This document shows, one piece after another, positions 1 to 64,000 of a stretch of 64,000 nt of DNA. Every line of letters begins with the position of its first letter. The first letter of the stretch is position 1. The stretch is taken from the NCBI GenBank assembly GCA_903877885.1, contig CAIRFN010000006.1, forward strand, positions 156,332-220,331, given 5' to 3'. Both the position numbers and the translations under genes were made by a program. Below the pieces are notes generated by a model. That model was given only the letters and a program-made list of their open reading frames with translations, did not search any database and was not told where the DNA came from. The DNA is from an uncultured Candidatus Berkelbacteria bacterium (GTDB lineage Bacteria > Patescibacteriota > UBA1384 > UBA12157).

Positions 1-342
1 TTAAAATTGGCTCAAGATTACTTCAAACTTGATGGCAGAATTGTTAATAATGCCAATCTCACTGATTTAAAAAATGAAATTTCACAAGGTCATCCGGTAA
101 TTGTGCCAACTGCCGGAAGATTGCTAGGAAATCCAAATTTCAAAAATCCCGGGCCGGTTTATCATATGGTTGTAGCGATTGGCTATGATAGCAAAAATAT
201 TATCGTTCAAGATGTGGGTACGAAAAACGGCGAACATTATGTTTATAATCAAGAAATATTTTTTAATGCCTGGCACGATTGGACAGGCTCGGACTCAAGT
301 ATTGAACAGGGTAGAAAAAATTATTTGGTTTTGACAAATTAA
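1..342 (+). CDS. C-terminal fragment of a peptidase C39-like (cysteine peptidase) domain protein; the gene starts upstream of the window
   Basis: The ORF runs off the left edge. The C-terminal block YHMVVAIGYD...QDVGTKNGE...WHDW resembles the His-containing end of Peptidase_C39_2-type domains. Confidence 0.4.
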   Translation, partial: LKLAQDYFKLDGRIVNNANLTDLKNEISQGHPVIVPTAGRLLGNPNFKNPGPVYHMVVAIGYDSKNIIVQDVGTKNGEHYVYNQEIFFNAWHDWTGSDSSIEQGRKNYLVLTN

Positions 343-359
343 CCCTGTTAGCGTACAAT
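331..359 (+). promoter_or_regulatory. sigma70-like promoter for rny (TTGACA-17-TACAAT)
   Basis: TTGACA at 331-336, a 17-nt spacer, then TACAAT at 354-359. A GGAG Shine-Dalgarno lies before the ATG at 406. Confidence 0.4.
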
Positions 360-405
360 GAGAATAGTTACTAATTAACAGAACAGATATCAATGGAGAA
401 CAACA

Positions 406-1893
406 ATGACAATTTTTATTTATGTGATAGCCGCTTTGGCCGGTGGCACCGGTCTTGGTTATGCCGCCAGAATTTATATTGCCAAGCAACAAAATGATCA
501 GCTTGAGCAAAAACAAAAGGAAATTTTACTCGAAGCTAAAACCGAAGCACTAAAAATTAAAGAAGACGCCAAAAAGGACGAAGAGCGATCTAAAAAAGAT
601 CTTCAAGAATTGGAGAAAAGTTTGCGTCGCCGCGAGGAAATGATTGATCGACGACTCGATTCAGTCGAAGATGAAAAGAAAAAGATTTTAGACAAAGAAA
701 AAGAAATTAGTTCGATTAAAGATCAAATTTCTGATATCAAAAAGCACCAACAAGAAGGTTTGGAAAAAGTGGCCAAACTCAAAAAAGAAGAAGCGCGCGA
801 ATTATTACTTTCAAATATCGAACGCGAATATAAAGACGATTTGATTCGTAAAATTAAAGAACAAAAAGCGATTGCTCAAGAAGAAGCGCAAAACATTGCG
901 CGAGAAATTTTGGCGACCGCGGTTCAACGACTTTCGTCCGATCATACTGTCGAAACCACCACTACATCGGTGCATTTACCGAGCGATGAAATGAAAGGCC
1001 GAATTATCGGTCGTGAAGGCAGAAATATTCAAATTTTTGAAAAAGAAACTGGTACGGATTTAATTATCGATGACACTCCGGACACTGTGGTTATTTCCGC
1101 TTTTGACCCGATTCGCCGCCACGTGGCTAAAATCGCCTTGGAAAAATTAATTTCCGACGGCCGTATTCATCCAGCCAGAATTGAAGAATTGGTTAAAAAA
1201 GCTCGCGAAGAAATCGCTGTTCAAGTTAAGGAAGCCGGTGAACAAGCCGCTTATGAAGTTGGTGTGGCTGGTTTGCATCCAGATTTAATTAAGATTTTAG
1301 GTCGCTTAAAATTCCGTACTTCTTATGGTCAAAACGTCTTGCAACATTCGATTGAAGCCACTTATATTGCCGGTATGCTGGCCGCTGAACTTGGTGCTGA
1401 TGTCAATTTGGCTAAAAAAGCCGCCCTGTTGCACGATTTAGGTAAAGCGGTTGATCACGACGTACCAGGTGCGCATCATCATATTAGTATGGATATTGCT
1501 CGAAAATACGGTTTGAGTGAAGATATTATCCATGCTATTGGTGCCCATCATGACGATATTGAAGCTAAAACAGTTGAAGCGATTATTGTTCGCGCTGCTG
1601 ATGCCATCTCTTCGAGCCGACCTGGTGCGCGTCGCGAAACCTTGGAAAACTATGTCAAACGTCTTGAAGAATTGGAAAATATTGCCAATTCCTTCCCAGG
1701 TGTAGACAGAACTTATGCCATTCAAGCCGGTCGTGAAGTTCGTATTTTGGTTAAACCAGAAGAGATCGATGATTTAACCGCTTTGAAATTATCCAAAGAT
1801 ATTGCTCGAAAAATTGAAGCAGATTTGCAATATCCTGGTACGATTAAAGTGAATGTGATTCGTGAGACCCGTGCTATCGAGTTCGCAAAATAG
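406..1893 (+). CDS. rny: Ribonuclease Y
   Basis: N-terminal TM helix, a long coiled coil, a KH domain (GRIIGREGRNIQ) and an HD domain (LHDLGK, HHH, GAHHDD); 495 aa. Confidence 0.9.
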   Translation: MTIFIYVIAALAGGTGLGYAARIYIAKQQNDQLEQKQKEILLEAKTEALKIKEDAKKDEERSKKDLQELEKSLRRREEMIDRRLDSVEDEKKKILDKEKEISSIKDQISDIKKHQQEGLEKVAKLKKEEARELLLSNIEREYKDDLIRKIKEQKAIAQEEAQNIAREILATAVQRLSSDHTVETTTTSVHLPSDEMKGRIIGREGRNIQIFEKETGTDLIIDDTPDTVVISAFDPIRRHVAKIALEKLISDGRIHPARIEELVKKAREEIAVQVKEAGEQAAYEVGVAGLHPDLIKILGRLKFRTSYGQNVLQHSIEATYIAGMLAAELGADVNLAKKAALLHDLGKAVDHDVPGAHHHISMDIARKYGLSEDIIHAIGAHHDDIEAKTVEAIIVRAADAISSSRPGARRETLENYVKRLEELENIANSFPGVDRTYAIQAGREVRILVKPEEIDDLTALKLSKDIARKIEADLQYPGTIKVNVIRETRAIEFAK

Positions 1894-1941
1894 TTTACAA
1901 ATTACAAATTTCATTACGAATTTACAAATAGATATTGAAAC

Positions 1942-1968
1942 GAGCCCGCGGTTAGCGGGCTCGTTTTG
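1942..1968. terminator. Bidirectional intrinsic terminator between rny and the convergent GC-rich ORF
   Basis: gagcccgc-ggtta-gcgggctc hairpin followed by gttttg. Confidence 0.6.
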
Positions 1969-1972
1969 CGCA

Positions 1973-2386
1973 TTAGCGCAAGTGGATGGTGATTTGACCC
2001 ACGCACTTTTTCAAGTCGTGGTTGACTTCGTTCCAGCCGGTGGGCTGAAGGAAGACGATATAGTCGCCATCCTGGGTTTTCAACTCAACGAACGTGTCTT
2101 TGAGTTGAAATTTCGGACACTCCCAGCTGGTTTCCCAGACTGCGATTCCGAACTTCGGTGACCAGACCTTTGCGGGCCCAGTGACCGAAATGGTCTGAAA
2201 CGGCTTGCAGATTTTATACTGCTTGCCGTAACTGTCCTGGATAACCAGGAGCGGCAGCTTAGCTTTCCATGAATGGTAAGCCTGGCAACCGGCGATCGAG
2301 GCGTAAGCCGCGATCAGGAGGAGCGCAACGACGGCGATGAGCCGGTTGCGGAGGCCGCGGGTGCGACGAGTGTTACTGCGAATCAT
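1973..2386 (-). CDS. Hypothetical membrane-anchored Cys-containing protein on a GC-rich island (likely horizontally acquired)
   Basis: 137-aa ORF with an N-terminal Arg-rich segment plus a hydrophobic anchor (LIAVVALLLIAAYASIAG) and four Cys. Local GC is clearly higher than the AT-rich background. Confidence 0.45.
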   Translation of the reverse strand: MIRSNTRRTRGLRNRLIAVVALLLIAAYASIAGCQAYHSWKAKLPLLVIQDSYGKQYKICKPFQTISVTGPAKVWSPKFGIAVWETSWECPKFQLKDTFVELKTQDGDYIVFLQPTGWNEVNHDLKKCVGQITIHLR

Positions 2387-2507
2387 GCTTTTATCCTTAC
2401 TTCAAGGTTCGAACTGCTTCAGAGAAGGATTTCTCTGTAAGCGCAAATATTCAGCACTAATATAGTATGATACCACAAAATCAGCCAAAAGTCAAGAGTA
2501 AGTGGTC

Positions 2508-3464
2508 CTATTTCTGGAAAATCTTGCCAATGACTTCTTCGGTGTCGGGATCGGTAATGGAAATATTTTCGACTGGAAAGACGGCGAAAACTTGTTCAAT
2601 CACTTGAGCCAAATCTTCTTTTTGAACGCGAATAATACCGTTATTTTCTACCAACTTTTTATTTTTACAATCGAGTTTGGCAAACTTTTCCTTGGCTTCC
2701 AAATTATCCAAGAAGATTTCAATTTTCTTTTCTGGCGCATATTTATTTTTAAGTTCTGCCAAACCGCCATCATAAATTTTTTGGCCTTTATTAATAATCA
2801 CCACCCGTTTGCACAGCGCTTCAATATCGCCCATGTAGTGACTAGTTAAAATCATGGTTGTCTTTTTTTCTTCATTGATTTTCTTTAAGAATTTGCGAAT
2901 TGCGTGTGAAGAAATTACATCTAATCCGATTGTTGGTTCATCAAGAAAAATAATTTTTGGACTATGTAAAAACGAGGCAGCCAATTCGCATTTCATCCGT
3001 TCGCCCAAACTCATATTACGTAGCGCTTTAGTTAGTAATGGTTTCATATCTAAAATTTCGACTATTTCATCCAAATTCTTTTTATAAACTTCAGTCGGAA
3101 TGGCATAAATTTCTTTGAGCAAATTAAAAGAATCAATCGCTGGCAAATCCCACCAGAGTTGATTTTTCTGACCCATCACAATGGCCATTTGACCTAAATA
3201 TTTGTAATCGCGTTCCCAAGGCGTAAAACCTAAAACTTTGGCTTCGCCGGAAGATGGGTGAATAATTCCAGAAAGAATTTTTAAGAAAGTGGTTTTGCCG
3301 GCGCCATTGGGACCCAAAAAGCCAACAAATTCACCTTCTTCAATGGTAATATTTAATTTATTGACCGCGGTTGTTTCTACTTTTTTGGACTTAAAAAGAT
3401 TGCGCCAATTAAACTCGGTTTTAGAGAAAACTTTGGAAATGTTTTTTGCTTCAATCGCAGACAT
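2508..3464 (-). CDS. ABC transporter ATP-binding protein (ABC-2 type system)
   Basis: Walker A GPNGAGKTT, signature MSLGERMK, Walker B IIFLDEPTIGLD, plus a C-terminal extension. It lies in an operon with two ABC-2 permeases. Confidence 0.85.
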   Translation of the reverse strand: MSAIEAKNISKVFSKTEFNWRNLFKSKKVETTAVNKLNITIEEGEFVGFLGPNGAGKTTFLKILSGIIHPSSGEAKVLGFTPWERDYKYLGQMAIVMGQKNQLWWDLPAIDSFNLLKEIYAIPTEVYKKNLDEIVEILDMKPLLTKALRNMSLGERMKCELAASFLHSPKIIFLDEPTIGLDVISSHAIRKFLKKINEEKKTTMILTSHYMGDIEALCKRVVIINKGQKIYDGGLAELKNKYAPEKKIEIFLDNLEAKEKFAKLDCKNKKLVENNGIIRVQKEDLAQVIEQVFAVFPVENISITDPDTEEVIGKIFQK

Positions 3465-3474
3465 GTTGTTCCTT

Positions 3475-4266
3475 TCAACTTGAGGCGCTGGAATATGTTC
3501 GTTGGCCTAATGACCATAAATATCGAACAACGGCGCCAAAAAGTAAGGTTATAAAAATCATAAATACAATGTATTCGGGTTGCGGCGGATAAAACAAGAT
3601 TTGAGCCGGAAAATAGCTAACCGTCACAATTGGAAAAATAACTAAAATAGCAATTTTAATTCCTTCGGAAAAAATTCCGGCCGGGTAGCGCATAAAAGTA
3701 TTAAGTTTATCCATGATTTCGGCGATAGTCCAAAGCCGAATGAACCAAAAAGCGGGGATAACGCATAAAATCATTAGAAAATAATATAAGATAAAACCAA
3801 AACCGGCTAAAATAAAAAACCAAATCACGTTATCTAAACCAATGGGAACACCGGATTTAATTGCGGCATAAATTGCTAACGGAATTAAAAAAATCAAAGT
3901 AATAAAATTGTAAATTCTGGGCGACTTAATAGAAACCATAATCATCGGATCAACCGGTTTGGCTAGATAAAAATCAAACTCGCCGCGGCGGATTAAATCT
4001 GTGGCCATTGATTGAATACCGCGTTTGGTCCAGGCATTGTGAGCTACAATAATAATTCGGGCAAAGGCGTACAAGAAAATCACTTGCCAATAATTCCAAC
4101 CGGCTAGGTTTTGAATATTAGCAAAAATTACACCAAAGAAAATTAAAGAAATCGTAATATCTAAAATTCGCCACAAAAAACTAGATATAACATAACCTGG
4201 CATTTGTGAATCGCGAATAAAAGAATTACGCATCAAAACTAAATTGATTTTTATATATCTAAGCAT
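3475..4266 (-). CDS. ABC-2 family permease
   Basis: About 6 TM helices and 263 aa, immediately upstream of the ATPase on the same strand. Confidence 0.7.
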   Translation of the reverse strand: MLRYIKINLVLMRNSFIRDSQMPGYVISSFLWRILDITISLIFFGVIFANIQNLAGWNYWQVIFLYAFARIIIVAHNAWTKRGIQSMATDLIRRGEFDFYLAKPVDPMIMVSIKSPRIYNFITLIFLIPLAIYAAIKSGVPIGLDNVIWFFILAGFGFILYYFLMILCVIPAFWFIRLWTIAEIMDKLNTFMRYPAGIFSEGIKIAILVIFPIVTVSYFPAQILFYPPQPEYIVFMIFITLLFGAVVRYLWSLGQRTYSSASS

Positions 4267-4269
4267 ATT

Positions 4270-5064
4270 TCAACGTCCTGTTCCGCTATAAATTTTCAAA
4301 CCTTTTTTGTAAATGATGGCAAAAATTAACCAGAATAAAATGCCCCAACCTAGTATTTGCACCCAACCAATTAAAACTTCATTTAATGGCACTTTATTCA
4401 TAAAAACATTAGCTGGAAAATCAAATAAATAACGAAATGGCAAAGCCATAAAAAAAGTTTTAAGTGCGCCGGGTAAAAAAGTTAAAGGGAAAATACTGCC
4501 GGCTAAAAAACTAATAATAAAACTAACCAGATTAATATTTCCTTCTTGATCACCAAGCCTAAAAGTTAAAGCATGTAAACAAAAATTAATGGCAAAACTC
4601 AAGAAAATTCCCAACAAAATAGTCACTATAAAACAAAGGGCCATTGTTAAGGTTGGTAAAATAATGTAGCTGGCGGCGAAAATAAAAATAAAAATTGCAA
4701 ACGGAATATAAAGCAGTATTTCAATCGCTACTTGGCTTAAAGCAATTAAAAGGTAGCAATAAACAGCGTTCCAAGGTTTAACTAGTTTATTGGTAAACGT
4801 TCCGTTCCAGATCTCATTACTTAAATAAATAAAGTCCGTCACATCTAATCTAAAAATAAAGCTAATCACAAAATAATAAGTAATTGTATTCGCCAAGGTA
4901 TAATTGCCGATATCGGTTTGGCCATTGGACGCAAAAACCGCTTTCCAGAGCGAAAAATAAATGAAAAAATAAATCAAACTAAAAATAATACCGACCAAAT
5001 AATCGGCTTTATAGGTAAAAAATTCCCGAAAAGAAACATAAAAGTATGATAGATATTTTTTCAT
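4270..5064 (-). CDS. ABC-2 family permease
   Basis: Multi-TM, 264 aa, first gene of the minus-strand ABC operon. Confidence 0.7.
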   Translation of the reverse strand: MKKYLSYFYVSFREFFTYKADYLVGIIFSLIYFFIYFSLWKAVFASNGQTDIGNYTLANTITYYFVISFIFRLDVTDFIYLSNEIWNGTFTNKLVKPWNAVYCYLLIALSQVAIEILLYIPFAIFIFIFAASYIILPTLTMALCFIVTILLGIFLSFAINFCLHALTFRLGDQEGNINLVSFIISFLAGSIFPLTFLPGALKTFFMALPFRYLFDFPANVFMNKVPLNEVLIGWVQILGWGILFWLIFAIIYKKGLKIYSGTGR

Positions 5065-5094
5065 TTGATAAATACATCTTATCAGAATTTCCAG

Positions 5095-5125
5095 TATAAA
5101 AAAACCGCCACACGAGGTGGCGGTT
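5095..5125 (-). terminator. Intrinsic terminator downstream of the 76-aa GC-rich ORF
   Basis: aaccgccac-acgag-gtggcggtt hairpin with a U-run on the minus strand (plus-strand A-run 5095-5101). Confidence 0.5.
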
Positions 5126-5136
5126 GAGTGACGCGG

Positions 5137-5367
5137 CTAGTCGGTTGGAAAAACCCGTTTGTGGGTGAGTTGCTGCCAGAGCGTGTCGTCAGCAACAACT
5201 AGTTGCTCATCGAGAATCTCGGCCGCTTTTTCCAAGCCGTTAGCCATTTGTCGATCGTTGACGTAGGGCAAAGTTGCCCGAATGGCGTGGATAGCCAAAT
5301 TGGCGACTTCACCGCGAACGGCGACAATGGAAAACAGGCTCCAAATCAACTTATCGGTTTCCTTCAT
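5137..5367 (-). CDS. Hypothetical small protein on a GC-rich island
   Basis: 76-aa ORF; GC-rich relative to neighbours; no recognisable motif. Confidence 0.4.
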   Translation of the reverse strand: MKETDKLIWSLFSIVAVRGEVANLAIHAIRATLPYVNDRQMANGLEKAAEILDEQLVVADDTLWQQLTHKRVFPTD

Positions 5368-5422
5368 GGTGACCTCCTAGTTTGATTCGAACTGTAAAAA
5401 ATCAGCGATTTTTTTAAAAACA

Positions 5423-5446
5423 ATCCGCATGTAGATTTACGGATTG
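5423..5446 (-). terminator. Terminator hairpin downstream of tRNA-Arg
   Basis: aatccg...cggatt hairpin followed by a minus-strand U-run. Confidence 0.4.
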
Positions 5447-5482
5447 CTATTATTATATCTTAAATTTTACAAAAAGTCAATA

Positions 5483-5557
5483 TGGTGCCCCCTCTAGGAG
5501 TCGGACCTAGATTTAAGACTTAGGACGTCCTTGTTCTATCCATTGAACTAAAGGGGC
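5483..5557 (-). tRNA. tRNA-Arg (anticodon CCU), CCA encoded
   Basis: The reverse complement folds as acceptor GCCCCTT/AGGGGGC, D arm GTTC..GAAC, anticodon stem AGGAC/GTCTT with loop GTCCTAA (anticodon CCT), a T arm, and ACCA at the 3' end. Confidence 0.8.
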
Positions 5558-5611
5558 TTTTTAATCACATCTAGATTTTATCACAAAGTTAAGGTATAAT
5601 AAAGTCATAAT

Positions 5612-5688
5612 CGGGGTGTATCCAGACGCTGAGGCGTCATAGCGCAGCCTGGTATAGCAGACGTCTTTGGCGTCATAGAGCGCATCAT
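5612..5688 (+). pseudogene. Degenerate tRNA-Pro-like fragment with an internal tandem duplication
   Basis: It shares cggggtgta and tagcgcagcctggta with the 5' half of the adjacent tRNA-Pro. It carries two GACGC..GCGTC-ATAG(A)GCGCA units and no T arm. Confidence 0.3.
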
Positions 5689-5700
5689 TAAATTATTTTT

Positions 5701-5774
5701 CGGGGTTTAGCGCAGTCTGGTAGCGCGCGTCGTTCGGGACGACGAGGTCGGCAGTTCAAATCTGCCATCCCCGA
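5701..5774 (+). tRNA. tRNA-Pro (anticodon CGG)
   Basis: Acceptor CGGGGTT/ATCCCCG (one U-U mismatch), D arm GCGC..GCGC, anticodon stem CGTCG/CGACG with loop TTCGGGA, T arm GGCAG-TTCAAAT-CTGCC. Confidence 0.8.
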
Positions 5775-5847
5775 AAAATAATTTAATAAAGCAACGAGGT
5801 CGTGAGTCCGCCTTTAGGTAAAGCATCTCGCCACCCCGACCAAATTA

Positions 5848-5876
5848 TTGATTTTTAACTAAAATTCTGATATAAT
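5848..5876 (+). promoter_or_regulatory. sigma70-like promoter (TTGATT-17-TATAAT) for the transporter gene at 5911
   Basis: TTGATT at 5848-5853, a 17-nt spacer, then TATAAT at 5871-5876. Confidence 0.45.
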
Positions 5877-5910
5877 CGATCCGTTTAGATAAAGATGGAT
5901 TGAGGAAAAA

Positions 5911-6927
5911 ATGGAAAAAGAAAAGAAAATTCAAATTGAAATTTCCACCAATACGATTTTAAAACTTGCTCTAGCGATTTTAATCTTTTGGTTTCTTTTT
6001 ATTATTCATCAAATTGTAGTTCTCTTTTTATTGGTTTTAATTATTGTGGCCGCTTTAACGCCACTGGTCGATAGAATGACTAAATATATGCCACGAGCTT
6101 TGGCTGTCACTCTTTTAGCTTTGGGCTTTTTGGCCGTTTTAATTGTTTTTGGTTTTTTAATTGTGCCGCCGCTTTCAGCTGAAATTAAACAATTGGCGAT
6201 TAATTTACCAATTATTATTTCTAAATTTGGGCCGATTTATCACAATTTTCAACTTTCAATTGGCAATTATCAAGAAAGTATTTTAAATATTTCCAGTCAA
6301 GTTGGACAATTAACGTCGGGAATTTATTCGACGACGATCGGTTTTATTTCCGGAATTGTTGGTCTTGTAACCATGTTAGTTTTGACTTTTTACATGTTAA
6401 TTGATAAAGAAACAATCAATACTTATTTTTACGGCTGTTTTTCTAAAGATAAACAGGAAAAAGTAGCAAAAGTGGTAACTAAAATTAGTGAAAAAATGTC
6501 TCAATGGCTTGGCGGTCATTTGTTTTTGATGCTGGTCGTTGGCATTTTATATGGTCTAGCTCTAGCAATTCTAGGTGTACCTTATTCTTTAGTTTTGGCT
6601 ATTTGGGGCGGGTTAGTCGAAATCATTCCTTATCTGGGGCCGTGGCTAGCAATTGTGCCAGCGGTTTTAATTGCTTTTACTATTTCTCCAATCACCGCCT
6701 TGTTCGTTTTTATTGCTTATATTATTATTCAACAATTGGAATCGCATTTTTTAACACCAAAAATTATTGGTCAGGCCGTCGGTCTTTCGCCAGTAATTAT
6801 CATTTTAGCTTTGCTTATCGGCGCAAAATTAATGGGTCTTTTGGGTGTAATTATTGCTGTGCCAGTGGCCGCGATTATTTCAGTTTTAGTTTTAGATTGG
6901 TCGGAAATTAAAAAATTATGGAAATAA
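5911..6927 (+). CDS. AI-2E family transporter (PerM/YhhT-like, UPF0118)
   Basis: 338 aa with about 8 TM helices; the topology and length are typical of AI-2E permeases. Confidence 0.65.
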   Translation: MEKEKKIQIEISTNTILKLALAILIFWFLFIIHQIVVLFLLVLIIVAALTPLVDRMTKYMPRALAVTLLALGFLAVLIVFGFLIVPPLSAEIKQLAINLPIIISKFGPIYHNFQLSIGNYQESILNISSQVGQLTSGIYSTTIGFISGIVGLVTMLVLTFYMLIDKETINTYFYGCFSKDKQEKVAKVVTKISEKMSQWLGGHLFLMLVVGILYGLALAILGVPYSLVLAIWGGLVEIIPYLGPWLAIVPAVLIAFTISPITALFVFIAYIIIQQLESHFLTPKIIGQAVGLSPVIIILALLIGAKLMGLLGVIIAVPVAAIISVLVLDWSEIKKLWK

Positions 6928-7346
6928 AAATTGAATTTTTTTCACAACAAATGCGAAACTTGCGCGAAGAGCACCAGTTAACCCAGGAAGAACTGGCACA
7001 TCAATTAGGTGTGTCTCGACAATCAATTATTTCGCTGGAGCGCGGTCGCTGTTTGCCGAGTTTGCCATTGGCTTTGAGTTTGGCTGATTTGTTTGATTTG
7101 GTTTTGGAAGATATTTTGCGACCAACCCAAACGAATTTAAATATGCAAAATCAAACACAAATCAATGAACCTTTGGTGCAAATTGCTGAACAAGAAAATA
7201 ATTATCTAGCCCAAATAAAATTGCCAGAAAATATTGATAAAACTAAAATCGAAGTTGAGCTCAAAGATGATTTATTGGTTGTAACTTTGCCGAAAGTGGC
7301 AGTTGCACCAAAAATAATTAAAATTCAAATAAAAAATTTATCATAA
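6918..7346 (+). CDS. XRE-family HTH transcriptional regulator with a C-terminal Hsp20/alpha-crystallin-like tail
   Basis: The N-terminus QQMRNLREEHQLTQEELAHQLGVSRQSIISLERG is a canonical HTH_3. The C-terminus IKLPENIDKTKIEVELKDDLLVVTLPK matches the last beta-strands of small heat-shock proteins. Confidence 0.6.
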   Translation: MEIKIEFFSQQMRNLREEHQLTQEELAHQLGVSRQSIISLERGRCLPSLPLALSLADLFDLVLEDILRPTQTNLNMQNQTQINEPLVQIAEQENNYLAQIKLPENIDKTKIEVELKDDLLVVTLPKVAVAPKIIKIQIKNLS

Positions 7347-7347
7347 T

Positions 7348-8073
7348 ATGCCAAAAACAGAATTAAAATACAAACGCATTTTATTAAAACTTTCCGGCGA
7401 AGCATTGCTGGGTGAACGTGAATATGGTATCGATCCGGAAGTTTGCGATTACATTGCTAAAGAAATTGCCAAATTAGTTAAAAACAAAATCGAAGTGGTG
7501 GTGGTTTTAGGCGGCGGTAATATTTTCCGCGGGCTGGCGGCGGAAAAACACGGTATGAAACGAGTAACCGGCGATTATATTGGCATGCTTGCTACAGTGA
7601 TGAATTCCTTGGCTTTGGGTAGCGCTTTAAATAAAATTAAAATCGAAAATCGCGTTCAGTCGGCCTTGGACATGTCAAAGGTTTGCGAACCTTATATCCG
7701 CAATCGCGCCATTCGACATTTGGAAAAGCATCGAGTGGTAATTGTGGCGGCGGGCTCGGGGCATCCATATTTTTCAACTGATACCGCGGCGGCAGTCAGA
7801 GCTTGCGAACTGGATTGCCAAGTGGTTTTGAAAGCGACAAAAGTTTCCGGCGTGTTTGATAGAGACCCGGCTAAACACGACGATGCTAAAAAATTTGATA
7901 AATTAACCTATTTGGATGTGATTAATAATGATCAAATAAACGTCATGGATAGTACGGCCATCACGCTTTGTAAAGATAATAATATTCCGATTTTGGTTTT
8001 AAAATTGACGATTAAAGATAATATTTTGAAAGCTTGCCAGGGTCATAAAATCGGGACAATAATTGAGGCTTGA
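7348..8073 (+). CDS. pyrH: UMP kinase
   Basis: ILLKLSGEAL, VVVLGGGNIFRG, and length 241 aa. Confidence 0.9.
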   Translation: MPKTELKYKRILLKLSGEALLGEREYGIDPEVCDYIAKEIAKLVKNKIEVVVVLGGGNIFRGLAAEKHGMKRVTGDYIGMLATVMNSLALGSALNKIKIENRVQSALDMSKVCEPYIRNRAIRHLEKHRVVIVAAGSGHPYFSTDTAAAVRACELDCQVVLKATKVSGVFDRDPAKHDDAKKFDKLTYLDVINNDQINVMDSTAITLCKDNNIPILVLKLTIKDNILKACQGHKIGTIIEA

Positions 8074-8105
8074 AAAGTTTGCAATAATTTGCTAAAATAA
8101 GAGTA

Positions 8106-8783
8106 ATGGTTAAACCTTTTATCATTGGAATAACCGGAGGGACAGCTTCGGGCAAAACTTTTGTCATTGAAGCACTCAAGGATTACTTTGGGTCCAATAT
8201 TTTAGTTATTTCGCAAGATCAATATTACAAAAGTTCGGATGTCAAAACCATGGAACGTTGGGCTAGAATGAATCTTGACGAGCCAAAAGCTTTTGATAAT
8301 GAATCATTGGCTGAGCATTTGAAAAAATTATTGAAAGGTGAAAAAGTGATGGCGCCGGTTTATAATTATGCCACTCATCAACAGGAGAAAGCCCAAATTG
8401 AATTAGAACCAAGGCCGGTGATTGTTCTGGAAGGCATCTTAATTTTCCACGAAAAAATCATTCGGAATTTGACTAATTGGAAAGTATTTTTGGAAGCCTC
8501 GCCCGATATTCGTTTGGCAAGAAGATTACTTCGAGATTTGGAAGAACGCGGAGTTGATCAAAATGAACTTCATGCCGACATCGAAAGATATATGAATATT
8601 GTTAAGCCGATGTATGATCAATATATTGCGCCAATGAAAAAGTTTGCCAACAAAGTTTACAATACGGATAATGGTTCGCTGGACGCGGCTAAAGATATTG
8701 TTGGTCGCTTAAAAAAGGTTTACAAAAAGCATAAAATTGTTGTTGAAGAAAAAGTGTTGAAGGAAAAAGAGTATCAGTTTTAA
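8106..8783 (+). CDS. udk: Uridine kinase
   Basis: P-loop IIGITGGTASGKT; overall uridine/cytidine kinase architecture. Confidence 0.85.
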   Translation: MVKPFIIGITGGTASGKTFVIEALKDYFGSNILVISQDQYYKSSDVKTMERWARMNLDEPKAFDNESLAEHLKKLLKGEKVMAPVYNYATHQQEKAQIELEPRPVIVLEGILIFHEKIIRNLTNWKVFLEASPDIRLARRLLRDLEERGVDQNELHADIERYMNIVKPMYDQYIAPMKKFANKVYNTDNGSLDAAKDIVGRLKKVYKKHKIVVEEKVLKEKEYQF

Positions 8784-8812
8784 AAATATAATAGTTGATA
8801 AAAAAACATGGT

Positions 8813-8889
8813 GGGCGGTTAGCTCAGCTGGTAGAGCGCCTCGTTGACGTCGAGGAGGTTCAGAGGTTCGAACCCTCTACCGCCCACCA
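8813..8889 (+). tRNA. tRNA-Val (anticodon GAC), CCA encoded
   Basis: Acceptor GGGCGGT/ACCGCCC, D arm GCTC..GAGC, anticodon stem CCTCG/CGAGG with loop TTGACGT, T arm with TTCGAAC loop, then ACCA. Confidence 0.85.
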
Positions 8890-8980
8890 TGTTTTTTTGT
8901 ACCTGAATTAGCTCAGTGGTAACCAGATTTCGGCTGCCGCCTCAATCAAGATTGGCTATTACCAAATCGTCTTCGACGAA

Positions 8981-9056
8981 AGAGCGCCTCGTTGACGTTA
9001 TGAATGATAGAAGTTCGAACCTCTATGACGCAAAGCGTCTGTTATACCGCCCACCA
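8981..9056 (+). pseudogene. Degenerate partial duplicate of the 3' two-thirds of tRNA-Val
   Basis: agagcgcctcgttgacgt (18 nt identical to tRNA-Val) ... gttcgaacctcta ... taccgcccacca, with insertions; no 5' acceptor strand. Confidence 0.35.
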
Positions 9057-9063
9057 TGAAAAA

Positions 9064-9086
9064 AACAGGTCTAAAGCCTGTTTTTT
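9064..9086. terminator. Small bidirectional terminator hairpin
   Basis: A-run, acagg-tctaaag-cctgt, T-run. Confidence 0.35.
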
Positions 9087-9140
9087 TGTATCCAAAATAT
9101 ATGATATGCTAGAAAAAACAGCTAAATAAAAAGGAATTAA

Positions 9141-10043
9141 ATGAAAAAAATTGTCATTGCTCAACCGATGCATATGTATCCGGATCAAATCGAACGTTTG
9201 AAAAAATTGGGGTCTGTAACTTTTTACGACGAGTTTACTAAATCGTCAAATGAGTGGCTGGAGCGGGTCCAGGGCGCGGATATAATCTGTTCCAACAAGA
9301 CTGGTTTAAAGCAAAAAATCTATGATTTGGAAAATGTCTACATGTCGCTACCGTTTGTCGGCGTTGGTTGGATGGACCTAGAAAAACTAAAGGCCAGAAA
9401 TATTATTGTTTCCTGTTGCCCGGGTTGCAATAAAGAAGCAGTATCTGAATGGATGTTGACTATGATTTTGAATCTGGCTAGGGAAATTCCGGCCATGGTT
9501 AATAATGACAAAATGAAACGCAATTCCTGGACTGACAAAACCGGTTTAGCCGAAAAAAACGTGACGGTTTTAGGTCACGGCAATATCGGTTCGCGTATCG
9601 GCGAGGTTCTAAAAGTTTTATTGATGAATGTAACTTATTTTGACAAAGGCGATAATCTGTTGGAAAAAGTCAAAGATGCGGATTTTGTGGTTAATGCTTT
9701 AAGCGAAAACCCGGGGACGATTGGACTGCTGGACGCTGAATTTTTCCAGTCCCTAAAACAAGGCGTTTATTTTGTCACTATTACCAGTTCCACGCTCTAT
9801 GACGCTGATGCCATGATTAGCGAAATTAAATCCGGCCGGATTGCCGGCGCGGCCGATGATTGCGGCACAATCGATGTGGGCGACTCCAGCGATCCATATT
9901 ATTTGAAATTAACGGCTAATCTGAAGATTCTAACGACGCCGCATATTGCCGCCAGAACCGATGTGACTTGTCGCAAAAGTTACGATATGATGATTGATAA
10001 CATCGAACACTATCTCAAAGGCGAATTGATTAATTTAGTTTAA
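9141..10043 (+). CDS. D-isomer-specific 2-hydroxyacid dehydrogenase family protein
   Basis: NAD-binding VTVLGHGNIGSRIG and the catalytic region TPHIAARTD. Confidence 0.8.
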   Translation: MKKIVIAQPMHMYPDQIERLKKLGSVTFYDEFTKSSNEWLERVQGADIICSNKTGLKQKIYDLENVYMSLPFVGVGWMDLEKLKARNIIVSCCPGCNKEAVSEWMLTMILNLAREIPAMVNNDKMKRNSWTDKTGLAEKNVTVLGHGNIGSRIGEVLKVLLMNVTYFDKGDNLLEKVKDADFVVNALSENPGTIGLLDAEFFQSLKQGVYFVTITSSTLYDADAMISEIKSGRIAGAADDCGTIDVGDSSDPYYLKLTANLKILTTPHIAARTDVTCRKSYDMMIDNIEHYLKGELINLV

Positions 10044-10051
10044 AATAGATA

Positions 10052-10423
10052 TTATTTAGAACCAAATAAACGTTTCCAAAAACCAGGTTTTCTAACAACA
10101 TCTTCTTTTGGTGGTACGCCAACATAACCGATTTCGGTTACTTTGGGTTGCTCTTCTGCTGGTGTTCGATCGTAATGGCTAAAATCGGCTGAAAGCACAT
10201 TGCCATTCGCGTCGGTCATTGGTTTCTGCTCTGGCGCTATTGGTACAGCCATTCGATATTCTGGTTTTGGTTGTTTTGACGGATCTGGTACTTCTAAATG
10301 AGTTGGTCTAGAATTATTTTGAATTGTAGCTTCATCGCTTCCTACATTTTTATTTTCGTCTGTTCCGCTTTGACCTTCTTGTCGAGCAATTTCTTCCATA
10401 TCCATTCCCATGTTTTGTTCCAT
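10052..10423 (-). CDS. Hypothetical low-complexity (Pro/Glu/Gln-rich) protein
   Basis: 123-aa ORF with a disordered-type composition and an amphipathic C-terminus. Confidence 0.35.
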   Translation of the reverse strand: MEQNMGMDMEEIARQEGQSGTDENKNVGSDEATIQNNSRPTHLEVPDPSKQPKPEYRMAVPIAPEQKPMTDANGNVLSADFSHYDRTPAEEQPKVTEIGYVGVPPKEDVVRKPGFWKRLFGSK

Positions 10424-10479
10424 AAAACTCCTTTTTAATTTATTTAACTAAGTATATTTTAGTTCAATCATCATAAAAT

Positions 10480-10513
10480 CACAAATAAAAAACCGCCAAA
10501 TCAATTGGCGGCA
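10480..10513 (-). terminator. Intrinsic terminator overlapping the stop codon of the HTH protein gene
   Basis: ccgccaa-atca-ttggcgg hairpin followed on the minus strand by a U-run. Confidence 0.5.
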
Positions 10514-11187
10514 GAGTTTTGACTAATTCTTTTAATCAGTTTGGAAATTGTGGTTAAATGGACTAAAGTTGATTTAACAATTTTTTCCGCGGTAGCTTGT
10601 TTTTTACCGGCCAAACTAATAATTCTGGTGGCAAAAAGATTGATTAAATCTTTTGTTCTTTCTAAACTTTCGATGGCTGTTTCCTCGATTGATTTTTCCT
10701 TTCCGACAGAAATTATATCTTCCGGCGGGTTCAAATCGTAAATGGCATCGAGAATTTGATCTAAATCTTTTTGATCAAGTTTAGGCAAATGAACCAAGAT
10801 CGATTCTAATGTTATTGGTTCGACTACCAAAACTGTTGGCAATAAAATCGGCGCTTCAATTTCTACTACAGTTTTTCTACCAAGACGAGCCAAGGCAATT
10901 TCTTCGTTTTGTCGATTAATCTCTTTCTCTCGTTCGTAACAATCGGTTGGAATCAAACTTCGGTCAAGTTTAACTAAATCCACTAATTTTTCCATCCATT
11001 CGATTTTGACTAATCGGCCGGATTTCATCATTGAAACCGTACTTAACGGCACTTCGGCTTCGGCGCATAATTCTCTCTGTGCGAAACCTAGAGTTTTTCC
11101 TTTCTCGGCAATTAGTTCTGCCAGTTTCGCCAGCGTCAATGATTTGCCTTCAACCATTGTTTTCTCCTTATCGAATCGGACCACCAA
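10501..11187 (-). CDS. Hypothetical protein with an N-terminal XRE-like HTH
   Basis: LTLAKLAELIAEKGKTLGFAQRELCAEAEVPLSTVSMMKSGR is HTH-like; the rest is uncharacterised. Confidence 0.45.
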   Translation of the reverse strand: MVVRFDKEKTMVEGKSLTLAKLAELIAEKGKTLGFAQRELCAEAEVPLSTVSMMKSGRLVKIEWMEKLVDLVKLDRSLIPTDCYEREKEINRQNEEIALARLGRKTVVEIEAPILLPTVLVVEPITLESILVHLPKLDQKDLDQILDAIYDLNPPEDIISVGKEKSIEETAIESLERTKDLINLFATRIISLAGKKQATAEKIVKSTLVHLTTISKLIKRISQNSAAN

Positions 11188-11222
11188 TATTTTAGCTGGT
11201 TAATAGTCATTTGTCAAGACAA

Positions 11223-11507
11223 TTATGATAAATAGGCTATTAACCGATAAGCTATAAGAACAAGAAATCCGGCGCCAAGTAACAGGCTGAAGCATAGATG
11301 TATATTTCTCGTAAATTTTACACTAGTGTAGCCTAGCACAAAAGCGAGAAATAAACAGATCCAAATACTGATACTCCAGCTATCCAAACAAGCTTTATCT
11401 ATGACGACTTCAAGTTCAGCCAAGATAAAGGTGGAAACCGCGGCCAGGTGGTAGGTTTGATGTTCGTTGTCAGGTTTGGCATTTTCAATTGTCAAATCTT
11501 CAAACAA
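11223..11507 (-). CDS. Hypothetical small membrane protein
   Basis: 94 aa with two hydrophobic segments. Confidence 0.3.
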   Translation of the reverse strand: MFEDLTIENAKPDNEHQTYHLAAVSTFILAELEVVIDKACLDSWSISIWICLFLAFVLGYTSVKFTRNIHLCFSLLLGAGFLVLIAYRLIAYLS

Positions 11508-11559
11508 GCAAAGCCTCCTTGAAAGTTGGTTGCGCTCGCTTCCATTTTACCGAACCAAC

Positions 11560-11618
11560 CTTTTTTATGTCAACAAAAACAGGTCAGAAATATCAGTTCT
11601 TGATATCTTCGACCTGTT
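11560..11618 (-). terminator. Intrinsic terminator immediately 3' of tmRNA
   Basis: aacaggtc ... gacctgtt long hairpin followed (on the minus strand) by UUUUUG. Confidence 0.6.
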
Positions 11619-11623
11619 TTTTG

Positions 11624-11945
11624 TGGTGGAGCTGACGAGAATTGCACTCGTGTCCAAAAAGATTTTGACACAATTCTTTAAAAACAAGTTTAAATTTGTC
11701 TTCGTTTTTTCTTCTATCGACTAAGACAACCTAGATAGATATAGACCAAATTGTGACGCCCGTTCTCTCCGGTTGGTCATCAAAGAGACAGACGCTGCTG
11801 TAAAGCTTAAGCTATTAGGCTAGAGCTAAGGCAGGTGTAAACGTATTTTTTGCGTTTAACATTTTGCCATTTGATTTAACGAGTCAAAATGACGTGCTCG
11901 ACTTGAAATTGTGGGTTGATCTTCCTGTCGAATCTAAACAGCCCC
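11624..11945 (-). ncRNA. ssrA: tmRNA (SsrA), one-piece; predicted tag AKNTFTPALALA
   Basis: The minus-strand 5' end GGGGCUGUUUAGAUUCGACAGG matches the tmRNA acceptor strand plus the UUCGAC motif. The 3' end GGACACGAG-UGCAAUU-CUCGU-CAGCUCC-A-CCA parallels the E. coli 3' end, including the G3:U70 pair. The internal frame GCA AAA AAU ACG UUU ACA CCU GCC UUA GCU CUA GCC UAA UAG sits at plus 11812-11853. Confidence 0.85.
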
Positions 11946-11955
11946 ATTGACTAGA

Positions 11956-11984
11956 ACTATATCATAATTTTAACAAAAAATCAA
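11956..11984 (-). promoter_or_regulatory. sigma70-like promoter for ssrA (TTGATT-17-TATAGT on the minus strand)
   Basis: The reverse complement of 11956-11984 reads TTGATT, a 17-nt spacer, then TATAGT, about 10 nt upstream of the mature 5' G. Confidence 0.45.
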
Positions 11985-12077
11985 TCATTTGACTTGCATT
12001 TTCAATTGCTAAAATCACTAAAACGATTTTTGTTAGATGTGGATAAGTTTCAGATTAACAGGTTCGGGGTCGAACCC

Positions 12078-12105
12078 TTGACAAAGTTGACAGATCTGGT
12101 ACAAT
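12078..12105 (+). promoter_or_regulatory. sigma70-like promoter (TTGACA-16-TACAAT) upstream of the CHAP hydrolase leader
   Basis: TTGACA at 12078-12083 and TACAAT at 12100-12105. Confidence 0.45.
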
Positions 12106-12184
12106 TAAAAACGTGTTAACTAAAAAAAGCCGACAAAACGTTGGCGTTGGTTAACGCAAAGAGATCAGTAGTTGACTTACAGTA

Positions 12185-12380
12185 CTTTAAGAGGATGGGG
12201 CTCAGTTATTCGACTCTTTTCATTGGAGGTCATCATTTGTACACCCGCTCATTCGGGGCTTCAGTTTACAGCCCTCGTAAGGGGACAGGCTCAAGGGGAT
12301 GCACCAAAAACAAACCTCAAACAAAAACAAAACAAAATTGACTCAAATAACAATCTAATTGCTCTAACACGCCCATTTTG
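12185..12380 (+). promoter_or_regulatory. Structured GC-rich 5' leader (candidate riboswitch or attenuator) of the CHAP hydrolase gene
   Basis: A GC-rich block of roughly 110 nt contains the hairpin GGGGCU-UCAGUUUAC-AGCCCU and repeated AAGGGGA motifs. It is followed by an A-rich tract and a CGCCC-AUUUU-GGGCG hairpin. No canonical in-frame start precedes the signal peptide. Confidence 0.3.
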
Positions 12381-12984
12381 GGCGGGGGGATTTGTTGCTC
12401 TTGGAATTGTGGCTAGTTTATTTTTAAACGCGCCTCAAGCCCATGCGGCGATTGGTTGGAGCGATAGCATGATTGCTCAAAAAGTTTTGGCTGATGCGAC
12501 GCCGTTAGCGGTGGCGAATAACCAGCCGACTGAGTCAATTAATCCTACTGCTTCTAGCGCAGATGATTTTATCGAGAAGCCATTCGTGGCCGAGACAAAA
12601 ATCACTCCGCCGGATCCACCAAAAGTTTTGGCTTCAAGTTATCGACGGACGCCAGCCGACTATTCATTGGTCACTGGACCGCATTACTTTCCATATGGCT
12701 ATTGTACTTATTACGTTTCCCAAAAAAGAACTATTTCTTGGTCGGGAAACGCAGGGACATGGCTTAGTGGAGCAAAATCTTTTGGCTATTCGATTGGCGA
12801 TGAACCAAAACCAGGTGCCATTTTGGTAACTGCAGAAGGCGGTCGCGCCGGTCATGTAGCCTATGTTGAATCTGTTAACGCCGACAGTTTTACCGTTTCT
12901 GAAATGAACTATAAAGGTTACGGTATTGTGTCTAGTCGAACCATCCCAGATTCATATGGCGCAATCAAAGGGTTTATCTATTAA
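12358..12984 (+). CDS. Secreted CHAP-domain peptidoglycan hydrolase (amidase/endopeptidase); start uncertain
   Basis: Signal peptide ALTRPFWAGGFVALGIVASLFLNAPQAHA/A, then a CHAP domain (FPYGYCTYYV...GHVAYVESV, Cys and His spaced as expected). The frame is open back to TTG 12172, but that part is leader-like. The only start flush with the signal peptide is ATT at 12358; ATG 12466 is an alternative. Confidence 0.65.
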   Translation: MALTRPFWAGGFVALGIVASLFLNAPQAHAAIGWSDSMIAQKVLADATPLAVANNQPTESINPTASSADDFIEKPFVAETKITPPDPPKVLASSYRRTPADYSLVTGPHYFPYGYCTYYVSQKRTISWSGNAGTWLSGAKSFGYSIGDEPKPGAILVTAEGGRAGHVAYVESVNADSFTVSEMNYKGYGIVSSRTIPDSYGAIKGFIY

Positions 12985-13000
12985 TTTGGTGATATCAAAA

Positions 13001-13036
13001 AGAGGAAATCGCAACAGCGAAATCCTCTTTTTTAGT
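13001..13036. terminator. Bidirectional terminator between the CHAP gene and smpB
   Basis: A-run, gaggaaatcgc-aaca-gcgaaatcctc hairpin, T-run. Confidence 0.55.
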
Positions 13037-13051
13037 ATGTAAAATTTTTTA

Positions 13052-13468
13052 TTAATTTAGTTCTCTGGCGGCGGTTCGGTTTAAATCGCGTTTTTTGAGT
13101 TCTTGCCGATGGTCATAGATTTTTTTGCCGCGAGCTAAGGCAATTTCTAATTTGGCATGGCCTTTTTTAATATAGAGCGCTAGAGGAATGAGCGATAAGC
13201 CTTTTTGTTGGGTTTTACCGATCAGCGAACGAATCTGACTTTTGTGAAGTAATAATTTGCGGCTGCGTTCCGGCTCTTTGACGAGAGAAATATGCATATT
13301 TAAAACCCAAGCCTCATTATCCGAAACACGACAAAAAGTGCCATTCAGATTGGCTCGATGAGCCCGAATCGCTTTAATCTCTTCGCCAGTCAAAACTAGT
13401 CCGGCTTCAAACTTTTCCAGAATTTCATATTCCAGATTGGCTAATTTGTTTTGAGCTATATATGACAT
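13052..13468 (-). CDS. smpB: SsrA-binding protein
   Basis: 138 aa with an SmpB-like N-terminal region (LVLTGEEIKAIR) and a basic C-terminal tail (GKKIYDHRQELKKRD). Confidence 0.9.
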   Translation of the reverse strand: MSYIAQNKLANLEYEILEKFEAGLVLTGEEIKAIRAHRANLNGTFCRVSDNEAWVLNMHISLVKEPERSRKLLLHKSQIRSLIGKTQQKGLSLIPLALYIKKGHAKLEIALARGKKIYDHRQELKKRDLNRTAARELN

Positions 13469-13527
13469 TAATATTATTGTACCTGAAAAATCCCCAAAAA
13501 ACTAGATTGCAAAATTGTGAATTTCTA

Positions 13528-13557
13528 ACCTCACCTCCACTTCCGAAGTGGCGGTGG
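13528..13557. repeat. REP-like palindromic element, copy A (core CCACTTCCGAAGTGG)
   Basis: acctcacctccacttccgaagtggcggtgg; a near-identical sequence recurs at 13996, 14711 and 40472. Confidence 0.75.
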
Positions 13558-13576
13558 TTGTGTTTATGAAATAAAA

Positions 13577-13599
13577 ACCTCATAAAAAATATGAGGTGT
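13577..13599 (-). terminator. Terminator hairpin downstream of the 90-aa ORF
   Basis: cctcata-aaaaa-tatgagg followed by a minus-strand U-run. Confidence 0.45.
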
Positions 13600-13635
13600 T
13601 TGTTTATGGTTGGAATAGTTTTGTTTTGTCTAATT

Positions 13636-13908
13636 TTATTTTTTAGCTCTTTCTCTCATTTCGTCTAAGCCACGATTTTTTTCTTCTTCCATGACAGCTT
13701 TCCAGGTTTGATTTAATCTGCTAGCAATTCGATCGGCGCGTTCTCTTCCATCTTCGCCACCACATGTTACTAATTCTGGTGGAATCGTAATAATTATGTG
13801 GGCGCCATCAGGGTAATCTGCGTGTACGCATTGGAGTTTAAAAGGACCATCAGTTGAAGCCCTTTTAACTCCTTCAGGAAGCCATTGCATCAAATTCTCA
13901 TTTGCCAC
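13636..13908 (-). CDS. Hypothetical small protein between two REP copies
   Basis: 90-aa ORF with no recognisable domain, bounded by REP A and REP B. Confidence 0.4.
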   Translation of the reverse strand: MANENLMQWLPEGVKRASTDGPFKLQCVHADYPDGAHIIITIPPELVTCGGEDGRERADRIASRLNQTWKAVMEEEKNRGLDEMRERAKK

Positions 13909-13995
13909 GGAATATCTCCTTTATGTAAGGGGTGTTTTGCTAATTTAAATATAACAAAATTTAAATCCAAAGCAATAGATTATCTTACGAATTAA

Positions 13996-14025
13996 ACCTC
14001 GCTTCCACTTCCGAAGTGGCGGTGG
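13996..14025. repeat. REP-like palindromic element, copy B
   Basis: acctcgcttccacttccgaagtggcggtgg, 12 nt upstream of the transposase ATG. Confidence 0.75.
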
Positions 14026-14037
14026 TAGAATATAGCT

Positions 14038-14706
14038 ATGAGAAAAGATCCGTTGGTTAATGGACAATGTTATCATATATTCAGTCGAAGCATTGCTAAA
14101 TATATTATTTTTAATAATAGCAGTGACTTTGAGAGGTTGATTGAGCTCATCGATCTTTATCGATTTAATGATTTTTTTTATAAATACTCAGGTTTTCTTG
14201 AGCTAAATGCTTTTTTTAGATTAAAATATGTAGAAGGTTTGAAACTAACGAGTTCAAAATCAGTTGAAATAATTTCTTATTCAATCATGCCGACTCATAT
14301 TCATTTAACACTTAAACAATTAGTGGATGGTGGGATTTCGAAATATATGGCAAAGATTTTGAATAGTTATACTCGATATTTTAATATTCAACATCAGAGA
14401 AAAGGCCCGTTGTGGGAGGGAAAATTTCAAAGCGTCTTAGTCAATGACGACGATCAGTTATTGCATTTAACCAGATATCATCATCTTAATCCTGTTTCGG
14501 CAGGGCTAGTTACTAAACCAGAAGATTGGACTTACTCGTCTTATAAAGAATATCTTGATGATCTAGAGGTAGATGGCTTTTGTGATTTTAAGGATCTAAT
14601 TGTTTTCAATCGTGACCAATATAAAAAATTTGTTGAAGACCGAATTGATTATCAAAAGAAATTATCAGAAATAAAACATTTAATATTTAACGATTATAGT
14701 GGTTAA
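14038..14706 (+). CDS. REP-associated tyrosine transposase (RAYT) / IS200-like HuH transposase, COG1943 family
   Basis: N-terminal YHIFSRSIAKYIIF (compare YHVxxRG..IF), HuH motif MPTHIHLTL, and a C-terminal LTRYHHLNPVSAGLV..PEDWTYSSY that resembles RayT DYIYINPVKHGWV..SDWPFSTF, including the catalytic Tyr. It is flanked by REP copies. Confidence 0.7.
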   Translation: MRKDPLVNGQCYHIFSRSIAKYIIFNNSSDFERLIELIDLYRFNDFFYKYSGFLELNAFFRLKYVEGLKLTSSKSVEIISYSIMPTHIHLTLKQLVDGGISKYMAKILNSYTRYFNIQHQRKGPLWEGKFQSVLVNDDDQLLHLTRYHHLNPVSAGLVTKPEDWTYSSYKEYLDDLEVDGFCDFKDLIVFNRDQYKKFVEDRIDYQKKLSEIKHLIFNDYSG

Positions 14707-14710
14707 TTTA

Positions 14711-14743
14711 ACCTCACCTCCACTTCCGAAGTGGCGGTGAGGT
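14711..14743. repeat. REP-like palindromic element, copy C (full outer stem ACCTCAC/GTGAGGT)
   Basis: acctcacctccacttccgaagtggcggtgaggt, directly after the transposase stop. Confidence 0.75.
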
Positions 14744-14781
14744 TTGACAAAATTGGAAAGCTTTCGTAGTATGGAATTACT

Positions 14782-15207
14782 ATGACTATTAAATTTCAAA
14801 AACTTTTTCCAGATGTAATCTTGCCAGGTTATACTCATGCTGCAGATGCCGGCATGGATTTGCGAACGCGTGAAGCTAAAATTTTGGCGCCAGGCGAACG
14901 ATATTGTTTTAAAACCGGTTTTGCTATGGCTATTCCCGATGGCTATGTTGGTTTAGTTTGGGACCGATCTGGATTAGCGCTCAAAGAAGGTTTAACTTGT
15001 TTGGCCGGCGTAGTTGATTCTGGCTACCGAGGTGAAGTTGGCGTTGTTGCGCTAAACACATCTGACAAAAATATTGAAATTGAAGTAAATGATCGCGTTG
15101 CGCAAATGTTAATCCAACCAGTCGAAATTTGTGAAATAGAAGTTGTCGATGAATTATCAAATAGCGAGAGGGGCGAAGGAGGCTTTGGTGCCAGCGGAAA
15201 AAAATGA
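14782..15207 (+). CDS. dut: dUTP diphosphatase
   Basis: GVVDSGYRGEV and [10 protein letters not shown] motifs; 141 aa. Confidence 0.9.
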   Translation: MTIKFQKLFPDVILPGYTHAADAGMDLRTREAKILAPGERYCFKTGFAMAIPDGYVGLVWDRSGLALKEGLTCLAGVVDSGYRGEVGVVALNTSDKNIEIEVNDRVAQMLIQPVEICEIEVVDELSNSERGEGGFGASGKK

Positions 15208-15811
15208 ATTTAAACCTTGGAAACGTCTCTCTTGGGACGAGTTTTTTATGCGCATCGCCATTACCGCGACCGGGCGTGTTTCTTGCAATTACCATCGAAT
15301 TGCCTCTGTTTACGTTGATGATGATCATAAAATAATTTCGATTGGCTACAATGGTCCGTCGGTTGGTGACTACGATGGCAATGTTTATGGTTGCGCTAAA
15401 GTTGATGGCGACCCGATGTCTGGCGAAATTCGCCGTTGTCGCGGTGTTCACAGCGAAGTTAACGGTATTATCAATGCTTTTGACACGCGCAGACTTAAAA
15501 ACGCCACGCTCTACATTACTCAATTTCCTTGTTATGACTGCATGAAAGTTTTGAATAACGTCGGGATTAAAAAAATTATTTATCTTCATAATTATTTACG
15601 AGTTAAAGATGGCTCGGACGGTAATGATCGCCATCCTGAACCGGAAGCCATTGAGCTCGCGCATCGTAGAGGGATTATTTTAGAGCAATTTAGATTTGCC
15701 GATGACGCGGTTTTTGATTTTCCGGACGAAAAAAAGCGTGTTGATGAAGTTAATAATTTTAAAAAAGAATCGGTTAAAAAAACGATCGAGGATCATGAAT
15801 CAAGATTTTAA
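15188..15811 (+). CDS. dCMP deaminase (ComEB-type cytidine/deoxycytidylate deaminase)
   Basis: Zinc motifs HSEVNGI (H-x-E) and PCYDC; the N-terminus is [13 protein letters not shown] start at 15188 is preferred (GGAGG 5 nt upstream). The frame is open from 15143 and overlaps the end of dut. Confidence 0.8.
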
Positions 15812-15822
15812 AAAGGAGAAAA

Positions 15823-16812
15823 ATGCCAGAGAAAATAAAGTTGAAGTTGACCGATGAAACACATCCCGAATATCAATATTTGAATTTAATTAAAGATATT
15901 CTTGCTAACGGGTCTGATAAGCCGCTTTTTGGTCATGAAGGCGAAGAAATTTTTATTCGCAGTGTTTTTGGTCGCCAAACTCGATATGACCTTTCTAAAG
16001 GTTTCCCTCTTCTTACAACCAAAAAAGTTTTTATGCGTGGGATTATTCATGAACTTTTGTGGTTTTTAAAAGGCGATTCTAATATTAAATATCTGGTTGA
16101 TAATGATGTTCATATCTGGGACGAATGGGCTTACAAATACTATAATATTGCTGCCAAAAAAGGCGAAGTCTTAAAATTAACTCAAGAAGAATTTATTGCC
16201 AAAATTAAAGAATTGCCGGCTGATGATCCGAGTGTTAAGCGTTGGGGCGATTTAGGCAACGTTTATGGTGTGCAATGGAGGAAATGGCAGACTGGTGATG
16301 GTCGTTTTATCGATCAGCTGGCTTGGGCAATTAGCGAATTAAAAACCAACCCATATCGTAAATCGATTATGGTTTCGGCTTGGAATCCAGAGTTTATTTA
16401 CGAGATGGCCTTGCCAGGCAAATCCATGGCTATTGCGCCGTGCCATACTATCTATCAGTTTGTGGTTAATAACGATAAATTATCATTACAACTTTACCAA
16501 CGCAGTGCTGATACCTTTTTGGGCGTGCCGTTTAATATTGCTAGCTATGCTTTATTAACCATGATGGTGGCTCAAGTTATTGGGTTAAAACCAGGAGAAT
16601 TTGTTCATACTTTTGGTGATGTTCATCTGTATTCCAATCATTTTGAACAAGCCAAAGAACAAATTGAGCGCGAGCCAAAGCCTTTCCCAACCATGAAAAT
16701 TAATCCAAAAGTTAAGAATATCGATGATTTTAAATTTGAAGATTTCGAAGTCGTGGGTTACGATCCGCATCCGCCTATCAAAGGTGACATTACCGTAATC
16801 GGAGGATTTTAA
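15823..16812 (+). CDS. thyA: Thymidylate synthase (ThyA)
   Basis: RYDL, the active-site PCH in [10 protein letters not shown], and [16 protein letters not shown]; 329 aa. Confidence 0.9.
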
Positions 16813-17304
16813 TTGAATAAACCAAAAATTAGCATCATTGTGGCTGTGGGTAAAAACCGAGAGATTGGTAAAAATAATCAACTCCTTTGGCATTTGCCGG
16901 AAGATTTAAAACGGTTTAAGGAGCTGACCACCAATCATCCGATTATTATGGGTGAGCGGACGTTCAATTCCATCGGCCGGGTTTTGCCAAATCGGACCAA
17001 TATTGTTTTGTCGCAAGATGCTAATTTAAAAATTGATGGGGCGATTGTTTGCAGTTCAATTCCCAAAGCAATCGAAGTGGCCCAAAAACACGATGACGAG
17101 GAAATCTTTATTATTGGTGGCGCTTCGATTTACGCTCAAACCATCGATTTGGCTGATAAGTTGTATCTCACTTTGGTGGACCAAAACTTTGATGCCGATG
17201 TCTTTTTCCCGGATTACTCAAAATTTGATAAAATAATATCAGAAAGCGAATTGCAACAATCTGGCGATTTATCATTCAAATATTTAGTTTTAGAAAGAGG
17301 TTAA
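16813..17304 (+). CDS. folA: Dihydrofolate reductase
   Basis: [31 protein letters not shown] and IIMGERTF; 163 aa. Confidence 0.85.
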
Positions 17305-17305
17305 T

Positions 17306-18550
17306 GTGAATTTAAAAAAACAAGATCCGGAAATTTTTAATATCATCGAATCGGAAAAAAAGCGACAGGTTGAAGGTTTGGAAATGATTGCCTCGGAAAA
17401 CTATGTTTCCGAAGCGGTTTTGGAAGCTACGGGCTCGGTTTTAACCAATAAATATGCTGAAGGCTATCCAGGCGCTCGCTACTATGGCGGCTGCGAATTT
17501 ATTGATCAAGCCGAGAGTTTAGCCATTACTAGGCTCAAAAAATTATTCAAATGCAAATTTGCCAATGTTCAACCTCATTCTGGTTCATCAGCCAATATGG
17601 CGGCTTATGCCGCTTTAATCAAACCCGGTGACAAAATTCTCGGTCAAGGTATGGATTCTGGTGGCCATTTGACTCATGGCGCGAAAGTCTCTTTCTCTGG
17701 AAAGTGGTTCGAATCTGTTTCTTATGGTCTCGATCCGGAAACCGGGGTTTTAAATTACGATGAAATCTTAAAAATCGCTAAACGTGAAAAACCAAAAGTA
17801 ATCATGTGTGGCTATTCCGCTTATCCAAGAAAAATCGATTTTAAAAAGTTTCGAGAAATCGCCGATTCGGTTGGCGCCTATTTAATTGCTGATATTGCCC
17901 ATATCGCCGGATTGGTTGCTACCGGTTATCATGAATCGCCAATTGGCGTGGCCGATATCGTTACCAGTACCACCCACAAGACCTTGAGAGGCCCTCGTTC
18001 AGGTATAATCATGACAAATGATGAAGAACTAGCCAAGAAAATTGATAAGGCGGTTTTCCCCATGCTTCAAGGTGGACCATTAGAACATGTTATTGCCGCT
18101 AAAGCGGTGGCTTTTGGTGAAGATTTGCTTCCGGAATATAAAAAATACATCAAGCAAGTTTTGGTTAATATGAAAACTTTTGCCAAGACTTTGCAAAGTT
18201 TTGATTTTGATTTAGTCACCGGCGGTACGGAAAATCATTTGATTTTAGTGGATTTAAGAAATAAAAATTTAACCGGAGTCGATTTTCAACACGCTTTGGA
18301 AGAAGCCGGGATTTCGGTCAATAAAAACGGCATTCCCAATGACCCAAATCCGCCGAAAGTTACTTCTGGTATTCGGGTTGGTACCGCTGCCCTTACTACT
18401 CGCGGTATGGGCGAAACCGAAATGAAACGCATTGCCGAATTATTTAACATCGTGGCAGAAAATATCAATAATCCAAAAGTTTTAGCCAAGGTTAAAAAAG
18501 AAGTAAAACAAATGACTAAAAACTTTCCGGTGCCGGGAATAAAATCATGA
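17306..18550 (+). CDS. glyA: Serine hydroxymethyltransferase
   Basis: ASENYVS, the PLP lysine context [12 protein letters not shown], and length 414 aa. Confidence 0.9.
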
Positions 18551-19128
18551 ACAAACTAATTTGTTTGGTTGGAATGCCGGGGGCTGGTAAGTCGGCTGTG
18601 TCCGAATATCTATTATCCAAAAAAGATTTTGGTTATTTTCGGTTTGGTCAAATTGTGCTCGATAAAGTGATCGAAAGCGGCCAACCTCAATCCGAAGAAT
18701 TAGAGCGGAAAATTCGCGAAGATATTCGTACTGAACACGGCATGGCCGCCATGGCGATTTTAAATTTACCAAAAATCGAATTACTGATTAAAAAAGGTGA
18801 TGTGATTGGCGACGGCCTGTATTCTTGGGAAGAATATTTATTTTTGAAAGAAAAATTTGGCGATAATTTAATTATTGTTGCGATTTATTCTTCGCCTAAA
18901 CTTAGATATTCACGGTTAGAAAATCGAGCTGAAAAACATGGCGTTGACACAGAACTTAAATTTAGAAGTTTTACAGAAGATGAAGTTAAAACTCGCGATC
19001 GGGCGGAAATCGAAAATTTGCATAAAGCTGGTCCGATCGCCATGGCCGATTATACTTTAATCAACACCACGACTCTCAAAAACTTACAATCTCAAATCGA
19101 TCAAGTCCTCACGGAAATATACAAATAG
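18547..19128 (+). CDS. P-loop nucleotide/nucleoside kinase-like protein (shikimate-kinase/AAA_18-like fold), function unassigned
   Basis: Walker [11 protein letters not shown]; 193 aa. It overlaps the glyA stop and closes the thymidylate cluster. Confidence 0.5.
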
Positions 19129-19203
19129 CCAGCCATCTTGCCACCTTTGGCTATCTGGTGTAGAATAGAGATATTAAGATATCTTTATATGATTGGAGAT
19201 CAA

Positions 19204-20403
19204 ATGGAAACCGAATCAAACCAAAACGACCACAAAACAATTGGTCGTGAACTAGCCTTATTTAGCTTTGACGAACAGGTTCCAGGCGTTGTTTATTGGT
19301 GGCCAAAAGGCTGGACAATGTTTAATTTGATTAAAAATGATTTGGCTAAACAGCTCGCTGACGATGGTTACGTGGAAATAAACACGGCTAGAATTATCAG
19401 CACGGAAACTTTAAAACAAAGTGGCCATTTTGATAATTATCATGAAAAACTTTTCTTTGTTGGTAATGAAAAAGAACTCGAAAAACCAAAATGGTGTTTA
19501 AAGCCAATGAGTTGCCCAGGCGGTTTGAAAATTTTTAGTCAAGAAATTCATTCCTACAAAGAGTTGCCAATTAAAATTGCTGAATTCGGTTCAGTTTATC
19601 GCTATGAACAAGCCGGTGAAGTCAATGGTCTTCTTCGAGTTCGCAATTTGACTCAAGATGACGCCCATATTTATTGTGAAGAAAATCAAATCGAAGGCGA
19701 AATCGAAAAATTAATTGATTTTGTTAATGAGACTTATTTGCGTTACGGTTTTAAAGATATTCGAGTGGAGCTTTCGACTCGTCCAGAAAAATCAATTGGT
19801 TCTGATGAAGTTTGGGGAAAAGCCGAAAATGGCCTTAAAAAAGCTCTTGATGGCAAGAAAATCGAATATACTATCAACGCTGGCGATGGTGCTTTTTATG
19901 GTCCAAAAATCGATTTTCATGTCAAAGATTCTTTGGGCCGCTCTTGGCAAATGGGCACAATTCAGCTTGATTTTGCTATGGCTGAACGTCTTGACGCTAA
20001 TTATATTGATCGAGATGGCAATAAAGTTCACCCGGTCATGATTCACCGCGCGATTTTTGGTTCACTTGAACGCTTCATTGCAATTTTGTTAGAATCAACT
20101 GGCGGGGCACTGCCTGCTTGGTGTGCGCCGGTTCAAGCGATGATTTTACCGATCTCCGAAAAACATGTCGAGCATGCTCAAAAAATTGCGGCTGAATTAA
20201 AAACCCAAAATATTCGAATTCAACTTGATGATCGCAATGAATCAGTTGGCCGCAAAATCCGCGATGCTGAACTTCAAAAAGTGCCATTTATTATTGTTTT
20301 AGGCGACAAAGAAATTGAGTCCGGCAAATTAGCCGTTCGTGTCCGCGGTAGTAGAGATTTAGAAAATCTCTCAATCGAAGAATTCGTTGAAAAAGTTAAA
20401 TAA
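19204..20403 (+). CDS. thrS: Threonine--tRNA ligase, minimal form lacking the N-terminal TGS and editing domains
   Basis: NDHKTIGRELALFSFDEQVPGVVYWWPKGW (compare ThrRS RDHRKLG..LF...PG), class II motifs LRVRNLTQDDAHIY and GSLERFIAILLE, and a C-terminal anticodon-binding domain. The start was moved to ATG 19204, which has a GGAG Shine-Dalgarno. Confidence 0.8.
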   Translation: METESNQNDHKTIGRELALFSFDEQVPGVVYWWPKGWTMFNLIKNDLAKQLADDGYVEINTARIISTETLKQSGHFDNYHEKLFFVGNEKELEKPKWCLKPMSCPGGLKIFSQEIHSYKELPIKIAEFGSVYRYEQAGEVNGLLRVRNLTQDDAHIYCEENQIEGEIEKLIDFVNETYLRYGFKDIRVELSTRPEKSIGSDEVWGKAENGLKKALDGKKIEYTINAGDGAFYGPKIDFHVKDSLGRSWQMGTIQLDFAMAERLDANYIDRDGNKVHPVMIHRAIFGSLERFIAILLESTGGALPAWCAPVQAMILPISEKHVEHAQKIAAELKTQNIRIQLDDRNESVGRKIRDAELQKVPFIIVLGDKEIESGKLAVRVRGSRDLENLSIEEFVEKVK

Positions 20404-20508
20404 TACTATTTAAAAAACTGTCCAAAAATATGGTTCAATTTATGAGCTAAATATCGCGATCGCGATAAAACGCTCATTATTTAAACCTGTAATTTGGATG
20501 GTTTTTTG

Positions 20509-21558
20509 TTATTTGTGGTTAATCAATTGATCGAGGATTTCCCACCGTCTTTTTTTGTCGGAAGCGGGAACATCATCTTTCATTTTAGCTGAAACTGTAC
20601 CAACGCGTGGTGAGTACTGGTTAACATAGGCTTTGAAAAAACCAATTTTCTGGCAAGCGTCAAAAGTGTGATTAAATTGCTCTTCGGTTTCACTGGGAAA
20701 ACCAACGATAATATCAGTAGACAATTTTAGATTTTGAATTTTCGATTTTAATTTATCCACAAGTTCTAAAAATTGGGTGCTGGTGCATTTTCGGTTCATT
20801 TTGCGTAAAATTTCATCATCGCCAGATTGCATCGCCAAATGCAGTTCTTTAGTCCATTTTTTTAAATTACTAAAAGTTTCAATTAATTCATCCGACATAT
20901 CTTGTGGATTAGAAGAAATAAAATTAAATTTAAAATCACCTTCAAAGTTATCCACAGCTTGCAAAAGTTTACTAAAATCAAAGTCATAGGAATTCACATT
21001 TTGGCCCAAAAGCCAAATTTCTTCAAAGCCTTTGTTGAGAGCGATTTTTACTTCTGCAGTGATATCTTCTGGTTTTCGAGAAACTTCACGTCCACGGGTG
21101 TAGGGGACGGCACAATAGGAACAGAAGTTGTTGCAACCAGTCATAATTGGAATATATGCGATCGATCCAGAAAGTTCTGGAATTATATCTAAATAATGAT
21201 TTACATTATTGTTATTCTGGATTCCAGATCCGGAACCCGTCCGGTCTGGAATGACAGAGGAGAGGTGAGGCAAATCATCAATGTGCAGAAATTGAATATC
21301 GCGGGCCGCGTATTTTTTGCGGTCGCTTTCTAAAACACAACCGGTAATTAAAATTTGTTTACCGCCGGCGCGCCATTTTTTAATACCACCCCAAATTCGA
21401 TCAATCCCTTTTTGTCTAACTGAACAAGAGTTCACAACCACCAAATCAGCCTCTTGTTCGGAGGCTGATTCATATCCTAAACTATTTAATTTTGATTCAA
21501 TTCGTTGGGAATCAGATATATTCATCTGACAACCAAGAGTCATTATAAAATATGTCAT
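20509..21558 (-). CDS. MiaB/RimO-family radical SAM methylthiotransferase without a TRAM domain
   Basis: N-terminal MTTase domain (TLGCQMNISDS), radical SAM CNNFCSYC; only 349 aa. Confidence 0.75.
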   Translation of the reverse strand: MTYFIMTLGCQMNISDSQRIESKLNSLGYESASEQEADLVVVNSCSVRQKGIDRIWGGIKKWRAGGKQILITGCVLESDRKKYAARDIQFLHIDDLPHLSSVIPDRTGSGSGIQNNNNVNHYLDIIPELSGSIAYIPIMTGCNNFCSYCAVPYTRGREVSRKPEDITAEVKIALNKGFEEIWLLGQNVNSYDFDFSKLLQAVDNFEGDFKFNFISSNPQDMSDELIETFSNLKKWTKELHLAMQSGDDEILRKMNRKCTSTQFLELVDKLKSKIQNLKLSTDIIVGFPSETEEQFNHTFDACQKIGFFKAYVNQYSPRVGTVSAKMKDDVPASDKKRRWEILDQLINHK

Positions 21559-21616
21559 AAAATTATCAGCTGATTTATTATAGCATTAAAAAAGTTTCTA
21601 ATCAATAAATAAAAAA

Positions 21617-21648
21617 CCGAACAAAATTAATTCTGTTCGGAAAGATAA
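21617..21648 (-). terminator. Intrinsic terminator downstream of the 112-aa ORF
   Basis: ccgaaca...tgttcgg hairpin followed by a U-run on the minus strand. Confidence 0.5.
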
Positions 21649-21663
21649 TTCTTCAGTGTTTCG

Positions 21664-22002
21664 TTAAACTTCGTTGTCTTTAACCAAGAATATTGGTGGG
21701 GCTCCGTTGATAAAGATGTATTGGATGTAATCGATATCGATTGGTTGAGCAAGCTGCCAAATATCGTCACTATCTAACGAACCGGGTATCGGTTCTTCGA
21801 GTCGACATTGACCACCAAGAGTATCAAAACTTCTGATGCGGACTGGGTTATCAAGCTTCACTCTTAGCGCATTGAGTGATTCTTCGGTGACAATGCCATG
21901 GTGCCAGTCATATTCTAATCCCTGCGGATTAACCTGGACGCCATCATTTTCTCTTATTGTCAAGTTTGGTCTTTGCTGAACATCACAAATCATTGTTGCC
22001 AT
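21664..22002 (-). CDS. Hypothetical protein (moderately GC-elevated)
   Basis: 112-aa ORF with no recognisable motif. Confidence 0.35.
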   Translation of the reverse strand: MATMICDVQQRPNLTIRENDGVQVNPQGLEYDWHHGIVTEESLNALRVKLDNPVRIRSFDTLGGQCRLEEPIPGSLDSDDIWQLAQPIDIDYIQYIFINGAPPIFLVKDNEV

Positions 22003-22065
22003 CTACGGTTACCTCCCCTTAAGATAAAATTATCATACATTAAAATTAGATTTAAATCAACCAAA

Positions 22066-22090
22066 AAATGCCCTTTCGGGCATTCTTGGC
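22066..22090 (-). terminator. Intrinsic terminator downstream of rplY
   Basis: aatgccc-tttc-gggcatt followed by a U-run on the minus strand. Confidence 0.55.
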
Positions 22091-22112
22091 TATACTTATA
22101 TAGTTATAAATC

Positions 22113-22796
22113 TTACTCTTCTTTAGCTTCTTCGCTTTCGGCTTTTTCGGCTTCTGTTGCGGCTTCCATACTTTCAATGGCGGCTTTTTCGGCATCGCCA
22201 GTTGATTCAGTTTCCATTTCTTCCAATTCGGCCTCAGAACGTGGTTCGCTGACCATGGCAATGGTTTCATCAGCGTCGGTAATAACTTCAATACCTTCTG
22301 GAATAGTTAAATCAGAAACTTTGATCGAATCTTCAAAGGTTTTTAGAACGGAAATATCGACTTCGATTTCAGAAACCAATTTGTCTGGCAAACATTTAAC
22401 TTCAATCGCATCTTTACTGGTAATTAAATTACCTTCTAAATCACGAACAGCTGGCGATTCACCAACAAATGTTAGTGGAATTTCAGTGTGAATTTCTTCT
22501 TTCATGTTAACTTTATACAAATCGACATGAAGAATTTGATCAGTGATTGGGTCGTATTGTGGTTCAAGAATCAAGGTTTTAACTGGTTCTTGGCCATCAA
22601 TTTTCAAAGTAACGATAGTTGAGCTACCAGCTTCTTTGTAAATTTTTTCAAATTCTTGGCGACCAAAACTTAAATTTAAGTTTTCAAAACCACGGCCATA
22701 CAGGACGGCAGGAATTTTGTTGTCATTTCGAACTTGTCTTGCTTTTCGGCCGAGTTTCTCGCGAACTTCAGCGGTTAAATTGACTGTTTGTTGCAT
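22113..22796 (-). CDS. rplY: 50S ribosomal protein L25 (Ctc form) with an acidic C-terminal extension
   Basis: NLTAEVREKLGRKARQVRNDNKIPAVLYG, then a beta-barrel and a Glu/Ala-rich tail. Confidence 0.85.
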   Translation of the reverse strand: MQQTVNLTAEVREKLGRKARQVRNDNKIPAVLYGRGFENLNLSFGRQEFEKIYKEAGSSTIVTLKIDGQEPVKTLILEPQYDPITDQILHVDLYKVNMKEEIHTEIPLTFVGESPAVRDLEGNLITSKDAIEVKCLPDKLVSEIEVDISVLKTFEDSIKVSDLTIPEGIEVITDADETIAMVSEPRSEAELEEMETESTGDAEKAAIESMEAATEAEKAESEEAKEE

Positions 22797-22826
22797 GATA
22801 TTTTTCCTCTATTTCTGGCAAATTTT

Positions 22827-23120
22827 TCACTTTGCCCAAATTTTTTCAAAATCGCCTTTAAAACTTTTTAAACTATTTGATAAATCTAAGACTTCATCGG
22901 TAGTAATGGCTGGTTCAATTTTAGTGTCATCAGCCTTATTTTCTTCATTGAACATGGACATAAACACGGTCAGATGGCCGTCGGTACAGGTTGTTTGAAC
23001 GACCAAGATTTGTTCGAAAGCGCCGCGAACTTTGATTTGAGATAACTCAAATTTTTTGCCGCAAATCGGACAAGCCAGGTCACGCTGAATTTGTTTCAAT
23101 AATTCTGGCATATTTGGCAT
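22827..23120 (-). CDS. Hypothetical small protein (single CPxC)
   Basis: 97-aa ORF between rplY and trmD. Confidence 0.3.
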   Translation of the reverse strand: MPNMPELLKQIQRDLACPICGKKFELSQIKVRGAFEQILVVQTTCTDGHLTVFMSMFNEENKADDTKIEPAITTDEVLDLSNSLKSFKGDFEKIWAK

Positions 23121-23167
23121 ATTTAAATCCTCGTATGAAGATATTGTATCTTAAATCAGGCAAAAAG

Positions 23168-23842
23168 TCAAATATTAGAATCGAGTAAATCTGGTCTTCG
23201 GACTTTAGTTCGTTCGATTGACTGATCGCGTCGCCATTTGGCGATTTCGGCATGATTGCCGGAGAGTAAAATCTCCGGTACATATTTCCCTAAAAATGTT
23301 TCAGGTCTGGTATATTGAGGGTATTCTAAAAGATTTTCCGAGAACGATTCTTCTTGGATTGATTCTTCTTTATCGATAAAACCAGGAATCATTCGGCAAG
23401 TAGCATCAATAATTGTTTGAGCTGGTAAATCGCCAGAAGTTAAGACAAAATCACCCAAAGAAATTTCTTCATCAACCAAGTCGCGAATGCGTTCATCATA
23501 GCCTTCAAATCGACCGGCAATCAAAATTAAATTATCTTCTTTGGCAAATCTTTTCGTATCATTTTGATCAAACTTTTTTCCTTGAGGACAAAGTAATATA
23601 ATTTTTGATTTTTTATTCCGAATTTTATCGAGGGCATTTGCCATCACATCAACTTTTAAAACCATGCCTGGGCCGCCACCATAAGGAGTATCATCGATTG
23701 AGCGGTGGATGTCGAAAGCATAGTCATGCAAATTATGAATATTAACCTCAATAATTTCGCGACTAATGCCACGCGCAATTAGACCCGTTTGTAAAAACGA
23801 ATCGTAGATACCAGGTTGAGTTGTAATGATATTAAAATTCAT
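23168..23842 (-). CDS. trmD: tRNA (guanine37-N1)-methyltransferase
   Basis: DDTPYGGGPGMV and the SPOUT knot region; the start was placed at MNFNIIT. Confidence 0.9.
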   Translation of the reverse strand: MNFNIITTQPGIYDSFLQTGLIARGISREIIEVNIHNLHDYAFDIHRSIDDTPYGGGPGMVLKVDVMANALDKIRNKKSKIILLCPQGKKFDQNDTKRFAKEDNLILIAGRFEGYDERIRDLVDEEISLGDFVLTSGDLPAQTIIDATCRMIPGFIDKEESIQEESFSENLLEYPQYTRPETFLGKYVPEILLSGNHAEIAKWRRDQSIERTKVRRPDLLDSNI

Positions 23843-24001
23843 ATTTTTTCCATTTCTTAACAAAAAATCGCCAAATCTGTCAAACAGAAATTGTGGCGAT
23901 TTCTTGTATTTTAAATTTTATAATTTATCGCAATAAATTTCCGCGACAAACTTCCCTGACCAATTTATCGATAGATAAATTTCTATGATAAATAGGTTTG
24001 G

Positions 24002-24340
24002 CTATACCACTTCAGTGGCTTGACCATCTTCTAATGGCTTTTCGTCATTAGCTTCAGGTACGCGTACTTCTCTTCCACCTTCTGGCTCAACAATCTTCAG
24101 GTTAACCCGAGCATTGTTTTTGGCGCCAAGAACGCGAAGTAGGGTACGGATCGATTTAGCGGTGCGACCTTCTTTACCGATGATTTTGCCCATATCTTCT
24201 GGATTAACGGTAAGTTCGATTAAAACTCCCATTTCATCGACAGAACGACTGGTTTTAACATCGTTTGGATTGTCAACAATCGCTTTTACAACTGTTTCAA
24301 CAAATTCTTGATCAGCTTGTACCATAGTAATCCTTTGCAT
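24002..24340 (-). CDS. KH-domain RNA-binding protein (YlqC/UPF0109 family)
   Basis: IIGKEGRTAKSIRTLLRV KH core; its position between rpsP and trmD is typical. Confidence 0.8.
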   Translation of the reverse strand: MQRITMVQADQEFVETVVKAIVDNPNDVKTSRSVDEMGVLIELTVNPEDMGKIIGKEGRTAKSIRTLLRVLGAKNNARVNLKIVEPEGGREVRVPEANDEKPLEDGQATEVV

Positions 24341-24445
24341 GTGTTTGATACTGGTGTATCTTTGGTTTTGGGCAGTTCGACCAACTGCTTTAAAATCTAA
24401 TTTAATTGTAACAAATTAACAATAAACTGCAACAAGTTAAAGATA

Positions 24446-25012
24446 TTATTCAGCTTTTTCTTCAGTCTTTTCTTCTTCTTTTTCTGCGACTTCTTCAATA
24501 ACCGCTTCCTCGGCTGGTTTTTCTTCAACGGTTTCGGTCTTTTCAGCTACTTTTTCCGCTTCTTCTTCCTTAATCTCGGAAATTGCTTCTTCGGCAGCAG
24601 CCATTAACGGATCAACATGATCAGCGGCTTCTTTTTCAGCTTCGACTTGAGCGTCAAAAGCTTCTTTAGCCGCTTCTTTTTCGGCTTGTTCACGAGCTTT
24701 TTCGACTTCTTCTTCAGCCTTGATTCGTTCTAATTCTTTTTTGCTAATTTTGCGATATTTTTTGACCACAATGGATTTGTGTTCCATTTTTTCACGAGTC
24801 ATAAGTTTAGCGACGGTGTTTGAAGGTTGTGCACCTTTTTTCATCCAATCAATCGCTTTCTCTTGGTTTAAAACTAATTCTTTAGTTCTTGGGTCATAGT
24901 TACCGATCATTTCCACATATGGAGAAGTAACCGCTTTGCGGCTATCGGCGACGACGATTCTATAATTTGGTTGTCCTTTTTTGCCTGTTCGGCGAAGTCT
25001 AATGACTAACAT
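24446..25012 (-). CDS. rpsP: 30S ribosomal protein S16 with a long charged C-terminal extension
   Basis: MLVIRLRRTGKKGQPNYRIVVADSRK core, then a roughly 100-aa Lys/Glu/Ala-rich tail. Confidence 0.85.
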   Translation of the reverse strand: MLVIRLRRTGKKGQPNYRIVVADSRKAVTSPYVEMIGNYDPRTKELVLNQEKAIDWMKKGAQPSNTVAKLMTREKMEHKSIVVKKYRKISKKELERIKAEEEVEKAREQAEKEAAKEAFDAQVEAEKEAADHVDPLMAAAEEAISEIKEEEAEKVAEKTETVEEKPAEEAVIEEVAEKEEEKTEEKAE

Positions 25013-25150
25013 GTTTTTTCCTCTACCCTGAATTTAATTTAAGGGTCAATTTTATTTAAAATCGATTCCTTAGAGGGCATCTTTGTGACAGATGTTTAGA
25101 AATCTTTAATAATTATATCAAATTTACTATCTATTGTCAATCAGATATAA

Positions 25151-26503
25151 CTATTTTATTTTTCCAAACCATTTTGGCTTGGTCCCGTGGAAGCCTTTGA
25201 TAAAATCGGTAAAGCTCATGATCTGTTTTCCTTCGGGTTGAACCACATCTAAAACAAGTTTGTTATCGTCCATATGAGTTTGATGGATAATCAATCTTTT
25301 ATCATCAATAAAGGTGTAAGATCCTGGCCAAGGAAAATAGGCGCGAATTTGCGCGTCGATTTTGGCAGTTGGTTTTGTCCAATCAATTTCGCCGTCTTCT
25401 TTTTTAAATTTTTTTGTTCGGCTAGCTAAATTTTCATCTTGATCCATTGGATGAAGTTTATTATGGATTAGTCGAGGCAGTGAATGATAAAGCAATTTAA
25501 CGGCGGCGACAGCCAAGCGTTTTTCCAAACTTAAGCTATTATCATCTTCATCAATATCAATTTTGATTTGTGAAAGGACTGGCCCTTTATCAATTTCTGG
25601 CACCATTTTAATAAGTGACACGCCAGTTTCAACATCATTATTTAATATTGCAGTTTGAATTGGGGTGGCACCGCGGTATTTTGGTAAAAGTGATGGATGC
25701 AAATTAAGGGCGCCGAACTTGGCGACAGTTAAAATGTCATTTTTTAGAATTTGGCCGAAGTCGCTTAAAATAATTATATCTGGATCTTGAGCTTTAATTT
25801 TTTCTAAATCCAAATTAATGTTTTCGGTTTCTAGAATTGGTAAATCAAACCTAATCGCTTCTTCGTGTACGTTCGTGAACTTAGTTGCTTTATCTCGTCC
25901 GGCTGGTTTGGCTTTTTCAGTTACAACCAGCGGGATGTTTAAACCCAAAGAAATTAAGCCGCGCAAAATAATCGCTGCAAATTCGCCGGAGCCAACGAAA
26001 ACAATTTTCTTTGATTTTAAATCTGGAAAATCGCTTAAATATTTTTCTCGAACTCGGTCAGTAAACATAATACCGTTTAAATGATCGATTTCGTGTTGCA
26101 AAATGCGGGCTAAAAAACCTTTGGGCGCAATCTTTTTAGTTCGACCCATCTCATCTTGATATTTAACTTTAAGTTTTTTGCTTCGCTCGGTTTCCAATTC
26201 AATTGGTGGAATTGAAAGACAACCTTCATCAGCCAAATCAGTTTCATTGGAATATTCAATAATTTCCGGATTGACAAAACAAGTCAAAGGAATAATTCCC
26301 CGATCTTCATAAGGACATTCGACAATTAAAACTCGATTATCAATGCCAAGTTGATTGGCAGCTAAACCAACGCCGCCTTCGCCCCGTAAAGCTTTGGTCA
26401 TAGCTTTAATTTGATCAATTAAAGATTCGTTAAAATCGACCACTTTTTGAGTTGTCTTTTTTAAGATTTTATTTGGAACTGTGACTATTTTTAAGTTTTT
26501 CAA
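25151..26503 (-). CDS. Fused peptide deformylase / methionyl-tRNA formyltransferase (Def-Fmt)
   Basis: The N-terminal half has PDF motifs GVGLAANQLG, EGCLSIP and QHEIDHLNG. The C-terminal half is Fmt (KIVFVGSGEFA ... NLHPSLLPKYRGATPIQTAILN). A single 450-aa ORF. Confidence 0.85.
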   Translation of the reverse strand: MKNLKIVTVPNKILKKTTQKVVDFNESLIDQIKAMTKALRGEGGVGLAANQLGIDNRVLIVECPYEDRGIIPLTCFVNPEIIEYSNETDLADEGCLSIPPIELETERSKKLKVKYQDEMGRTKKIAPKGFLARILQHEIDHLNGIMFTDRVREKYLSDFPDLKSKKIVFVGSGEFAAIILRGLISLGLNIPLVVTEKAKPAGRDKATKFTNVHEEAIRFDLPILETENINLDLEKIKAQDPDIIILSDFGQILKNDILTVAKFGALNLHPSLLPKYRGATPIQTAILNNDVETGVSLIKMVPEIDKGPVLSQIKIDIDEDDNSLSLEKRLAVAAVKLLYHSLPRLIHNKLHPMDQDENLASRTKKFKKEDGEIDWTKPTAKIDAQIRAYFPWPGSYTFIDDKRLIIHQTHMDDNKLVLDVVQPEGKQIMSFTDFIKGFHGTKPKWFGKIK

Positions 26504-27659
26504 TGTTTTTCTCGTATAACTTTTCTAATTTAATGGCACAGGAAAGACTGGAAAATTCTTTAGCGCTTTCTTTGGCATTTTTACCCATCTCTTTACGTTT
26601 TTCGGGATTATCTAAAAGCGATTCTATTTTACCAGCAAAATCATTAATATTCAAGTCTGTAAGGTAACCATCATGGCCATTTCTTACTAAATCCGATGGC
26701 CCCATTTTATTTACAGCCACAACTGGAATGCCGGCAGCCATCGCTTCAGTCACCACTATACCTTGAGTTTCGGTGATTGAAGGAAAAACAAACAAGTCGG
26801 CCGCACCATAAAATTTGTTAGCATTTTTCTTTTGCATCATGTCGGTAAAACTAACATAATCATTAATGCCCATTTTTTTAGCTAGGTCTTCATAAAAATT
26901 AAGTTCTGGCCCGCCGCCGACCATTAATAAATGAACATCAGCCAAACGGTGTTTTTTTAATCTGTTAGCTAAAATCTTTTTAAAAGCTTTGAATAAAAAA
27001 TCGATATTTTTTTCTTTGGCAATTCGGCTTAAATACAATAGAATTTTTCTATTTTCCGGAATATCCCATTTGGCGCGAATGACTTTATCGGGAAAATGAT
27101 GCTCCATTTCCTCAATATGAATGCCAGTCGGAATAGCTTCAATTGGCTTTGTTACGCCATAAGTTTTTAAAATTCTGGCCATTGAAGGTGACGGCGTAAT
27201 AACCTGGTCGCAATCGTTGCAAAAATCGCGGCTAATATTTTTCAAGATTTGTTTAGCGGCTAAATTGAAAATTGGGACATAATGAGTATATTCGGCAATT
27301 AAAGTATGGTAGGTATAAACCATCGGAATGTTGAGTTCGTGTGCCACTCTCATTCCCAGTCGGCCCATGGTAAAAAGATGTTGCGAATGAATAATATCTA
27401 ATTTTAATTCTTTAGCTTTTTTAATAACTTTGGCAGCTGCAGTTGGCAAAGCAATTGGATAGTTTTCTTCGCCCGGCCAGGTGAAAGAAGGAAAGCGAAA
27501 AACATGATCCGGATCTTTGTCTTTAAAACCTTTAGTTTTTGGTGTAAAAACGTAAATCTTATGACCTCTTTTTTCCAACTCTTCGCGAAAGGTTTCAATC
27601 GAAACCACCACGCCGTTTAAGGTTGGCAAATAACATTCAGAAAAAATCCCAATATTCAT
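26469..27659 (-). CDS. Glycosyltransferase family 4
   Basis: GT-B C-terminal motif FVFPSITETQGIVVTEAMAAGIPVV. Confidence 0.8.
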   Translation of the reverse strand: MNIGIFSECYLPTLNGVVVSIETFREELEKRGHKIYVFTPKTKGFKDKDPDHVFRFPSFTWPGEENYPIALPTAAAKVIKKAKELKLDIIHSQHLFTMGRLGMRVAHELNIPMVYTYHTLIAEYTHYVPIFNLAAKQILKNISRDFCNDCDQVITPSPSMARILKTYGVTKPIEAIPTGIHIEEMEHHFPDKVIRAKWDIPENRKILLYLSRIAKEKNIDFLFKAFKKILANRLKKHRLADVHLLMVGGGPELNFYEDLAKKMGINDYVSFTDMMQKKNANKFYGAADLFVFPSITETQGIVVTEAMAAGIPVVAVNKMGPSDLVRNGHDGYLTDLNINDFAGKIESLLDNPEKRKEMGKNAKESAKEFSSLSCAIKLEKLYEKNIEKLKNSHSSK

Positions 27660-27693
27660 ATTTCTCCTAACTTTCTTCTACTATAACAAAATA

Positions 27694-29502
27694 TTAGACA
27701 ATATCGAAGGGGTCGACGTCAATAATCCAACCTTTGCCAAGTTTTTTTAAAAATTCATCAAGTGTAGTGTTTCTTTTTGGTAATTTTAAAATCAGTTGAT
27801 AGTAAAAATAATCGCGTTTTTGTAAATTCCGCGCTGGCGCCGGGCCTAAAATATCTAATTCAATTTTTTCTTGTGTGACAATTTTTTGAATTTGGGTTTT
27901 TACTTTTTGCGTTTCCAGCTTGCATTCAGCTTCGCTGTAACTTCGATATGCTAATTTAATTAATTTAACGAAGGGTGGAAAATTGAATTTTTGGCGATTA
28001 ACTATTTCTGTTTGGTAAAATTTTTCATAATCCAAACTGGCCAGTGAACCGATAAAGCTGCTTTCTGATAATCGCGTTTGAATTATACCTGTTTCGGCAA
28101 TGCTCAAAAATTTGTAAAAGTTCTGAAATGATTTTTCAAAATTTCGAAATCCAGGAAAATTTAAACTTTGGTCTGCGTCTATAATAGCGACAAATTCGAT
28201 TACTGGAAAGATTTTTTTAAGCGCAAAACTGGTCACTACCGCAATATTCCAATCAGAATTTAAATCGTCTTCATGATCCTTCTCCACTCGAATTATTTTG
28301 GCATCTGGATATTGTTTTTTAATAATGCTAACTATTTTCCCAGTCGTTAAACCAATATCTTTTAAGTTTAAACTTTGGCATTTCGGACATTTAATAATAT
28401 TGGAAAATTGTTTTTCGCAATTATTACAATAAAAATTATCATCAATAATATTTAATGGCAACTGACATTGGGGACAAACATAAGTCCAACCACAATCGTC
28501 GCAAGTTCGACGCGAAGCTTGACCGCGACGATTTAAAACCAAAATCGCTTTTTGATTATTTTCTAAAATCAATTCGATTTTTTCTTTGAGCGGTTGACTT
28601 AAAATTTGTTTTTCAAAAGTCATATTTACAATCGAAATATCGGGGACTTTTTCGTTTTTATTTTTATACAAGAATTTATTAGTTTTAGCTTGGAAATAAG
28701 TTTCAATACTCGGTGCGCTTGAGCCTAGTACTAGACTCACGTTCGTGAGCTTGGTAAGTTGTTGCGCCACTTTAATCGCGCTAAATCTTGGTGATTGGTC
28801 GGATTTATAAGTTTCATTTTCCTCTTTGTCAATAATAATTAAACCCAAATTTGGCGCAGGCGAAAAGATTGCCGAAGTCGAACCTAAAATAATTTTTGCT
28901 TCCCCCCGACGAATTTTATCCCAAGCTAACCACCGCTGGGTCAGTGTTAAATTACCGTGAATAATTGTAATATCTTCTTTAATATATTTAGTAAAATAAT
29001 CAATCAAACTTAAATCCGGCACTAAAATAATTGTTTGTTTTTTCTGCGCCAACGTTTTTTTAATCGCCCGTAAATAGAATTTTAATCTGCTTGCAAAATC
29101 CGCCACAATTAAATATTGTTTAGCGTTAATATTTGGACTAGACTGGATTTCAATATCATAGTTAAGATTTTTCTTGATTGTTCGTTTGGCCGGTGGTACT
29201 ACAAAGTTGAACAACGTCTTACTAAAATCGCTTAAATAATAATCGCTCATCCACTTAGCTAAATCGGTTTGTGTTTTGTAGACGACTGGCACTGGGTCGA
29301 TCACGGCGACGATTGGTTTTAAATTTAGAATTTGCGACGAGCGTTTAATTTCTACAATTATGCCTTCAATATTTCTGCCGCGAAACGGCACCAAAACTAA
29401 AAGACCGATTTTAATCATCGGTAAAATTTCCGGCGGGATTGAGTAATCAAAAATTCCCTCACCCCGAGTTCTAATTTTCGGCACAACCTTGGCAATTTGC
29501 AT
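27694..29502 (-). CDS. priA: Primosomal protein N' (PriA) homolog with degenerate helicase motifs
   Basis: A 3'-DNA-binding-domain-like N-terminus, a PriA-like segment ILGSTSAIFSPAPNLGLIIIDKEENETYKS, and a Cys-rich zinc region (CDDCGWTYVCPQC..CNNCEK..CPKCQS). No GxGKT Walker A is present, and DExH is replaced by DKEE. Confidence 0.7.
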   Translation of the reverse strand: MQIAKVVPKIRTRGEGIFDYSIPPEILPMIKIGLLVLVPFRGRNIEGIIVEIKRSSQILNLKPIVAVIDPVPVVYKTQTDLAKWMSDYYLSDFSKTLFNFVVPPAKRTIKKNLNYDIEIQSSPNINAKQYLIVADFASRLKFYLRAIKKTLAQKKQTIILVPDLSLIDYFTKYIKEDITIIHGNLTLTQRWLAWDKIRRGEAKIILGSTSAIFSPAPNLGLIIIDKEENETYKSDQSPRFSAIKVAQQLTKLTNVSLVLGSSAPSIETYFQAKTNKFLYKNKNEKVPDISIVNMTFEKQILSQPLKEKIELILENNQKAILVLNRRGQASRRTCDDCGWTYVCPQCQLPLNIIDDNFYCNNCEKQFSNIIKCPKCQSLNLKDIGLTTGKIVSIIKKQYPDAKIIRVEKDHEDDLNSDWNIAVVTSFALKKIFPVIEFVAIIDADQSLNFPGFRNFEKSFQNFYKFLSIAETGIIQTRLSESSFIGSLASLDYEKFYQTEIVNRQKFNFPPFVKLIKLAYRSYSEAECKLETQKVKTQIQKIVTQEKIELDILGPAPARNLQKRDYFYYQLILKLPKRNTTLDEFLKKLGKGWIIDVDPFDIV

Positions 29503-29518
29503 AATATAATAGTACTAC

Positions 29519-30034
29519 TTAATCTTCATGTCGTTCAACAGTAAAACGAAATAAGGCGATTTCTTCGTCGGGCTCGATGCCGCCTTTTTCGCGAGCGATT
29601 GTGACTTGTTCTTCAACGCTTTTTATTCCTTTGATATCGGGTAAAAGCAAGCCATCGCGGCCGTCGGAAGCTTGAACAATAATGCCGTATTTTTCAATAT
29701 CCAAATCATCATTGGAAAAAACTTGTTCTGGTTCGTTTAATACATCAACACTAACCTTTAAATCCGCGAGTTCTTTAATTTCAACTGGTAAAAATCTCGG
29801 ATCTTGAGTGGCGGCAGCCACAGCATTGGCTTCGATTTCGCCGGCTAGATTTTTGTAAGTTGGTAAAACTGTGCCAATACAACCGCGCAGTTTATCGTTT
29901 TTATCGCGCAAAGTGACAAAACAGCTAGCGCGACGCGTTAAAATTTCCGGATTAACTTTTTTTAAATCCGGCAATTCTTCTTTTTCTAAATATAATTTGA
30001 TAGTATCGTAAGCTAATTGTTGGTAAATATCCAT
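29519..30034 (-). CDS. AMMECR1-domain protein
   Basis: RGCIG motif; 171 aa. Confidence 0.75.
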   Translation of the reverse strand: MDIYQQLAYDTIKLYLEKEELPDLKKVNPEILTRRASCFVTLRDKNDKLRGCIGTVLPTYKNLAGEIEANAVAAATQDPRFLPVEIKELADLKVSVDVLNEPEQVFSNDDLDIEKYGIIVQASDGRDGLLLPDIKGIKSVEEQVTIAREKGGIEPDEEIALFRFTVERHED

Positions 30035-30040
30035 TTTGGT

Positions 30041-30838
30041 CTAACTTTCTGGAACCTCGAAATTGGCAACGGCATAGCCAACGCCAAACGGGCCTTCATA
30101 ACTTAAAATTTGTGGTTCATAATTCATTTGGTCAAGCGCGCCGAGCAGAATTAAAATTGAGCGAAAGCCGCACTCGAACCAGTTGTCAATAATATCATCT
30201 TCATAAAAAAGAATATCTTGAATTTGTTTATTTTTTAAATCGTTAATCAACTGTTCATCATATGTTTTAGTTTCTGGAATTTGGATTAACTGATGGCTTA
30301 AATCACCAGAAGCTAAAATTCCGACTCGACCAGCGTATTTTTTTGCAACTTCGCCAATGATTTGACCAAAAGCAAAATGTTTGGCTCGATCTAAATTTGA
30401 ATAAGAAATGTTAACGATTTTTAAACCCATTTCTTGAGCGGTGCGCAGATAATACAAGGGGACCATTGCACCGTGATCAAGTTCATAAAACTCGCCACCA
30501 TTATCATATGGCACAAATGGAATGCCTTCTTTGTTGGCTGCTTCGGCGATATTTTCGACTAATTCCAAATCATTATTGTATTCAAAGGTGATATTTGGCT
30601 GATCAAATTGGGCTAGAGTGCCGAAACTTTTGGGCATAGCCGAAATATTAAAGCGATCCGGATAAATCAGTCCATGAGGTGAGATAATAATTAAGGTTTC
30701 AATTTCGGCTTCGCCAAAAATATGAGCTAGCTTACGCATACTAACAGCAGTGTCGGCGACTTTTTTCAAATCCTCTTTGCCGATTTCCGGAATTAAAAGT
30801 GGTGGATGCGGGGCTAGCCCGGCGAAATTTAATGACAT
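30041..30838 (-). CDS. LigB-family (class III extradiol dioxygenase-like) protein
   Basis: APHPP, ISPHG, LDHGAMVPL and ASGDLSHQL motifs; adjacent to the AMMECR1 gene with a 6-nt gap. Confidence 0.65.
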   Translation of the reverse strand: MSLNFAGLAPHPPLLIPEIGKEDLKKVADTAVSMRKLAHIFGEAEIETLIIISPHGLIYPDRFNISAMPKSFGTLAQFDQPNITFEYNNDLELVENIAEAANKEGIPFVPYDNGGEFYELDHGAMVPLYYLRTAQEMGLKIVNISYSNLDRAKHFAFGQIIGEVAKKYAGRVGILASGDLSHQLIQIPETKTYDEQLINDLKNKQIQDILFYEDDIIDNWFECGFRSILILLGALDQMNYEPQILSYEGPFGVGYAVANFEVPES

Positions 30839-30840
30839 AT

Positions 30841-31668
30841 TTATCCTTGTGGTAAAACATCGGGTGTTTTAATCGGTCCAAATAAATCGATCGGATAGAT
30901 GGCGACAATGGCGCGACCGATCATATTTTGTTTTGGCACTGTACCCCATTCGCGCGAGTCAGAGGAGTGTGGTCGGTTGTCGCCGAGCACAAAATATTCA
31001 TTTTGACCAACAGTGATTTTAAAATCTTCAACGCTGGTCGTCGTAGTAATCCCTGGGGACAAAAATGACTGATCGAGCATTTTACCATTAACGTAAACTT
31101 TATTATCTTTAATTTCCACATTATCGCCAGGCAGACCAATCATTCGTTTAATGTAATCATCTTGCGGACTTTTTGGTGCCTGGAAAATCACCACTTCTCC
31201 ACGAATTGGTTCGCGCAGTCTGTAACTTATCTTATCAACTAAAATCATTTCGTTGTTTTGAAAATTTTGCTCCATACTCGGGCCATCAACCAAAAAAGGT
31301 TGAATTACAAAAAGTCTTAAGGCGATACCTAAAATTAGAATGATATCAAAGGCTTTAACTGTGCTCCACCATCCTTCGATCGCCTCGTCGTCTTGCGGTT
31401 GATCCTTATATTGATTGGAAATGTATTTAATCCAGAGTACAAAACCCCAAATACCAAAAATAGTTAAAACTGCGCTGACGATTAACATGATCGAAAGACC
31501 GGGTGTGTTAGGAGTTAAAGATGTTAGAACAAGTAAACCATAAACTAGATTTAAAAGCGAAATAATAAGAGTTCGTGTTGCCGAAGCTTTGAAACAAAAA
31601 CAGATAATCACGACTAAAGCAGTGAAACCAGCCAAATAATATTCGTAAGACGTTGGTAAAATAGGCAT
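30841..31668 (-). CDS. lepB: Signal peptidase I with an N-terminal multi-TM extension
   Basis: S26 boxes GPSMEQ, RGEVVIF, YIKRMIGLPGD and VLGDNRPHSSDSREWG. Confidence 0.8.
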   Translation of the reverse strand: MPILPTSYEYYLAGFTALVVIICFCFKASATRTLIISLLNLVYGLLVLTSLTPNTPGLSIMLIVSAVLTIFGIWGFVLWIKYISNQYKDQPQDDEAIEGWWSTVKAFDIILILGIALRLFVIQPFLVDGPSMEQNFQNNEMILVDKISYRLREPIRGEVVIFQAPKSPQDDYIKRMIGLPGDNVEIKDNKVYVNGKMLDQSFLSPGITTTTSVEDFKITVGQNEYFVLGDNRPHSSDSREWGTVPKQNMIGRAIVAIYPIDLFGPIKTPDVLPQG

Positions 31669-31686
31669 GAATTCCTTTCTTTAAAT

Positions 31687-31763
31687 TGGTGGTCGCTACT
31701 GGATTTGAACCAGTGACCTCTTGCGTGTGATGCAAGCGCTCTAACCAACTGAGCTAAGCGACC
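31687..31763 (-). tRNA. tRNA-Val (anticodon CAC), CCA encoded
   Basis: The reverse complement reads GGTCGCTTAGCTCAGTTGGTTAGAGCGCTTGCATCACACGCAAGAGGTCACTGGTTCAAATCCAGTAGCGACCA. Confidence 0.8.
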
Positions 31764-31835
31764 AAAACTAATCAAATTTTACCATATTTTTAGACTTTTG
31801 GCCAGAGGCAATAAATAATATATAATAGAGAAAGT

Positions 31836-32573
31836 ATGTATCCAATTTTATTTTATCTTGGCAACTTTCCGATTTATTCTCACGGCGTGATGATTGTTTT
31901 AGGTATGATTGTTGGTGGCGCTATCACCACCAGATTTTTAAGTCGAACAATTCCGGTATATGAAACTTTTATGGAAGTTATTCTAGCCTCGCTTTTTGGC
32001 GGAATTTTGGGTGCCAGAATTCTTTATCTACTCCTTTACTCAAATCAATTTTCTAGTTTCAAAGATATGATGTCATTTTGGAACGGGGGAATGGTTTCTT
32101 TCGGCGGCGCTATTGGTGGAATTTTGGCGGCCGGGTTAGTTTTGAAACTAAAAAAAGAACCGGTTTTAAAATGGTTAGATTTTAGTATTTTTGGGCTAAT
32201 GATCGGTTGGGCCATCGGTCGAATTGGCTGTTTTTTAAATGGCGATAGTGTTGGAATTTACACCACATCAATTTTGGCGATTTGGGGTCGATATCAAACC
32301 GCCTTATTCGAAAGTATCTGGCTGGTTTTAATTAGCGGTTTTCTATATTGTTTTTACCAAAAAAATAAAAATGTTTGGCCAAGCGGAATAATCTTTAGTT
32401 TAGCGATTGGTTTGTATGGATTTGGTCGCTTTTTAATTGATTTTGTTCAAGACGAACCAATCTGGTTCTGGCATTTGCGTTATGGCCAAATCGGATCTAT
32501 TTCAACCTTGGTATTTGCAATCATTTTGATTTTAGTGATAATGGAAAGAGAACGAAAAACTAAAATCAAGTAA
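31836..32573 (+). CDS. lgt: Prolipoprotein diacylglyceryl transferase
   Basis: Multi-TM protein with the Lgt signature GWAIGRIGCFLNGD. Confidence 0.85.
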   Translation: MYPILFYLGNFPIYSHGVMIVLGMIVGGAITTRFLSRTIPVYETFMEVILASLFGGILGARILYLLLYSNQFSSFKDMMSFWNGGMVSFGGAIGGILAAGLVLKLKKEPVLKWLDFSIFGLMIGWAIGRIGCFLNGDSVGIYTTSILAIWGRYQTALFESIWLVLISGFLYCFYQKNKNVWPSGIIFSLAIGLYGFGRFLIDFVQDEPIWFWHLRYGQIGSISTLVFAIILILVIMERERKTKIK

Positions 32574-32576
32574 ATT

Positions 32577-33260
32577 ATGAAAATAGCCAAAAATATTGAA
32601 ATAAAATTTTTAGGGACTTCCAGCGGCGAGCCAATTCCTCGAGGTGATGATTGCGAGCAATGCCAGTCAAAGGACATAAAAGATAAACGTCTGCGGGCGA
32701 GTATTTTGATTAACAAAAAAATTTTGGTTGACGCTGGTCCAGATGTTTTAAAGCAACTTACTCGATCTCAAATTGAAAATTTAGAACTGGTGCTTATCAC
32801 TCATGACCATCGGGATCATTGCGGCGGAATTATTGATCTTACAAAAATCAAAAAAGATTTGGAAATTATTCATCTTAAACCTGGTCAGCATTTTGCTTGG
32901 GAAGGGATTGATTTTTATGCTTTCAAAATCCGTCATTCCGAAGTTGTTACTACAGTTGGTTTGGAAATTAATTCGATCGTTTACATTCCAGATTCGGCCG
33001 ATTTAGAATGGGCTCAAAAATATTTAAAGGAATCGAAAATTGCTATTTTGGACGGTTCAGTTTTAAATCGTAGTTTTGCAGGTCATATGTCGATTAACGA
33101 AATAATTAATCAAACCAAAAATCTGCGTAATTTGCGCCAAATTTATTTTACACACAATGGTCATACTCACCGAACTCACGATGAGATGATTAGAACTGTC
33201 AAAGCTCTGGGTGACCACCGTTACACCCTGGCATATGATGGTTTAGAAATCGAAGTTTAA
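32577..33260 (+). CDS. MBL-fold metallo-hydrolase
   Basis: ITHDHRDHCGG motif. Confidence 0.7.
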   Translation: MKIAKNIEIKFLGTSSGEPIPRGDDCEQCQSKDIKDKRLRASILINKKILVDAGPDVLKQLTRSQIENLELVLITHDHRDHCGGIIDLTKIKKDLEIIHLKPGQHFAWEGIDFYAFKIRHSEVVTTVGLEINSIVYIPDSADLEWAQKYLKESKIAILDGSVLNRSFAGHMSINEIINQTKNLRNLRQIYFTHNGHTHRTHDEMIRTVKALGDHRYTLAYDGLEIEV

Positions 33261-33262
33261 GG

Positions 33263-33811
33263 TTGACTAAATTCAAAAAATCTTTTATTCTAAGTTTATC
33301 CTTTGACCGGAGGGCGAATAAGGTGAATTTTGGACAACCGATTTTTAATATCAACTTTAAAGTCAAAACCACGCAAGATATTTTTGCTGGTTTAAAACTT
33401 TCCTTGCCACTTCATTTGATTGTCGAAGATTTAGAAAAAATCAATCAGGCGTTGAAATTTATCAGTGATAATTTTTCTGGTCATAATCATGTAACTTCAA
33501 GCGGTTATATTGCCAGGGGAAAGTGCTCGCGCTTTAAATCATTTATTACGGCCGAGATTGAACTAGATTCAGTTGCGATTGCTCGATTTAACCTGGTAAG
33601 GTTTAAACAATACAAAGAATCTGAAGTTTTTGTTTGTCATGCGCATATCAATGAGAGTAGAGTTGAACTATCGGTTCGAAATATTTTTTATGATGGCCAT
33701 GGCTTTTATATCGAAGACATTCGTCATAAAGATCATCGTGCCAAAAATTTACAAGCTGCAATTGATCATCTGACACCGCACCATGTCGATTCCGAAGGGG
33801 GTTTGGGATGA
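33263..33811 (+). CDS. Hypothetical His-rich protein
   Basis: 182-aa ORF with several HxH pairs; no confident family. Confidence 0.35.
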   Translation: MTKFKKSFILSLSFDRRANKVNFGQPIFNINFKVKTTQDIFAGLKLSLPLHLIVEDLEKINQALKFISDNFSGHNHVTSSGYIARGKCSRFKSFITAEIELDSVAIARFNLVRFKQYKESEVFVCHAHINESRVELSVRNIFYDGHGFYIEDIRHKDHRAKNLQAAIDHLTPHHVDSEGGLG

Positions 33812-34005
33812 AAATTCTGTCACTACTATCGATGCTTCCGGCGATACTGTTTTTGATCACAATTCCCGCGATCATCATTTTGACGCCGAATAGTGTCTAT
33901 AGAATCTGTTTTACTCTCACAGGGATTTTCACCTTTGTGCTATTTGTAGCTATTCTGGTGGCTTTACTTCTCCCTAGAAACGAACCAGCGATCGGCGAGT
34001 GCTGA
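33808..34005 (+). CDS. Hypothetical small membrane protein
   Basis: 65 aa with two TM segments; overlaps the upstream stop. Confidence 0.3.
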   Translation: MKILSLLSMLPAILFLITIPAIIILTPNSVYRICFTLTGIFTFVLFVAILVALLLPRNEPAIGEC

Positions 34006-34114
34006 TTGCAAATTACTTACCATCTTGCCTCTGTCTATTCAGGGGCTTTTTATTAACCAAAAAACCAACCCCAGGGGTTGGTTTTTTAAGGTTTTGTTAT
34101 TATCAAAATTGAAT

Positions 34115-34471
34115 TTATACAGTAGCGACTTTGACGCGTTCAACCAGTGTAGTAAATTCAGCGGCGTTTTGTTCAGCCATTTGGGAAAGCACTTTGCGGT
34201 CGAGATCGATTTTGTTATCTTTCAAAGCTTTCATAAAGACTGAATAAGTGATGCCGTTTAGTCGGCAAGCGGCATTAATCTGGATAATCCAAAGAGCGCG
34301 GAAGTCGCGTTTCTTGGTTCGGCGGTGAGCATAAGCATGTTGGCCAGCTTTAAGAATGGCTTGGTTAGCCATTTTGACCAAATTCTTACGACCATGTCGA
34401 TAACCTTTGGTTTTAGCAAATAGATTTTTATGAGTTTTTTTAGTGGTAACACCACGTTTTACACGAGCCAT
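34115..34471 (-). CDS. rplT: 50S ribosomal protein L20
   Basis: MARVKRGVTTKK...RALWIIQINAA. Confidence 0.9.
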   Translation of the reverse strand: MARVKRGVTTKKTHKNLFAKTKGYRHGRKNLVKMANQAILKAGQHAYAHRRTKKRDFRALWIIQINAACRLNGITYSVFMKALKDNKIDLDRKVLSQMAEQNAAEFTTLVERVKVATV

Positions 34472-34489
34472 ACTATCCTTTCAGGATTT

Positions 34490-34687
34490 TTAAAGGTAAG
34501 GAACCATTTTTCTAATATTTTTGGCATCAACTTTATTAAAAGCGACGGTTTTATCGGCATCGCGACGAACGCGTTTGCTTTTACCGGTTGAACGATGCTG
34601 GGCTGAAGTTTTTCGATGTAAAACCAAACCACTTTTAGTGATTTTAACAATTCTTTTGACAGCTGATTTACAGGTTTTTAGTTTCAT
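34490..34687 (-). CDS. rpmI: 50S ribosomal protein L35
   Basis: MKLKTCKSAVKRIVKITKSGLVLHRKTSAQHRS. Confidence 0.9.
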   Translation of the reverse strand: MKLKTCKSAVKRIVKITKSGLVLHRKTSAQHRSTGKSKRVRRDADKTVAFNKVDAKNIRKMVPYL

Positions 34688-34786
34688 TCGGTTATTCCTC
34701 TACAAATTTACAAACTAATACCTGCCTGGCCGACAGGCAGGCTAATATTAAGAAATATAATATCTTAGTTTTTTTATTATATCATA

Positions 34787-35305
34787 TTATTTTGATTGAA
34801 TCAATACCGCGGAGAAGCGATTACCCATTCTTTCAAGACTGGTTTCGCTAGTGGCATTGGTATCGGTCATAATTCGATTCATCAAAGCGCGAACCCGATC
34901 TTGGAAGATCATTTCGCGGCCGCGAAGTTGAATCGTAACTTTAACCTTATCGCCGGCAGCAAAAAACTTTTTAATTCGGCCTTCTTTGACTTCTAAATCA
35001 TGATCACCAATTTTAATTCCCATGCGAACTTCTTTAATAGTTGTCTCATGAGATTTGGCTTTTTGCTTGGAAATCTGTTTTTGCAGGTTATAAAGATGTT
35101 TGCCGTAATCCATTAATTTGGCAATCGGCGGATTTTGGGTTTCGTTTAACAAAACTAAATCTGTTTCAGCCTGATAAGCAAGATAAAGAGCCTGGTCAAT
35201 ACCGACCTTGCCTAAAACTTTGCCCTCTTCGTCAATTAACATGACTTCTGGGGCAGTAATTTCCTGATTAATTTTTTGTCCTTTAATTTTGTCTCCTAAA
35301 TCCAA
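34787..35305 (-). CDS. infC: Translation initiation factor IF-3
   Basis: INQEITAPEVMLIDEEGKVLG, the C-terminal domain, and the infC-rpmI-rplT gene order. Confidence 0.85.
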   Translation of the reverse strand: MDLGDKIKGQKINQEITAPEVMLIDEEGKVLGKVGIDQALYLAYQAETDLVLLNETQNPPIAKLMDYGKHLYNLQKQISKQKAKSHETTIKEVRMGIKIGDHDLEVKEGRIKKFFAAGDKVKVTIQLRGREMIFQDRVRALMNRIMTDTNATSETSLERMGNRFSAVLIQSK

Positions 35306-35313
35306 ATAATAAT

Positions 35314-36075
35314 TTAACGCTTTTCCTGGATAATTATATCACGGGCAACCACAATTTTCAAGGCCCGAGGCATATCGCGGCAAATAATTGGTGTTTTGGC
35401 GATGATTTCATCATCAACTCGAACCGACAAAGATGCTTCCAAAGTCTCAATTTTAATTTCATTGGAAACAAATCGGCTAGAATAAATATCATTAATGTCT
35501 TCTTTTCGGCCGATAAAAGCATTGAATAAACTTTTGATACTGGTTTTGTTTTCGTAACTTAAATCCTTAATCTCTACTTTTACACCTGGTTTGATAATAA
35601 TTTTATTAAAATCAGCGCTCAATTGAATCTCATCCATAGTCAAATAGGCAGTGGCCGGTTTAACTGATTCAATTGTTGCTTCGGTCATAAAATATTTATT
35701 TGGTTCAATACAACAAGCATTAACAGTTCTTAGCTTTCGAAATTTTAAAGCCTGGCAAGCTTCTTTATAATCATGAACGCCAATGCGCTTGGCTATTTTA
35801 GATTCATAATCTTCGGGAATAATACCTAAAACAGTATCTTTATTACTATCTTGGTTAATAATTGCCGTGACAATTTTATTAACGATTTTTTCCGAACCAA
35901 CGGCCACGATTGTCGAATAACCTTTAGTAATACCCAAAGTCGCCAGTTCTTCAATTGTTCTTGCCGGCGATGGAAAAACGGTTTCACCCGCAATGCCTAA
36001 ATCGCCTAAAGTATCTTTGACTTTCTCTTGCCACAAGGCTTTGTTTCCGGCCGGCTCCATTATATAGTAGTACAC
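35314..36075 (-). CDS. Diacylglycerol/lipid kinase catalytic-domain protein (YegS/DagK-like)
   Basis: TIVAVGSEKIVNKIVTAII resembles the DAGK_cat GGDGT region. Confidence 0.5.
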   Translation of the reverse strand: MYYYIMEPAGNKALWQEKVKDTLGDLGIAGETVFPSPARTIEELATLGITKGYSTIVAVGSEKIVNKIVTAIINQDSNKDTVLGIIPEDYESKIAKRIGVHDYKEACQALKFRKLRTVNACCIEPNKYFMTEATIESVKPATAYLTMDEIQLSADFNKIIIKPGVKVEIKDLSYENKTSIKSLFNAFIGRKEDINDIYSSRFVSNEIKIETLEASLSVRVDDEIIAKTPIICRDMPRALKIVVARDIIIQEKR

Positions 36076-36097
36076 TTACTACTCCTTTAGAGCATTG

Positions 36098-36508
36098 TTA
36101 AACTTCAGCCGGTGTTTCAACTTGATCTTCTTTAACCTCTTCAACGTGCGATTTGGTCATTTCTTTGTCACCATTAGGCATATTTGATTTACCGATGAAA
36201 ATGGCACCAGAGCGAATATTTAAATCCTTGGTGGTAGTTGAACCATAAACTTTACCAGTTGGTAGAATTTCGATTTTTGCGCTAGCCGTGATTGAACCAT
36301 AAACAATGCCAGCGATTTGGACTGTTTCGGCTGAAATCGGGCCTTTAATATAGGCTGTTTCAGCAATAATGATGTTTTTGTCGGATTTGACTTCACCTTC
36401 AATTTGACCATGGATCGTGATTTCACTGGCATCGTAGAGAGTACCGACGAGTTTGACATTTGCCCCAACGATTGTGCTGGGACCCGAGACATTTTTGTCG
36501 CCAATCAT
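36098..36508 (-). CDS. Bactofilin (CcmA-like) cytoskeletal protein
   Basis: Repetitive beta-helix pattern (IGANVKLVGTL..ITIHGQIEGEV..) and a disordered tail. Confidence 0.75.
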   Translation of the reverse strand: MIGDKNVSGPSTIVGANVKLVGTLYDASEITIHGQIEGEVKSDKNIIIAETAYIKGPISAETVQIAGIVYGSITASAKIEILPTGKVYGSTTTKDLNIRSGAIFIGKSNMPNGDKEMTKSHVEEVKEDQVETPAEV

Positions 36509-36633
36509 TTAAGACCTCCTTAAATTTAATATTTTGAATATACTTCTATGCTATCGAGAATCATTCTAGTTGTCAAATGGCATTATTGACAATCGAGTAT
36601 GATTAGTTAAGATAAGATCAGGAGGCGAACCTT

Positions 36634-37482
36634 ATGACTACGACAAATCGATTTCCCTTGATTCTTTGGGACGAAACCGAAGAATATAAAACCGAATATC
36701 AAGCCGCTTGCGAGAGATTCAAAACTCTTTATCAAAAATTGCTTGATCGAGGTTTCCGTTGTACTTTTTTGGGCGATTTAAAATATGATCAAAACGGTGA
36801 TGTTCAAGTTTGGCTAAATTCTAATCCATCATTATATCGAAGTGATTGGACGGCTCAAATTGCTCAAGAAAAAGCTTTAATTCATGGCGATACCGGTTGG
36901 TGGAGTCTGGACGAACTTGCGGATTTTGTTGACGGCCATGGTTTGATGTTCGAATGTGCGATGTGGGATTTTGGCTGGCGTCGCAATAAATTAGATCAAA
37001 CCAAGTGGACCAAATTATCGGCCAAAGAAAAGGATAAAACTTGCCCGGCTAAAATTACAGCCAGGGAAGAAAAAAATAAACATCTATTTCTGATGATGAT
37101 TGGCCGAATACCGCAGTGGCGGAAACTAATGGTCTTACCAAATTCTTCGGCCGGGATGAATCGAACCTATAATATCAGAGTTACGACTAAAGGAATGATT
37201 TTTATTTATCTTTGGTATAATTCTTTTACGGCGTCTTCGACTGAACAAATGGGGATTTTGTCAGTAATGGCTAATAAACGGGCTTTAATTGCTGCCAATC
37301 AAAATGATTTTGTAGTCAAAGCCTTTAACGCCAAATTAGATGAACAAGATGTGATTTATATCAAGTTTATGCGAAACGACAAATGCATTTTGGAATTTAT
37401 TTGGCCTAGCCAAATTTCGGCATGCCATATAAACCAATTGTTCGACGATTTGGCTTGCAAGGTTGAATCGATCAAAATTTAA
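36634..37482 (+). CDS. Hypothetical Trp-rich protein
   Basis: 282-aa ORF with no family recognised. Confidence 0.4.
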   Translation: MTTTNRFPLILWDETEEYKTEYQAACERFKTLYQKLLDRGFRCTFLGDLKYDQNGDVQVWLNSNPSLYRSDWTAQIAQEKALIHGDTGWWSLDELADFVDGHGLMFECAMWDFGWRRNKLDQTKWTKLSAKEKDKTCPAKITAREEKNKHLFLMMIGRIPQWRKLMVLPNSSAGMNRTYNIRVTTKGMIFIYLWYNSFTASSTEQMGILSVMANKRALIAANQNDFVVKAFNAKLDEQDVIYIKFMRNDKCILEFIWPSQISACHINQLFDDLACKVESIKI

Positions 37483-37625
37483 CTTACCAAGTCGGCTTTT
37501 TATAAGGCCGATTTTTTAAATCAGCTCATAACAATCCCTTTACAACTCTTGACGAATCTGGTACAATTGGAAAAGCATTAAACGCAAAAAATATTTTTTG
37601 CCCTCAAATATGGAGTAAATAATCA

Positions 37626-40439
37626 ATGAAAGACAAAATTGTCATCCATGGCGCTCGCGCCCACAACCTAAAAAACGTGACTGTTAGTATTCCTCGTGAT
37701 GAATTAGTTGTTATCACCGGCCTTTCCGGCTCGGGTAAATCATCACTGGCCTTTGACACTTTATATATGGAAGGCCAACGCCGCTATGTGGAAAGTTTAT
37801 CCAGTTACGCTCGTCAATTTTTAGGTAATTTGGAAAAACCGGATGTCGATTTTATTGAAAATTTGTCTCCTTCAATCTCGATTGATCAGCGTTCAGCCAC
37901 CCAAAATCCGCGTTCAACTGTTGGTACTATTACTGAAATTTACGATTATTTAAGATTGTTGTTTTCAAGAATCGGTCATCCACATTGTCCACAATGCTCA
38001 AAAGAATTAGTTCGTCAACAGCCACAAGAAATTGCCGTGACAATCAAGAAAGATTTTGATTTGGAATCAGGCAAGGCTAATGTTCTAATTTTAGCTCCAG
38101 TGGTTCGTAAACAAACCGGCGAACATAAATATATCTTAAGTAAACTTCGCGCTCAAAAAATTACTCGAGTTCGAATTGATGATATTTTGATGGATTTGGT
38201 TGAAGCTTTGATGCTAACTTTGGAAAAAAGCAAACTTCACACTATTGAAGCAGTTGTGGCTCAAGTAAATCCGAATGAATTGCTTGAAGAAGCCAAATTT
38301 GAAAAACAAATTGAAAAAGCTCTTGAAATGGGTGATGGTCAAATTACGGTTAAAGATTTAACGACTGATGATGAAAAAAAATATTCTAAACATTTTACAT
38401 GTAACAAATGTGGGACGATTCTGGAAGAATTACAACCAAGAATTTTCAGTTTTAACTCGCCATATGGCGCCTGTCCATCGTGCCAAGGTTTGGGTGTAAA
38501 AATGGAAATCGACCCAAAGTTGGTGATTCCAAATCCTCGTTTAACTTTAGCCGAAGGGGCAATTCGACCTTGGGCAAGAATCACTAGCCGTGCCAACTGG
38601 CATAATAAAGCTTTGCAAGAATTATCAGCCAAATATAAATTCTCGCTCGATGACGCTGTCGAAGATTTGCCGAAAAAAGTGGTTAACATTATTCTTTATG
38701 GTGATATGAAAGACGGCGGTACATTTGAAGGTGTTATTCCCAACTTTGAAGCCCGCTATGATGAAACTGATTCTGATTATTTAAAGACTGAAATTGAAAA
38801 ATACATGGTGGAAAAAGTTTGTCCAACCTGTCACGGCCAAAGACTCCGTCCAGAAGTTTTAAATATCACTCTGGATAACAAAAACATTGTTGATGTGACC
38901 AGTATGAATATCGAAAAACTGTTAGAATATTTCAAAGAACTATCCCAAAGCAAGAATTTGAAAGATTTTGAACAAATGATCGCCGGCCAGATTATTAAAG
39001 AAGTACGCGAACGGTTGCAGTATTTGTGCGATGTTGGTTTGGGTTATTTAACCTTAGACCGTAATGCCAGCACTTTAGCTGGTGGCGAGGCCCAACGAAT
39101 TCGACTGGCGACTCAACTCGGCACCGGGCTGATGGGTGTGGTTTATGTGCTTGACGAACCATCAATCGGACTTCATCCGCGTGATCATGACAAAATGTTG
39201 AAAACTTTGAATACCTTGAAAGAACTTGGTAATACGGTGGTGGTGGTTGAACACGATCAAGCTACGATCGAAGCCGCGGACTGGGTCATTGATATGGGTC
39301 CAGGCGCTGGCGATCACGGTGGTTTGGTTTGCGCTGAAGGTACTTTGGAGGATATTAAAAACAATCCAAATTCACCAACCGGTTTGTATTTGTCTGGCAA
39401 AAAAGAAATTGCTATTCCAAAACATCGCCGACCACAGACCGACGCGCAAATTGTAGTTAAAGGTGCGCAAGAATTTAATCTTAAAAATATCGATGTCGCG
39501 ATTCCACTTAATAATTTTGTGGTTGTTTCCGGTGTTTCCGGATCTGGAAAATCAACCTTGATTTTGGATATTTTAGCCAAGGACTTGGCTCGCCAATTAC
39601 ATCACGCCAAAGAACCAGTTGGCAAGCATAAATCCATTTCTGGCGTTAAATATTTAGATAAAGTTATTTCCATTGATCAGTCGCCAATCGGCCGCACACC
39701 TCGAAGTAATACCGCGACTTATACTAATTTGTTTATGCCAATTCGGGAATTATTTGCCAACACGCCGGAATCAATCACACGCAAATATGAAGCGGCTAAA
39801 TTCAGTTTTAACCTTCGTGGTGGCCGTTGTGAAAATTGTCGCGGGGACGGATCACTAAAAATCGAAATGCATTTTTTACCTGATGTTTATATGCCTTGCC
39901 CAGAATGTAAGGGCAAACGTTATAATAAAGAAGTTTTGGAAATTACCTGGCGTGACAAAACCATTGCTGATGTTTTGGAGATGTCAGTTGAAGAAGCTTT
40001 AGCTTTCTTTGCTGGCGAAACTGAAATTATCGACAAACTTAAGGTTTTGGAAGCTGTTGGTTTAGGCTATATGCATCTTGGTCAACCAGCCACTATGCTT
40101 TCGGGTGGAGAGGCACAACGCATTAAACTGGCGACCGAGCTGTCACGTCATGATACTGGCAAAACTTTGTATATTCTAGATGAACCAACAACCGGTTTGC
40201 ATTTTGAAGATATCAAACGTTTGTTGGCAGTTTTACAGGCTTTGGTTGATAAAGGTAATACTGTGGTGGTAATTGAGCATAATCTTGATGTAATGAAATC
40301 GGCTGACTGGATTATTGATATGGGCCCAGAGGGCGGCGACAAGGGCGGTCAAATGGTTGGCGCTGGCACACCGGAACAAATCGCCAAACTCAAAGAATCC
40401 TACACCGGTAAATATTTAAAAGATTTTTTAAAAAAATAA
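37626..40439 (+). CDS. uvrA: Excinuclease ABC subunit A
   Basis: Two ABC modules ([12 protein letters not shown] and [10 protein letters not shown]), zinc-finger Cys clusters; 937 aa. Confidence 0.95.
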
Positions 40440-40464
40440 ATAGAATTAGAATAAATTAAACCTG

Positions 40465-40495
40465 AAAAAGTCCACTTCCGAAGTGGGCTTTTTGG
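40465..40495 (+). terminator. uvrA intrinsic terminator built on the same CCACTTCCGAAGTGG core as the REP elements (copy D)
   Basis: aaaaag-tccacttccgaagtggg-cttttt. Confidence 0.6.
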
Positions 40496-40517
40496 GTATT
40501 AAAATTAAATTATTTTT

Positions 40518-41987
40518 CTAAATATTTCGCAGATAGTACTCGACGGGTGCTAAATTATCGGTAAGAACTGGAGCGTCTGGAATTTTTTCTTGCCAGAGAC
40601 TTCGTAATAAAATATTCTGATTAATGTCATCAGAATGGAAAGAGTATTTTTGGTTGGTTTTAGTGGCGACTAACATAATATTTTGTAATCCCGTGGGATT
40701 TGGCACTAAACCAGTAGGTAAAAATACAAAGACTTGCGGAAAAACTTGACTAAATGTTTTGTATTCTGCTTGAGCAAATTTACCATTGTCACCAGTCAGG
40801 GCTGAAACCATGTTTACGATCACAATGCCATGATCATCTAGACTCTGGTTCATTTCTTTAACCGACTCTATGGTTGTTAAATTATAAGGTGGCGTCAATG
40901 AATTAAAAGCATCAATCAAGATGGTATTATATTGTTTTTTATTTTGGTTTAAAAACAATCTGCCATCTTCGTTGGTGATTTTAAGTCTAGAATCTTCTTG
41001 AAAATTAAAATATTTTTTGGCAATTTTAGTCATCATTGGATCAATTTCGACAACGTCAATCTTTGATTCAGGATGTCTTGCTAAAAAATCTCGCGGGTAA
41101 GTAAAAGCGCCACCACCAATCATTAGAGTATTTTGTGGCCCGGGATTGAAATAGTCGGCGAGTCGATAAAATTTAGTGTAAGTCGCAACCAGATCATTGT
41201 CTATAAAAATTGCAGATTGGGCGCCGCGGGGACCGGTGGCTAAAATTCTAACTGGTCTCAAAGTTGACTGGTCTTTTGCTTCAAATATTTTTACAGTTGA
41301 ATAGTAAGTTTCGATCAAGTTATTTTTTTGTTTTTGACAAACTACCAAAGAACTAAATAATAGAATTAAAGTAAGTGATAAAAACAGATTCGTCTTCAAA
41401 TTGAGTTTGGGAACAATTATTAAAGCTAGGGCAAAGGTACCAAAAGCCAATCCGATTAATATTTTTGTGATGCCAAAAAACGGAATTAACCAGAAACCGG
41501 CGCTAAAAGTACCTAAAATACTACCGACGGTCGATAGAGCATATAGATTGCCTACAGTTTGTCCAGACGCTTTTAAATCAATCAATTTTAATTTTGCTGC
41601 ATAGGGCGAAACCATGCCTAAAAAAATGTTCGGTAAGGCAAATAAAATTAAAGCGGAAGCAAAAGAATTAAAACGAAGATCAGAAAAGATTTTTTGGGTG
41701 ACTTCTAAAATTTGTTCATGACATATTCCGATAGCGCCAATCAAAATTGAAGAAATGACCAAGATGCCAAAAAGAATTTTGTAATTTGGATTACGGTCAG
41801 CTAGTTTCCCACCTTGCCAATAACCGATCGATAAACTCCCTAAAATTACACCAATTAAACTTGTCCAAATAAAAAGAGATGTTCCCAATGTTGGTGCTAG
41901 GATTCGAGAGCCAACTAATTCCAAAATCATTACGACTGCACCACTAAAAAGCACAATTATTTCTAAATTATATTTTTTCATATACAA
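40518..41987 (-). CDS. Spermidine synthase-like aminopropyltransferase fused to an N-terminal multi-TM domain
   Basis: N-terminal half with about 7 TM helices. The C-terminal half is the SpeE fold (MIGGGAFTYPRD, VVEIDPMM, ILIDAFNS). Confidence 0.75.
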   Translation of the reverse strand: MYMKKYNLEIIVLFSGAVVMILELVGSRILAPTLGTSLFIWTSLIGVILGSLSIGYWQGGKLADRNPNYKILFGILVISSILIGAIGICHEQILEVTQKIFSDLRFNSFASALILFALPNIFLGMVSPYAAKLKLIDLKASGQTVGNLYALSTVGSILGTFSAGFWLIPFFGITKILIGLAFGTFALALIIVPKLNLKTNLFLSLTLILLFSSLVVCQKQKNNLIETYYSTVKIFEAKDQSTLRPVRILATGPRGAQSAIFIDNDLVATYTKFYRLADYFNPGPQNTLMIGGGAFTYPRDFLARHPESKIDVVEIDPMMTKIAKKYFNFQEDSRLKITNEDGRLFLNQNKKQYNTILIDAFNSLTPPYNLTTIESVKEMNQSLDDHGIVIVNMVSALTGDNGKFAQAEYKTFSQVFPQVFVFLPTGLVPNPTGLQNIMLVATKTNQKYSFHSDDINQNILLRSLWQEKIPDAPVLTDNLAPVEYYLRNI

Positions 41988-42321
41988 ATTATATCATTTT
42001 AATGTAAATCAAACTATTTTTATTTGTTATTAAAAAAGGGGACAGACGAGTTGTCCCCAGGAAGGGTGAGAAATTCGAGATTAATGGCGAGAAGTTTTGT
42101 GTAAGGTTCTGGTGTAGGTTAGATGTTTGGTGGAATTAGTGTAATTAAGTGGTAGATCTTTTAAGATCCAGAATAAAATAGCAAAAAGCAAAATTCCAAA
42201 GAACAAATCAATTATCGTAAAACTTCGATAACGTTGTTGTAGGTGCATAATTTCCTCCCTTAGCCTCGAATATAATATCATATCAAACCAAGAAAATTTC
42301 GTCAACACTGATGTTTTTGGA

Positions 42322-42657
42322 TACGAAAAAAGCCTTAAGTAATCGATAAGCCAGGTTCTGTTTAGGCAGCATCTATCTTCGCGTCGGACCCAGTGGACAT
42401 CTGTCGAGCAGACATTGATGATAATGGGCCATCCGACTTGCACCGAGCTAGGCTTGCCACAGACATACATTACTGTATGAACGCGTGAGCTCTTACCTCA
42501 CGATTTCAACCTTACCTCCGCGGTTAGCGGATCGGCGGTATATTTTCTGTTGCGCTGTTCTCGAACCTCACGGCCCGCTCATTTTCACGAGCGCTGTACT
42601 CTTTGGTGCCTGGACTTTCCTCACTCTTGCGAGCGGAACTGCCTCGATTACTTAAGG
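42322..42657 (-). ncRNA. rnpB: RNase P RNA
   Basis: The minus-strand reading contains GAGGAAAGUCCAGGCACC (the conserved GGAAAGUCCGGGCUCC region) and ACAGAACCUGGCUUAUCG (the conserved 3' region). A 13-bp P1 helix CCUUAAGUAAUCG/CGAUUACUUAAGG is followed by a U-run. Confidence 0.8.
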
Positions 42658-42727
42658 CGGATAAATCATATCACAATTTCCTTGAAAAATCAAGATAAAA
42701 GTGGTAGAATATAAAAGTACTAATATT

Positions 42728-42798
42728 CCCGGATCGTCTAATGGCAGGACGGCTGGTTTTGGTCCAGTAAGTTGGGGTTCGAATCCCTATCCGGGAGC
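42728..42798 (+). tRNA. tRNA-Gln (anticodon UUG)
   Basis: Acceptor TCCCGGA/TCCGGGA, anticodon stem GCTGG/CCAGT with loop TTTTGGT, T arm TGGGG-TTCGAAT-CCCTA. Confidence 0.7.
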
Positions 42799-42869
42799 TT
42801 AAAAAATGAACACATTGAGTGGTCATTTTTTGTTTGAATAGTTCAACTATCATACACTAACTTCCAAGG

Positions 42870-42900
42870 TTAGTATATGGTTGCCGGTTGGGCCGAAGGC
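42870..42900. repeat. Palindromic repeat, copy 1 (ACTAACTTCCAAGGTTAGTAT + TATGGTTG)
   Basis: The same 21-nt palindrome-containing sequence and the trailing tatggttg recur at 43688-43730 in direct orientation. Confidence 0.6.
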
Positions 42901-42947
42901 GTTGACCAATATTATCGTAAATTGAACTATTGAATGCGTGGTTTTTG

Positions 42948-42968
42948 TATAAAAAATCCCGCAGAAGC
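42948..42968 (-). terminator. Intrinsic terminator downstream of the 202-aa ORF
   Basis: tcccgc-agaa-gcggga followed by a U-run on the minus strand. Confidence 0.5.
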
Positions 42969-42992
42969 GGGAGTTGTAGAATAATGTAAAAA

Positions 42993-43601
42993 TTAATGGA
43001 GTTCAAGTTCTTTTAAGCCAGATTGATCAATCTTCACAAAAATTGTGTGGTGATTTGGTCCTTCAATATCCCATGAGCCACCATCATTTTCGCAGATTTG
43101 GTAATTATCAAACGGTTTAATACATATCAAACCATATTTGTATCCAACTCTCTCAAATTGAGCGCGAACAGATGATCTTCCTAATTCGGTTATTTTAAGA
43201 ACAGTATTATGATCGGACGGAGTATGAATTTCTTCACCAATATAGAATGGTATCCCATCTTTTTCAATTGGATTAGCAATATATCCAACAGTAATTATCA
43301 TCTGCTCCATCGAGGTAGCGAGCATTGTTGCACTAATATAGCGTAGCTGAAAACCTTCGGTTGGATGAAAGATTTGCAGATCAAGACTGGTATTGCGAAG
43401 CATAGACCAGGGAGCAAGTTGCACATTCCAATTTCTTGCTTGATAAAAAGTAAAAATCTGTTGATGCAAAATCGCGGTTGGATTTTTGGTCCCCGATGCG
43501 ATTTTCAGCTGAAATTCTTCAGGCGAAGATGGGAAGCCGAATGGATATTCAAAATGTGGGGTCAAACAGAGAAACTTTTGTAAAGGATCGATCGAATTCA
43601 T
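42993..43601 (-). CDS. Hypothetical protein flanked by direct palindromic repeats
   Basis: 202-aa ORF with no domain recognised. Confidence 0.4.
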   Translation of the reverse strand: MNSIDPLQKFLCLTPHFEYPFGFPSSPEEFQLKIASGTKNPTAILHQQIFTFYQARNWNVQLAPWSMLRNTSLDLQIFHPTEGFQLRYISATMLATSMEQMIITVGYIANPIEKDGIPFYIGEEIHTPSDHNTVLKITELGRSSVRAQFERVGYKYGLICIKPFDNYQICENDGGSWDIEGPNHHTIFVKIDQSGLKELELH

Positions 43602-43687
43602 AGGTCCGCTCCTTATTGAGAAGATGTTTATAAGTTAACAGATAGAATAAGAAAACGCAATATTTTTGTAAACAAATAATCCGATAC

Positions 43688-43730
43688 TAACTTCCAAGGT
43701 TAGTATCGGATTAGTATATGGTTGATAACT
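43688..43730. repeat. Palindromic repeat, copy 2 (extended stem CCGATACTAAC..GTTAGTATCGG)
   Basis: ccgatactaacttccaaggttagtatcggattagtatatggttg. Confidence 0.6.
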
Positions 43731-43790
43731 GATTGACATATCCAATTTTTTCTGGTTTAATACAATTATCTTGTACCGGAGGTAAGTTAG

Positions 43791-44495
43791 ATGAGTACCT
43801 TAAGACAACAACTTCGTGAAGTGCGCCAAAATATCGCTGAAGCGGACAGTTTATTATTGTTAGATGGAATGAAATATCCACGTGGACGATTTTATAATTT
43901 AGAAGAAGATGCAGTTGGAAAGAGAGAATCAAGTATTGCCATCATCCAAGCATACAATCTTTTAAAAGAAACCGGTAAAAATTATCCGAAACTGTTAAAT
44001 CATCTTTACTATTTAGCCAGAGATGTTTATCAATCAGAGCATGATGATTATATTTTGAGAGTTAGCGAAACACCGACCGAAGTTCGCGATCAGATCAAAG
44101 CTATTGCCGGCGAAGGTCGTCAAATTCATAATTCACCGGGCATTTCCATCGAACGTCGAATCACGGATTCCCGCTTGTTTGTTATTGGAGATAATATCTT
44201 CCCGGCACAAATTCGAGATTCCAAACGCGGTTGTAGCGCCTCGATTTGCACCAACTGTTTTGAGCCGATTGCATATTCGACCCAAAAGTGTCGATGTTGC
44301 AACTTTGAATTGATTGGACCGTTTGGTTTTCCGGAAATTGAAGTCTGGCAAAAACTTTCTGAATTCGAAAAAAGAAGGTTGGTCGAAAAAGTCTATTGTA
44401 GTAACAATCATGGAAAATTAGGCGTATTAGTCAAAGGAGAACTGAAGAAAGTTGTTTTAGCTAAAATCAGAGTTTTCAATATCAGCCGGCGATAG
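43791..44495 (+). CDS. Hypothetical protein with a Cys cluster (CSASICTNC ... CRCCNFE)
   Basis: 234-aa ORF with a possible zinc ribbon. Confidence 0.4.
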   Translation: MSTLRQQLREVRQNIAEADSLLLLDGMKYPRGRFYNLEEDAVGKRESSIAIIQAYNLLKETGKNYPKLLNHLYYLARDVYQSEHDDYILRVSETPTEVRDQIKAIAGEGRQIHNSPGISIERRITDSRLFVIGDNIFPAQIRDSKRGCSASICTNCFEPIAYSTQKCRCCNFELIGPFGFPEIEVWQKLSEFEKRRLVEKVYCSNNHGKLGVLVKGELKKVVLAKIRVFNISRR

Positions 44496-44526
44496 TATCA
44501 AAGGCTTTTTAATTACCAAAAAAACG

Positions 44527-44552
44527 GCCGCCTGGCCGTTTTTTGGATTAGA
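44527..44552. terminator. Bidirectional terminator between convergent genes
   Basis: aaaaaaacggccgcctggccgtttttt. Confidence 0.6.
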
Positions 44553-44562
44553 CTATACAAAT

Positions 44563-45021
44563 CTAATTAGTAGTCTCGGTTGTCGTTGTTTTATGATTGA
44601 TTCTCGGTAAATATTTACCATTGAATGAACCGACGGTCGGAATTGATTTGACATCAGCTTTAACCGTGGTCAAATCAGTATCGGCATTGATTTTTGCCTT
44701 CAAGGTATTAAGGCTGGCAATATCGGCATTGATATCATTGATGATCGCGCCTTTTTGGTCAGTATCCAAAGTCGTTTTTTTAGTGGTAATGCTAATTAAA
44801 CGATTTAAACGATTGATATCTTTGCGGATTATTCTTGCACCTAATTTCTGCCACTTTTTGACTTGCTTTTGATTGATTTTAACAATTTTTTGTTCAAGTC
44901 TAACTTTAGCGGTCGCGATTTTTTGCTCGCGGGTCAAGGCGGTATCGCTTTTAGCTGAAACCATTGTTGGCATCATTAGAATTACTGCCAAAGCAATTAT
45001 TAAGATCAGTTTTTTGTTCAT
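44563..45021 (-). CDS. Hypothetical secreted coiled-coil protein
   Basis: Signal peptide MNKKLILIIALAVILMMPTMVSA, then heptad-like repeats. Confidence 0.4.
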   Translation of the reverse strand: MNKKLILIIALAVILMMPTMVSAKSDTALTREQKIATAKVRLEQKIVKINQKQVKKWQKLGARIIRKDINRLNRLISITTKKTTLDTDQKGAIINDINADIASLNTLKAKINADTDLTTVKADVKSIPTVGSFNGKYLPRINHKTTTTETTN

Positions 45022-45121
45022 ATATCTCCTTAATTAATCAAATATTATTTAGCAAGTAAAATTGATTTTTTTAGCCTCCTTTCTTTTTCTTAGCTATATC
45101 ATATTTTGAAAAACTTAGAAT

Positions 45122-47644
45122 TTACTGAAAATGTTTGCGATTTTGAAATTTGTAAATTTCAAACCAAGCAATTGATAAGAACGACAGACCGAAACTGACC
45201 AATAAATTAGTCAAAGAAATTTGTTCGAATTTAAAAATATCATTTAAAAATGGCATATAAATTGAAGCAGCCAGAAAAATTAAGGCAACAAAAATTATTA
45301 TTTTGAAAGCTAGATTTGTTTTAAAAATTGATTTAAAAATAGATTTGGTCCAACTTAAGTTGGCGGCTAACAGGAATAAATTGGAAAAGATAATGGTGGA
45401 AAATGTCATTGTTCGGATTTGGTCGGGAGATAAGCCACTAGTTTGGGCATAGTTATAACTAACAAGAATTAGGATCAGGGCCGACAAGCCTTGAAAAAAA
45501 CTAATCATCAGCATTTTTGAACTAAAAATCGGTTCGCTGATTGATCGAGGTTTTTGGTGCATAATATCAGGATCAGCCGGTTCTTGTTCAAATACAATGG
45601 TGCAGGCCGGATCGATAATTAATTCTAAAAAGACAATGTGAGCTGGCAGCAAGATAAGCGGCCAACCAAGTAAAACCGGTATGAGTGATAAACCAGCGAT
45701 CGGAATATGAACTGCTAAAGTGTAACTCATGGCTTTAATTAAATTATTATAAATTCTTCGACCAAGTCTAATACCGCCAACAATTGAAACAAAATTATCA
45801 TCAAGTAAAATCAAAGATGCGGCCTCGCGGGCGACGTCAGTGCCACGTGCGCCCATAGCAATGCCAATGTGCGCTGATTTTAAGGCTGGCGCGTCGTTAA
45901 CGCCATCACCGGTCATCGCCACAATTTCACCATTGGCTTTTAGGGCGTTAACAATCAATAATTTTTGTTCAGGAATAACTCGGGCAAAAACATTGGTGAT
46001 TTTAATTTTTTCGGCTAATTCTGCGGCTGACATTTCTTCTAGTTCACCACCAGTAATAACGGTTTCGAAGTTTTTAAGACCAATAGTTTTGGCAATATTA
46101 ATCGCGGTTTCTGGATAATCACCGGTAATCATAATTGTTCGAACTCCGGCCGAATAGCACAGTTCGACAGCATTAGTAACTTCCTTGCGAACCGGGTCGG
46201 AAAGTCCGACTAAGCCTAAAAATTCGAAATTAATTTCCTGGCGATTGTCTGGCAAGGTTTTTTGATTAGAATTGGCTTTAGCCACGCCCAAAACTCTCAA
46301 ACCATTTTGAGCCATTTTTTTAATTTCTTGATGAATTGCCAATTTTTTATCTTCAGCCAGTTTGCATAGATGCATAATTGCTTCCGGTGAACCTTTCGCT
46401 GCTATCAAATAATTATTATCTTTGATCGATTGCCAGCCATGAACAACTGTTAGTGAAGTTTTTTCCAAAGGATATTCTTTGACTAATTTGTGATTATGAT
46501 AGATTTGACTAAAGTTTGGTAAAACATCACGACCCAAATTAAGGAAAGCAGTTTCCATCGGATCGAACGGTTCGGGTTGGCAAGCGTAAATGGCATAAGT
46601 TAAAATCTCATGACCTTGGCCGTTTGCAAAATCCGTTCCAGAGTAATTACCGCTTTCAGAATTTATTTGAGCAATAATCATTTTATTTTCGGTAATAGTG
46701 CCGGTTTTATCGACGCATAAAACGCTGGCGCTACCGAGTGTTTCAATTGCCGCTGAACGCCTGGTTAAAACATTGTTTTTTGAAAGTCGCCAAGCACCGA
46801 CAGCTAGGAAAATCGTCAAGATAATCGGAAATTCTTCCGGTAAAAGGCTCATTGCCATCGTAATGCCAGCTAAAATCGCTTGGATCCAACTGCCACGGGT
46901 TAAGCCATAATAAATAATTAGAATTAGAGAAAGACTAATGCTAATCAAAGCCACTTTTCTAATCATTTTTCCAACTTCTTTTTGAAGTAGCGTTTTTTCT
47001 GGTGTAATACTCGCCAAAGCTTTGCCAATCCGACCAACTTGAGTCAGCTGACCAGTGGCGATTACTTGAGCTAAGCCGTGACCTTTAACAACTAAAGTGC
47101 CAGAAAAAACATAAGGCAGATTATCACCGCCAGGTTTTATTTCCGGCAAATTTTCAGTTTGGACTAGTTTGTTTACCGCCACAGATTCTCCAGTTAAAAG
47201 CGATTCATCGACTTGTAGATTAATTGCTTCCAAAATAATAGCATCGGCTGGAATACGGTCGCCTTCGGCTAAAATAATCAGATCATTTTCTACTACTTCT
47301 CGGCCAGGGATTCTAATTATTTTTCCATCGCGCATCACCAAAGCTCGCGGACTGGCCAAATTTTTTAAAGCCTCCAAAGATTTTTCGGTTTTTCGTTCCT
47401 GATAAATAGTAATACCAACAATAAATAGGACAAAGAATAATAAAAGACTACCTTCTTTTTGATCGCCTAAGAAAAAGTAAATCGTGGCACTGATTAATAG
47501 TAATAAAATCATCGGTTCTTTAATGACTTCAAAAAATAAGGTCAAAGTATTTTTTGATTTTTCTGATTCAATTTCGTTAAAACCAAATTTTTTTAGGTTT
47601 GATCTCGCTTGAGCCGAAGTCAAACCTTGAAATTTTGTATTCAT
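45122..47644 (-). CDS. Cation-transporting P-type ATPase (type II, Ca2+/Mg2+-like)
   Basis: CVDKTGTITENKM phosphorylation motif, MITGDYPETA, VAMTGDGVNDAPALK; 10 TM segments; 840 aa. Confidence 0.9.
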   Translation of the reverse strand: MNTKFQGLTSAQARSNLKKFGFNEIESEKSKNTLTLFFEVIKEPMILLLLISATIYFFLGDQKEGSLLLFFVLFIVGITIYQERKTEKSLEALKNLASPRALVMRDGKIIRIPGREVVENDLIILAEGDRIPADAIILEAINLQVDESLLTGESVAVNKLVQTENLPEIKPGGDNLPYVFSGTLVVKGHGLAQVIATGQLTQVGRIGKALASITPEKTLLQKEVGKMIRKVALISISLSLILIIYYGLTRGSWIQAILAGITMAMSLLPEEFPIILTIFLAVGAWRLSKNNVLTRRSAAIETLGSASVLCVDKTGTITENKMIIAQINSESGNYSGTDFANGQGHEILTYAIYACQPEPFDPMETAFLNLGRDVLPNFSQIYHNHKLVKEYPLEKTSLTVVHGWQSIKDNNYLIAAKGSPEAIMHLCKLAEDKKLAIHQEIKKMAQNGLRVLGVAKANSNQKTLPDNRQEINFEFLGLVGLSDPVRKEVTNAVELCYSAGVRTIMITGDYPETAINIAKTIGLKNFETVITGGELEEMSAAELAEKIKITNVFARVIPEQKLLIVNALKANGEIVAMTGDGVNDAPALKSAHIGIAMGARGTDVAREAASLILLDDNFVSIVGGIRLGRRIYNNLIKAMSYTLAVHIPIAGLSLIPVLLGWPLILLPAHIVFLELIIDPACTIVFEQEPADPDIMHQKPRSISEPIFSSKMLMISFFQGLSALILILVSYNYAQTSGLSPDQIRTMTFSTIIFSNLFLLAANLSWTKSIFKSIFKTNLAFKIIIFVALIFLAASIYMPFLNDIFKFEQISLTNLLVSFGLSFLSIAWFEIYKFQNRKHFQ

Positions 47645-47714
47645 AATCTCTTTCTTTTTCTACTATATATATTAGTATAGCAAAAAATATTGATTGAGTC
47701 TTTGAAAACTTATA

Positions 47715-47743
47715 TTGACAATTGAACAGATTTGTGGTACTAT
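47715..47743 (+). promoter_or_regulatory. sigma70-like promoter (TTGACA-17-TACTAT) for the RRM protein gene
   Basis: TTGACA at 47715-47720 and TACTAT at 47738-47743. Confidence 0.45.
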
Positions 47744-47751
47744 ATATATGT

Positions 47752-47850
47752 AAGTTTAATGACCTCGTGAAGATGACGAATCGACCCGAGACGTAAGCTT
47801 AGGTCGATTTATTAGTAATTCCTCGTTTACGAGGAAATTTCAAGGAAAAA
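47752..47850 (+). promoter_or_regulatory. Structured ~100-nt 5' UTR of the RRM protein gene
   Basis: Two hairpins: tcgacc..ggtcga and ttcctcg-ttta-cgaggaa. Confidence 0.35.
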
Positions 47851-48162
47851 ATGGAAACTCAAAACAACAAATTGTTTGTTGGTAATCTTCCTTTTTCGAT
47901 TGATGACGCCAAATTAGCCGCTCTCGTCACTGACGCTGATGCTACTTTGAAAGTCGTTGAAGCTAAAGTCATTGTTGACCGCTTCACCAATCGTTCAAAA
48001 GGTTTTGGTTTCATTACCTTAGAATCAGACGAAATGGCCCAAACCGCTATCTCTTTGATCAACGGTAAAGAAATCGACGGCCGTCAAATCGCCGCCAATA
48101 TTGCCCGACCAATGGAAAAACGCGATAACAATCGTGGTGGTTCATTCCGTCGCTCATTCTAA
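47851..48162 (+). CDS. RRM-type RNA-binding protein with a Gly/Arg-rich tail
   Basis: RNP2 KLFVGNL, RNP1 KGFGFITL, and the C-terminal RDNNRGGSFRRSF. Confidence 0.8.
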   Translation: METQNNKLFVGNLPFSIDDAKLAALVTDADATLKVVEAKVIVDRFTNRSKGFGFITLESDEMAQTAISLINGKEIDGRQIAANIARPMEKRDNNRGGSFRRSF

Positions 48163-48269
48163 CTTCGGTTAGAAGCAAATAACAAAAAGTCCCAAAGTCG
48201 CAAGATAAGGGATTTTTTGTTGTATAAAATCTTGATTAAATATTGAAATTCGTTTAATCTTAAAGTGCC

Positions 48270-49466
48270 ATGAAAAAAACCTTAAATATTTCCCGGGAAA
48301 TTTTGGCGGTTTTATTAACTTCGGTTATTCTTTTGTTTTCTTTCCTTGCTTTCAGAACTAACATTTTCAACCAGACAAACGGTCGGACTTTTTTAGTGCA
48401 ACCGATTTCGGCGATTATTGTACCGCACCATGATTTAGCCAGTTCCCTTCGAGCCAGAACTCTGTTAGACGCTTCAGCTAAGGTTAATCCAAAAACTGTG
48501 GTCATTGTTTCGCCAAATCATTTTGATGCCGGTGGCTATAATATTGAAACGACCGATCGAACTTGGCGACTAACCAATGCCTATTTTATGCCAGACACGA
48601 CTAAAATCCAGGCGCTTAACTTGCCACTTGTAGATATGGCATTTGATCGCGAACATGGTATTTTTAACCTGTTAGATCCGGTTAAAACTGTTTTTCCTGA
48701 TACAAAAATTATCCCGATTATGATCAAACAAAATACACCAGCTGCTCAAATCGATGATCTGGAAAAGAGCTTGGAATTGGTTTGCGGTGGTGGTTGTCTT
48801 CTAATTTCTTCGATTGATTTTTCACATTATCAACCAGCTTCGATTGCTTCGGTTCATGATCTGTTGAGCATTAAAACATTATCAAATCTCAATGAAAACT
48901 TAGCTTGGCAAACCGAGGTTGATTCTAATCCAACCTTATATTTAACAATCAAATGGGCTAAAGCCAAAAACACCAATGATTTTCACTTGTCGGCTAATAC
49001 CAATTCTGGCATTATCTCTCATTCGCCGGATGCCGAATCAACCAGTTATGTTTCCGGTTGGTTTGAGTCCGGTTTGGTAAATCCGACCAAAACCGAAACT
49101 TTTGTCGCTGGATTTAATTTAAATAATCTGTCTGATAAGAGATTAGCAAATGGTTTAGATCAAAAAATTGATTTGAATAATAATCATGAGATGGGTTTGA
49201 TTTGCTACAATAAACCAGAATATTGCGGTTTAAACCGGTTGTTTTGGGGTCCGAATTTTTACCATCCGATTCTAAATGGTTTGGTTGTTGAAGGTGAAAT
49301 TCAAACCGATCAATATAAATTGGTTTTGGCTCCAACCGATCCGCAAACCAATTTGATTCTAACCGGTCAAAAAAAGCTAGATGAAATTAATCAAATTCGT
49401 CATAATTTAGGGTTAAATCCTACTACAATTGTTGATGAATATGATACAATATATTTAAATAAGTAA
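48270..49466 (+). CDS. Memo-like (MEMO1 family) protein with an N-terminal membrane anchor/signal and a C-terminal extension
   Basis: All five Memo blocks align: AIIVPHHDL (APHAGY), VVIVSPNHF (ILGPSHH), DREHGI (DEDEHSIE), IIPIMI (IIPVLVG), LLISSIDFSHY (VVSSDFCHW). Confidence 0.7.
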   Translation: MKKTLNISREILAVLLTSVILLFSFLAFRTNIFNQTNGRTFLVQPISAIIVPHHDLASSLRARTLLDASAKVNPKTVVIVSPNHFDAGGYNIETTDRTWRLTNAYFMPDTTKIQALNLPLVDMAFDREHGIFNLLDPVKTVFPDTKIIPIMIKQNTPAAQIDDLEKSLELVCGGGCLLISSIDFSHYQPASIASVHDLLSIKTLSNLNENLAWQTEVDSNPTLYLTIKWAKAKNTNDFHLSANTNSGIISHSPDAESTSYVSGWFESGLVNPTKTETFVAGFNLNNLSDKRLANGLDQKIDLNNNHEMGLICYNKPEYCGLNRLFWGPNFYHPILNGLVVEGEIQTDQYKLVLAPTDPQTNLILTGQKKLDEINQIRHNLGLNPTTIVDEYDTIYLNK

Positions 49467-49482
49467 GATTTAGGGAGGGAAA

Positions 49483-51084
49483 ATGAAGAAAATTTGGCTT
49501 TGGATCTCAATTATTGTCTTAATTTTAGCGCTTGGTGGTGAACTATCGTATCTTTATTGGCCACAGATTAAGGTATTTAGTCAAAAATATTTGCCAAAAT
49601 CGGCTCAAACTGTTCAACCGATTATTCAAATTGCCGCTAGTCCTTCGGCCAGCCCGACAGTCAAATCGGTTGTAGTTTCCGACGCCGGTGTGACCTGGAT
49701 TGAACCCAAAAAACTCGATGATTTGAAATTAACAGCTGCTCAAACGACAAACGACGCCATCAATAATACTAATATCTATTACAAAATCGCCGATCTAACT
49801 GGCGGCGGCGAGTTAGATTTGGATGTTTATCAACCAGATTGTCCGTGTCAGCCGGAACTACTTCGATTTAAAAAAGATTCGGCTGGTAAATACACCTATT
49901 TAGTTAAAAACTCGGCCGAGCAGGATTATTCGACTTTTAGCCAAGTTATCAAACCTGAAGTAGTCGCCGACTATCAAACTATTTATCAATCAATTACGGC
50001 GCCAGACTTTTTAACCGTAAATGGCGCAACCTTAAAAGCCGGTGGTAATACTGGATTATTTTCCGATATCAGTAAAGACGCTCAAGAAATTACCACGACT
50101 GATTATGGTAAAATCTATCGAACCGGCATAAATTATTCCTTAAAGTTGGCCGATTCAACTTATGCCATCTATGTTAATAAATTTTCATTTCAAACCGATA
50201 ATGAAATTTCCCTTGTAACCTGGCTAGACGGCACAGCTAATACTGCGCGTTACACGGCCGAAGGTTATGTTGCTTGCGGTCGAACCGCTTCGAATAATAT
50301 TGTTAGCGACACGACTGATATTTCCAGTCGTTTAACTCAAATCGGTAAAACTAATGCCGGTGATCCGGTTTATACGGTGGTGGCTACCGACGCTTTAATG
50401 AAAGCGGCTTATGATAATTACAAGGTCGGTCGTGATAAGGATATTTTGACAATTGACCAATTTGCGGCCAAAAAACCAATTTTCATCTGGAAGAATGCTC
50501 TTGGCGATTATATTGTTTTTACCGGTCGTGATTTTGCAGGACTTGCCGAATGCGGTAAACCAGTAATTTATTTGTATCCAACCGAGGAAACTCAAGTCAA
50601 TGTTAAGCTTGGGGCGACTATTACCAAATCTGAACCCGTTTATAATAATGGTTGGCAAGTGATGGCTAAACCTAATGGCGAATTAACTTTTGGCGATAAA
50701 ATATATCAATCGCTTTATTGGGAAGGCACTGGTCAAGATTATCCGATTGTCAATCAAGGTTTTGTCGTAGCCAAGGCAGATTTAGAAAGAACATTGAAAG
50801 AGCAAGTAGCTAAATTAGGCTTGAATGATAAGGAATCCGCTGATTTTATGGCTTTCTGGTTACCAAAAATGCCTAAAACTGCTTATACTCGTTTAACTTG
50901 GTTTGGCACAAAAGACATAAATCGATTGGCGCCGCTAACAATTACCCCAAAACCAGATACAGTTATTCGCATTTTCTTGGATTTTCAAGGTTTAAATCAA
51001 AAAATCGATCTTAAACCACAAGTTTTGAGCGCGATCCCGCGTCAAGGTTTCACCGTTATCGAGTGGGGCGGTTTACTTAAGTAA
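49483..51084 (+). CDS. Hypothetical secreted/anchored protein
   Basis: 533-aa ORF with an N-terminal hydrophobic segment and no known domain; 17 nt after the Memo-like gene. Confidence 0.45.
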   Translation: MKKIWLWISIIVLILALGGELSYLYWPQIKVFSQKYLPKSAQTVQPIIQIAASPSASPTVKSVVVSDAGVTWIEPKKLDDLKLTAAQTTNDAINNTNIYYKIADLTGGGELDLDVYQPDCPCQPELLRFKKDSAGKYTYLVKNSAEQDYSTFSQVIKPEVVADYQTIYQSITAPDFLTVNGATLKAGGNTGLFSDISKDAQEITTTDYGKIYRTGINYSLKLADSTYAIYVNKFSFQTDNEISLVTWLDGTANTARYTAEGYVACGRTASNNIVSDTTDISSRLTQIGKTNAGDPVYTVVATDALMKAAYDNYKVGRDKDILTIDQFAAKKPIFIWKNALGDYIVFTGRDFAGLAECGKPVIYLYPTEETQVNVKLGATITKSEPVYNNGWQVMAKPNGELTFGDKIYQSLYWEGTGQDYPIVNQGFVVAKADLERTLKEQVAKLGLNDKESADFMAFWLPKMPKTAYTRLTWFGTKDINRLAPLTITPKPDTVIRIFLDFQGLNQKIDLKPQVLSAIPRQGFTVIEWGGLLK

Positions 51085-51245
51085 AAAATATTTAAACCTG
51101 TGGATAAGTGGCAAAATCTGATCGAAATTTTATCAATATTACTCCTTAAAAAAACCGATTTTAACCTGTAAAGTCGGTTTTTTACTTGACAAAAAATTAG
51201 CTAATCTTAATAATAGATATGTAACCTAAATAACAGGTTAAATTA

Positions 51246-51270
51246 TTTACTCGGGACTGACCCGAGTAAA
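51246..51270 (+). promoter_or_regulatory. 10-bp perfect stem-loop immediately upstream of the Shine-Dalgarno of a small ORF
   Basis: tttactcggg-actga-cccgagtaaa, 8 nt before GGAAGGAGG. Confidence 0.4.
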
Positions 51271-51291
51271 CACCGGAAGGAGGTGATACAA

Positions 51292-51495
51292 ATGGCATTT
51301 TCAGTACAATCCCAAAAGTCAGGTCAAACCTACTACCTTCACTCTAAAGAAGTGACTCTACGTGGTGGCCGACTCCAAACCATCTATTTCTTCGCTCGCG
51401 AAGTCAAAGATGGCGCTATGGATTCATTACCAGCTGGCTATGAAGTTATGGAAAACTCACGCACTGGTCTTCCAATGCTTCGCAAGGCCAAATAG
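51292..51495 (+). CDS. Hypothetical small protein (67 aa)
   Basis: Strong Shine-Dalgarno GGAAGGAGG 8 nt before the ATG; no family assigned. Confidence 0.4.
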   Translation: MAFSVQSQKSGQTYYLHSKEVTLRGGRLQTIYFFAREVKDGAMDSLPAGYEVMENSRTGLPMLRKAK

Positions 51496-51624
51496 TTTTG
51501 GCCGAGAAGCAGATAGTTGCTTCGCAAGGCTAAATAATTCATATTATTTAGAAGATATTAAAAGAAAACTTGTTTCTTCCGGAATCTTCGGTTGACGCAG
51601 GTTTTCTTTTTTTATGTTTCTCTC

Positions 51625-51653
51625 TTGACTTTTAACCTGAAATATGGTAGAAT
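51625..51653 (+). promoter_or_regulatory. sigma70-like promoter (TTGACT-17-TAGAAT) for the polysaccharide cluster
   Basis: TTGACT at 51625-51630 and TAGAAT at 51648-51653. Confidence 0.45.
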
Positions 51654-51740
51654 ATACCAGATTAGTTGGTTTTTGACATAGCAGTCAAAACCTGCTAACT
51701 TTAAAAGAAAGACCCATAAAATTAAATTATTAAAACTTAT

Positions 51741-53099
51741 ATGAAAAAACGATCTGAATTATTTTTTACCATTGCTCTAATCCCCGTCGACCTAATTATG
51801 GTCCTCGTGGCTTTTATTTTAGCCTATAAATTACGGTTCTATTTTAATTTGGTTCCAATTACTTATTATGAACCATTTGAAAGTTATTTCCGCTTTATTT
51901 TGTATACCATTCCTTTATGGTTTGTAGTTTTTGCCGCCAACGGTTTGTACTCAACCGACCGCCGCGGCGTAGCTCGGGAATTTGGTAAAATTTGCGTCTC
52001 GGTTTCTGCTGCTATTGCCCTTTTGATGGTCGGGATCTTTTTAACTCGTATTTACTTTTTTTCTCGTTTAGTGATTGGTTTAGCTTGGATTTTAACAATC
52101 CTGACTGTTTTGGCTGGTCGCTACATTCTACTTTTGGTGCAAAGACTGCTTTATCGCCGCGGTATAGGGGTTCACAGAGTCATAGTTATTGGTAACAATG
52201 GTCTGGCCAAAGCCATGGTTAAACAGTTAACCGAAGATAAAAATCTTGGTTACAAAATGGTTAAATTAATCGACAAAGAGGGGATTGAAAAGTTGGAAAC
52301 TATTTTTCGAAATAATCCTGCCGACGATATTTTAATCGCCGATGCTGATTTAGACCAAAACGAAGTGGTCAAAGTTTCGAATTTTTGCCGCGAACATAAT
52401 TTAGGTTTTAAGGCAATTCCTAACTTGTTTCTGGTTCAATCGGCCCATGCTTCAATGCAAACTTTGGCCGGTATTCCGGTTTTGGAATTCAAACGAACTC
52501 AACTTGATGGTTGGGGTCGAATTATTAAACGTATTTTAGATATTATCGGTTCTTTGATTTTGATTATTCTAACCTCACCGTTTATGCTGATTGTAGCCAT
52601 TTTGGTTAAATTAACCTCAAAAGGTCCAATTTTATATCGACCAGAACGGGTTGGATTAGATAAAAATTTTGTGATGTATAAGTTTCGAACCATGCATGAA
52701 AATGCTGAAAAACTACATGAAGCTTATATTAAAAAATATGGTAATATGTTTAAACTTAAAAATGATCCGCGTTTAACTTCGGTCGGACATTTTCTTAGAA
52801 AAACTTCGCTTGATGAACTACCGCAATTTTTCAATGTCTTGAAAGGCGACATGAGCTTAATCGGCCCTCGCCCACCAATGCCAGAAGAAGTGGCTCGTTA
52901 CAGTGATTTTCAAAAACGTCGACTTGGCGTCAAGCCAGGTATTTCTGGTATGTGGCAGGTTTCAGGCCGTTCGGAACTCTCGTTTGACGAATGGGTTAGA
53001 TTAGACGCCTATTACATTGAACATTGGTCTTTGTGGCTTGATTTTGTTATTTTCTTAAAAACCATTTGGGTAGTGGTTAAAGGCCGCGGAGCGTGCTAA
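51741..53099 (+). CDS. Undecaprenyl-phosphate sugar phosphotransferase (WbaP/CpsE-type bacterial sugar transferase)
   Basis: N-terminal TM helices and a C-terminal catalytic domain (KNDPRLTSVGHFLRKTSLDELPQFFNVLKGDMSLIGPRP). Confidence 0.9.
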   Translation: MKKRSELFFTIALIPVDLIMVLVAFILAYKLRFYFNLVPITYYEPFESYFRFILYTIPLWFVVFAANGLYSTDRRGVAREFGKICVSVSAAIALLMVGIFLTRIYFFSRLVIGLAWILTILTVLAGRYILLLVQRLLYRRGIGVHRVIVIGNNGLAKAMVKQLTEDKNLGYKMVKLIDKEGIEKLETIFRNNPADDILIADADLDQNEVVKVSNFCREHNLGFKAIPNLFLVQSAHASMQTLAGIPVLEFKRTQLDGWGRIIKRILDIIGSLILIILTSPFMLIVAILVKLTSKGPILYRPERVGLDKNFVMYKFRTMHENAEKLHEAYIKKYGNMFKLKNDPRLTSVGHFLRKTSLDELPQFFNVLKGDMSLIGPRPPMPEEVARYSDFQKRRLGVKPGISGMWQVSGRSELSFDEWVRLDAYYIEHWSLWLDFVIFLKTIWVVVKGRGAC

Positions 53100-53108
53100 A
53101 CTTAATAT

Positions 53109-54212
53109 ATGAAAGATATTAAAGATCTAAAAATCGCCATTGTGGTTGAAGAACTGACTCAACTTGGTGGGGCCGAACGTGTGCTCGACGCGCTACTGGA
53201 ACTGTTTCCCAAAGCGCCAATTTATACTTTAGTTTGGGATAAAGAAAAAACCCAACACCGGTATGATCAGTTTGATGTTCGACCTTCTTTCATTCAAAAA
53301 CTACCGTTTGGCATTAAAAAATATAAGTGGTATTTACCTTTGATGCCCATGGCAGTGGAAAGCTTTGACTTAAGTGAATTTGACCTAATAATTTCATCAA
53401 GCTCAGCTTTAATTAAAGGTATCGAAACCACTAAAAACCAAATCCATATCTGTTATTGTCATACGCCAACTAGGTATTTATGGAGCGATGTTAAAGATTA
53501 TTTAAAAACCGCGCCAATTCCACTAGTTGCTCGGCCAATTATGCCGTTGGTAATATCAATGCTTAGAAAATGGGATTTGAAAGCCTCAAAACGGCCGGAT
53601 TTTTATATTGCCAATGCTGAAAATATTAAACAGAAAATTAAAAAATATTATAATCGCGATTCAGTGGTAATCTACCCGCCGGTGGATACTGACAGATTTA
53701 AAATTAGTCAAAATATCCAGGATTATTTTTTAATTACTTCGCGGATTGAACCATATAAAAAAGTTGATTTGGTGGTCGAAGCCTTTAATAAATTGGGTTT
53801 AAAACTCAAAGTCGTTGGAAGTGGTACCAAAAAAGCGGAAATTGCCAAAATGGCTGGTCCAAATATCGAATTTACCGGGCGACTATCAGATGAAGATTTG
53901 GCTAAAGCCTATGAAAGCTGTATTGCCTATCTATTTCCTCAAGAGGAAGATTTTGGGATTGTGCCAGTTGAAGCGATGTCGGCGGGCCGCCCAGTGATTG
54001 CCTATAAAAAAGGCGGATCTTTGGAAACCGTCATTGAAGGTAAAACCGGCGAATTTTTCTATCCGCAAACTGTCGAAGCTCTGGTATCAGTAGTTAAAAA
54101 TTTTGATGCTCAAAAATACAATTCTCAATTTATTCGCAACCACGCCTTAAAATTTTCTAAACACGTTTTCAAAGCTAAGATTTTAGAGTATATTAAAGAT
54201 AAGATAAATTAA
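53109..54212 (+). CDS. Glycosyltransferase family 4
   Basis: EDFGIVPVEAMSAGRPVIAYKKGG motif. Confidence 0.8.
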   Translation: MKDIKDLKIAIVVEELTQLGGAERVLDALLELFPKAPIYTLVWDKEKTQHRYDQFDVRPSFIQKLPFGIKKYKWYLPLMPMAVESFDLSEFDLIISSSSALIKGIETTKNQIHICYCHTPTRYLWSDVKDYLKTAPIPLVARPIMPLVISMLRKWDLKASKRPDFYIANAENIKQKIKKYYNRDSVVIYPPVDTDRFKISQNIQDYFLITSRIEPYKKVDLVVEAFNKLGLKLKVVGSGTKKAEIAKMAGPNIEFTGRLSDEDLAKAYESCIAYLFPQEEDFGIVPVEAMSAGRPVIAYKKGGSLETVIEGKTGEFFYPQTVEALVSVVKNFDAQKYNSQFIRNHALKFSKHVFKAKILEYIKDKIN

Positions 54213-54223
54213 AAGGAGTACTT

Positions 54224-54841
54224 ATGGAATTACGCGACTATTTCAAAATCATTGGTAAATACAAAGTTGTTTTCTGGACAATTATTATTTTGTGTGGACT
54301 CTCAGCTTTTGTTTGGACAAAAATTCAACCAGCTTCGTACTTGGCATCGAATACTTTTACGGTCAATAAATCGGCAAGTTTAAAGCAAAAAGATGTTAAT
54401 TATTATCTTTACGATAATTATTACAATGTTCAATCATCTGGTTTGTTTAGTCAAATTGTAGCGACTTGGTTTGAGTCGCCATCACTGGTCACTGAAATCT
54501 ATCAAAAAGCTGGTGTGGAAGTACCAAATGTGAGTCAAAAAACCTTGTCTCGGACTTTCAAAGCTGTTCGGACTGAACCAGCGACGATTAACGTGAGTAT
54601 TTCTGGTTCAAATAAAGAAGATTTATCCAAGTTGTTAGACGCCGCGGCTGTGGTTTTGCAAAATCGAACCAATGAATTAAATAATGGTGGTGATTCAACT
54701 TACGATATCGCTATTTTTAAACCAGTCGTATCTGACGCCAGCTCAAACATTGTGCTAAATACAATTATTGGATTATTTGCTGGATTACTTTTATCAATCA
54801 TTTTGATCTTGGGTGTAGAATACTTCAAAGCCGAAAAATAG
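54224..54841 (+). CDS. Wzz/CpsC-like polysaccharide chain-length determinant domain protein
   Basis: TM helices near both termini; the N-terminus IIGKYKVVFWTIIILCGLSAFVWT and the periplasmic segment are typical of Wzz. Confidence 0.55.
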   Translation: MELRDYFKIIGKYKVVFWTIIILCGLSAFVWTKIQPASYLASNTFTVNKSASLKQKDVNYYLYDNYYNVQSSGLFSQIVATWFESPSLVTEIYQKAGVEVPNVSQKTLSRTFKAVRTEPATINVSISGSNKEDLSKLLDAAAVVLQNRTNELNNGGDSTYDIAIFKPVVSDASSNIVLNTIIGLFAGLLLSIILILGVEYFKAEK

Positions 54842-54862
54842 TCTGATGCTGGCGGAGGGAAA

Positions 54863-56275
54863 TTGGGCTTATTTACTAAAAATAAAACGGAAAAAGTACG
54901 TAAACGCACGAATATTGATACGATTGTGCGTGTTTTACGTATCGAAAAAAAGTTAATTAAAAAGGCTAACCACTTACATTTTTTTAGTTTTATCGTGTTT
55001 TTGATAACAATGGCTGTAATCTTAAATTTGAGTTTTTTTGGTACAGTGGCGGCTTCAACGATTAAAACTAAAACAGATATTTTAAAAACCTTTAAAAATG
55101 GGACTTATTTGGTTGTTTTTCAAAATAATTCGGAAATGCGACCAACCGGTGGTTTTATTGGTAGTTTTGCTACGGTTACATTTTCCGATTACAAGGTTCA
55201 GAAGATTGATTTTAACACCAATATTTACAAATTAGACGATGCTTTTACGGCTAAAAATCAAGTCGCGCCGCCGGCGCCTTTGGCAGTTGTTTCTCATAAT
55301 CATTGGGCTTTACGGGACTCAAATTTTGCGATTGATTATCCAACCGCGGCTAAAGATATTCAGTGGTTTTTCGCTCAAGAATCTGGTCAAAAAGTTGATG
55401 GTGTAATTGCGGTTAATGCTTCGGTGGTTCAAGATCTACTCAAAATGACTGGTCCGGTTTATTTGGCTAAATATCAAACGACAATATCAGCTGATAATTT
55501 CTTTGATCAGATGGCCGAGAAGATTGAAAAGGAATATTTTTACGATGCTAGTCATCAGACGGAAAACGAACCGAAGACCATTTTAAAAGATTTGATGCCG
55601 ATTTTAATGAACAAAGCATTCAGTTTGCCAAAAGTTCAATTAGTTAAATTTGTTTTACAAACGATGAATCAAAAACAGATTCTATTCCAATCCAATAATG
55701 ATCAAATTGAACAAGCGATTTTGGCTAATAACTGGGGTGGTGAGATTCAAAGTTCGAACAGTGATTATTTGGCTATTAATAATGCCAATATCACGGACTT
55801 AAGTTTGCAAAAAAACGGTGGAGCTAAAACCAGCCTGAAAGTTAAGGAATCGGTTGATTATCGGGTTTCTAATCTTGATGATAATTTAGTGGCAAATCTG
55901 GCATTAACTCGTTCTCATACCGGTAGTTATGCCTGGCCAGACGGCACCAATGTTAACTGGACTAGAATTTTAGTGCCAGTTGGTTCAACTTTGCAAAAAG
56001 CCGAGTTAAATGGCCAAAATATTATGGATAAAATTCAAATTAGTGAGGATGCAGGAAAAACGACTTTTTCTTTGTGGCTAAATACCAATCCGCAAACCAG
56101 CAATGTTTTAAATCTAAGCTATAAATTGCCAATTTCAACGCAAAATTATCATCTTTTAGTTCAAAAACAACCAGGTAATTTGGGTGATAAGTTGTTTGCA
56201 TCTTTCAATAATCAAGTTTTGTTCAATGGTGTTTTGGATACGGATAAAGATATAAAATTAAAAAATAAAAAATAA
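54863..56275 (+). CDS. DUF4012-domain protein (polysaccharide-locus associated)
   Basis: Single N-terminal TM and the MRPTGGFIGSFA motif characteristic of DUF4012. Confidence 0.55.
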   Translation: MGLFTKNKTEKVRKRTNIDTIVRVLRIEKKLIKKANHLHFFSFIVFLITMAVILNLSFFGTVAASTIKTKTDILKTFKNGTYLVVFQNNSEMRPTGGFIGSFATVTFSDYKVQKIDFNTNIYKLDDAFTAKNQVAPPAPLAVVSHNHWALRDSNFAIDYPTAAKDIQWFFAQESGQKVDGVIAVNASVVQDLLKMTGPVYLAKYQTTISADNFFDQMAEKIEKEYFYDASHQTENEPKTILKDLMPILMNKAFSLPKVQLVKFVLQTMNQKQILFQSNNDQIEQAILANNWGGEIQSSNSDYLAINNANITDLSLQKNGGAKTSLKVKESVDYRVSNLDDNLVANLALTRSHTGSYAWPDGTNVNWTRILVPVGSTLQKAELNGQNIMDKIQISEDAGKTTFSLWLNTNPQTSNVLNLSYKLPISTQNYHLLVQKQPGNLGDKLFASFNNQVLFNGVLDTDKDIKLKNKK

Positions 56276-56279
56276 TTTT

Positions 56280-56370
56280 TGTCATCCTGGAGCCGGATGG
56301 CATCCGACATTCAGGATCCAGATATTATTTCTGGATTCCGGATCCTGTTACGAGCCGGTCCGGAATGACA
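56280..56370. repeat. ~90-nt GC-rich compound imperfect palindrome
   Basis: Outer arms tgtcat.../...atgaca with CCGG pairs; inner CAGGATCC..GGATCCTG and GGATG-g-CATCC. Confidence 0.45.
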
Positions 56371-56388
56371 TAATTTTGATTTAAAAAA

Positions 56389-56406
56389 TCCCCCAAGAGT
56401 GGGGGA
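56389..56406 (-). terminator. Intrinsic terminator downstream of the 174-aa ORF
   Basis: tccccca-agag-tggggga with a U-run on the minus strand. Confidence 0.55.
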
Positions 56407-56440
56407 GTGGATAACTGCTTTTCAGGCAGTTTTTTTAGTC

Positions 56441-56965
56441 TTAATCTTCCGTATTAGTATCTATTCTGTCATCTTCAGTATAATTTGTTGGCAGCATATC
56501 CGAATAAATACTGGCTTCGGAGTCAGGATATACATCCGTGCTATTGCCGTAAAATCCGTTCTTTTTACCACCGGCGCCAACCAACGCAGTGATTTCCTCT
56601 CGACGATCAGGATTGGCTTTCCAGAAACTGAAGACCAATTTGGCTAAGGCAGTGTTATCGTTTGCGTCACCGCAATTATTCGATAATTCGCCATAGACTG
56701 GTATAACCCGACCATTAATACTATACCAATTTTTTTCTTCTTCCTGAATTGCTGGTCGGGACCAGAGAATAATTTCGGCTAAAGTCAGTTTCAATTCTCT
56801 GTTAAAACTTTCGGTAATATCGACAATTGTGCTCCAGCGATCAATGTATTCTAACTCCAGAATTTGTTGGGCTATTTCTGCTAGCACTTCAGGAGTTTTA
56901 TTTTTAGAATAAGCATTCAACGCATCCAGAAAACAAAAATCAACCATTTTCAAACCCTCCAACAA
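56441..56965 (-). CDS. Hypothetical protein
   Basis: 174-aa ORF with no recognised domain. Confidence 0.35.
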   Translation of the reverse strand: MLEGLKMVDFCFLDALNAYSKNKTPEVLAEIAQQILELEYIDRWSTIVDITESFNRELKLTLAEIILWSRPAIQEEEKNWYSINGRVIPVYGELSNNCGDANDNTALAKLVFSFWKANPDRREEITALVGAGGKKNGFYGNSTDVYPDSEASIYSDMLPTNYTEDDRIDTNTED

Positions 56966-57044
56966 ATTCAGCCTTAAATTGTATTCAAGACTGTACGACT
57001 ATTTTACGTCAAAAATTAGTTTTGGTCAAGCTAGATAATACCGA

Positions 57045-57070
57045 AATGTACACCCCGGGGGTGTACATTG
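57045..57070. repeat. Perfect 26-bp palindrome AATGTACACCCCCGGGGGTGTACATT
   Basis: Located just downstream of the VIT transporter stop, in the promoter region of the 174-aa ORF. Confidence 0.6.
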
Positions 57071-57091
57071 GTTTGGTTTGTCAAAAAAATT

Positions 57092-57832
57092 CTAAATTGC
57101 GCCGAAGAGTTTGCCGATGAAATAACCAGCGAGCGCCGCGCTCATGCCGATAATGGCCATTTGAAAACCGCTTTTGACGGGTTTGCCGACTGTTAATTTG
57201 GCTTTGTAAATTCCGACTAAAAAGAGGACGACAACCGAAATAGCCAGACTTATCCACAGGGCGGTTTTAATTGGCGCGAAAAAATATGGTGTAATTGGCA
57301 CAAATGAACCAACCAACGCCGAAAAACCGACCACAAAACTAGAGGTGTAAATTTCTTTTTGGGTCACGGCTTTAAGTTCCAGTTCTTCCTTCATCATTTG
57401 GTCAAGCCACAATTTATCACTCGATATAACTTTGGCCACAATATCGTCCAGAAGTTTACCATCAAAACCTTTACATTTGTAAATTTTGCGAATTTCCGCT
57501 TCTTCTTTTTCCGGCATAGTATCCATTTCCCGCTTTTCTCGAGCTAATTCCGACAAATAATGATCGCGCTCAGCCATTTTGCTGGTTAAAGCGACTGCGG
57601 CCATCGAAATACTTTCAGCAAAAGTGGCGGCCATACCGCCGGCAATGACAATTTTAAGATCATTGCTCGCCGCCGCGACACCTAAAATGACACCCAAAAC
57701 ATTAACCAGGCCGTCTTGGCCGCCTAAAATCATATCAGATAAAGTATTGCCACTATTTTTTCGAGAGAGTTCGCCACTATGCATATTTACCTCCTTAATA
57801 ATGATATTTTTAGTATAACTCTTCTCTGTCAT
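57092..57832 (-). CDS. VIT1/CCC1-family iron/manganese transporter
   Basis: Conserved N-terminus SDMILGGQDGLVNVLGVILGVAAAS, a central cytoplasmic helix bundle, and C-terminal TM helices. Confidence 0.7.
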   Translation of the reverse strand: MTEKSYTKNIIIKEVNMHSGELSRKNSGNTLSDMILGGQDGLVNVLGVILGVAAASNDLKIVIAGGMAATFAESISMAAVALTSKMAERDHYLSELAREKREMDTMPEKEEAEIRKIYKCKGFDGKLLDDIVAKVISSDKLWLDQMMKEELELKAVTQKEIYTSSFVVGFSALVGSFVPITPYFFAPIKTALWISLAISVVVLFLVGIYKAKLTVGKPVKSGFQMAIIGMSAALAGYFIGKLFGAI

Positions 57833-57933
57833 TTTGACAAAATATCCGGTACAATGTTATTGTAGTAAAAGAAAGCCGAAGGTTTAAATCACCTGATTTT
57901 TAAATATTGAAGAAAAAACAAAGGAGAGATTAG

Positions 57934-60900
57934 ATGCCAGCACAACAAGAATATACCGCTAAAAATATTACTGTTTTAGAGGGACTCGAACCGGTTCGAA
58001 AACGACCGGGCATGTATATTGGGGGAACCGGACTCGAAGGTTTACACCATTTGATTTGGGAAATTGTGGATAACTCGTTCGATGAGGCAATGGCCGGATA
58101 CGCCAAACAAATCGATGTTGAGCTCTTGCCAGATAATAAAGTTCGCGTGATCGATGATGGTCGTGGCATTCCAGTGGATAAACATCCAACGACCGGAAAA
58201 TCCGCTTTGGAAACTGTCTACACTGTGCTTCACGCTGGTGGTAAATTTGGTGAAGGTGGTGGTTATAAAGTTTCCGGTGGTCTTCATGGTGTCGGCGCTT
58301 CGGTTGTAAACGCGCTTTCAACTCATTTGCGCGCTGAAGTTTATCGTGATGGTCATATTTATGCTCAAGAATATGCCAGAGGAAAAGTTTTGGGAGATGT
58401 CAAAATCGTGGGTGAAACTGATAAAGATAAACATGGTACAGCCATTACTTTTCAACCTGATCCGGAAATTTTTCCTAATACCACTTTTTCACTAGATACG
58501 ATTTTAAATCATTTGCGTCAGCAAGCTTATTTAACCAAAAAAATTCATTTGCGCGTGGTTGATCATCGGGAAAATCCTGATGAGCCAGGTTATAATTTTT
58601 ATTTTGAAGGCGGCGTGGCCAGTTTTGTTCGTCATATCAATAAAAATCGTGTGGCACTCAATGAACCACCGTTTTATTTTGAAAAAGAAGTGGCTGACAA
58701 TACGGTTGAAGTTTCGATTGCTTATACCGATGATTACAATGAACACGTTTACACCTTTGCGAACAATATTTATACAGTTGAAGGTGGAACCCATTTGACT
58801 GGTTTTCGCACCGCTTTGACTCGCGCCATCAATGATTACGTTAAAAAATCGGAAATGAATAAAGGTGGAGATTTAACTTTTTCTGGTGAAGATGTGCGTG
58901 AAGGTTTAACGGCTGTGGTTTCGGTAAAATTACCAAATCCGCAATTTGAAGGTCAGACCAAAGGAAAGCTCGGCAACCCGGAAATGAAAAATATGGTTGA
59001 GCAGGTGACTTATGAAGGTCTGTCTTATTATTTTGAAGAACATCCACAAGATGCCCGAAAGATTATTGAAAAATGCGCTTTGTCGATGCGTGCTCGGGTG
59101 GCTGCCCGCGCCGCGCGCGATACCGTGATTCGAAAAGGCGCTCTGGAGGGTATGACTTTGCCAGGTAAGCTAGCAGATTGTTCCAATAAAGATTCCGCTA
59201 ACTCCGAACTTTACATTGTCGAGGGTGATTCCGCCGGCGGATGTTGGGATGGAAATACTAAAATTGCCTTAGCCGATGGTCGCAATCTTTCATTTATTGA
59301 TTTAGTCAAAGAAGATAAACAAGGTAAACAGAATTTTTGCTACACGATGCAGAAAAATGGTCATATTGGTGTTGCTCCAATTTTGAGTCCAAGAATAACC
59401 AAACGAAATACCGAAGTTATCAAGGTTACTTTGGACAATAATGAAGAACTTATTTGTACCCCAGACCATTTGTTTATGTTAAGAGATGGATCATATTTAC
59501 AGGCAAAAGATTTAGACAGCAGTATGAGCTTAATGCCTTTAAGGAAAAAAACATCTCAATTGGGTGGACGAATTACGATTTCTGGTTATGAAATGGTCTT
59601 AAATCCTCAAAACCATAAATGGGTTTTTACACATTTACTAGCCGATAATTATAATCTTGAAAATAACGTTTATTTATCTGAAGATGGTAGTCATAAACAT
59701 CATCAGGATTTTAATAAATTAAATAATAATCCCGATAATATTATCCGTATGACTCCAACTGACCATCTTGATTTGCATCGATCACATGCTAATAAAACTT
59801 TGCATACTCCAGAAACTATTGCTAAATGCAATGCAATTAAAAAGACGGAAGCTTATCGAGAAAAAATCAGCGCCACGATTAAAAATAATTATGGCCAAAT
59901 GTTAAGCGAAAAAGCTAAAAAACAATGGAGCGATCCAGAATATAAAGAGTTTATGCTTCAAAAATATATGGCTTTTTTCAACCAAAATAAAGAATTTCGA
60001 ATACGAATTCTAAACACTATAAACGAAGCTCAAAAACAATATTGGGCTAAGCCGGAAAACCGAGCTAAACAAGCTGAAAAAGTTAAAGAATATTTTACAA
60101 CTCACCCGGAATTAAAAGCGATTTTAGCCGAGAAAGCCAAAACAGAATGGCAAGACGCGGAGTTATTGAATTGGCGTCGAGAAAAAACTAAAGAACAGTG
60201 GAATCAAGATTTTCGAGCTAAACGAAAAGTTGCCTATAACCAAGTTTATTTAAATACCGGTTTAAGTTTTGCTAAAAAAGTTCTGGAAAAAAACGGTCAA
60301 GTCGACTTATATAACCAAGAAAGATCGTCGCTACCAAAAAGAAATCCAAATCTTGTCAAAATGGAAACGCTGATTTCACGATTCTTTAATGGCAAAAAAG
60401 AAGAATTTGTTGAGGCAGTGGCCAATTTCAATCATAAAATTAAATCAATTGAAAAAATCAATCAAAAAATTGATGTCTATGATATCGAAGTTCCAAACAC
60501 GCATAACTTCGCCTTAGCCAGTGGTATTTTTGTACACAATAGTGCCAAACAGGGTCGGGACAGAAAATTCCAGGCAATATTGCCACTTCGCGGTAAGATT
60601 TTAAACGTCGAACGCGCCCGTATGGATAAAATGCTATCTAACGAGGAAATTAAGAATTTGATTATTGCGATGGGTACCAGCATTGGCGATACTCTGAATA
60701 TGGATAAAATGCGTTATGGTCGCGTCATCATTATGACTGATGCTGATGTTGACGGCGCCCATATTCGAACCTTATTATTAACTCTTTTCTATCGGCATTT
60801 TCAAGAAATCATTACCGGTGGACATTTGTTTATTGCCCAACCGCCGTTATTCTTGGTCCAAAAAGGTAAGACCAAACAATGGGCTTACAATGAAGGTCAG

Positions 60901-61152
60901 ATGGAACAAGCGGTTAAAAAGATGGGTAAAGATGGGGTTAATGTTCAGCGTTACAAAGGTTTGGGAGAAATGAACCCGGAGCAATTGTGGGACACCACGA
61001 TGAATCCGGAAAATCGAGTTTTACTTAAGGTTTCGGCTCATGATGCCGAGCGCGCTGATGAAATTTTTTCCATGTTGATGGGCGACGAAGTAGCTCCCAG
61101 AAAACGATTTATCCAAACTCATGCTAAAAATGTTAAAAACCTAGATGTATAG
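57934..61152 (+). CDS. gyrB: DNA gyrase subunit B, interrupted by an in-frame intein
   Basis: GHKL ATPase, TOPRIM and C-terminal GyrB motifs. The host sequence EGDSAGG | SAKQGRDR is split by a 433-aa insert; the extein totals 639 aa. Confidence 0.95.
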   Translation: MPAQQEYTAKNITVLEGLEPVRKRPGMYIGGTGLEGLHHLIWEIVDNSFDEAMAGYAKQIDVELLPDNKVRVIDDGRGIPVDKHPTTGKSALETVYTVLHAGGKFGEGGGYKVSGGLHGVGASVVNALSTHLRAEVYRDGHIYAQEYARGKVLGDVKIVGETDKDKHGTAITFQPDPEIFPNTTFSLDTILNHLRQQAYLTKKIHLRVVDHRENPDEPGYNFYFEGGVASFVRHINKNRVALNEPPFYFEKEVADNTVEVSIAYTDDYNEHVYTFANNIYTVEGGTHLTGFRTALTRAINDYVKKSEMNKGGDLTFSGEDVREGLTAVVSVKLPNPQFEGQTKGKLGNPEMKNMVEQVTYEGLSYYFEEHPQDARKIIEKCALSMRARVAARAARDTVIRKGALEGMTLPGKLADCSNKDSANSELYIVEGDSAGGCWDGNTKIALADGRNLSFIDLVKEDKQGKQNFCYTMQKNGHIGVAPILSPRITKRNTEVIKVTLDNNEELICTPDHLFMLRDGSYLQAKDLDSSMSLMPLRKKTSQLGGRITISGYEMVLNPQNHKWVFTHLLADNYNLENNVYLSEDGSHKHHQDFNKLNNNPDNIIRMTPTDHLDLHRSHANKTLHTPETIAKCNAIKKTEAYREKISATIKNNYGQMLSEKAKKQWSDPEYKEFMLQKYMAFFNQNKEFRIRILNTINEAQKQYWAKPENRAKQAEKVKEYFTTHPELKAILAEKAKTEWQDAELLNWRREKTKEQWNQDFRAKRKVAYNQVYLNTGLSFAKKVLEKNGQVDLYNQERSSLPKRNPNLVKMETLISRFFNGKKEEFVEAVANFNHKIKSIEKINQKIDVYDIEVPNTHNFALASGIFVHNSAKQGRDRKFQAILPLRGKILNVERARMDKMLSNEEIKNLIIAMGTSIGDTLNMDKMRYGRVIIMTDADVDGAHIRTLLLTLFYRHFQEIITGGHLFIAQPPLFLVQKGKTKQWAYNEGQMEQAVKKMGKDGVNVQRYKGLGEMNPEQLWDTTMNPENRVLLKVSAHDAERADEIFSMLMGDEVAPRKRFIQTHAKNVKNLDV
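59242..60540 (+). mobile_element. GyrB intein (Ssp GyrB-type) with an HNH-family homing endonuclease region
   Basis: Begins with Cys (CWDGNTKIALADGRNLSFIDL) and ends ...NTHNFALASGIFVHN followed by Ser. The internal SHKHHQDF..NPDNIIRMTPTDHLDLHRSH is HNH-like, followed by KA..EW helical repeats. It resembles the Synechocystis GyrB intein blocks (VIKVTLDN..ICTPDH..MLRDGSY). Confidence 0.85.
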
Positions 61153-61160
61153 AGGATAAT

Positions 61161-61370
61161 ATGCCTAATATTGAACCAGAACCAAATCAATTTAAAAATA
61201 GTGACAATCAAATCGAAGAACCGAATGTAATTTTGGAAACTCAAAAAGAACATAAAGATTGGTATAATGTCAATCAAATGGGCCGCCAAGGCAATCGTCC
61301 AGTCAATGTCCCTCGCGAAATCAAAAAAGAAAAAGGCACCCATAAACGCAGTTCAAGTAAGGGAAGATAA
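61161..61370 (+). CDS. Hypothetical small basic protein between gyrB and gyrA
   Basis: 69-aa ORF starting 8 nt after gyrB; low-complexity and K/R-rich. Confidence 0.25.
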   Translation: MPNIEPEPNQFKNSDNQIEEPNVILETQKEHKDWYNVNQMGRQGNRPVNVPREIKKEKGTHKRSSSKGR

Positions 61371-61390
61371 TCTAAGGAAGGAAGAGCAAA

Positions 61391-64000
61391 ATGGCAGACA
61401 AAGACGAACAAGACAAAAAAGATAAAAAAGAAGAAGCTGATGAATCTGAAGAAATAGCAGAAACCGATGATTCAGAAGAATCGGCTGATATTGATGAAAT
61501 CGAAAATCCGGAAACAGAACTTAATCCAGAAGAATTAGCCAAAGAGGAAGCGATTTTTAACTTTGGCAAGGATTCGGGTGAAGAGGAAAAAACTGATTAC
61601 GGTATGATCAAAATGAGAGACTTGGAACTTGAAATGCAGGAGTCTTATTTGGATTATGCCATGTCGGTAATCGTGGCTCGGGCTTTGCCTGATGTTCGCG
61701 ATGGTCTTAAACCGGTTCATCGCCGCGTACTTTTTTCGATGCATGAGTTAGGTCTAACCGCCAAAGCCAAATATCGAAAATCCGCCCTTGTGGTTGGAGA
61801 CGTTTTGGGTAAATATCATCCTCATGGCGATATCGCTGTTTACGATACATTGGTTCGTATGGCTCAAAGCTTTTCGATGCGTTACCAGTTGGTTGATGGC
61901 CAGGGAAACTTTGGCTCAATCGATGGCGACTCGGCGGCCGCCATGCGTTACACTGAATGTCGCATGTCCAGTTTTTCCGAAGAAATGTTGGCTGATATTG
62001 AAAAAGATACGGTCGATTTTGTGCCAAACTATGATTCGACTCGTGAAGAGCCGCGCGTACTACCGAGCAAATTGCCAAACTTACTACTCAACGGTTCAAT
62101 GGGCATTGCTGTTGGTATGGCAACCAATATCCCGCCTCATAACCTGGGCGAATTAGTCGATGGTGTGACGCACTTAATCGATAATCCCGATTGTACCATG
62201 GAAGATTTGATGCAATTTGTTAAAGGTCCGGATTTCCCGACCGGCGCTGAAATTTACGGGCTTAGCCAAATCAAGAATGCCTACGCTACCGGTCGCGGTT
62301 CAATTGTGATGCGCGCCGTCAGTTCTATTGAAGAATTAAAGCGTGGCGGTTTTAGAATTGTGATTTCCGCTCTACCTTATCAGGTTAACAAAGCTGATCT
62401 TATTTCTAAAATTGCCGATTTAGTTAAAGATAAAAAATTGGAAGGTATTTCCGGGTTGCGTGATGAATCCGATCGGACTGAAGGTATTCGCATCGTAATT
62501 GATCTTAAAGCCACTGCCTATCCGAAAAAAATCTTAAATCGATTATATGAATTGACTTTAATGCAGACATCCTTCCATGTGAATATGTTGGCCTTAATTG
62601 ATGGAATTCAACCACGTATTTTAACTTTAAAAACTGTTTTAGAAGAATATTTAAAGCATCGTCAAATTGTGGTTCGTCGTCGAACCGAGTTTGAACTTAA
62701 GAAAGCCAAAGACCGCGCTCATATTTTGGAAGGTTTGCGCATTGCTTTGGCTCGAATCGATGAAGTCGTGGAAGTAATCAAAAAGAGTAAAACCAGAGAA
62801 GAGGCGAAAGCTTCGCTTTGTGCAAAATTCGAACTGACTGAAATTCAAGCCAACGCTATTTTGGAAATGCGCTTATCGGCCTTGGCTGCTTTGGAAGTCC
62901 AAAAAATTGAAGAAGAATATCAAGCTTTAATTACTTTAATCAAAGAATTAGAAGAAATTTTAGCTTCGGAACCCAAGATTTTAGGTATTATTAAAAAAGA
63001 ATTACTAGATATTAAAAAGCGTTTTCCTGATCCGCGTCGGACCCAGATTTTTGAACAAGAAATTGGCAAATTCCGGGCTGAAGATTTAATTCCTTCAGAA
63101 CAAGTAATTGTCATGCTAACCAAAGGTAATTACGTTAAACGAATGCCGGTTTCGGCTTATCGCTCGCAAGTTCGTGGCGGTAAAGGTGTTTTGGGTATGG
63201 AAACTAAAGAAGAAGATGTAATTGAACACATGTTGGCTGCCAATACTCACGATGATTTACTCTTTTTTACTGACCGTGGTCGGATTTTTCAGACTAAAGT
63301 TTATGATTTACCATCAGCTTCCAGAATTTCCAAAGGTCAAGCGGTGGTTAATATTTTACAGATTTCGCCAGATGAAAAAGTCACAGCCGTGATTGCGCTT
63401 GATAGTGAAGATAAAGAAAAATTGAAATATTTTGTGATGGTAACTGAACGCGGCGTGATGAAAAAGAGTGAAATCGCTTTATACAAAAACGTTCGCAAAA
63501 CTGGGATTGTGGCGATTAAATTAAGCGCCAACGATAAATTGCGTTGGGTCAAAACCACTTCTGGCGCGGATAAGATTTTCATTGCCTCGGCTCAAGGACA
63601 ATCGATTTTGTTTGATGAAAAAGACGCTCGACCAATGGGGCGTTCCGCCGCTGGTGTTCGAGGAATTCATTTACGCGGCGAAGATAAAGTGATCGGTGTG
63701 GATGTGGTTTTGCCAAGTCTTGAAGAAAAAGCTTTTGTTTTGGCGGTTTTGGAAAACGGTTTTGGTAAACGCACGCCTTTACCACAGTTTAAGATTCAAC
63801 TTCGCGGTGGTATGGGAATTCGCGTAGCAGCGGTGGCCGCTCGAACCGGCAAAGTCGTGGCTACCCACGTGGTTTATGGTGATGTTGCTGATGTTATTTT
63901 AGCCAGTAAACAAGGCCAAATTATCCGGATGGATTTGGCGACAATTAAGATTTTGGGTCGCGACACTCAAGGTGTGACTTTGATGAAAATGCATGATAAT
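61391..64000 (+). CDS. gyrA: DNA gyrase subunit A (3' end beyond the window) with a ~50-aa acidic N-terminal extension
   Basis: AAGGAAGGAAG Shine-Dalgarno; [32 protein letters not shown], the active-site region [11 protein letters not shown], and GyrA-box-type C-terminal repeats. No stop codon before position 64000. Confidence 0.9.

Follow-up and report, generated by a model that had tools for sequence, protein, structure and literature searches.

A short one-piece tmRNA gene with three pseudoknots near smpB in a Berkelbacteria-like bacterium

The ssrA locus

The window analysed here, i.e. the whole stretch of 64,000 nucleotides under study, carries on its minus strand a gene of 322 nt (ssrA, 11624–11945) that encodes a one-piece tmRNA, as indicated by ARAGORN, by the Rfam covariance model RF00023 and by covariation in 19 homologues. 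A preliminary description made from the sequence had placed a tmRNA on this strand and had proposed the first two tools as a check; both call a tmRNA and give identical coordinates. The RF00023 match reaches 123.7 bits for a gathering score of 47 (E 6.9e-48) and spans model positions 1–374 of 374 with no truncation, and ARAGORN reads the tag AKNTFTPALALA followed by two stop codons. The minus strand of 11624–11945 starts with GGGGCUGUUUAGAUUCGACAGG and ends with GGACACGAGUGCAAUUCUCGUCAGCUCCACCA, as quoted in the preliminary description, its 3' end being GGACACGAG-UGCAAUU-CUCGU-CAGCUCC-ACCA. RF00023 is the best Rfam family and the class assigned by ARAGORN is standard, not permuted. Indeed, the gene is colinear and does not display the permuted layout, in which the 3' tRNA-like half lies 5' of the other half (RF01849, RF01850, RF04321).

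The gene lies within 664 nt left uncalled between the flanking genes in the public gene calls (L001 6298–6961, i.e. window 11508–12171). This interval had been described as a 650-nt gap free of ORFs; no gene is called across the 664 nt, but mechanical ORFs overlap the gap, for example one of 85 aa at 11467–11724 (+).

The gene smpB, which encodes the protein (138 aa) that tmRNA requires as its partner, is located at 13052–13468 (-), 1.1 kb upstream of ssrA. Its assignment, already made in the preliminary description with a distance of about 1 kb, is borne out by Pfam (SmpB, PF01668, E 6.9e-49); the protein is intact and the GKKxYDxR tail motif is conserved. This SmpB is 69–91% identical to those of Candidatus Berkelbacteria, which are its closest named relatives, and an identical SmpB is encoded by at least 18 public metagenome contigs, including a 116-kb ENA scaffold that shows the gene order of the window. 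A gene encoding a CHAP-domain protein, on the opposite strand, separates smpB from ssrA. The neighbours in the window are core chromosomal genes, such as pyrH, the genes of uridine kinase, dUTPase and dCMP deaminase, thyA, folA and glyA, to which are added further core genes (the RNase Y gene, priA, uvrA, gyrB and def-fmt).

Homologous tmRNAs

An SmpB alignment, used to scan species-representative genomes, led to eleven Berkelbacteria-like loci, eight of which carry a tmRNA gene 1.3–3 kb from smpB. Three relatives that possess smpB (L007, L012 and L016) harbour no tmRNA within 6 kb, and therefore the linkage between smpB and ssrA is common but not universal. Fourteen more tmRNAs were recovered by scanning metagenomes with the clade-invariant 16-mer ACAATTTCAAGTCGAG and then with nhmmer. 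After removal of duplicates, 19 distinct tmRNA sequences of 302–349 nt, originating from Berkelbacteria-like genomes and metagenomes, were available for comparison. The tmRNA of L013 (3974–4322 (-)) owes its 349 nt to an extra stem-loop of about 35 nt located in helix 5 after the stop codon. ARAGORN missed or mis-framed three of the eight relatives detected by Rfam (the tmRNAs of L010 and L011 were missed and the tag of L006 was read in a wrong frame), and the tags were therefore re-read from the alignment.

The tag reading frame and its reader

The tag reading frame (11812–11853 (-)), recognised by ARAGORN and in the alignment, starts with a GCA resume codon at 11851–11853 and reads GCA AAA AAU ACG UUU ACA CCU GCC UUA GCU CUA GCC UAA UAG. 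The internal frame proposed in the preliminary description, which encodes a tag-like peptide ending in ALA followed by a double stop, and the predicted tag itself thus agree with the peptide given by ARAGORN. Furthermore, the context of the resume codon, another point proposed for verification, is conserved, UAAAC or UAAGC being kept upstream of this codon in the homologues. The frame is open in all 19 homologues, where it comprises 10 or 12 codons followed by UAA, and its nucleotides vary. The tags of the clade end in PALA, PAFA, FATA, PALALA, PALAIA, PALAVA or PALAFA and follow the pattern A-[LFTIV]-A.

In three members of the clade (L011 8179–8493 (-), L157 14072–14386 (+) and L102 3810–4123 (-)), the codon AAC (Asn) replaces GCN at the aligned resume codon. 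In these three sequences, only the frame starting with AAC yields the conserved end ...PALA-x-A.

None of the 19 tags of the clade ends in LAA. In E. coli, ClpX binds the C-terminal LAA of the tag and ClpA recognises its C-terminal ALA (PMC3968760). As the tag examined here ends in ALA, not in the LAA of E. coli that is read by ClpX, its degradation may proceed differently. The 17 ORFs of the window scanned with Pfam include no Clp, Lon or FtsH protease.

These features make it conceivable, although rather doubtful, that the tmRNA is real but that its tag is no degron for ClpXP, the end A-[L/F/T/I/V]-A being read by a protease of the Lon or FtsH type, or the system acting mainly in rescue with little targeted proteolysis. 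The tags of Mycoplasma, which are bacteria with small genomes, display A-F-A-like ends instead of L-A-A and are much longer than the Berkelbacteria tag. Gur and Sauer reportedly found in 2008 that mycoplasma tags ending in AFA are degraded by Lon. The likeness between the tags of Mycoplasma and Berkelbacteria lies in the A-x-A-like end, which is not L-A-A. Such a reader would also fit the ends of the 19 tags, all of the A-x-A form with a hydrophobic residue or Thr at the penultimate position and never LAA, the end bound by ClpX in E. coli (PMC3968760). However, ALA at the C-terminus of the E. coli tag is recognised by ClpA (PMC3968760), and the tags of the clade keep a terminal Ala and an Ala-rich hydrophobic end, which is compatible with a reader of the Clp type.

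Genomic context of ssrA

The order smpB–CHAP gene–ssrA recurs in many relatives, and a gene of tRNA-Val(GAC) is found 1.4–3.6 kb from ssrA in several of them. The segment that adjoins the tmRNA 3' end on its downstream side (10052–11507 (-)) contains three ORFs of 123, 228 and 94 aa; they show no Pfam match and no tblastn match in the locus of any relative. This segment is best read as a lineage-specific variable stretch abutting ssrA, with neither integrase nor att repeat.

This stretch bears on the question of whether ssrA belongs to a prophage or a genomic island, as a carried copy or as a gene that integration has rebuilt, instead of to the core chromosome. The tmRNA genes are common integration sites (PMC11915505), many contigs from viral collections contain tmRNA genes, and the three ORFs lack both a Pfam match and a homologue in the loci of the relatives. 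However, no integrase adjoins ssrA, the tmRNA 3' end is not repeated in the window (one match at up to 3 mismatches), and no clear break in composition is seen. Furthermore, ssrA is full length, and the synteny with smpB and the CHAP gene recurs in relatives, as does the nearby tRNA-Val(GAC) gene. An origin in such an element is thus very improbable.

Several other features of the window deserve description. Just downstream of the tRNA-Val(GAC) gene (8813–8889), a degenerate partial second copy of tRNA-Val is found at 8961–9090 (+). It matches tRNA-Val at 18 of 18 nt over 8981–8998 (D arm, 3' side, through anticodon arm, 5' side), at 12 of 13 nt of the T arm over 9009–9021 and at 14 of 14 nt of the 3' acceptor end over 9045–9058; it also contains an insertion of about 20 nt and precedes a terminator-like hairpin. 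This copy is called by neither ARAGORN nor Rfam and looks like a tRNA pseudogene or an integration relic. A 222-aa ORF located at 14038–14706 (+), flanked by the dUTPase gene and by a 90-aa ORF that adjoins smpB, shows a weak match to IS200-like Y1 transposases (E 2.3e-6) and has no homologue in the loci of the relatives. The gyrB ORF (57934–61152 (+), 1072 aa) is interrupted by an intein, the Pfam Intein_splicing domain covering aa 453–869 (E 1.3e-16) between the GyrB and Toprim domains. A single ORF of 450 aa (25151–26503 (-)) fuses a peptide deformylase (aa 4–153) with a methionyl-tRNA formyltransferase (aa 165–414). Finally, the window carries a bacterial class A RNase P RNA at 42331–42655 (-) (154 bits), which comprises 325 nt for a model of 367 positions, several segments being deleted, and which adjoins a tRNA-Gln gene (42727–42798).

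Secondary structure of the tmRNA

The structure, including the pseudoknots, was written as a set of 75 pairs and counted on the alignment of the 19 sequences. Standard pairs occupy 97.4% of the cells (75 pairs, 19 sequences), a proportion that falls to at most 49.5% when the 3' partners are slid by 1–3 columns. Changes on both sides of the pair, i.e. compensatory changes, affect 40 of the 75 pairs, and the covariation score observed was reached by none of 500 shuffles. A minimum-energy fold of the whole RNA computed from the single sequence (z = -3.1) was also considered; as it does not reproduce the real architecture, it was discarded in favour of the comparative structure.

The acceptor stem with G3:U70, the T arm and the encoded CCA proposed in the preliminary description are all recovered. 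The 5' strand of the acceptor stem, GGGGCUG (11939–11945 (-)), pairs with 11628–11634 and provides G3 of the G3:U70 alanine identity pair. Its 3' strand, CAGCUCC, is followed by the discriminator A and an encoded CCA, as seen in the sequence, the RF00023 match and the alignment (11624–11634 (-)). In this 7-bp stem, the third pair is G:U in 19 of 19 homologues, in keeping with the tRNA-Ala-like acceptor previously described, and one pair shows a compensatory change between GC and AU. The ACCA announced at the 3' end of the minus strand is present, and CCA is encoded in 17 of the 19 clade members. The T arm (11635–11651 (-)) combines a 5-bp stem, ACGAG/CUCGU, four of the five pairs of which are compensatory and which is paired in 100% of the cells, with the 7-nt loop UGCAAUU (11640–11646).

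The tRNA-like domain is prolonged by the long helix 2, the 5' strand of which (11901–11927 (-)) pairs with the 3' strand (11655–11689 (-)). The 21 pairs of this helix are distributed over three segments that are paired in 96–100% of the cells, and covariation in the 19 sequences includes five compensatory pairs. PK1 (11866–11900 (-)) sits directly upstream of the resume codon; its first stem, CGAG/CUCG, is invariant, and its second one, GUCAUU/AAUGGC, has five of six pairs compensatory. Helix 5 (11795–11834 (-)) is a hairpin that includes the last part of the tag frame together with its stop codons; when this segment is folded separately for each sequence, the stop codon is found in or beside the apical loop in 19 of 19 cases. 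PK2 (11744–11794 (-)) possesses eight compensatory pairs in stem 1 and, in stem 2 (GACCAA/UUGGUC), five compensatory pairs out of six, with 100% of the cells paired. In PK3 (11698–11740 (-)), all eight pairs of stem 1 and four of the five pairs of stem 2 (GUCUU/AAGAC) are compensatory.

The preliminary description had expected PK1 to PK4 to be recovered by folding. PK1, PK2 and PK3 are supported by covariation but PK4 is absent: in the Rfam alignment, 54 model positions are cut to 2 nt, and PK3 leads directly to the 3' strand of helix 2. Therefore, this tmRNA displays three pseudoknots and no PK4. Since PK2–PK4 are replaceable or dispensable, and since active tmRNAs with fewer pseudoknots exist (PMC3968760), this absence does not disqualify the RNA as a tmRNA.

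Expression signals

A promoter scan identified a putative sigma-70-type promoter with an extended -10 box at 11956–11984 (-) (TTGATT, 17 nt, TG-n-TATAGT). It matches the consensus at 9 of 12 positions, in addition to the TG extension, and its end lies 10 nt upstream of G1, the mature 5' G. A pair of boxes resembling TTGAyT and TGnTATAAT is found at an equal distance from G1 in almost all of the 18 relatives.

Directly 3' of the CCA, folding reveals an intrinsic-terminator-like hairpin followed by a U-tract (11570–11621 (-)), and the strong terminator claimed at this place is thus found. Its free energy is -23.6 kcal/mol (z = -6.9), and none of 200 shuffled sequences folds as well. A simple scan for terminator patterns returned nothing near ssrA, a null result that was set aside because direct folding shows the hairpin. 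A hairpin and a U-tract occupy the equivalent site in most relatives for which enough downstream sequence is available.

The D-loop/T-loop elbow

The stemless D-loop UUUAGAUUCGA (11928–11938 (-)) displays in the alignment the dinucleotide A-G at the positions that correspond to G18 and G19 of tRNAs and that are G-G in most tmRNAs. All 19 clade members carry these two nucleotides, A11 and G12, for a Rfam consensus of G-G. The T-loop UGCAAUU carries a G at the position of U55/pseudouridine 55 of tRNAs, G55 and C56 being likewise invariant in 19 of 19 sequences. In the tmRNA of E. coli, this position is occupied by a U that is converted to pseudouridine (PMC3968760). In the elbow of tRNAs, U55 contacts G18 and C56 pairs with G19 (PMC7912444); the A of the D-loop and the G of the T-loop would thus be partners in the elbow. 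The whole clade therefore retains the equivalents of C56 and G19 and has A and G as equivalents of G18 and U55. By comparison, all 26 other one-piece tmRNAs from the fetched loci, two of which come from other CPR groups, combine a GG D-loop with a UUC T-loop.

The distribution of this double variant was examined in contigs from viral collections (L206–L445), in which at least 120 matches to tmRNA 3' ends carrying a UGC loop were obtained, a control scan with a UUC loop also giving at least 120 matches. Among the UGC matches listed, most are permuted tmRNAs of the alpha or beta type and three are one-piece; ARAGORN, applied to the UGC set only, finds a tmRNA in most contigs, and among the matches listed these are mostly permuted. 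Among the unique sequences of the matches listed, counting those with a locatable 5' acceptor strand and D-loop, the D-loop is A-G in 35 of 53 tmRNAs with a UGC loop and in none of 52 with a UUC loop (Fisher p ~1e-14 for the matches listed, a value that ignores relatedness). Almost all the remaining UGC cases among the matches listed have an A followed by GG, for which the register is ambiguous. Furthermore, the tmRNA of Caulobacter crescentus carries a G where that of E. coli has U342 (PMC1168896), and the single U-to-G change of the T-loop is thus already in the literature for this bacterium. The idea that a UGC T-loop with an AG D-loop is confined to Berkelbacteria (19/19 versus 0/26) was considered and is ruled out by the matches in viral contigs and by PMC1168896.

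The preliminary description had noted that UGCAAUU departs from the consensus UUCGAAU. This departure is real but is no anomaly of this copy, as it is shared by the 19 members of the clade and by other lineages. Since it is fixed in the clade and found in many permuted tmRNAs and in Caulobacter, the UGC T-loop is, at the level of sequence, to be regarded as one of the two changes of a paired variant that recurs; it would be neither a defect nor evidence against function. The occurrence of the A-G D-loop with UGC only suggests a replaced elbow contact. Tentatively, the elbow of the clade might be held by a contact between the A of the D-loop and the G of the T-loop that replaces the near-universal contact of G18 with pseudouridine 55, the double change having arisen repeatedly as the covariation of a tertiary pair. 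These repeated origins may include the Berkelbacteria clade, a few other one-piece forms and many permuted forms. If true, the T-loop would be free of pseudouridine and the interface with SmpB would perhaps be adapted.

The deviation of two normally conserved elbow positions, together with the missing PK4, could also be expected if the stretch were a pseudogene that has decayed or a tRNA-like remnant with only a resemblance to a tmRNA. However, the elbow deviations are fixed in 19 of 19 sequences, the helices keep their pairing by compensatory changes, the tag frame is open, the expression signals are conserved, and the full-length match scores 2.6 times the gathering threshold. Such a pseudogene or remnant, to which hardly any probability can be granted, is excluded by the covariation together with the full-length match and the conserved frame. 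There is a negligible probability that a small protein, such as the 85-aa product of 11467–11724 (+), is encoded in the gap in place of an RNA: mechanical ORFs do overlap the region, but public gene calls skip it and the substitutions among homologues keep the base pairs, not the plus-strand frame.

Comparison with known systems and proposed mechanism

The Berkelbacteria-like tmRNA shares with that of E. coli, and with RF00023, a colinear layout, an acceptor with G3:U70, the discriminator A and CCA, a stemless D-loop, a T arm made of a 5-bp stem and a 7-nt loop, a long helix 2, PK1 before the resume codon, the GCA resume codon, a short Ala-rich tag, a stop in helix 5, PK2, PK3 and the SmpB partner. 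However, it comprises 322 nt versus 363 nt in E. coli and lacks PK4, the pseudouridine position of its T-loop is a G instead of a U, in its D-loop an A replaces the first of the two G of GG, and its tag ends in ALA and not in LAA. The SmpB encoded in the window comprises 138 aa, versus 160 aa in E. coli (PMC3968760).

The two-piece permuted tmRNAs of Alpha- and Betaproteobacteria, including that of Caulobacter crescentus, share the T-loop G that corresponds to U342 of E. coli (PMC1168896) and, among the matches listed, often show the D-loop A-G of the Berkelbacteria clade. The tmRNA of Caulobacter also has fewer pseudoknots, pk4 being absent (PMC1168896) as in the Berkelbacteria-like tmRNA. 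However, permuted genes give rise to two RNA pieces, whereas in the Berkelbacteria-like gene the layout is colinear and the match extends along the entire one-piece model.

With tRNA-Ala, the tmRNA has in common the G3:U70 pair, A73, the CCA end, the T arm and processing by RNase P. In contrast to this tRNA, it possesses neither an anticodon arm nor a D stem, it carries an internal frame and pseudoknots, and its elbow bases are A and G instead of G18 and U55.

The following steps are drawn from the established pathway of trans-translation. The transcription of ssrA would start from its own extended -10 promoter and end at the hairpin that follows the encoded CCA. RNase P, the RNA subunit of which is also encoded in the window, would trim a leader of a few nucleotides. 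The tRNA-like domain would be charged with alanine by virtue of G3:U70 and bound by SmpB at the D-loop/T-loop elbow, and, where a ribosome has stalled on a broken mRNA, EF-Tu would bring the complex to its empty A site. Translation would resume at GCA, append AKNTFTPALALA and stop at UAA UAG in helix 5, after which the tagged protein would be passed to a protease.

The gene, the fold, the conserved frame, the expression signals and the partner gene are observations of this analysis; we infer charging, tagging and the choice of the protease that reads the tag from homology. We consider, with high confidence, that 11624–11945 (-) is the housekeeping ssrA of an uncultured Berkelbacteria-like (Patescibacteria/CPR) bacterium, the product of this gene being a standard one-piece tmRNA with SmpB as its working partner.

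Significance

The finding is correct but ordinary, as the tmRNA family is already well known and this copy is detected by default with standard tools. The identification of ssrA fills a gap in the gene map of the contig. It also indicates that a bacterium with a reduced genome keeps the tmRNA–SmpB system of ribosome rescue, as expected, since a catalogue published in 2025 already lists 5,275 tmRNA genes from 6,765 Patescibacteria genomes (PMC11915505 supplement). Three pseudoknots, an A/G elbow and A-x-A tags are known kinds of variation.

The added value is therefore descriptive: the Berkelbacteria-type tmRNA is short (302–349 nt) and combines three pseudoknots, a fixed A/G elbow and A-x-A tags. 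These features could guide annotation models, which could gain from them because ARAGORN failed to find or to frame correctly some of the relatives that Rfam detected. Finally, the A/G elbow raises a small structural question about the contact of the D-loop with the T-loop.

Follow-up and report, generated by a model that had tools for sequence, protein, structure and literature searches.

Structured 5' leaders and non-canonical start codons have each been described in several bacterial systems that resemble the locus reported here. The ydaO/yuaA c-di-AMP riboswitch (RF00379) is a structured 5' leader that precedes cell-wall hydrolase genes, and its fold is large, pseudo-symmetric and multi-helix. 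In Escherichia coli, infC begins at a phylogenetically conserved AUU codon behind a good Shine-Dalgarno (SD) sequence, and translation from this AUU, which takes part in IF3 autoregulation, is expected to be low and IF3-sensitive. In 5' UTR stabilizers of the ompA type, the transcript opens with a hairpin at its very 5' end, and another hairpin then precedes a single-stranded ribosome-binding site (RBS). Leaders controlled by CsrA/RsmA, and the corresponding sponge RNAs, carry several GGA-containing purine motifs, usually as A(N)GGA in loops. Finally, Weinberg et al. 2017 (PMC5737381) described the lysM-TM7, lysM-Actino, lysM-Prevotella, and M23 motifs, orphan candidate cis-regulatory RNAs that lie in the 5' UTR of genes of the peptidoglycan-hydrolase type; no c-di-AMP binding was observed for these four motifs, and lysM-TM7 derives from the CPR phylum TM7 (PMC5737381).

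The locus analyzed here, from a 64,000-nt stretch of DNA (the window), has a likeness to each of these systems and differs from each of them. Its leader is structured and precedes a cell-wall hydrolase gene, as in ydaO, but consists of a 5' hairpin and one long helix with a purine loop. The four motifs of Weinberg et al. stand upstream of LysM/M23 families, whereas the gene here encodes a CHAP protein; no Rfam 15 model matches this leader, and those four motifs may not be among the 4227 models. As in E. coli infC, a phylogenetically conserved AUU follows a good SD, but the gene is unrelated, the AUU lies within a larger conserved RNA element, and the link to IF3 is only proposed. The predicted layout recalls that of the E. 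coli ompA-type stabilizer; there is no homology between the two, and the invariant helix core and loop point to a specific partner. GGA-containing purine motifs recall the CsrA/RsmA leaders and sponge RNAs, with the difference that the repeated motif is GGGGA. We consider the leader to be a real and previously undescribed orphan motif, joined to a conserved, most likely non-canonical start.

Regulatory RNAs are barely known in CPR bacteria, which have small genomes and few transcription factors, and the element described here is represented by at least 37 sequences upstream of one hydrolase gene. The start codon would be a natural, phylogenetically conserved AUU outside infC, for which the comparative evidence is unusually clean, and this case may help to refine models of start codons and inform work on initiation fidelity. 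Control of a wall hydrolase that is potentially autolytic or host-directed also bears on division and attachment in these presumed episymbionts. In a search of the literature, no paper brought Berkelbacteria and a riboswitch together.

The CHAP gene is flanked on one side by the tmRNA gene (11945-11624, minus strand) and on the other by a convergent smpB (13468-13052, minus strand). In our preferred reading, the mRNA that carries 12235-12984 is monocistronic and comes from a Berkelbacteria-like bacterium (CPR/Patescibacteria), and its product is a peptidoglycan hydrolase with a CHAP domain. Its features are as follows.

12235..12984, plus strand, CHAP hydrolase open reading frame (ORF) as re-delimited here, 249 codons and a stop
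12238-12360, plus strand, Lys/Asn/Gln-rich tail of the CHAP ORF
12361-12447, plus strand, hydrophobic signal/anchor segment of the CHAP ORF, ending AHA/A
12688-12909, plus strand, CHAP domain
12997..13033, no strand assigned, terminator hairpin with an A-tract on one side and a U-tract on the other, common to the CHAP gene and the convergent smpB

The CHAP domain (PF05257) in the C-terminal part of the ORF scores 60.6 bits in Pfam against a cut-off of 26 (E=2e-16), and an alignment of 30 homologs shows no variation at its catalytic residues, the Cys of GYCTYY and the His of GHVAYV. The closest solved structures to this protein are the CHAP domains 2lrj and 2k3a. Read by eye from the translation, the N-terminal segment passes from the K-rich tail through FWAGGFVALGIVASLFL to APQAHA/A; with its charged n-region, hydrophobic core, and AXA motif, it has the features of a Sec-type signal peptide or signal anchor. 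The terminator hairpin folds at -19 kcal/mol (z=-4.64).

Two ideas about the origin of the leader were discarded. A mimic or partial copy of the adjacent tmRNA would have accounted for the ssrA/smpB synteny, and was rejected because local alignments resemble those of shuffled sequences (z <= 1.44, six loci). A phage origin of the element was rejected after a search of viral contigs with the element pattern, which returned 0 matches.

To define the family, the 270-aa ORF was used as a protein query; it retrieved 594 relatives, many of which cover 93-100% of the query. Scanning GTDB by protein similarity gave 80 loci, of which nine (L001-L009, from Berkelbacteria and other Patescibacteria) are orthologous and the other 71 CHAP loci served as a comparison set. 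The N-terminal protein alignment contains the blocks STLRGWG, (M)EVIICTP, and RG..QGDAPKT.NLK, and the upstream DNA alignment of L001-L009 is conserved at the nucleotide level, starting at the promoter. When the element was written as a degenerate DNA pattern, this matched once in the window (12192-12241), and among the 80 CHAP loci it matched L001-L009 only. Applied to JGI metagenomes, the same pattern gave 44 matches, comprising 35 true elements and 9 unrelated chance matches; every true element (35/35) leads into an ORF that stays open from the ATT until it enters a CHAP ortholog or the contig stops. The window, GTDB, and metagenome set together contain 31 distinct leader sequences. Six more loci (L128, L129, L131-L134), retrieved by protein identity alone, all carry the element (38-84 bits with the covariance model), and the family total is at least 37 distinct sequences, 22 retrieved by the pattern and 15 by protein similarity. 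Parts of AUUUGUA, the SD, and the loop block are set by the pattern itself, and in 22 of the 37 the invariance at these positions therefore arises partly by construction; among the 15 protein-retrieved loci, three deviate from the pattern, each at one position only.

A covariance model (CM) finds exactly one copy of the element in the 64-kb window (12152-12266, 95.7 bits, E=1e-16) and one copy per true locus, and has no match in the 71 other CHAP loci. The element is confined to the region upstream of this CHAP ortholog group in Berkelbacteria and related Patescibacteria. Within the CHAP domain, identity at third codon positions among the family sequences is 40%, which amounts to saturation, and in the same sequences the leader segments are 64-85% identical with no three-base periodicity, third positions being as conserved as first and second positions. 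The conserved region begins with the promoter and continues into the leader.

12055..12062, plus strand, conserved upstream motif TTAACAGG, at the same distance from the -35 box in most of the 31 loci
12061-12076, plus strand, short hairpin after motif TTAACAGG, abutting the -35 box
12078..12105, plus strand, sigma-70-type promoter with -35 box TTGACA (12078-12083) and extended -10 box TGgTACAAT (12097-12105)
12113..12157, plus strand, P0, a hairpin right at the predicted transcript's 5' end
12158..12219, plus strand, P1 domain, with the 5' arm at 12158-12178 and the 3' arm at ~12201-12219
12169-12173, plus strand, invariant UAGUU in the 5' arm of P1
12192-12200, plus strand, invariant block AGGAUGG(GG) in the apical loop of P1
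12204-12208, plus strand, invariant AGUUA in the 3' arm of P1

A preliminary description of this DNA, made from the sequence of the window, had pointed out a strong TTGACA/TACAAT promoter at 12078-12105, and the comparison bears this out. The window promoter has a 16-nt spacer and 11/12 consensus matches plus the TG; TTGACA and the 16-nt spacer are kept in 31/31 distinct loci together with a TAnAAT-type -10 box, and the TG is present in 28/31. Transcription would start at ~12111-12112. The same description had proposed a structured leader of roughly 250 nt ahead of the CHAP gene. The leader is conserved as RNA and structured, but the 5' UTR would span only ~123 nt (12112-12234), with coding sequence from 12235. 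The upstream translation, dismissed there as junk, falls into two parts: before 12235 the sequence is non-coding RNA with conservation at the nucleotide level, and downstream of that point it keeps the CHAP frame in all homologs.

P0 starts 7-8 nt past the -10 box in 31/31 loci. Its sequence and length vary, and it folds more stably than shuffled sequences (mean z -2.9, with z below -1.5 in 26/31). In P1, a 5' arm of the form ...GAGAG-x-RUAGUUGA pairs with a 3' arm of the form UCAGUUAU-x-CUCUC..., and the predicted duplex has an energy of -10 to -18 kcal/mol in 31/31 sequences. On a plain MAFFT alignment that was not fitted to the structure (A2), 81.6% of the cells are paired, versus 37-57% with slid partners. 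The alignment of related upstream regions recommended earlier as a check for covariation was positive: compensatory changes occur at 8/16 pairs of P1 on the MAFFT alignment and at 11/16 pairs on the CM-based alignment (A3), on which the covariation score is 0.369, compared with 0.222 +/- 0.014 for shuffled alignments (0/500 reach 0.369).

Given the alignments A2 and A3 at full length, RNAalifold returns zero consensus pairs, and where insertions are long the CM alignment puts the P1 5' arm in the wrong position; P1 is recovered only with anchor-registered arms. When the arms were extracted by the invariant anchors only and joined ungapped (alignment A4, 34 distinct sequences), RNAalifold predicted ten P1 pairs, and double changes occur at five of these. 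Of the pairs flanking the core in A4, one has AU16/GC10/GU7/UA1 with 0 broken, and the other has GC23/AU4/CG3/GU3 with 1 broken. The core itself is an invariant succession of U-A, A-U, G-U, U-G, and U-A pairs, with tandem G-U pairs. In the loop, the purine block AGGAYGG is invariant (12192-12198 in the window), and in some lineages the loop also contains an additional hairpin of 15-75 nt. Single-sequence folding of the window gives modest values, z=-1.41 for 12112-12400 and z=-2.10 for 12112-12245; the argument for structure comes from the comparison of homologs and not from folding energy.

The other conserved part of the element is the RBS and the start of the coding region.

12225..12229, plus strand, Shine-Dalgarno GGAGG, invariant in 37/37 family members examined
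12235..12237, plus strand, probable initiation codon AUU (ATT), in the CHAP frame
12238..12246, plus strand, UGUACACCC, the first codons after the probable start, conserved at the nucleotide level including third positions

The window RBS (12223-12243) is a short unpaired stretch with NUGGAGGU, then 4-5 nt, then AUU-UGU-ACA. An ATT in the CHAP frame, 5-6 nt downstream of GGAGG, is found in 37/37 sequences. The stretch from this ATT to the hydrophobic core averages 53 codons, and over it frame 0 is free of stops in 31/31 sequences, compared with stops in 30/31 for frame +1 and in 31/31 for frame +2. The region varies in length and its frame is always open, so all of its indels are frame-preserving; and because frame 0 alone is open from the ATT, translation must begin at or just before it. 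Third-position identity at UGUACACCC is 0.755 versus 0.40 in the CHAP domain, a value that is partly fixed by the search pattern.

In the 31 sequences, the upstream in-frame stop precedes the ATT by 4-56 codons; in L001, L002, L005, L007, and L009 the distance is 6-15 codons, which places the stop within the conserved element, and in L102 and L113 it leaves only four open codons. No ATG, GTG, or TTG occurs between the upstream stop and the hydrophobic core in at least 10/31 sequences, and L006 is likewise on inspection. The codon that precedes the ATT is variable (AUC, AUU, CAU, or CUU). The window itself differs in this respect from what was first described: its ORF is indeed open through the leader, running from TTG 12172 to 12984, but it contains a second in-frame TTG at 12223, and the claim that it has no canonical start holds for the family and not for the window.

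Three other start sites were considered and rejected. The NUG of NUGGAGG (TTG 12223 in the window) differs in frame by clade and is often not NUG: a spacer shorter by 1 nt puts it in frame 0 in the window's clade only, and elsewhere it is in frame +2 or is not NUG. In the window, TTG 12223 could nonetheless act as a minor start. The UUG that overlaps the AUU (12237-12239, frame +2), with or without frameshifting, opens an ORF of 2-43 codons that is not conserved, and it is absent in L128, which reads AUUAGU, with the overlapping UUG gone and the ATT retained. The ATT at 12358, where non-canonical initiation had originally been placed, is an Ile codon in few homologs only and lies ~40 codons inside the conserved open frame. 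Initiation at an ATT remains the most likely case, but at a codon 123 bases earlier.

The gene most likely starts at AUU 12235-12237, to give a precursor of 249 residues, and the pattern is the one familiar from infC: a conserved in-frame AUU with proper SD spacing and no conserved canonical alternative. Public gene calls for the family either run into the 5' UTR or begin in the hydrophobic core without a signal peptide, and an AUU start would account for this inconsistent annotation of the protein in databases.

RNA features continue beyond the start codon, into the early coding region.

12244-12247 (CCCG) with 12254-12257 (CGGG), plus strand, putative hairpin P4, with CG-to-UA compensatory changes
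12255-12260 (GGGGCU) with 12270-12275 (AGCCCU), plus strand, putative hairpin P5
within 12244..12285, plus strand, putative CCCU-CGUA-AGGGG hairpin, which ends in the first AAGGGGA
12293..12299, plus strand, second AAGGGGA, with an SD-like GGGGA pentamer

Hairpins after the start (P4, P5, or CCCC-GNRA-GGGG) occur in most clades, and L007 is without any. P5 takes the general form GGGGCU...AGCCCC, often around CUGG-N13-CCAG, with the variants GGAGC/GCUCC and GGGGCA/UGCCCC. Between +15 and +140, GGGGA is present in 46 copies in 28/31 sequences, versus 1.6 +/- 1.3 sequences after shuffling. Its copies are spread over the three codon phases (17/17/12), and it is therefore a nucleotide motif and not an amino-acid motif.

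We think it reasonably likely that the structured leader, the AUU start, and an operator-like P1 together act as a throttle, at the post-transcriptional level, on an enzyme that is potentially autolytic. The very strong promoter would make the mRNA and P0 would shield its 5' end. A few bases past P1, a single-stranded RBS would offer a strong SD and then the AUU, a codon that would keep translation low and sensitive to initiation fidelity (IF3). Translation from the AUU would produce a cytoplasmic Lys/Asn/Gln-rich tail, followed by the signal/anchor segment and the CHAP domain. The invariant core and loop of P1, adjacent to the RBS, would be an operator for a specific partner that tunes access of the 30S subunit. 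Our first guess for this partner is an RNA-binding protein, because the helix core is invariant with tandem G-U pairs and the motifs are GGA-rich; our second is a small ligand. We infer both the regulation by the leader and the identity of the partner. The GGA motifs comprise AGGAYGG in the hairpin loop, the GGA of the SD ~33 nt away, and the GGGGA repeats downstream; a tblastn search with CsrA and FliW found neither csrA nor fliW in the window or in the loci examined, which represent a small part of the genomes.

A more ambitious version of this proposal is that P0, P1, and the loop constitute a regulatory RNA class that is new and restricted to CPR of the Berkelbacteria type, either an orphan riboswitch or a protein-operated translational operator, that would link synthesis of the secreted hydrolase to an envelope or growth signal with an obligatory AUU. 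P4-P6 and the GGGGA motifs, which reach ~65 nt into the coding sequence, would then belong to this device as well. We put this version forward tentatively, as a possibility and not as an expectation.

Among the alternatives to the throttle, the leader could be an orphan small-molecule riboswitch, with P1 and its loop as an aptamer for an envelope metabolite or second messenger that would gate the SD and the AUU. Its structure is conserved, some of its unpaired nucleotides never vary, it tolerates an insertion of variable length, and it is tied, as a 5' UTR, exclusively to one gene family; moreover, wall hydrolase genes are known targets of ydaO, lysM-TM7, lysM-Actino, lysM-Prevotella, and M23 (PMC5737381). 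We nevertheless consider a riboswitch unlikely, given that only one covariation-supported helix surrounds the conserved nucleotides and that a sequence-invariant helix core is more like a protein operator. No known class matches either. A cmscan with the 4227 models of Rfam 15 found nothing at the gathering thresholds in the window leader or in 18 homologous loci, and at E<=10 the leaders of the window, L009, and L005 gave only sub-threshold chance matches, of at most 18.5 bits against gathering thresholds of 38-100. The ydaO/c-di-AMP class, which had been named as a candidate, is among the families that fail to appear: RF00379 does not match these three divergent leaders even at E<=10.

Evidence for switching was also sought in the pairing itself. 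The candidate switch helices (the loop hairpin P3, an SD:ACAYCC hairpin, and the loop block with ACAYCC or CCCG) show no covariation, since their columns hardly vary; ~80% of their cells are pairing-compatible. Among the pairings tested, no multi-helix junction, pseudoknot, or alternative pairing is supported. The leader contains no conserved intrinsic terminator, and attenuation by intrinsic termination was set aside, as the U-tract after P1 is found only in some clades. What these data establish is a conserved structured leader, and no switching mechanism.

The absence of a covarying switch helix would suit a constitutive leader of the ompA/aprE kind, in which P0 and P1 stabilize the mRNA and present the RBS, and AGGAYGG and GGGGA act as standby sites that aid the 30S subunit at a weak AUU. 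Such a leader would also explain the 5'-terminal hairpin in 31/31 loci (at the predicted transcription start), an RBS that is unpaired between structured domains in the minimum free energy folds, and the strong enrichment of GGGGA in all three codon phases. A stabilizer, however, needs no invariant core and loop across lineages with saturated synonymous sites, and such invariance usually marks a specific binding partner; we regard a purely constitutive leader as improbable.

It is very improbable that the conserved region is an N-terminal extension of the protein, translated from the canonical TTG at 12172 or 12223 and conserved at the protein level. The ORF is open from 12172, and homologs as annotated in public gene calls span 93-100% of the 270 translated residues, but in-frame stops fall within the element in seven loci (L001, L002, L005, L007, L009, L102, and L113), at least 10/31 sequences are without a canonical start, the frame of NUGGAGG shifts between clades, third positions are equally conserved, and the P1 arms covary. 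A ydaO-type c-di-AMP riboswitch with a start at ATT 12358, for which the gene class would be typical of ydaO regulons, is scarcely credible, with no RF00379 match at E<=10 in three leaders, an ATT at 12358 that is not conserved, and a frame 0 that is open for ~40 codons upstream of 12358 in all homologs.

Several features of composition and local structure that the preliminary description had listed for this region can now be placed. The two copies of AAGGGGA (12279-12285 and 12293-12299), the GGGGCU/AGCCCU hairpin (12255-12260 with 12270-12275), and the A-rich tract (~12303-12357) are all present. The CGCCC-AUUUU-GGGCG hairpin exists too, at 12370-12384 instead of 12336-12350, where it falls within the TRPFWAG codons and is not conserved. 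The block described as GC-rich has a GC content of 0.42-0.51, against 0.42-0.52 for the CHAP coding sequence, and stands out only in comparison with the A-rich tract and intergenic DNA. Duplexes between the SD and downstream sequence, including the AACCUCA motif, are no better than those of shuffled sequences (mean z -0.18). A motif of the form A(A/C)CCUYA, at 12313-12319 in the window and present in 15/31 sequences, has complementarity to GAGGUU in the region of the SD.

The CHAP peptidoglycan hydrolase cassette is flanked on one side by ssrA (tmRNA) and on the other by smpB, both in the window and at the homologous loci L001-L009, L085-L120 and L125-L134. In the window, these flanking genes are placed as follows:

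11624-11945, minus strand: ssrA (tmRNA), on one flank of the CHAP cassette
13052-13468, minus strand: smpB, on the other flank, convergent with the CHAP gene

A tmRNA gene lies no more than ∼1.3 kb away at 14 of 18 homologous loci. Comparison of the leader with tmRNA gave no evidence of sequence similarity. In all contigs retrieved by protein similarity, smpB is located 3' of the CHAP gene on the opposite strand, with either no ORF or a single ORF intervening, and most of these contigs encode a dUTPase beyond smpB. Genes for dCMP deaminase and thymidylate synthase are also present wherever the contig extends far enough. The convergent genes for CHAP and smpB are separated by a strong hairpin (12997-13033; z = -4.6), which has an A-tract and a U-tract on its sides and is probably a bidirectional terminator. 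Adjoining the smpB region is a 222-aa ORF (14038-14706, plus strand) with a weak match to the Y1 transposase family (PF01797), which occupies the same position in identical contigs from other samples.

Directly 5' of the -35 box, the motif TTAACAGG and a short hairpin (12055-12076) are conserved in most of the 31 loci with distinct leader sequences. Both are present regardless of the orientation of the tmRNA gene, and could represent a candidate activator or UP-type site.

Two further motifs occur within the coding region of the CHAP gene. The first is a nucleotide motif of the SD-like or GGA type, and its occurrences are spread over all three codon phases:

12281-12285 and 12295-12299: GGGGA pentamer, early CHAP coding region

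This pentamer is enriched ∼18-fold in the early coding region, and occurs between +15 and +140 in 28 of 31 homologs. The second, AACCUCA (12313-12319; codons Asn-Leu), is kept in approximately half of the family with its Leu codon limited to CUY. It shows perfect complementarity to the GAGGUU of the SD, although the energy of this duplex was not significant relative to shuffles.

Public gene calls are inconsistent across the homologous proteins (P0001-P0091). Some run into the 5' UTR (e.g., a 270-aa call from the TTG at 12172, within helix P1), and others start within the hydrophobic core, such that the signal peptide is lost (P0018, P0020, P0033, P0055, P0078, and P0084). Failure to call the predicted AUU start would account for both kinds of call.

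Elsewhere in the window lies the following RNA:

42331-42655, minus strand: class A RNase P RNA (score, 154 bits)

Among the nine chance metagenome pattern hits, six (L081, L082, L105, L109, L112, and L119) share one unrelated sequence, AGGATGGTTGTCAGATGG...GGAGGTGAAATATTTGTA, and therefore represent a different recurrent locus.

What the first reader, a model, noticed from the sequence alone, without database searches (positions are those of the whole stretch)
13528..14743. REP-RAYT module: IS200-like HuH transposase flanked by three copies of a palindromic REP element, plus a fourth copy serving as the uvrA terminator
The 222-aa protein at 14038-14706 carries the HuH motif (HIHL), the COG1943 N-terminal YHIF..IF block, and the C-terminal RYHHLNPV..EDW..SSY block that matches RayT. 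It sits between two near-identical 30-nt palindromic elements (13996-14025 and 14711-14743). A third copy lies at 13528-13557, and the same core forms the intrinsic terminator of uvrA at 40465-40495. That layout is the signature of a REP/RAYT system, described mainly in Proteobacteria; finding it in this reduced AT-rich genome, with REPs doubling as terminators, is notable. All four copies are in direct orientation, rather than the inverted REPIN doublets usually seen. The 90-aa ORF trapped between REP A and REP B may be cargo.
Basis: partly seen in the sequence, partly recalled or inferred. Interest (0 to 1): 0.6.

Follow-up and report, generated by a model that had tools for sequence, protein, structure and literature searches.

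The report
RAYT-like gene with private flanking hairpins
A small candidate-phyla (Berkelbacteria-like) genome carries a domesticated-looking relative of the REP-associated tyrosine transposases, bracketed by its own palindromic DNA hairpins; it belongs to a large hairpin-flanked family not described in the literature I could search, but it is a low-copy variant of a known kind of system, not a new one.

Summary
CCACTTCCGAAGTGG occurs four times in 64 kb, all on the + strand, against 0.06 expected. Three copies sit around the 222-aa ORF and one is in the uvrA terminator.

The ORF is a Y1 HuH enzyme:
- It passes Pfam Y1_Tnp.
- Its best solved relative by sequence and by fold is E. coli TnpA-REP (4ER8).
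- H87/H89, Y147 and N151 are invariant in 110 homologues.
- It misses NCBIfam's RAYT cut-off (60.7 vs 80 bits).
- Its hairpins carry a TAACC foot instead of the canonical GTAG.

In 12 of 12 homologous loci the gene is bracketed by a lineage-specific palindrome, with compensatory stem changes between lineages. A second copy, inferred to lie in the same genome, has its own different hairpin.

An orthologue with 69% identity sits at the same smpB–dut position, and it has diverged about as much as its neighbours. That argues for vertical inheritance and against an active IS.

Dispersal is minimal. Only one copy in the window lies away from the gene, so a large REP population is not shown.

The 90-aa ORF has no homologues and is missing from the syntenic locus, so it is an insertion between duplicated upstream hairpins.

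Verdict: a REPtron-like module, a low-copy variant of a known kind, of moderate interest.

The parts
13527..13559 (+). REP A. A hairpin copy with a degraded 3' arm, lying about 60 nt from the smpB start. It occupies the position of the single upstream hairpin in the syntenic locus L022.
13577..13597 (.). Ordinary A/T-flanked hairpin (ACCTCAT-loop-ATGAGGT). It is the terminator of the 90-aa ORF and is not a REP copy.
13636..13908 (-). 90-aa ORFan with a GTG start preceded by AAGGAG. It lies between REP A and REP B. It has no homologue among 5.8 billion proteins and is absent from the syntenic locus, so it is a lineage-specific inserted cassette.
13995..14025 (+). REP B, the upstream hairpin of the RAYT-like gene. 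Its 3' arm runs into the gene's promoter.
14023..14031 (+). Extended -10-like element TGGTAGAAT, 6 nt before the ATG. This implies a leaderless mRNA. The same TGGTAnnAT-type (TGCTATAAT in L023) element, 6-7 nt before the ATG, is seen in L022, L012, L005, L016, L023, L024 and L014. This is read from the sequence and is inferred, not shown.
   Evidence: The simple promoter scan did not list it, because no -35 is present.
14038..14706 (+). 222-aa Y1 HuH protein of the RAYT class. HuH is H87-I-H89, the catalytic tyrosine is Y147 in RYHHLNP, and N151 is the metal ligand. A conserved C-terminal extension of about 75 aa ends in DYSG.
14710..14744 (+). REP C, the downstream hairpin starting 4 nt after the stop codon. 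It is a near-perfect 35-nt palindrome (AACCTCACC-T-CCACTT-CCG-AAGTGG-C-GGTGAGGTT).
14744..14772 (+). dut promoter-like site (TTGACA-17-TAGTAT). Its -35 abuts or overlaps the 3' foot of REP C. The TTGACA after the hairpin is also present in L022.
40459..40497 (+). Fourth copy. It has the same 15-nt apex, TAAACCT flank and outer foot, with the middle stem replaced by A5G/CT5. It has the shape of a bidirectional intrinsic terminator and lies between uvrA (+, ends 40439) and a convergent gene (-, ends 40518).

Best explanation
This is a REPtron-like module. A vertically inherited, single-copy RAYT-class Y1 HuH enzyme is bracketed by its own cognate imperfect palindromes. It belongs to a large family of proteins about 220 aa long, found across Patescibacteria (candidate phyla radiation, CPR).

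Inferred mechanism, by analogy with E. coli TnpA-REP:
- The protein binds the hairpin form of the palindrome on single-stranded DNA. The conserved features it would recognise are the apical CACYT/ARGTG stem, the internal mismatch and the TAACC foot.
- It cleaves and rejoins nearby DNA using Y147 and the metal held by H87, H89 and N151.

In this lineage the activity has produced only a few copies. There are the two gene-flanking hairpins, a duplicated upstream hairpin that now encloses an inserted ORFan cassette, and one distant copy that has been reshaped into the uvrA terminator.

The upstream hairpin overlaps the gene's own promoter, which appears to drive a leaderless mRNA. Protein binding there would probably auto-repress the gene.

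What is shown: the fold and catalytic residues, the hairpin-gene association, the co-variation, the synteny and the low local copy number. What is inferred: binding, cleavage, auto-regulation and how the extra copies arose.
For: Protein:
- Pfam Y1_Tnp scores 28.1 bits against a cut-off of 23.
- The best NCBIfam match is REP_Tyr_transpos, E 1.4e-16.
- The best PDB hit by sequence is 4er8 TnpA-REP, E 5.7e-4 for the single sequence and 5.5e-7 for the profile.
- The AF2 model has pLDDT 92, and its best fold match is 4er8_A (E 2.5e-8, TMt 0.71), ahead of the ISDra2 and IS608 TnpA structures.
- H87, H89, Y147 and N151 align with H59, H61, Y115 and N119 of TnpA-REP (PMC3479197) and are invariant in 110 homologues.
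- The Y---NP motif is the class-2 (RAYT) signature (PMC6006769).

Hairpins:
- In 12 of 12 loci the same lineage-specific palindrome lies on both sides of the gene.
- The architecture is shared and the middle stem changes in a compensatory way between lineages.
- The two flanking copies change together. In L022 both carry CCACTCCCGAAGTGG.
It has a different hairpin, CCCACCTCCAGGGTGGG.

Inheritance:
- L022 shows the same CHAP-smpB-gene-dut order. Divergence of the gene (69% identity) matches its neighbours: SmpB 70%, dUTPase 63%, CHAP 52%.
- P0057 and P0080 are syntenic between gatCAB-htrA and prfA-rpmE.

Chance is excluded for the four window copies.
Against: - The protein is below the NCBIfam RAYT equivalog cut-off, 60.7 against 80 bits.
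- There is no GT[AG]G tetranucleotide at the hairpin foot.
- Only one copy in 64 kb lies away from the gene. Flanks of 10-20 kb in the other loci show no copies further than about 2 kb from the gene. REP dissemination, the defining behaviour of RAYT systems, is therefore barely visible.
- The whole-genome count could not be obtained.
- No biochemical evidence exists for this family.
- The gene's G+C (0.30) is below the window mean (0.38). That could hint at a foreign origin.
- Family members sit in at least five different genomic contexts, so the unit has moved over long timescales.
Confidence: 0.75

Rival explanations
1. It is an active IS200/IS605-type insertion sequence. REP B and REP C would be its left-end and right-end subterminal hairpins on one strand, and the whole unit would transpose through a single-stranded circle.
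For: - The gene is bracketed by same-strand hairpins, as in IS200/IS605.
- Its fold also matches the IS608 and ISDra2 TnpA structures.
- Family members lie in several different contexts, always with both hairpins.
- The gene's G+C is low, 0.30 against 0.38.
Against: - An orthologue with 69% identity occupies the identical smpB-dut site, and it has diverged as much as its neighbours.
- A second syntenic pair exists.
- The exact protein was found in only one locus context across 16 contigs.
- Paralogues are only 55-58% identical and each has a different hairpin.
- The Y motif is Y---NP, not the Y---Q of IS200 (PMC6006769).
- There is no tnpB.
- NCBIfam transpos_IS200 scores 13 bits against a cut-off of 55.
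- In 5 of 11 loci with both flanks readable, the flanking hairpins are inverted rather than direct.
Confidence: 0.1
2. It is a canonical REP/REPIN system. The hairpin would be present in tens to hundreds of extragenic copies across the genome, spread by this RAYT, and the window simply happens to be poor in copies.
For: - The RAYT-class protein carries flanking cognate palindromes.
- One dispersed copy lies at uvrA.
- A dispersed copy of the P0093-type hairpin lies between convergent genes in L015.
- Assembled contigs break exactly at the hairpins in L004, L006 and L021.
Against: - A scan for family-type hairpins finds only the four copies in 64 kb, which holds about 70 genes.
- No copies lie more than about 2 kb from the gene in about 130 kb of flanks from other loci.
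- No inverted REPIN doublets are seen.
- There is no GTAG foot.
- The contig breaks are explained by the local copies alone.
Confidence: 0.1
3. The palindromes are ordinary regulatory or terminator hairpins with no functional link to the protein. Their similarity would reflect local duplication only.
For: - The uvrA copy looks like a normal bidirectional terminator.
- REP C sits at the 3' end of the gene, and REP B overlaps a promoter.
Against: - In 12 of 12 loci, across 34-69% protein identity, the same lineage-specific palindrome lies on both sides of the gene.
- The apical stem and TAACC foot are conserved, the middle stem changes in a compensatory way, and the two copies evolve in concert.
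- REP A, B and C lack T-runs.
Confidence: 0.05

Closest known systems
E. coli TnpA-REP (RAYT, YafM) and its REPtron; subclass 2.2 of Quentin et al. 2018, Group 2 of Bertels et al. 2017; structure 4ER8
   Same: - The Y1 HuH fold is shared and 4ER8 is the best structural and sequence match.
- The HuH histidines, the catalytic Tyr and the Asn ligand align (PMC3479197).
- The Y---NP motif is present.
- The gene is single-copy and flanked by cognate imperfect palindromes that carry an internal mismatch. That mismatch is required for binding in E. coli (PMC3479197).
- There is a C-terminal extension beyond the IS200 core.
   Different: - Only about 15% identity in the structural alignment.
- It is below the NCBIfam equivalog cut-off.
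- The protein is 222 aa against 165 aa, with a longer, differently structured C-terminal region.
- The metal ligand H123 is replaced by Ala.
- The hairpin foot is TAACC, not GTAG.
- No abundant REP or BIME population is visible.
- The flanking copies are single hairpins, not REPIN pairs.
Subclass 2.1 TnpA-Y1 / TIRYT 'TIRtrons' (Di Nocera 2013; Quentin 2018; Bertels Group 1)
   Same: - The Y motif RY[IH]HLNP fits the subclass signature Y[IV]HLNP.
- The length, about 220-240 aa with a C-terminal extension, is similar.
- Genomic copy number is low, paralogues are divergent, and flanking repeats are low-abundance (PMC6006769 Table 1; PMC5581495; PMC3733652).
   Different: - The HuH context is THIH, not NH[VYF]H.
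- Pfam finds no Bac_DnaA_C or HTH domain in the C-terminus.
- The flanking repeats are self-complementary hairpins with a TAACC foot, not TIRs with GGGGWSAS.
- Subclass 2.1 was reported as having no REP-like structures.
- No direct sequence comparison with named subclass 2.1 members was possible here.
IS200/IS605 TnpA (IS608, ISDra2)
   Same: - The Y1 HuH fold is shared.
- The subterminal imperfect hairpins lie on the same strand on both sides of the gene, as in this window.
   Different: - The motif is Y---NP, not Y---Q.
- NCBIfam transpos_IS200 scores 13 bits against a cut-off of 55.
- The gene is single-copy and held in synteny.
- There is no tnpB.

Membership tests
Y1 HuH (TnpA-Y1) superfamily, Pfam PF01797 | [quoted passage not shown] | tested here: met
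   28.1 bits against 23. H87-I-H89 and Y147 are invariant in 110 homologues. The fold matches 4er8, 2xo6 and 2vjv.
Class 2 TnpA-Y1 (RAYT-type; Quentin 2018) | Y motif Y---NP rather than the Y---Q of IS200 | tested here: met
   The motif is RYHHLNP. Y147, L150 and N151 are invariant. The signature comes from PMC6006769. P152 is replaced by A in some paralogues, including P0093 and P0057.
Canonical RAYT (NCBIfam NF047646 REP_Tyr_transpos, equivalog) | Score at or above the curated cut-off of 80 bits | tested here: not met
   60.7 bits, E 1.4e-16. It is the best NCBIfam hit but falls below the cut-off.
REP/RAYT system (REPtron) | The gene is flanked by cognate palindromic repeats that are specific to each paralogue | tested here: met
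   12 of 12 loci. Paralogue P0093 has a different hairpin.
REP/RAYT system (REPtron) | Canonical REP with a 5' GT[AG]G tetranucleotide at the hairpin foot | tested here: not met
   The foot is TAACC/TAACA in all lineages.
REP/RAYT system (REPtron) | Cognate repeat abundant and dispersed in extragenic space, with tens to hundreds of copies, often as inverted REPIN doublets | tested here: inconclusive
   One dispersed copy in 64 kb and no doublets.
REP/RAYT system (REPtron) | Low copy number, divergent paralogues and mainly vertical inheritance (Bertels 2017) | tested here: met
   There is one locus context for the exact protein. Paralogues are 55-58% identical. There are two syntenic orthologue pairs, and divergence is like that of the neighbouring genes.
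REP/RAYT system (REPtron) | The protein binds and cleaves its REP as single-stranded DNA | not testable with these tools
   Needs biochemistry. It is inferred only from conserved catalytic residues and the 4ER8 homology.
IS200/IS605 insertion sequence | Several near-identical copies per genome, a Y---Q motif, and often a tnpB partner | tested here: not met
   transpos_IS200 scores 13.2 bits against 55. The motif is Y---NP. There is no tnpB nearby. No second copy is present in the window.
TIRYT / subclass 2.1 | C-terminal HTH (Bac_DnaA_C-like) domain and flanking TIRs with GGGGWSAS | tested here: not met
   Pfam finds no C-terminal domain. The model shows a short helix and then two longer helices, at 169-173, 192-200 and 203-217. 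The flanks are hairpins without GGGGWSAS.

The most novel reading that the evidence does not exclude
In candidate-phyla bacteria this RAYT family may no longer be a REP disseminator. It may instead be a domesticated, auto-regulated single-strand DNA enzyme whose private hairpins act as local recombination sites that capture genes.

The basis is a recurring layout, in which an extra hairpin copy upstream of the gene encloses foreign or variable genes:
- In this window, an ORFan.
- In L019, a methyltransferase. The syntenic L014 has two pilin-like genes there instead.
- In L005, two genes.

Hairpin apices may also be co-opted into terminators, as at uvrA.
Probability: 0.15. Interest if true: 0.65.

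Novelty: new variant of a known kind. Interest (0 to 1): 0.42.

Why it matters
RAYTs are the textbook case of a domesticated transposase whose benefit to the host is unknown. They have been studied almost only in Proteobacteria and Cyanobacteria.

This family has features that make it a useful comparison:
- It is found across Patescibacteria. There are at least 212 clusters at 50% identity with E <= 1e-30.
- It is kept in very small genomes, in at least two and possibly three divergent copies, each with its own hairpin.
- It evolves at a rate like that of housekeeping genes.
- It has almost no dispersed repeats.

If that holds genome-wide, the enzyme is retained for something other than spreading REPs. 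The small size of the system, one gene and two to four hairpins, would make that question easier to test than in E. coli or Pseudomonas.

The conserved hairpin architecture (TAACC foot, variable stem with a mismatch, CACYT apex) gives a concrete substrate for biochemistry.

Tried and rejected
- Genome-wide copy count. I scanned genome contigs and metagenome contigs with the 20-mer CCACTTCCGAAGTGGCGGTG. They returned 3 and 2 single hits, in unrelated high-GC contexts with no flank similarity. These are chance matches. The source genome is not in either collection, so the whole-genome count could not be made.
- Strain comparison. L001-L004 come from other samples and are 100% identical over the locus, so they give no information on REP copy-number polymorphism.
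- Other RNA or repeat explanations. Rfam has no family on the hairpins. The repeat finder shows no other convincing repeat family in the window. A generic scan for family-type hairpins (CACYT-loop-ARGTG) found only the four known copies.
- The 90-aa ORF. It has no Pfam, NCBIfam or PHROG hit and no homologue, so its function is unknown.
- UUCG-tetraloop idea for the minus-strand transcript. Rejected on inspection: the pairing does not support a C(UUCG)G loop, and the fold is a 6-bp apex with a 3-nt loop.
- A second copy of the gene in the window. None was found.
- Literature. I found no paper in the held library linking RAYT or REP to Patescibacteria/CPR. This library is limited, so this does not prove that the association is undescribed.
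- Similarity after REP A. The sequence after REP A (…ATGAAATAAAAACC) resembles the start of the gene (ATGAGAAAAGATCC). It is too short and AT-rich to be significant, so I treat it as a hint only.
Full report
**1. The observation**

The 15-mer CCACTTCCGAAGTGG occurs four times in the 64-kb window, at 13537, 14005, 14720 and 40472. All four are on the + strand. With up to two mismatches allowed, dinucleotide shuffles give a mean of 0.06 matches and none reaches the observed count.

Read in full, the elements are:

| Element | Coordinates | Sequence |
|---|---|---|
| REP A | 13527-13559 | AACCTCACCTCCACTTCCGAAGTGGCGGTGGTT |
| REP B | 13995-14025 | AACCTCGCTTCCACTTCCGAAGTGGCGGTGG |
| REP C | 14710-14744 | AACCTCACCTCCACTTCCGAAGTGGCGGTGAGGTT |
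| uvrA copy | 40459-40497 | (see below) |

- REP C is a near-perfect palindrome with a 9-bp outer stem, a T.C mismatch, a 6-bp apex and a 3-nt loop. As DNA it folds at -14.4 kcal/mol (z = -6.7).
- REP A and REP B have degraded 3' arms, at -8.2 and -5.6 kcal/mol.
- The uvrA copy keeps three things: the TAAACCT 5' flank (AATTAAACCT when compared with REP B alone), the T before the apex, and the whole 15-nt apex with the outer ACC/GGT foot.
- Its middle stem is AAAAAG/CTTTTT. That gives a bidirectional terminator shape between uvrA (ends 40439) and a convergent gene (ends 40518).
- REP A, B and C have no T-run, and the terminator scan does not call them. 'REPs doubling as terminators' is therefore true only of the fourth copy.

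**2. The protein**

- The ORF 14038-14706 encodes 222 aa. It passes Pfam Y1_Tnp at 28.1 bits against a cut-off of 23.
- Its best NCBIfam hit is REP_Tyr_transpos (60.7 bits, E 1.4e-16). That is below the curated equivalog cut-off of 80. The IS200 model scores only 13 bits.
- The best solved relative by sequence is E. coli TnpA-REP, 4ER8. The E-value is 5.7e-4 for the single sequence and 5.5e-7 for a profile of 110 homologues.
- An AlphaFold model built on that alignment is confident (mean pLDDT 92, pTM 0.88). Its best fold match is again 4er8_A (E 2.5e-8, TM 0.71 on the target), ahead of the ISDra2 and IS608 transposases.
- In the profile alignment, H87/H89 align with H59/H61, Y147 with the catalytic Y115, and N151 with the metal ligand N119. 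The residue roles come from PMC3479197. All four residues are invariant in 110 homologues.
- The Y motif RYHHLNP has the Y---NP signature of class 2 (RAYT-type) proteins, not the Y---Q of IS200 (PMC6006769 Table 1).
- Within class 2 the motif is closest to subclass 2.1 (Y[IV]HLNP). However, the HuH context (THIH), the lack of a detectable C-terminal HTH and the presence of flanking hairpins do not fit that subclass.

**3. The family**

- The word-indexed search finds more than 2,000 relatives. The best 120 are 53-69% identical and 216-310 aa long, mostly 219-230 aa. The named ones come from Berkelbacteria, Woykebacteria, 'Patescibacteria group' and one 'WS2' bin.
- The exhaustive search of 50%-identity representatives gives 212 clusters at E <= 1e-30, matching over nearly the full length. 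There are 6,221 clusters at E <= 1e-10.
- The more distant members include Shapirobacteria and Gottesmanbacteria.
- Conservation extends beyond the catalytic core to a C-terminal region of about 75 residues that ends in D-x-Y-x-G.

**4. Is the hairpin association real across the family?**

I fetched DNA around eleven homologues with 34-69% identity. In every locus the gene is bracketed by one lineage-specific palindrome present on both sides.

| Locus | Protein | Flanking palindrome core |
|---|---|---|
| L022 | P0002 | CCACTCCCGAAGTGG |
| L012 | P0007 | CACT(T/C)(A/C)CACTTCCGAAGTG… |
| L024 | P0003 | GCACCTCC(G/A)AGGTGC |
| L023 | P0005 | GCACCCTCAGGGTG(C) |
| L005 | P0093 | CCCACCTCCAGGGTGGG |
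| L014/L015 | P0057 | CCTACCTCCGAGGTCG |
| L016 | P0066 | ATTTACACCTACGAGGTGTAAAT |
| L019 | P0080 | GACACCTACGAGGTGTC |
| L018 | P0099 | CCACTCC(G/C)GGAGTGG |
| L020 | P0225 | CACCTCCGAGGTG |
| L021 | P0274 | CAACCTCGGGGGTTG |

Sources.

Laid out from the symmetry axis, the 28 hairpins share the following:
- All 28 have an odd axis with a central C or G.
- Most have an apical stem of the form CACYT/ARGTG.
- Most have an internal mismatch 6-9 bp from the axis.
- Most have an outer TAACC…GGTT foot.
- The stem between apex and foot differs between lineages through changes on both arms.

The two copies flanking a gene also change together. Both L022 copies carry the same T-to-C change relative to the window. 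This is what co-evolution of a protein with its DNA substrate looks like. It is not what independent terminators would show.

P0093 is reported with the same longest contig (445,016 bp) as this gene and the ORFan. I therefore infer that it is a paralogue in the same genome, and it has its own, different hairpin. A P0093-type hairpin with one mismatch also lies between convergent genes in L015, the contig that carries a third relative, P0057.

**5. Mobile element or resident gene?**

- L022 carries the 69%-identical orthologue in the same order: CHAP-smpB-gene-dut-dCMP deaminase. The gene has diverged as much as its neighbours (SmpB 70%, dUTPase 63%, CHAP 52%).
- P0057 and P0080 are likewise syntenic, in the order ligA-gatCAB-DUF5654-htrA-…-gene-prfA-rpmE-rpsB-tsf-frr.
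- P0093, P0007, P0066 and P0003 all lie near miaA and/or comM.
- The exact protein was seen in a single locus context across 16 contigs, and no second copy is in the window.
- These are the properties Bertels et al. use to separate RAYTs from insertion sequences (PMC5581495).
- Over long timescales the unit has clearly occupied different sites, always with both hairpins. The hairpin-gene-hairpin unit was therefore mobile at some point.

**6. How many copies?**

A scan for any family-type hairpin finds only the four known copies in the window, which holds about 70 genes. In the other loci, all extra copies lie within about 2 kb of the gene.

Scans of the genome and metagenome collections with the 20-mer returned only chance hits, so the source genome is not there. 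The genome-wide number is unknown. On present evidence this is a low-copy system. It is closer to the low-abundance flanking repeats of Bertels Groups 1 and 4, or the 'atypical secondary structures' of Quentin subclasses 2.6 and 3, than to E. coli or Pseudomonas REPs.

**7. Local anatomy and what it suggests**

- The 3' arm of REP B runs into TGGTAGAAT (14023-14031), an extended -10-like element that ends 6 nt before the ATG. The same TGGTAnnAT-type (TGCTATAAT in L023) element, 6-7 nt before the ATG, is present in L022, L012, L005, L016, L023, L024 and L014.
- I infer a leaderless mRNA and a promoter that the hairpin-binding protein could occlude. L018, L019 and L020 differ, so this design is common but not universal.
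- The 3' foot of REP C abuts the TTGACA of a good dut promoter, and L022 keeps this arrangement.
- In L022 there is one upstream hairpin about 65 nt from smpB and no 90-aa ORF. In the window REP A occupies that position, REP B sits before the gene, and both have the 'upstream-type' 3' end GGCGGTGGT.
- The segment between them holds an ordinary terminator (13577-13597) and the 90-aa ORF.
- That ORF has a Shine-Dalgarno sequence. It has no family hit and no homologue among 5.8 billion proteins.
- I read this as a cassette inserted at a duplicated upstream hairpin.
- A similar layout recurs. L019 has a methyltransferase between two hairpin copies, where the syntenic L014 has two pilin-like genes. 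L005 has two genes between hairpin copies. Whether the enzyme caused these insertions is speculation.

**8. Mechanism, with its status**

- Shown: a conserved Y1 HuH active site of RAYT type; cognate, co-evolving, imperfect palindromes at both ends of the gene; vertical inheritance; low local copy number.
- Inferred from the E. coli TnpA-REP work (PMC3479197): the protein binds the folded hairpin on single-stranded DNA. The stem mismatch is probably a recognition feature, since it is required in E. coli.
- Also inferred from that work: the protein cleaves nearby DNA through Y147 with a metal held by H87, H89 and N151, and it can rejoin strands.
- Also inferred: the conserved C-terminal extension may regulate activity, as the E. 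coli tail does.
- Inferred from anatomy: auto-repression through REP B, occasional local copying of hairpins, and remodelling of one distant copy into the uvrA terminator.

**9. Comparison and novelty**

It works like a REPtron. As a member of the canonical REP/RAYT family it fails two tested criteria: the NCBIfam equivalog cut-off and the GT[AG]G foot. A third criterion, an abundant dispersed REP population, is unresolved and looks unlikely. I therefore file it as a variant within class 2 Y1 proteins, not as a canonical RAYT and not as an IS200.

I found no paper in the held library that links RAYTs or REPs to Patescibacteria. These proteins are already annotated as 'IS200-like transposase' in public records. 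The general idea of diverse RAYT subclasses with their own repeat types is established (PMC6006769, PMC3733652).

Interest is moderate. The family is large and is conserved in very small genomes, in at least two copies each with a private hairpin. That bears on the open question of what RAYTs do for their hosts. Nothing here contradicts current understanding.

Noticed in passing
window 13636-13908 (-): The 90-aa ORF has a good Shine-Dalgarno sequence (AAGGAG) and its own terminator. It has no homologue among 5.8 billion proteins and no family hit. Its G+C is 0.42 against 0.38 for the window. It is absent from the syntenic locus L022.
   Followed up: yes
window 14744-14784: The dut gene has a near-consensus promoter (TTGACA-17-TAGTAT) that ends only 9 nt before its ATG, with no Shine-Dalgarno sequence. 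Like the RAYT-like gene, it may be transcribed as a leaderless or nearly leaderless mRNA. This may be common in this genome.
   Followed up: no
window 14782-19128: A compact thymidylate and one-carbon gene cluster lies directly downstream of the module: dUTPase, dCMP deaminase, thymidylate synthase, DHFR, SHMT and a kinase-like AAA protein. The paralogue P0093 also sits next to a cytidine/deoxycytidylate-deaminase-family gene (L005 2064-2531). This is probably coincidence.
   Followed up: no
window 11624-11945 (-) and 13052-13468 (-): A tmRNA gene (Rfam, 123.7 bits) lies about 1.1 kb from smpB, with a CHAP-domain gene between them. RNase P RNA is at 42331-42655 (-), and there are five tRNA genes in the window.
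   Followed up: no
L020 10678-10690 (inside the gene 10001-10729): In the Gottesmanbacteria homologue (242 aa, longer than the family norm), a copy of the cognate hairpin lies inside the annotated 3' end of the gene, with another just after it. This recalls the in-gene REP insertions reported for Quentin subclass 2.4.
   Followed up: no
L019 9218-9958 compared with L014 5198-6680: Between htrA and the RAYT-like gene, one genome has a methyltransferase bracketed by two hairpin copies. The syntenic genome has two pilin-like (N_methyl) genes and no extra hairpin. The slot upstream of the gene is therefore variable.
   Followed up: partly
L004, L006 and L021 contig ends: Short assembled contigs begin or end exactly inside the hairpins. 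The palindromes break de Bruijn assemblies, which may cause these modules to be under-assembled in metagenome bins.
   Followed up: no
window 39228-39323 and 40254-40349: A 96-nt direct repeat with 71% identity lies inside uvrA. It is the expected internal duplication of the two ABC ATPase halves, not a mobile repeat.
   Followed up: no
window 14038-14706: The RAYT-like gene has a markedly lower G+C (0.30) than the window (0.38) and than its neighbour smpB (0.41), despite evidence of long residence at this site.
   Followed up: partly

What the first reader, a model, noticed from the sequence alone, without database searches (positions are those of the whole stretch)
25151..26503. Single-gene fusion of peptide deformylase and methionyl-tRNA formyltransferase
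A 450-aa ORF has complete PDF motifs (GVGLAANQLG, EGCLS, HEIDH) in its N-terminal third, followed in frame by a full Fmt (N-terminal Rossmann domain, HPSLLPKYRG). def and fmt are normally separate adjacent genes. The fusion couples the enzymes that add and remove the formyl group and could reflect channeling or regulation.
Basis: seen in the sequence. Interest (0 to 1): 0.5.

Follow-up and report, generated by a model that had tools for sequence, protein, structure and literature searches.

The report
Conserved deformylase–formyltransferase fusion gene, Berkelbacteria
One gene in this candidate-phylum (Berkelbacteria-like) genome really does encode the enzyme that formylates initiator Met-tRNA joined to the enzyme that later removes the formyl group, but this fusion recurs in public genomes and a similar one has been shown to work, so it is a real but fairly ordinary find.

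Summary
Window 25151..26503 (- strand) is one 450-aa ORF. It has a complete peptide deformylase (residues 4-153), a 19-residue helical linker, and a methionyl-tRNA formyltransferase (166-450). All catalytic motifs of both enzymes are intact.

It is not an assembly artefact. At least 120 distinct full-length homologues (73-40% identity) have the same three domains, and those that carry a name are Candidatus Berkelbacteria or Patescibacteria. They sit in the same gene neighbourhood. The closest homologue is encoded identically on 11 contigs, and the three places shown come from three different samples. Linker length is nearly fixed across the family, with no insertions.

The architecture is not new. 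UniRef already labels members "Multifunctional fusion protein". A 2025 paper (PMC12690207) reported a def-fmt fusion in Exiguobacterium that complements an E. coli def-fmt deletion, and the window protein aligns colinearly with it (38% identity). At least 51 fusion clusters with unrelated linkers rank among the best 150 representatives, which suggests repeated independent fusion.

Origin is simple to explain. Nine of the 80 loci fetched have def and fmt in one frame, separated by a single stop codon.

Substrate channelling is not supported by pathway logic. Fixed 1:1 co-expression is the likeliest benefit.

One difference from textbook Fmt is a C-terminal domain about 25-30 residues shorter. 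Short stand-alone Fmt genes in other Patescibacteria suggest this is not special to the fusion.

The parts
25151..26503 (-). Fused def-fmt coding sequence, 450 aa plus stop, TTG start
   Evidence: ORF listing. Pfam and NCBIfam matches. At least 120 full-length homologues with the same architecture.
26066..26503 (-). Peptide deformylase catalytic domain (residues 1-146). It carries motif 1 GVGLAANQ (26351-26374), motif 2 EGCLS with the metal-binding Cys95 (26213-26227), and motif 3 HEIDH with His137, Glu138 and His141 (26081-26095).
   Evidence: The motif residues G44, G46, A49, Q51, E93-S97, H137, E138 and H141 are invariant in 24 diverse family members. The predicted fold matches solved PDFs (2ew7, TMt 0.86).
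26009..26065 (-). Junction (residues 147-165, FTDRVREKYLSDFPDLKSK). This is the C-terminal helix of the PDF running straight into the first strand of Fmt. There is no stop codon and no in-frame ATG, GTG or TTG between M146 and L180.
   Evidence: Codon listing. AlphaFold2 predicts helices at 147-158 and 160-164 with pLDDT about 96-97. No inserted columns in the linker among 120 homologues. The HExDH-to-GxG distance is 32 residues in 99 of 112 homologues and 30 in another 10.
25469..26008 (-). Fmt N-terminal (Rossmann-type formyltransferase) domain, residues 166-345. It carries the loop-1 insertion KPAGR (199-203), catalytic Asn267 and His269 within NLHPSLLPKYRG (25670-25699), and Asp305.
   Evidence: Pfam PF00551 and TIGR00460. 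In the residue-by-residue alignment to E. coli Fmt 1fmt, N108, H110, D146 and the PAGR loop are all matched. These residues are invariant across the family.
25151..25468 (-). Fmt C-terminal domain, shortened (residues 346-450), plus the stop codon
   Evidence: PF02911 matches only profile positions 2-50 of 100. About 25-30 residues corresponding to E. coli 247-276 are absent. The short form and its basic tail (KRLIIH..VQPEGK..KP.WF.KI) are conserved across the family. Foldseek still aligns about 305 columns to B. anthracis Fmt 4iqf with TMt 0.82.
26469..29502 (-). Upstream genes on the same strand: priA (27694-29502) and a GT4 glycosyltransferase (26469-27659). The glycosyltransferase 3' end overlaps the def-fmt start by 35 nt, so the genes are probably co-transcribed.
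   Evidence: Pfam matches. The same order PriA-GT4-Def/Fmt is seen in related contigs L081-L084. PriA lies directly upstream in L085.
25112..25140 (-). Perfect sigma-70 consensus (TTGACA, 17 nt, TG-TATAAT) just after the def-fmt stop and upstream of rpsP (24446-25012). It probably marks the 3' boundary of the def-fmt transcription unit.
   Evidence: 12 of 12 matches with an extended -10. This is a consensus match only, and function was not tested. rpsP is identified by Pfam PF00886.

Best explanation
This is a genuine bifunctional gene. One polypeptide carries an active-looking type-1 peptide deformylase at the N-terminus and an initiator Met-tRNA formyltransferase at the C-terminus. The two are joined by the deformylase's own C-terminal helix with no flexible spacer. 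It is the local version of the ordinary def-fmt gene pair, at its usual place next to priA. It most likely arose when the def stop codon was lost in an ancestor whose def and fmt lay in the same reading frame with nothing but that stop between them. The fused state has since been maintained by selection throughout the Berkelbacteria-like lineage. Each half is inferred to do its normal job. Fmt formylates Met-tRNAfMet from 10-formyl-THF before initiation, and PDF removes the formyl group from nascent chains. The likely gain is obligatory 1:1 co-production from one start codon in a streamlined genome, which avoids having Fmt without PDF (a state known to be toxic). Metabolite channelling is not the likely gain. 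Shown here: the ORF, the domains, the intact catalytic residues, conservation of the fusion, and the confident compact model. Inferred: both activities, the origin by stop-codon loss, and the selective reason.
For: ORF and domains. Catalytic residues of both enzymes are present and invariant in the family. At least 120 distinct 90%-identity clusters of about 445-460 aa have the same three Pfam domains, at 73-40% identity; the members that carry a name are Candidatus Berkelbacteria or Patescibacteria. Synteny is conserved (S26 peptidase, LigB/Memo, AMMECR1, PriA, GT4, Def-Fmt, S16, KH, TrmD, L25, radical SAM) in three independent relatives. The closest homologue is encoded identically on 11 contigs, and the three places shown come from three different samples. 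Linker length is fixed with no indels, and mean identity to the query is similar in the PDF (0.54), linker (0.44), Fmt-N (0.52) and Fmt-C (0.55) regions. The AlphaFold2 model has pLDDT 94.4 and pTM 0.91 with a helical linker. The protein aligns colinearly across the junction, at 38% identity over 401 aa, with the Exiguobacterium fusion (P0138). A member of that genus's fusion complemented E. coli delta def-fmt: PMC12690207. A plausible precursor state was observed: nine loci from other phyla have def and fmt in one frame separated by a single stop codon, several as '...*M'. No canonical in-frame start lies near the junction, so Fmt can only be made as part of the fusion.
Against: No enzymatic or expression data exist for this protein or any Berkelbacteria homologue. 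The Fmt score exceeds the NCBIfam cut-off only narrowly (212 against 201.5), because the C-terminal domain, which binds tRNA in E. coli, is shortened. In E. coli the PDF C-terminal helix docks on the ribosome (my own knowledge, not tested here). In this protein the helix is short and capped by a roughly 32-kDa Fmt, so ribosome binding may differ. Whether the genome has a second stand-alone PDF, as Exiguobacterium does, could not be checked from 64 kb. The selective reason (stoichiometry or streamlining) is an inference.
Confidence: 0.82

Rival explanations
1. The fusion has a mechanistic meaning beyond co-expression. The rigid body would place Fmt at the ribosome via the PDF domain, or take PDF off the ribosome, or let one domain regulate the other.
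For: The fusion is conserved over deep divergence with a length-invariant helical linker. The model is compact and very confident (pTM 0.91), which points to a fixed inter-domain geometry rather than beads on a string.
Against: The two reactions share no intermediate, by established pathway knowledge: fMet-tRNA is used by the ribosome before PDF acts, and formate is not the Fmt donor. Fusions in other lineages have linkers of very different length and composition (HExDH-to-HxSLLP distance 82-193), so no particular geometry is generally required. The Exiguobacterium fusion works in E. coli (PMC12690207). I had no model coordinates or PAE map to examine the interface.
Confidence: 0.12
2. It is a sequencing or assembly artefact: a lost stop codon or a compensated frameshift that joins two separate genes.
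For: Many genomes have def and fmt in the same frame separated by one stop, so a single base error could mimic a fusion.
Against: The uninterrupted fusion is found in at least 120 homologue clusters from NCBI, JGI, ENA and Logan assemblies. It occurs in three syntenic contigs down to 44% identity. The linker length is conserved and the linker sequence is semi-conserved (FTxRxxExxx..xPxxK..I.F.G). No reads were available for this particular window.
Confidence: 0.01
3. It is a fused ORF in which one half is catalytically dead, for example a pseudo-Fmt with a crippled tRNA-binding domain, while the real activity is supplied by another gene elsewhere in the genome.
For: The C-terminal domain is truncated. 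Exiguobacterium keeps a second PDF (PMC12690207). Family member P0096 has HPSLLPKYIG in place of ...RG, plus insertions. The Zambryskibacteria fusions appear to lack the loop-1 insertion.
Against: In the window protein and 24 aligned relatives, every catalytic and loop-1 residue of both enzymes is invariant. ORFs of similarly short length (about 273-292 aa stop-to-stop) hold the stand-alone fmt of other Patescibacteria, which suggests the short form is their normal enzyme. No second def or fmt lies in the window.
Confidence: 0.04
4. Two proteins are made from one ORF, by internal translation initiation or by proteolytic cleavage at the linker.
For: An in-frame ATG at codon 146 exists upstream of the junction.
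Against: Position 146 is not conserved in the family. No ATG, GTG or TTG lies between codons 147 and 179. The linker is predicted to be a well-packed helix, not an exposed loop.
Confidence: 0.03

Closest known systems
Def-Fmt fusion of Exiguobacterium (Bacillales), described and complemented in E. coli delta def-fmt in PMC12690207 (Mol Biol Evol 2025); represented here by P0138 / WP_021067074.1, 461 aa
   Same: The domain order is the same (PDF, then Fmt N domain, then Fmt C domain) and the linker is short. The alignment is colinear across the junction at 38% identity over 401 residues. All catalytic motifs are present.
   Different: It comes from a different phylum and most likely an independent fusion event. 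The linker is 6 residues shorter and unrelated in sequence. The two fall in different parts of the Fmt-domain tree (low resolution). The window protein's alignment to it ends at residue 404, so the C-terminal parts do not align. Exiguobacterium also carries a second PDF, which is unknown for this organism.
Berkelbacteria and Patescibacteria proteins already in databases as 'Multifunctional fusion protein', 'peptide deformylase' or 'methionyl-tRNA formyltransferase' (for example Berkelbacteria bacterium GW2011_GWA1_36_9 and RBG_13_40_8; P0054, P0031, P0001)
   Same: This is the same protein family: 50-73% identity over the full length, the same linker length, the same short C-terminus and the same gene neighbourhood.
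   Different: The window's sequence itself is not among the hits. The nearest cluster is 73% identical, so it is a new species-level member and nothing more.
Canonical separate def and fmt genes (E. coli def-fmt operon; PDB 1bs4 for PDF and 1fmt/2fmt for Fmt)
   Same: The two enzymes, the catalytic residues and the genomic adjacency are the same. The position next to priA matches the fused loci of the related contigs fetched here.
   Different: Here there is one polypeptide. The PDF C-terminal helix is shortened and continues into Fmt. The Fmt C-terminal domain lacks about 25-30 residues.
ArnA, a bifunctional formyltransferase-decarboxylase fusion (PDB 1z7e)
   Same: It contains an Fmt-like formyltransferase domain fused to another enzyme, and its formyltransferase part matches the query at E about 1e-34.
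   Different: The partner enzyme, the substrate (UDP-Ara4N) and the domain order all differ. NCBIfam ArnA scores 177.7 against a cut-off of 777, so this protein is not a member.

Membership tests
Peptide deformylase (Pfam PF01327; NCBIfam TIGR00079) | Profile score above the curated cut-off | tested here: met
   PF01327 scores 149.8 bits against 22.8, over residues 4-153 and profile positions 2-152 of 156. TIGR00079 scores 145.6 against 103.95.
Peptide deformylase (Pfam PF01327; NCBIfam TIGR00079) | Three catalytic motifs: GxGxAAxQ, EGCxS (metal Cys), and HExxH (two metal His plus catalytic Glu) | tested here: met
   GVGLAANQ at 44-51, EGCLS at 93-97 and HEIDH at 137-141 were read in the DNA. 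They are invariant in 24 relatives.
Peptide deformylase (Pfam PF01327; NCBIfam TIGR00079) | PDF fold | tested here: met
   The AlphaFold2 model (pLDDT 94.4) matches H. pylori PDF 2ew7 (TMt 0.86) and Synechococcus PDF 4dr9 (rmsd 1.9 A).
Peptide deformylase (Pfam PF01327; NCBIfam TIGR00079) | Deformylase activity on N-formyl-Met peptides | not testable with these tools
   This needs an enzyme assay or complementation.
Methionyl-tRNA formyltransferase (NCBIfam TIGR00460; Pfam PF00551 + PF02911) | Equivalog profile score above the curated cut-off | tested here: met
   TIGR00460 scores 212.2 against 201.5. The margin is narrow and the match covers profile positions 2-249 of 315. The related families ArnA, PurN, PurU and others all score far below their cut-offs.
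Methionyl-tRNA formyltransferase (NCBIfam TIGR00460; Pfam PF00551 + PF02911) | Catalytic Asn/His/Asp and the SLLPxxRG motif (E. coli N108, H110, D146) | tested here: met
   The alignment to 1fmt matches N267, H269, D305 and HPSLLPKYRG. These residues are invariant in the family.
Methionyl-tRNA formyltransferase (NCBIfam TIGR00460; Pfam PF00551 + PF02911) | Loop-1 insertion (E. coli residues about 34-49, including Arg42) that recognises the initiator tRNA acceptor end. Its role comes from my knowledge of the 2FMT complex. | tested here: met
   TEKAKPAGRDKATKF aligns with E. coli TQPDRPAGRGKKLMP. K199, G202 and R203 are invariant.
Methionyl-tRNA formyltransferase (NCBIfam TIGR00460; Pfam PF00551 + PF02911) | Complete C-terminal beta-barrel (tRNA-binding) domain | tested here: inconclusive
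   PF02911 is matched above its cut-off (57.5 against 21.1) but only over profile positions 2-50 of 100. About 25-30 residues are missing relative to E. coli. The model shows three long strands and two short helices at 395-448. Foldseek still aligns about 305 columns to 4iqf. ORFs holding stand-alone fmt in other Patescibacteria are similarly short.
Methionyl-tRNA formyltransferase (NCBIfam TIGR00460; Pfam PF00551 + PF02911) | Formylation of Met-tRNAfMet | not testable with these tools
   This needs an enzyme assay or complementation.
Def-Fmt fusion proteins (as in Exiguobacterium, PMC12690207) | A single uninterrupted ORF with PDF at the N-terminus and Fmt at the C-terminus | tested here: met
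Def-Fmt fusion proteins (as in Exiguobacterium, PMC12690207) | Colinear homology across the junction with the described fusion | tested here: met
   BLASTP against P0138 (Exiguobacterium): 38% identity over 401 aa, query 5-404 against 3-392, E 3e-89.
Def-Fmt fusion proteins (as in Exiguobacterium, PMC12690207) | Descent from the same fusion event (one family rather than convergence) | tested here: inconclusive
   Linkers differ in length and sequence. In the neighbour-joining tree of Fmt domains, fused proteins are scattered among unfused ones and the query clade is separate from Exiguobacterium. The tree is poorly resolved, so convergence is likely but not proven.
Def-Fmt fusion proteins (as in Exiguobacterium, PMC12690207) | Both activities retained (complementation of E. 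coli delta def-fmt) | not testable with these tools
   This was shown only for the Exiguobacterium alkaliphilum gene (PMC12690207).
Def-Fmt fusion proteins (as in Exiguobacterium, PMC12690207) | Presence of a second stand-alone PDF in the genome, as in Exiguobacterium | not testable with these tools
   None was found in the 64-kb window (tblastn). The rest of the genome is not available.

The most novel reading that the evidence does not exclude
In the Berkelbacteria-like lineage the fused protein may be the only deformylase and the only formyltransferase in the cell. Its fixed-length helical linker and confidently predicted compact three-domain body may reflect a selected inter-domain geometry. 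One example would be Fmt riding on the ribosome through the PDF domain. Another would be a PDF that has given up the usual C-terminal-helix docking. That would make this the first lineage known to run the whole N-formyl cycle from one obligate polypeptide.
Probability: 0.2. Interest if true: 0.45.

Novelty: new member of a known kind. Interest (0 to 1): 0.22.

Why it matters
The practical value is mainly in annotation. These proteins are named inconsistently in databases: 'peptide deformylase', 'methionyl-tRNA formyltransferase' or 'hypothetical protein' in NCBI records, and 'Multifunctional fusion protein' in UniRef. Surveys that look for separate def and fmt genes will therefore miscount them in candidate-phyla genomes.

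Biologically, the case adds a second, much larger and older lineage to the single published example, a group of four Exiguobacterium reference genomes. It also shows that Def-Fmt fusion is a recurrent outcome that lies one mutation away from the common same-frame def-stop-fmt arrangement.

If the fusion proves to be the sole PDF and Fmt of these organisms, it would be a natural test of two questions: whether PDF needs a free C-terminal helix to work on the ribosome, and how much of the Fmt C-terminal domain is dispensable. Neither point overturns current understanding.

Tried and rejected
It returned 80 loci from other phyla and no Berkelbacteria, so it could not give the distribution within the lineage. 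It did yield three other fusions, the same-frame def-stop-fmt precursors, and short Patescibacteria Fmt genes.

2. The afdb50 fold library, which would have given named full-length matches, was not installed. I used pdb instead, and no solved chain covers both halves (TMq at most 0.58).

3. MAFFT reported an 'O' residue in P0096, which briefly looked like a read-through stop at the junction. It was my script writing 'None' for a sequence whose motif is HPSLLPKYIG. P0096 has no unusual letters and no internal stop.

4. The neighbour-joining tree of Fmt domains is star-like. I use it only as weak support for multiple origins.

5. A search for a second def or fmt in the window by tblastn found nothing better than E = 0.14. 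This says nothing about the rest of the genome.

6. An internal start for a separate Fmt is rejected. There is no conserved or canonical start codon near the junction.

7. Model coordinates and PAE were not available, so I could not measure the distance between active sites or check whether the PDF covers the tRNA-binding face of Fmt.

8. Literature searches for Berkelbacteria plus deformylase found no papers. Searches for 'def-fmt fusion' and variants found only PMC12690207.

Full report
**The observation**

The window has a single open reading frame at 25151..26503 on the minus strand. It is 450 codons long and starts at a TTG, which is the first start codon after the upstream in-frame stop.
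- GVGLAANQ at residues 44-51
- EGCLS at residues 93-97
- HEIDH at residues 137-141
- HPSLLPKYRG at residues 269-278

Pfam matches Pep_deformylase at residues 4-153 (E 6e-44), Formyl_trans_N at 165-339 (E 1e-30) and Formyl_trans_C at 366-414 (E 2e-15). Both NCBIfam equivalog models score above their curated cut-offs: fmt TIGR00460 at 212.2 against 201.5, and pept_deformyl TIGR00079 at 145.6 against 103.95. ArnA, PurN, PurU and other formyltransferase families fall far below theirs.

**Anatomy of the two halves**

In a residue-by-residue alignment to E. coli Fmt (PDB 1fmt), the catalytic Asn108, His110 and Asp146 correspond to N267, H269 and D305. The loop-1 insertion that distinguishes Fmt from other formyltransferases (E. 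coli ..DRPAGRGKK..) is present as KPAGRDKA.

The one departure is in the C-terminal domain. The Pfam match covers only the first half of the profile, the TIGR00460 match stops at profile position 249 of 315, and about 25-30 residues equivalent to E. coli 247-276 are absent. This does not look special to the fusion. Stand-alone fmt genes of Saccharibacteria, Paceibacterota and Daviesbacteria lie in ORFs of about 273-292 aa (stop to stop, so an upper bound). Unfused proteins of 279-298 aa also align with the query's Fmt part from about residue 165 to 438-448.

**The junction**

The junction (residues 147-165, window 26009-26065) has no stop codon. There is no in-frame ATG, GTG or TTG between codons 147 and 179, so Fmt cannot be translated on its own from a canonical start.

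**Is it an artefact?**

No. A search of 5.8 billion proteins returned at least 120 distinct 90%-identity clusters of about 445-460 residues with the same three Pfam domains. They cover 99-100% of the query at 73% down to 40% identity. They come from NCBI, JGI, ENA and Logan assemblies. Where named, they are Candidatus Berkelbacteria or Patescibacteria group bacteria.

In an alignment of all 120, every catalytic motif of both enzymes is at least 90% conserved. The short C-terminal tail is conserved too. In 24 diverse members the motif residues are invariant.

The linker has no inserted column in any homologue. The distance from HExDH to the first Fmt GxG motif is 32 residues in 99 of 112 sequences and 30 in another 10. 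Mean identity to the query is similar in the four regions: PDF 0.54, linker 0.44, Fmt-N 0.52, Fmt-C 0.55.

Three relatives at 73%, 48% and 44% identity sit in the same neighbourhood: LigB/Memo, AMMECR1, PriA, (GT4), Def-Fmt, S16, KH, TrmD, L25, radical SAM. This is also the gene order in the window. The closest homologue is encoded identically on 11 contigs, and the three places shown come from three different samples. A sequencing error cannot explain this. Reads for this particular window were not available, so that single check remains formally open.

**Structure**

AlphaFold2 with the 24-sequence alignment gives mean pLDDT 94.4 and pTM 0.91, with no low-confidence segment. The linker is predicted as two helices, 147-158 and 160-164. 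This suggests a compact three-domain body rather than two domains on a flexible tether.

Foldseek against the PDB finds Fmt structures for the C-terminal two thirds (B. anthracis 4iqf, about 305 columns, TMt 0.82) and PDF structures for the N-terminal third (2ew7, TMt 0.86). No solved chain covers both, by fold (TMq at most 0.58) or by sequence.

**How widespread, and is it known?**

Among the best 150 of 1.84 billion 50%-identity representatives, 51 carry both PDF and Fmt motifs in one protein. Their linkers are very different: the HExDH-to-HxSLLP spacing ranges from 82 to 193 residues, and some linkers are acidic or Gly/Pro-rich.

Named examples include Exiguobacterium (P0138; UniRef 'Multifunctional fusion protein'), Candidatus Fermentithermobacillaceae and other Patescibacteria. 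Among 80 loci from other phyla, three are fused: Fermentithermobacillaceae L001 and Zambryskibacteria L006 and L007.

A 2025 paper reports the def-fmt fusion in the four Exiguobacterium reference genomes and notes a second PDF in those genomes. [quoted passage not shown] The window protein aligns colinearly with the Exiguobacterium fusion across the junction, at 38% identity over 401 residues.

It was the only paper describing such a fusion that my full-text searches turned up, and none pairs Berkelbacteria with deformylase. So the architecture is known and experimentally validated in one genus. The Berkelbacteria family is in the databases but apparently undiscussed.

**Origin**

Nine of the fetched loci have def and fmt in the same frame, separated by one stop codon. 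Several read '...E*MRVLF..'. One substitution in that stop would create exactly this kind of fusion.

Three observations suggest repeated independent fusions: the scatter of fused proteins among unfused ones in a poorly resolved neighbour-joining tree of Fmt domains, the unrelated linkers, and the distant taxa. The event in the Berkelbacteria-like lineage is old, because both the 50-73% clade and the 40-44% clade carry it.

**Mechanism**

The best-supported reading is that each half does its ordinary job, and the fusion fixes 1:1 co-production from one start codon. The gene appears to be the last in a priA-GT4-def/fmt unit. The GT4 stop overlaps the def-fmt start by 35 nt. A perfect sigma-70 consensus for rpsP follows the def-fmt stop.

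Direct channelling is not plausible on pathway grounds. The ribosome uses fMet-tRNA before PDF sees the nascent chain, and formate is not the Fmt donor. A subtler coupling cannot be excluded, given the fixed linker and the compact model. One example would be Fmt carried to the ribosome. Another would be altered PDF docking, because the C-terminal helix is short and capped. I rate this at about 0.1-0.2.

**Verdict**

The fusion is real, conserved and almost certainly functional. It is a new member of a known kind, and interest is low to moderate.

Noticed in passing
window 25112-25140 (- strand): A perfect sigma-70 consensus promoter (TTGACA, 17 nt, TATAAT, with an extended -10 TG; 12 of 12 matches) lies in the 138-nt gap between the def-fmt stop and rpsP. 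It is the only 12 of 12 match in the 5.9 kb scanned.
   Followed up: no
window 24446-25012 (- strand): Ribosomal protein S16 is 188 aa, but the Pfam S16 domain covers only residues 8-64. The rest is a long Glu/Lys/Ala-rich C-terminal extension. Relatives also have long S16 proteins (185 aa in L084, 149 aa in L085).
   Followed up: partly
L006 5728-7188 and L007 5992-7296 (Zambryskibacteria): These independent Def-Fmt fusions appear to lack the roughly 30-residue segment that holds the Fmt loop-1 'PxGR' insertion. By eye, the sequence goes from ..ITSAREPLPVEKL.. straight to the DxxxVASFG strand, and the HExDH-to-HxSLLP distance is about 107-110 instead of 132. If this is real, initiator-tRNA recognition may differ.
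   Followed up: no
L002, L003, L004, L010, L011, L012, L015, L017, L024: In nine loci from several phyla, def and fmt are in the same reading frame and separated by a single stop codon. In some the fmt ATG follows immediately. This arrangement is one mutation away from a fusion.
   Followed up: partly
L084 6001-7539 (P0096, on a 929-kb contig): This family member is 512 aa. It has inserts in both halves, including a roughly 50-residue Gly/Arg/Ser-rich insert before the DFGQ strand. It also has HPSLLPKYIG instead of ...YRG, so the otherwise conserved Arg is lost.
   Followed up: no
window 42331-42655 (- strand) and 11624-11945 (- strand): RNase P RNA (class A, 154 bits) and tmRNA (tag AKNTFTPALALA) are present. 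The listed 129-aa ORF at 42081..42470 overlaps the RNase P RNA and is probably spurious.
   Followed up: no
window 26469-27659 (- strand): A GT4 glycosyltransferase lies between priA and def-fmt, and its 3' end overlaps the def-fmt TTG start by 35 nt. The more distant relative L085 lacks this gene, with PriA directly upstream of Def-Fmt.
   Followed up: partly
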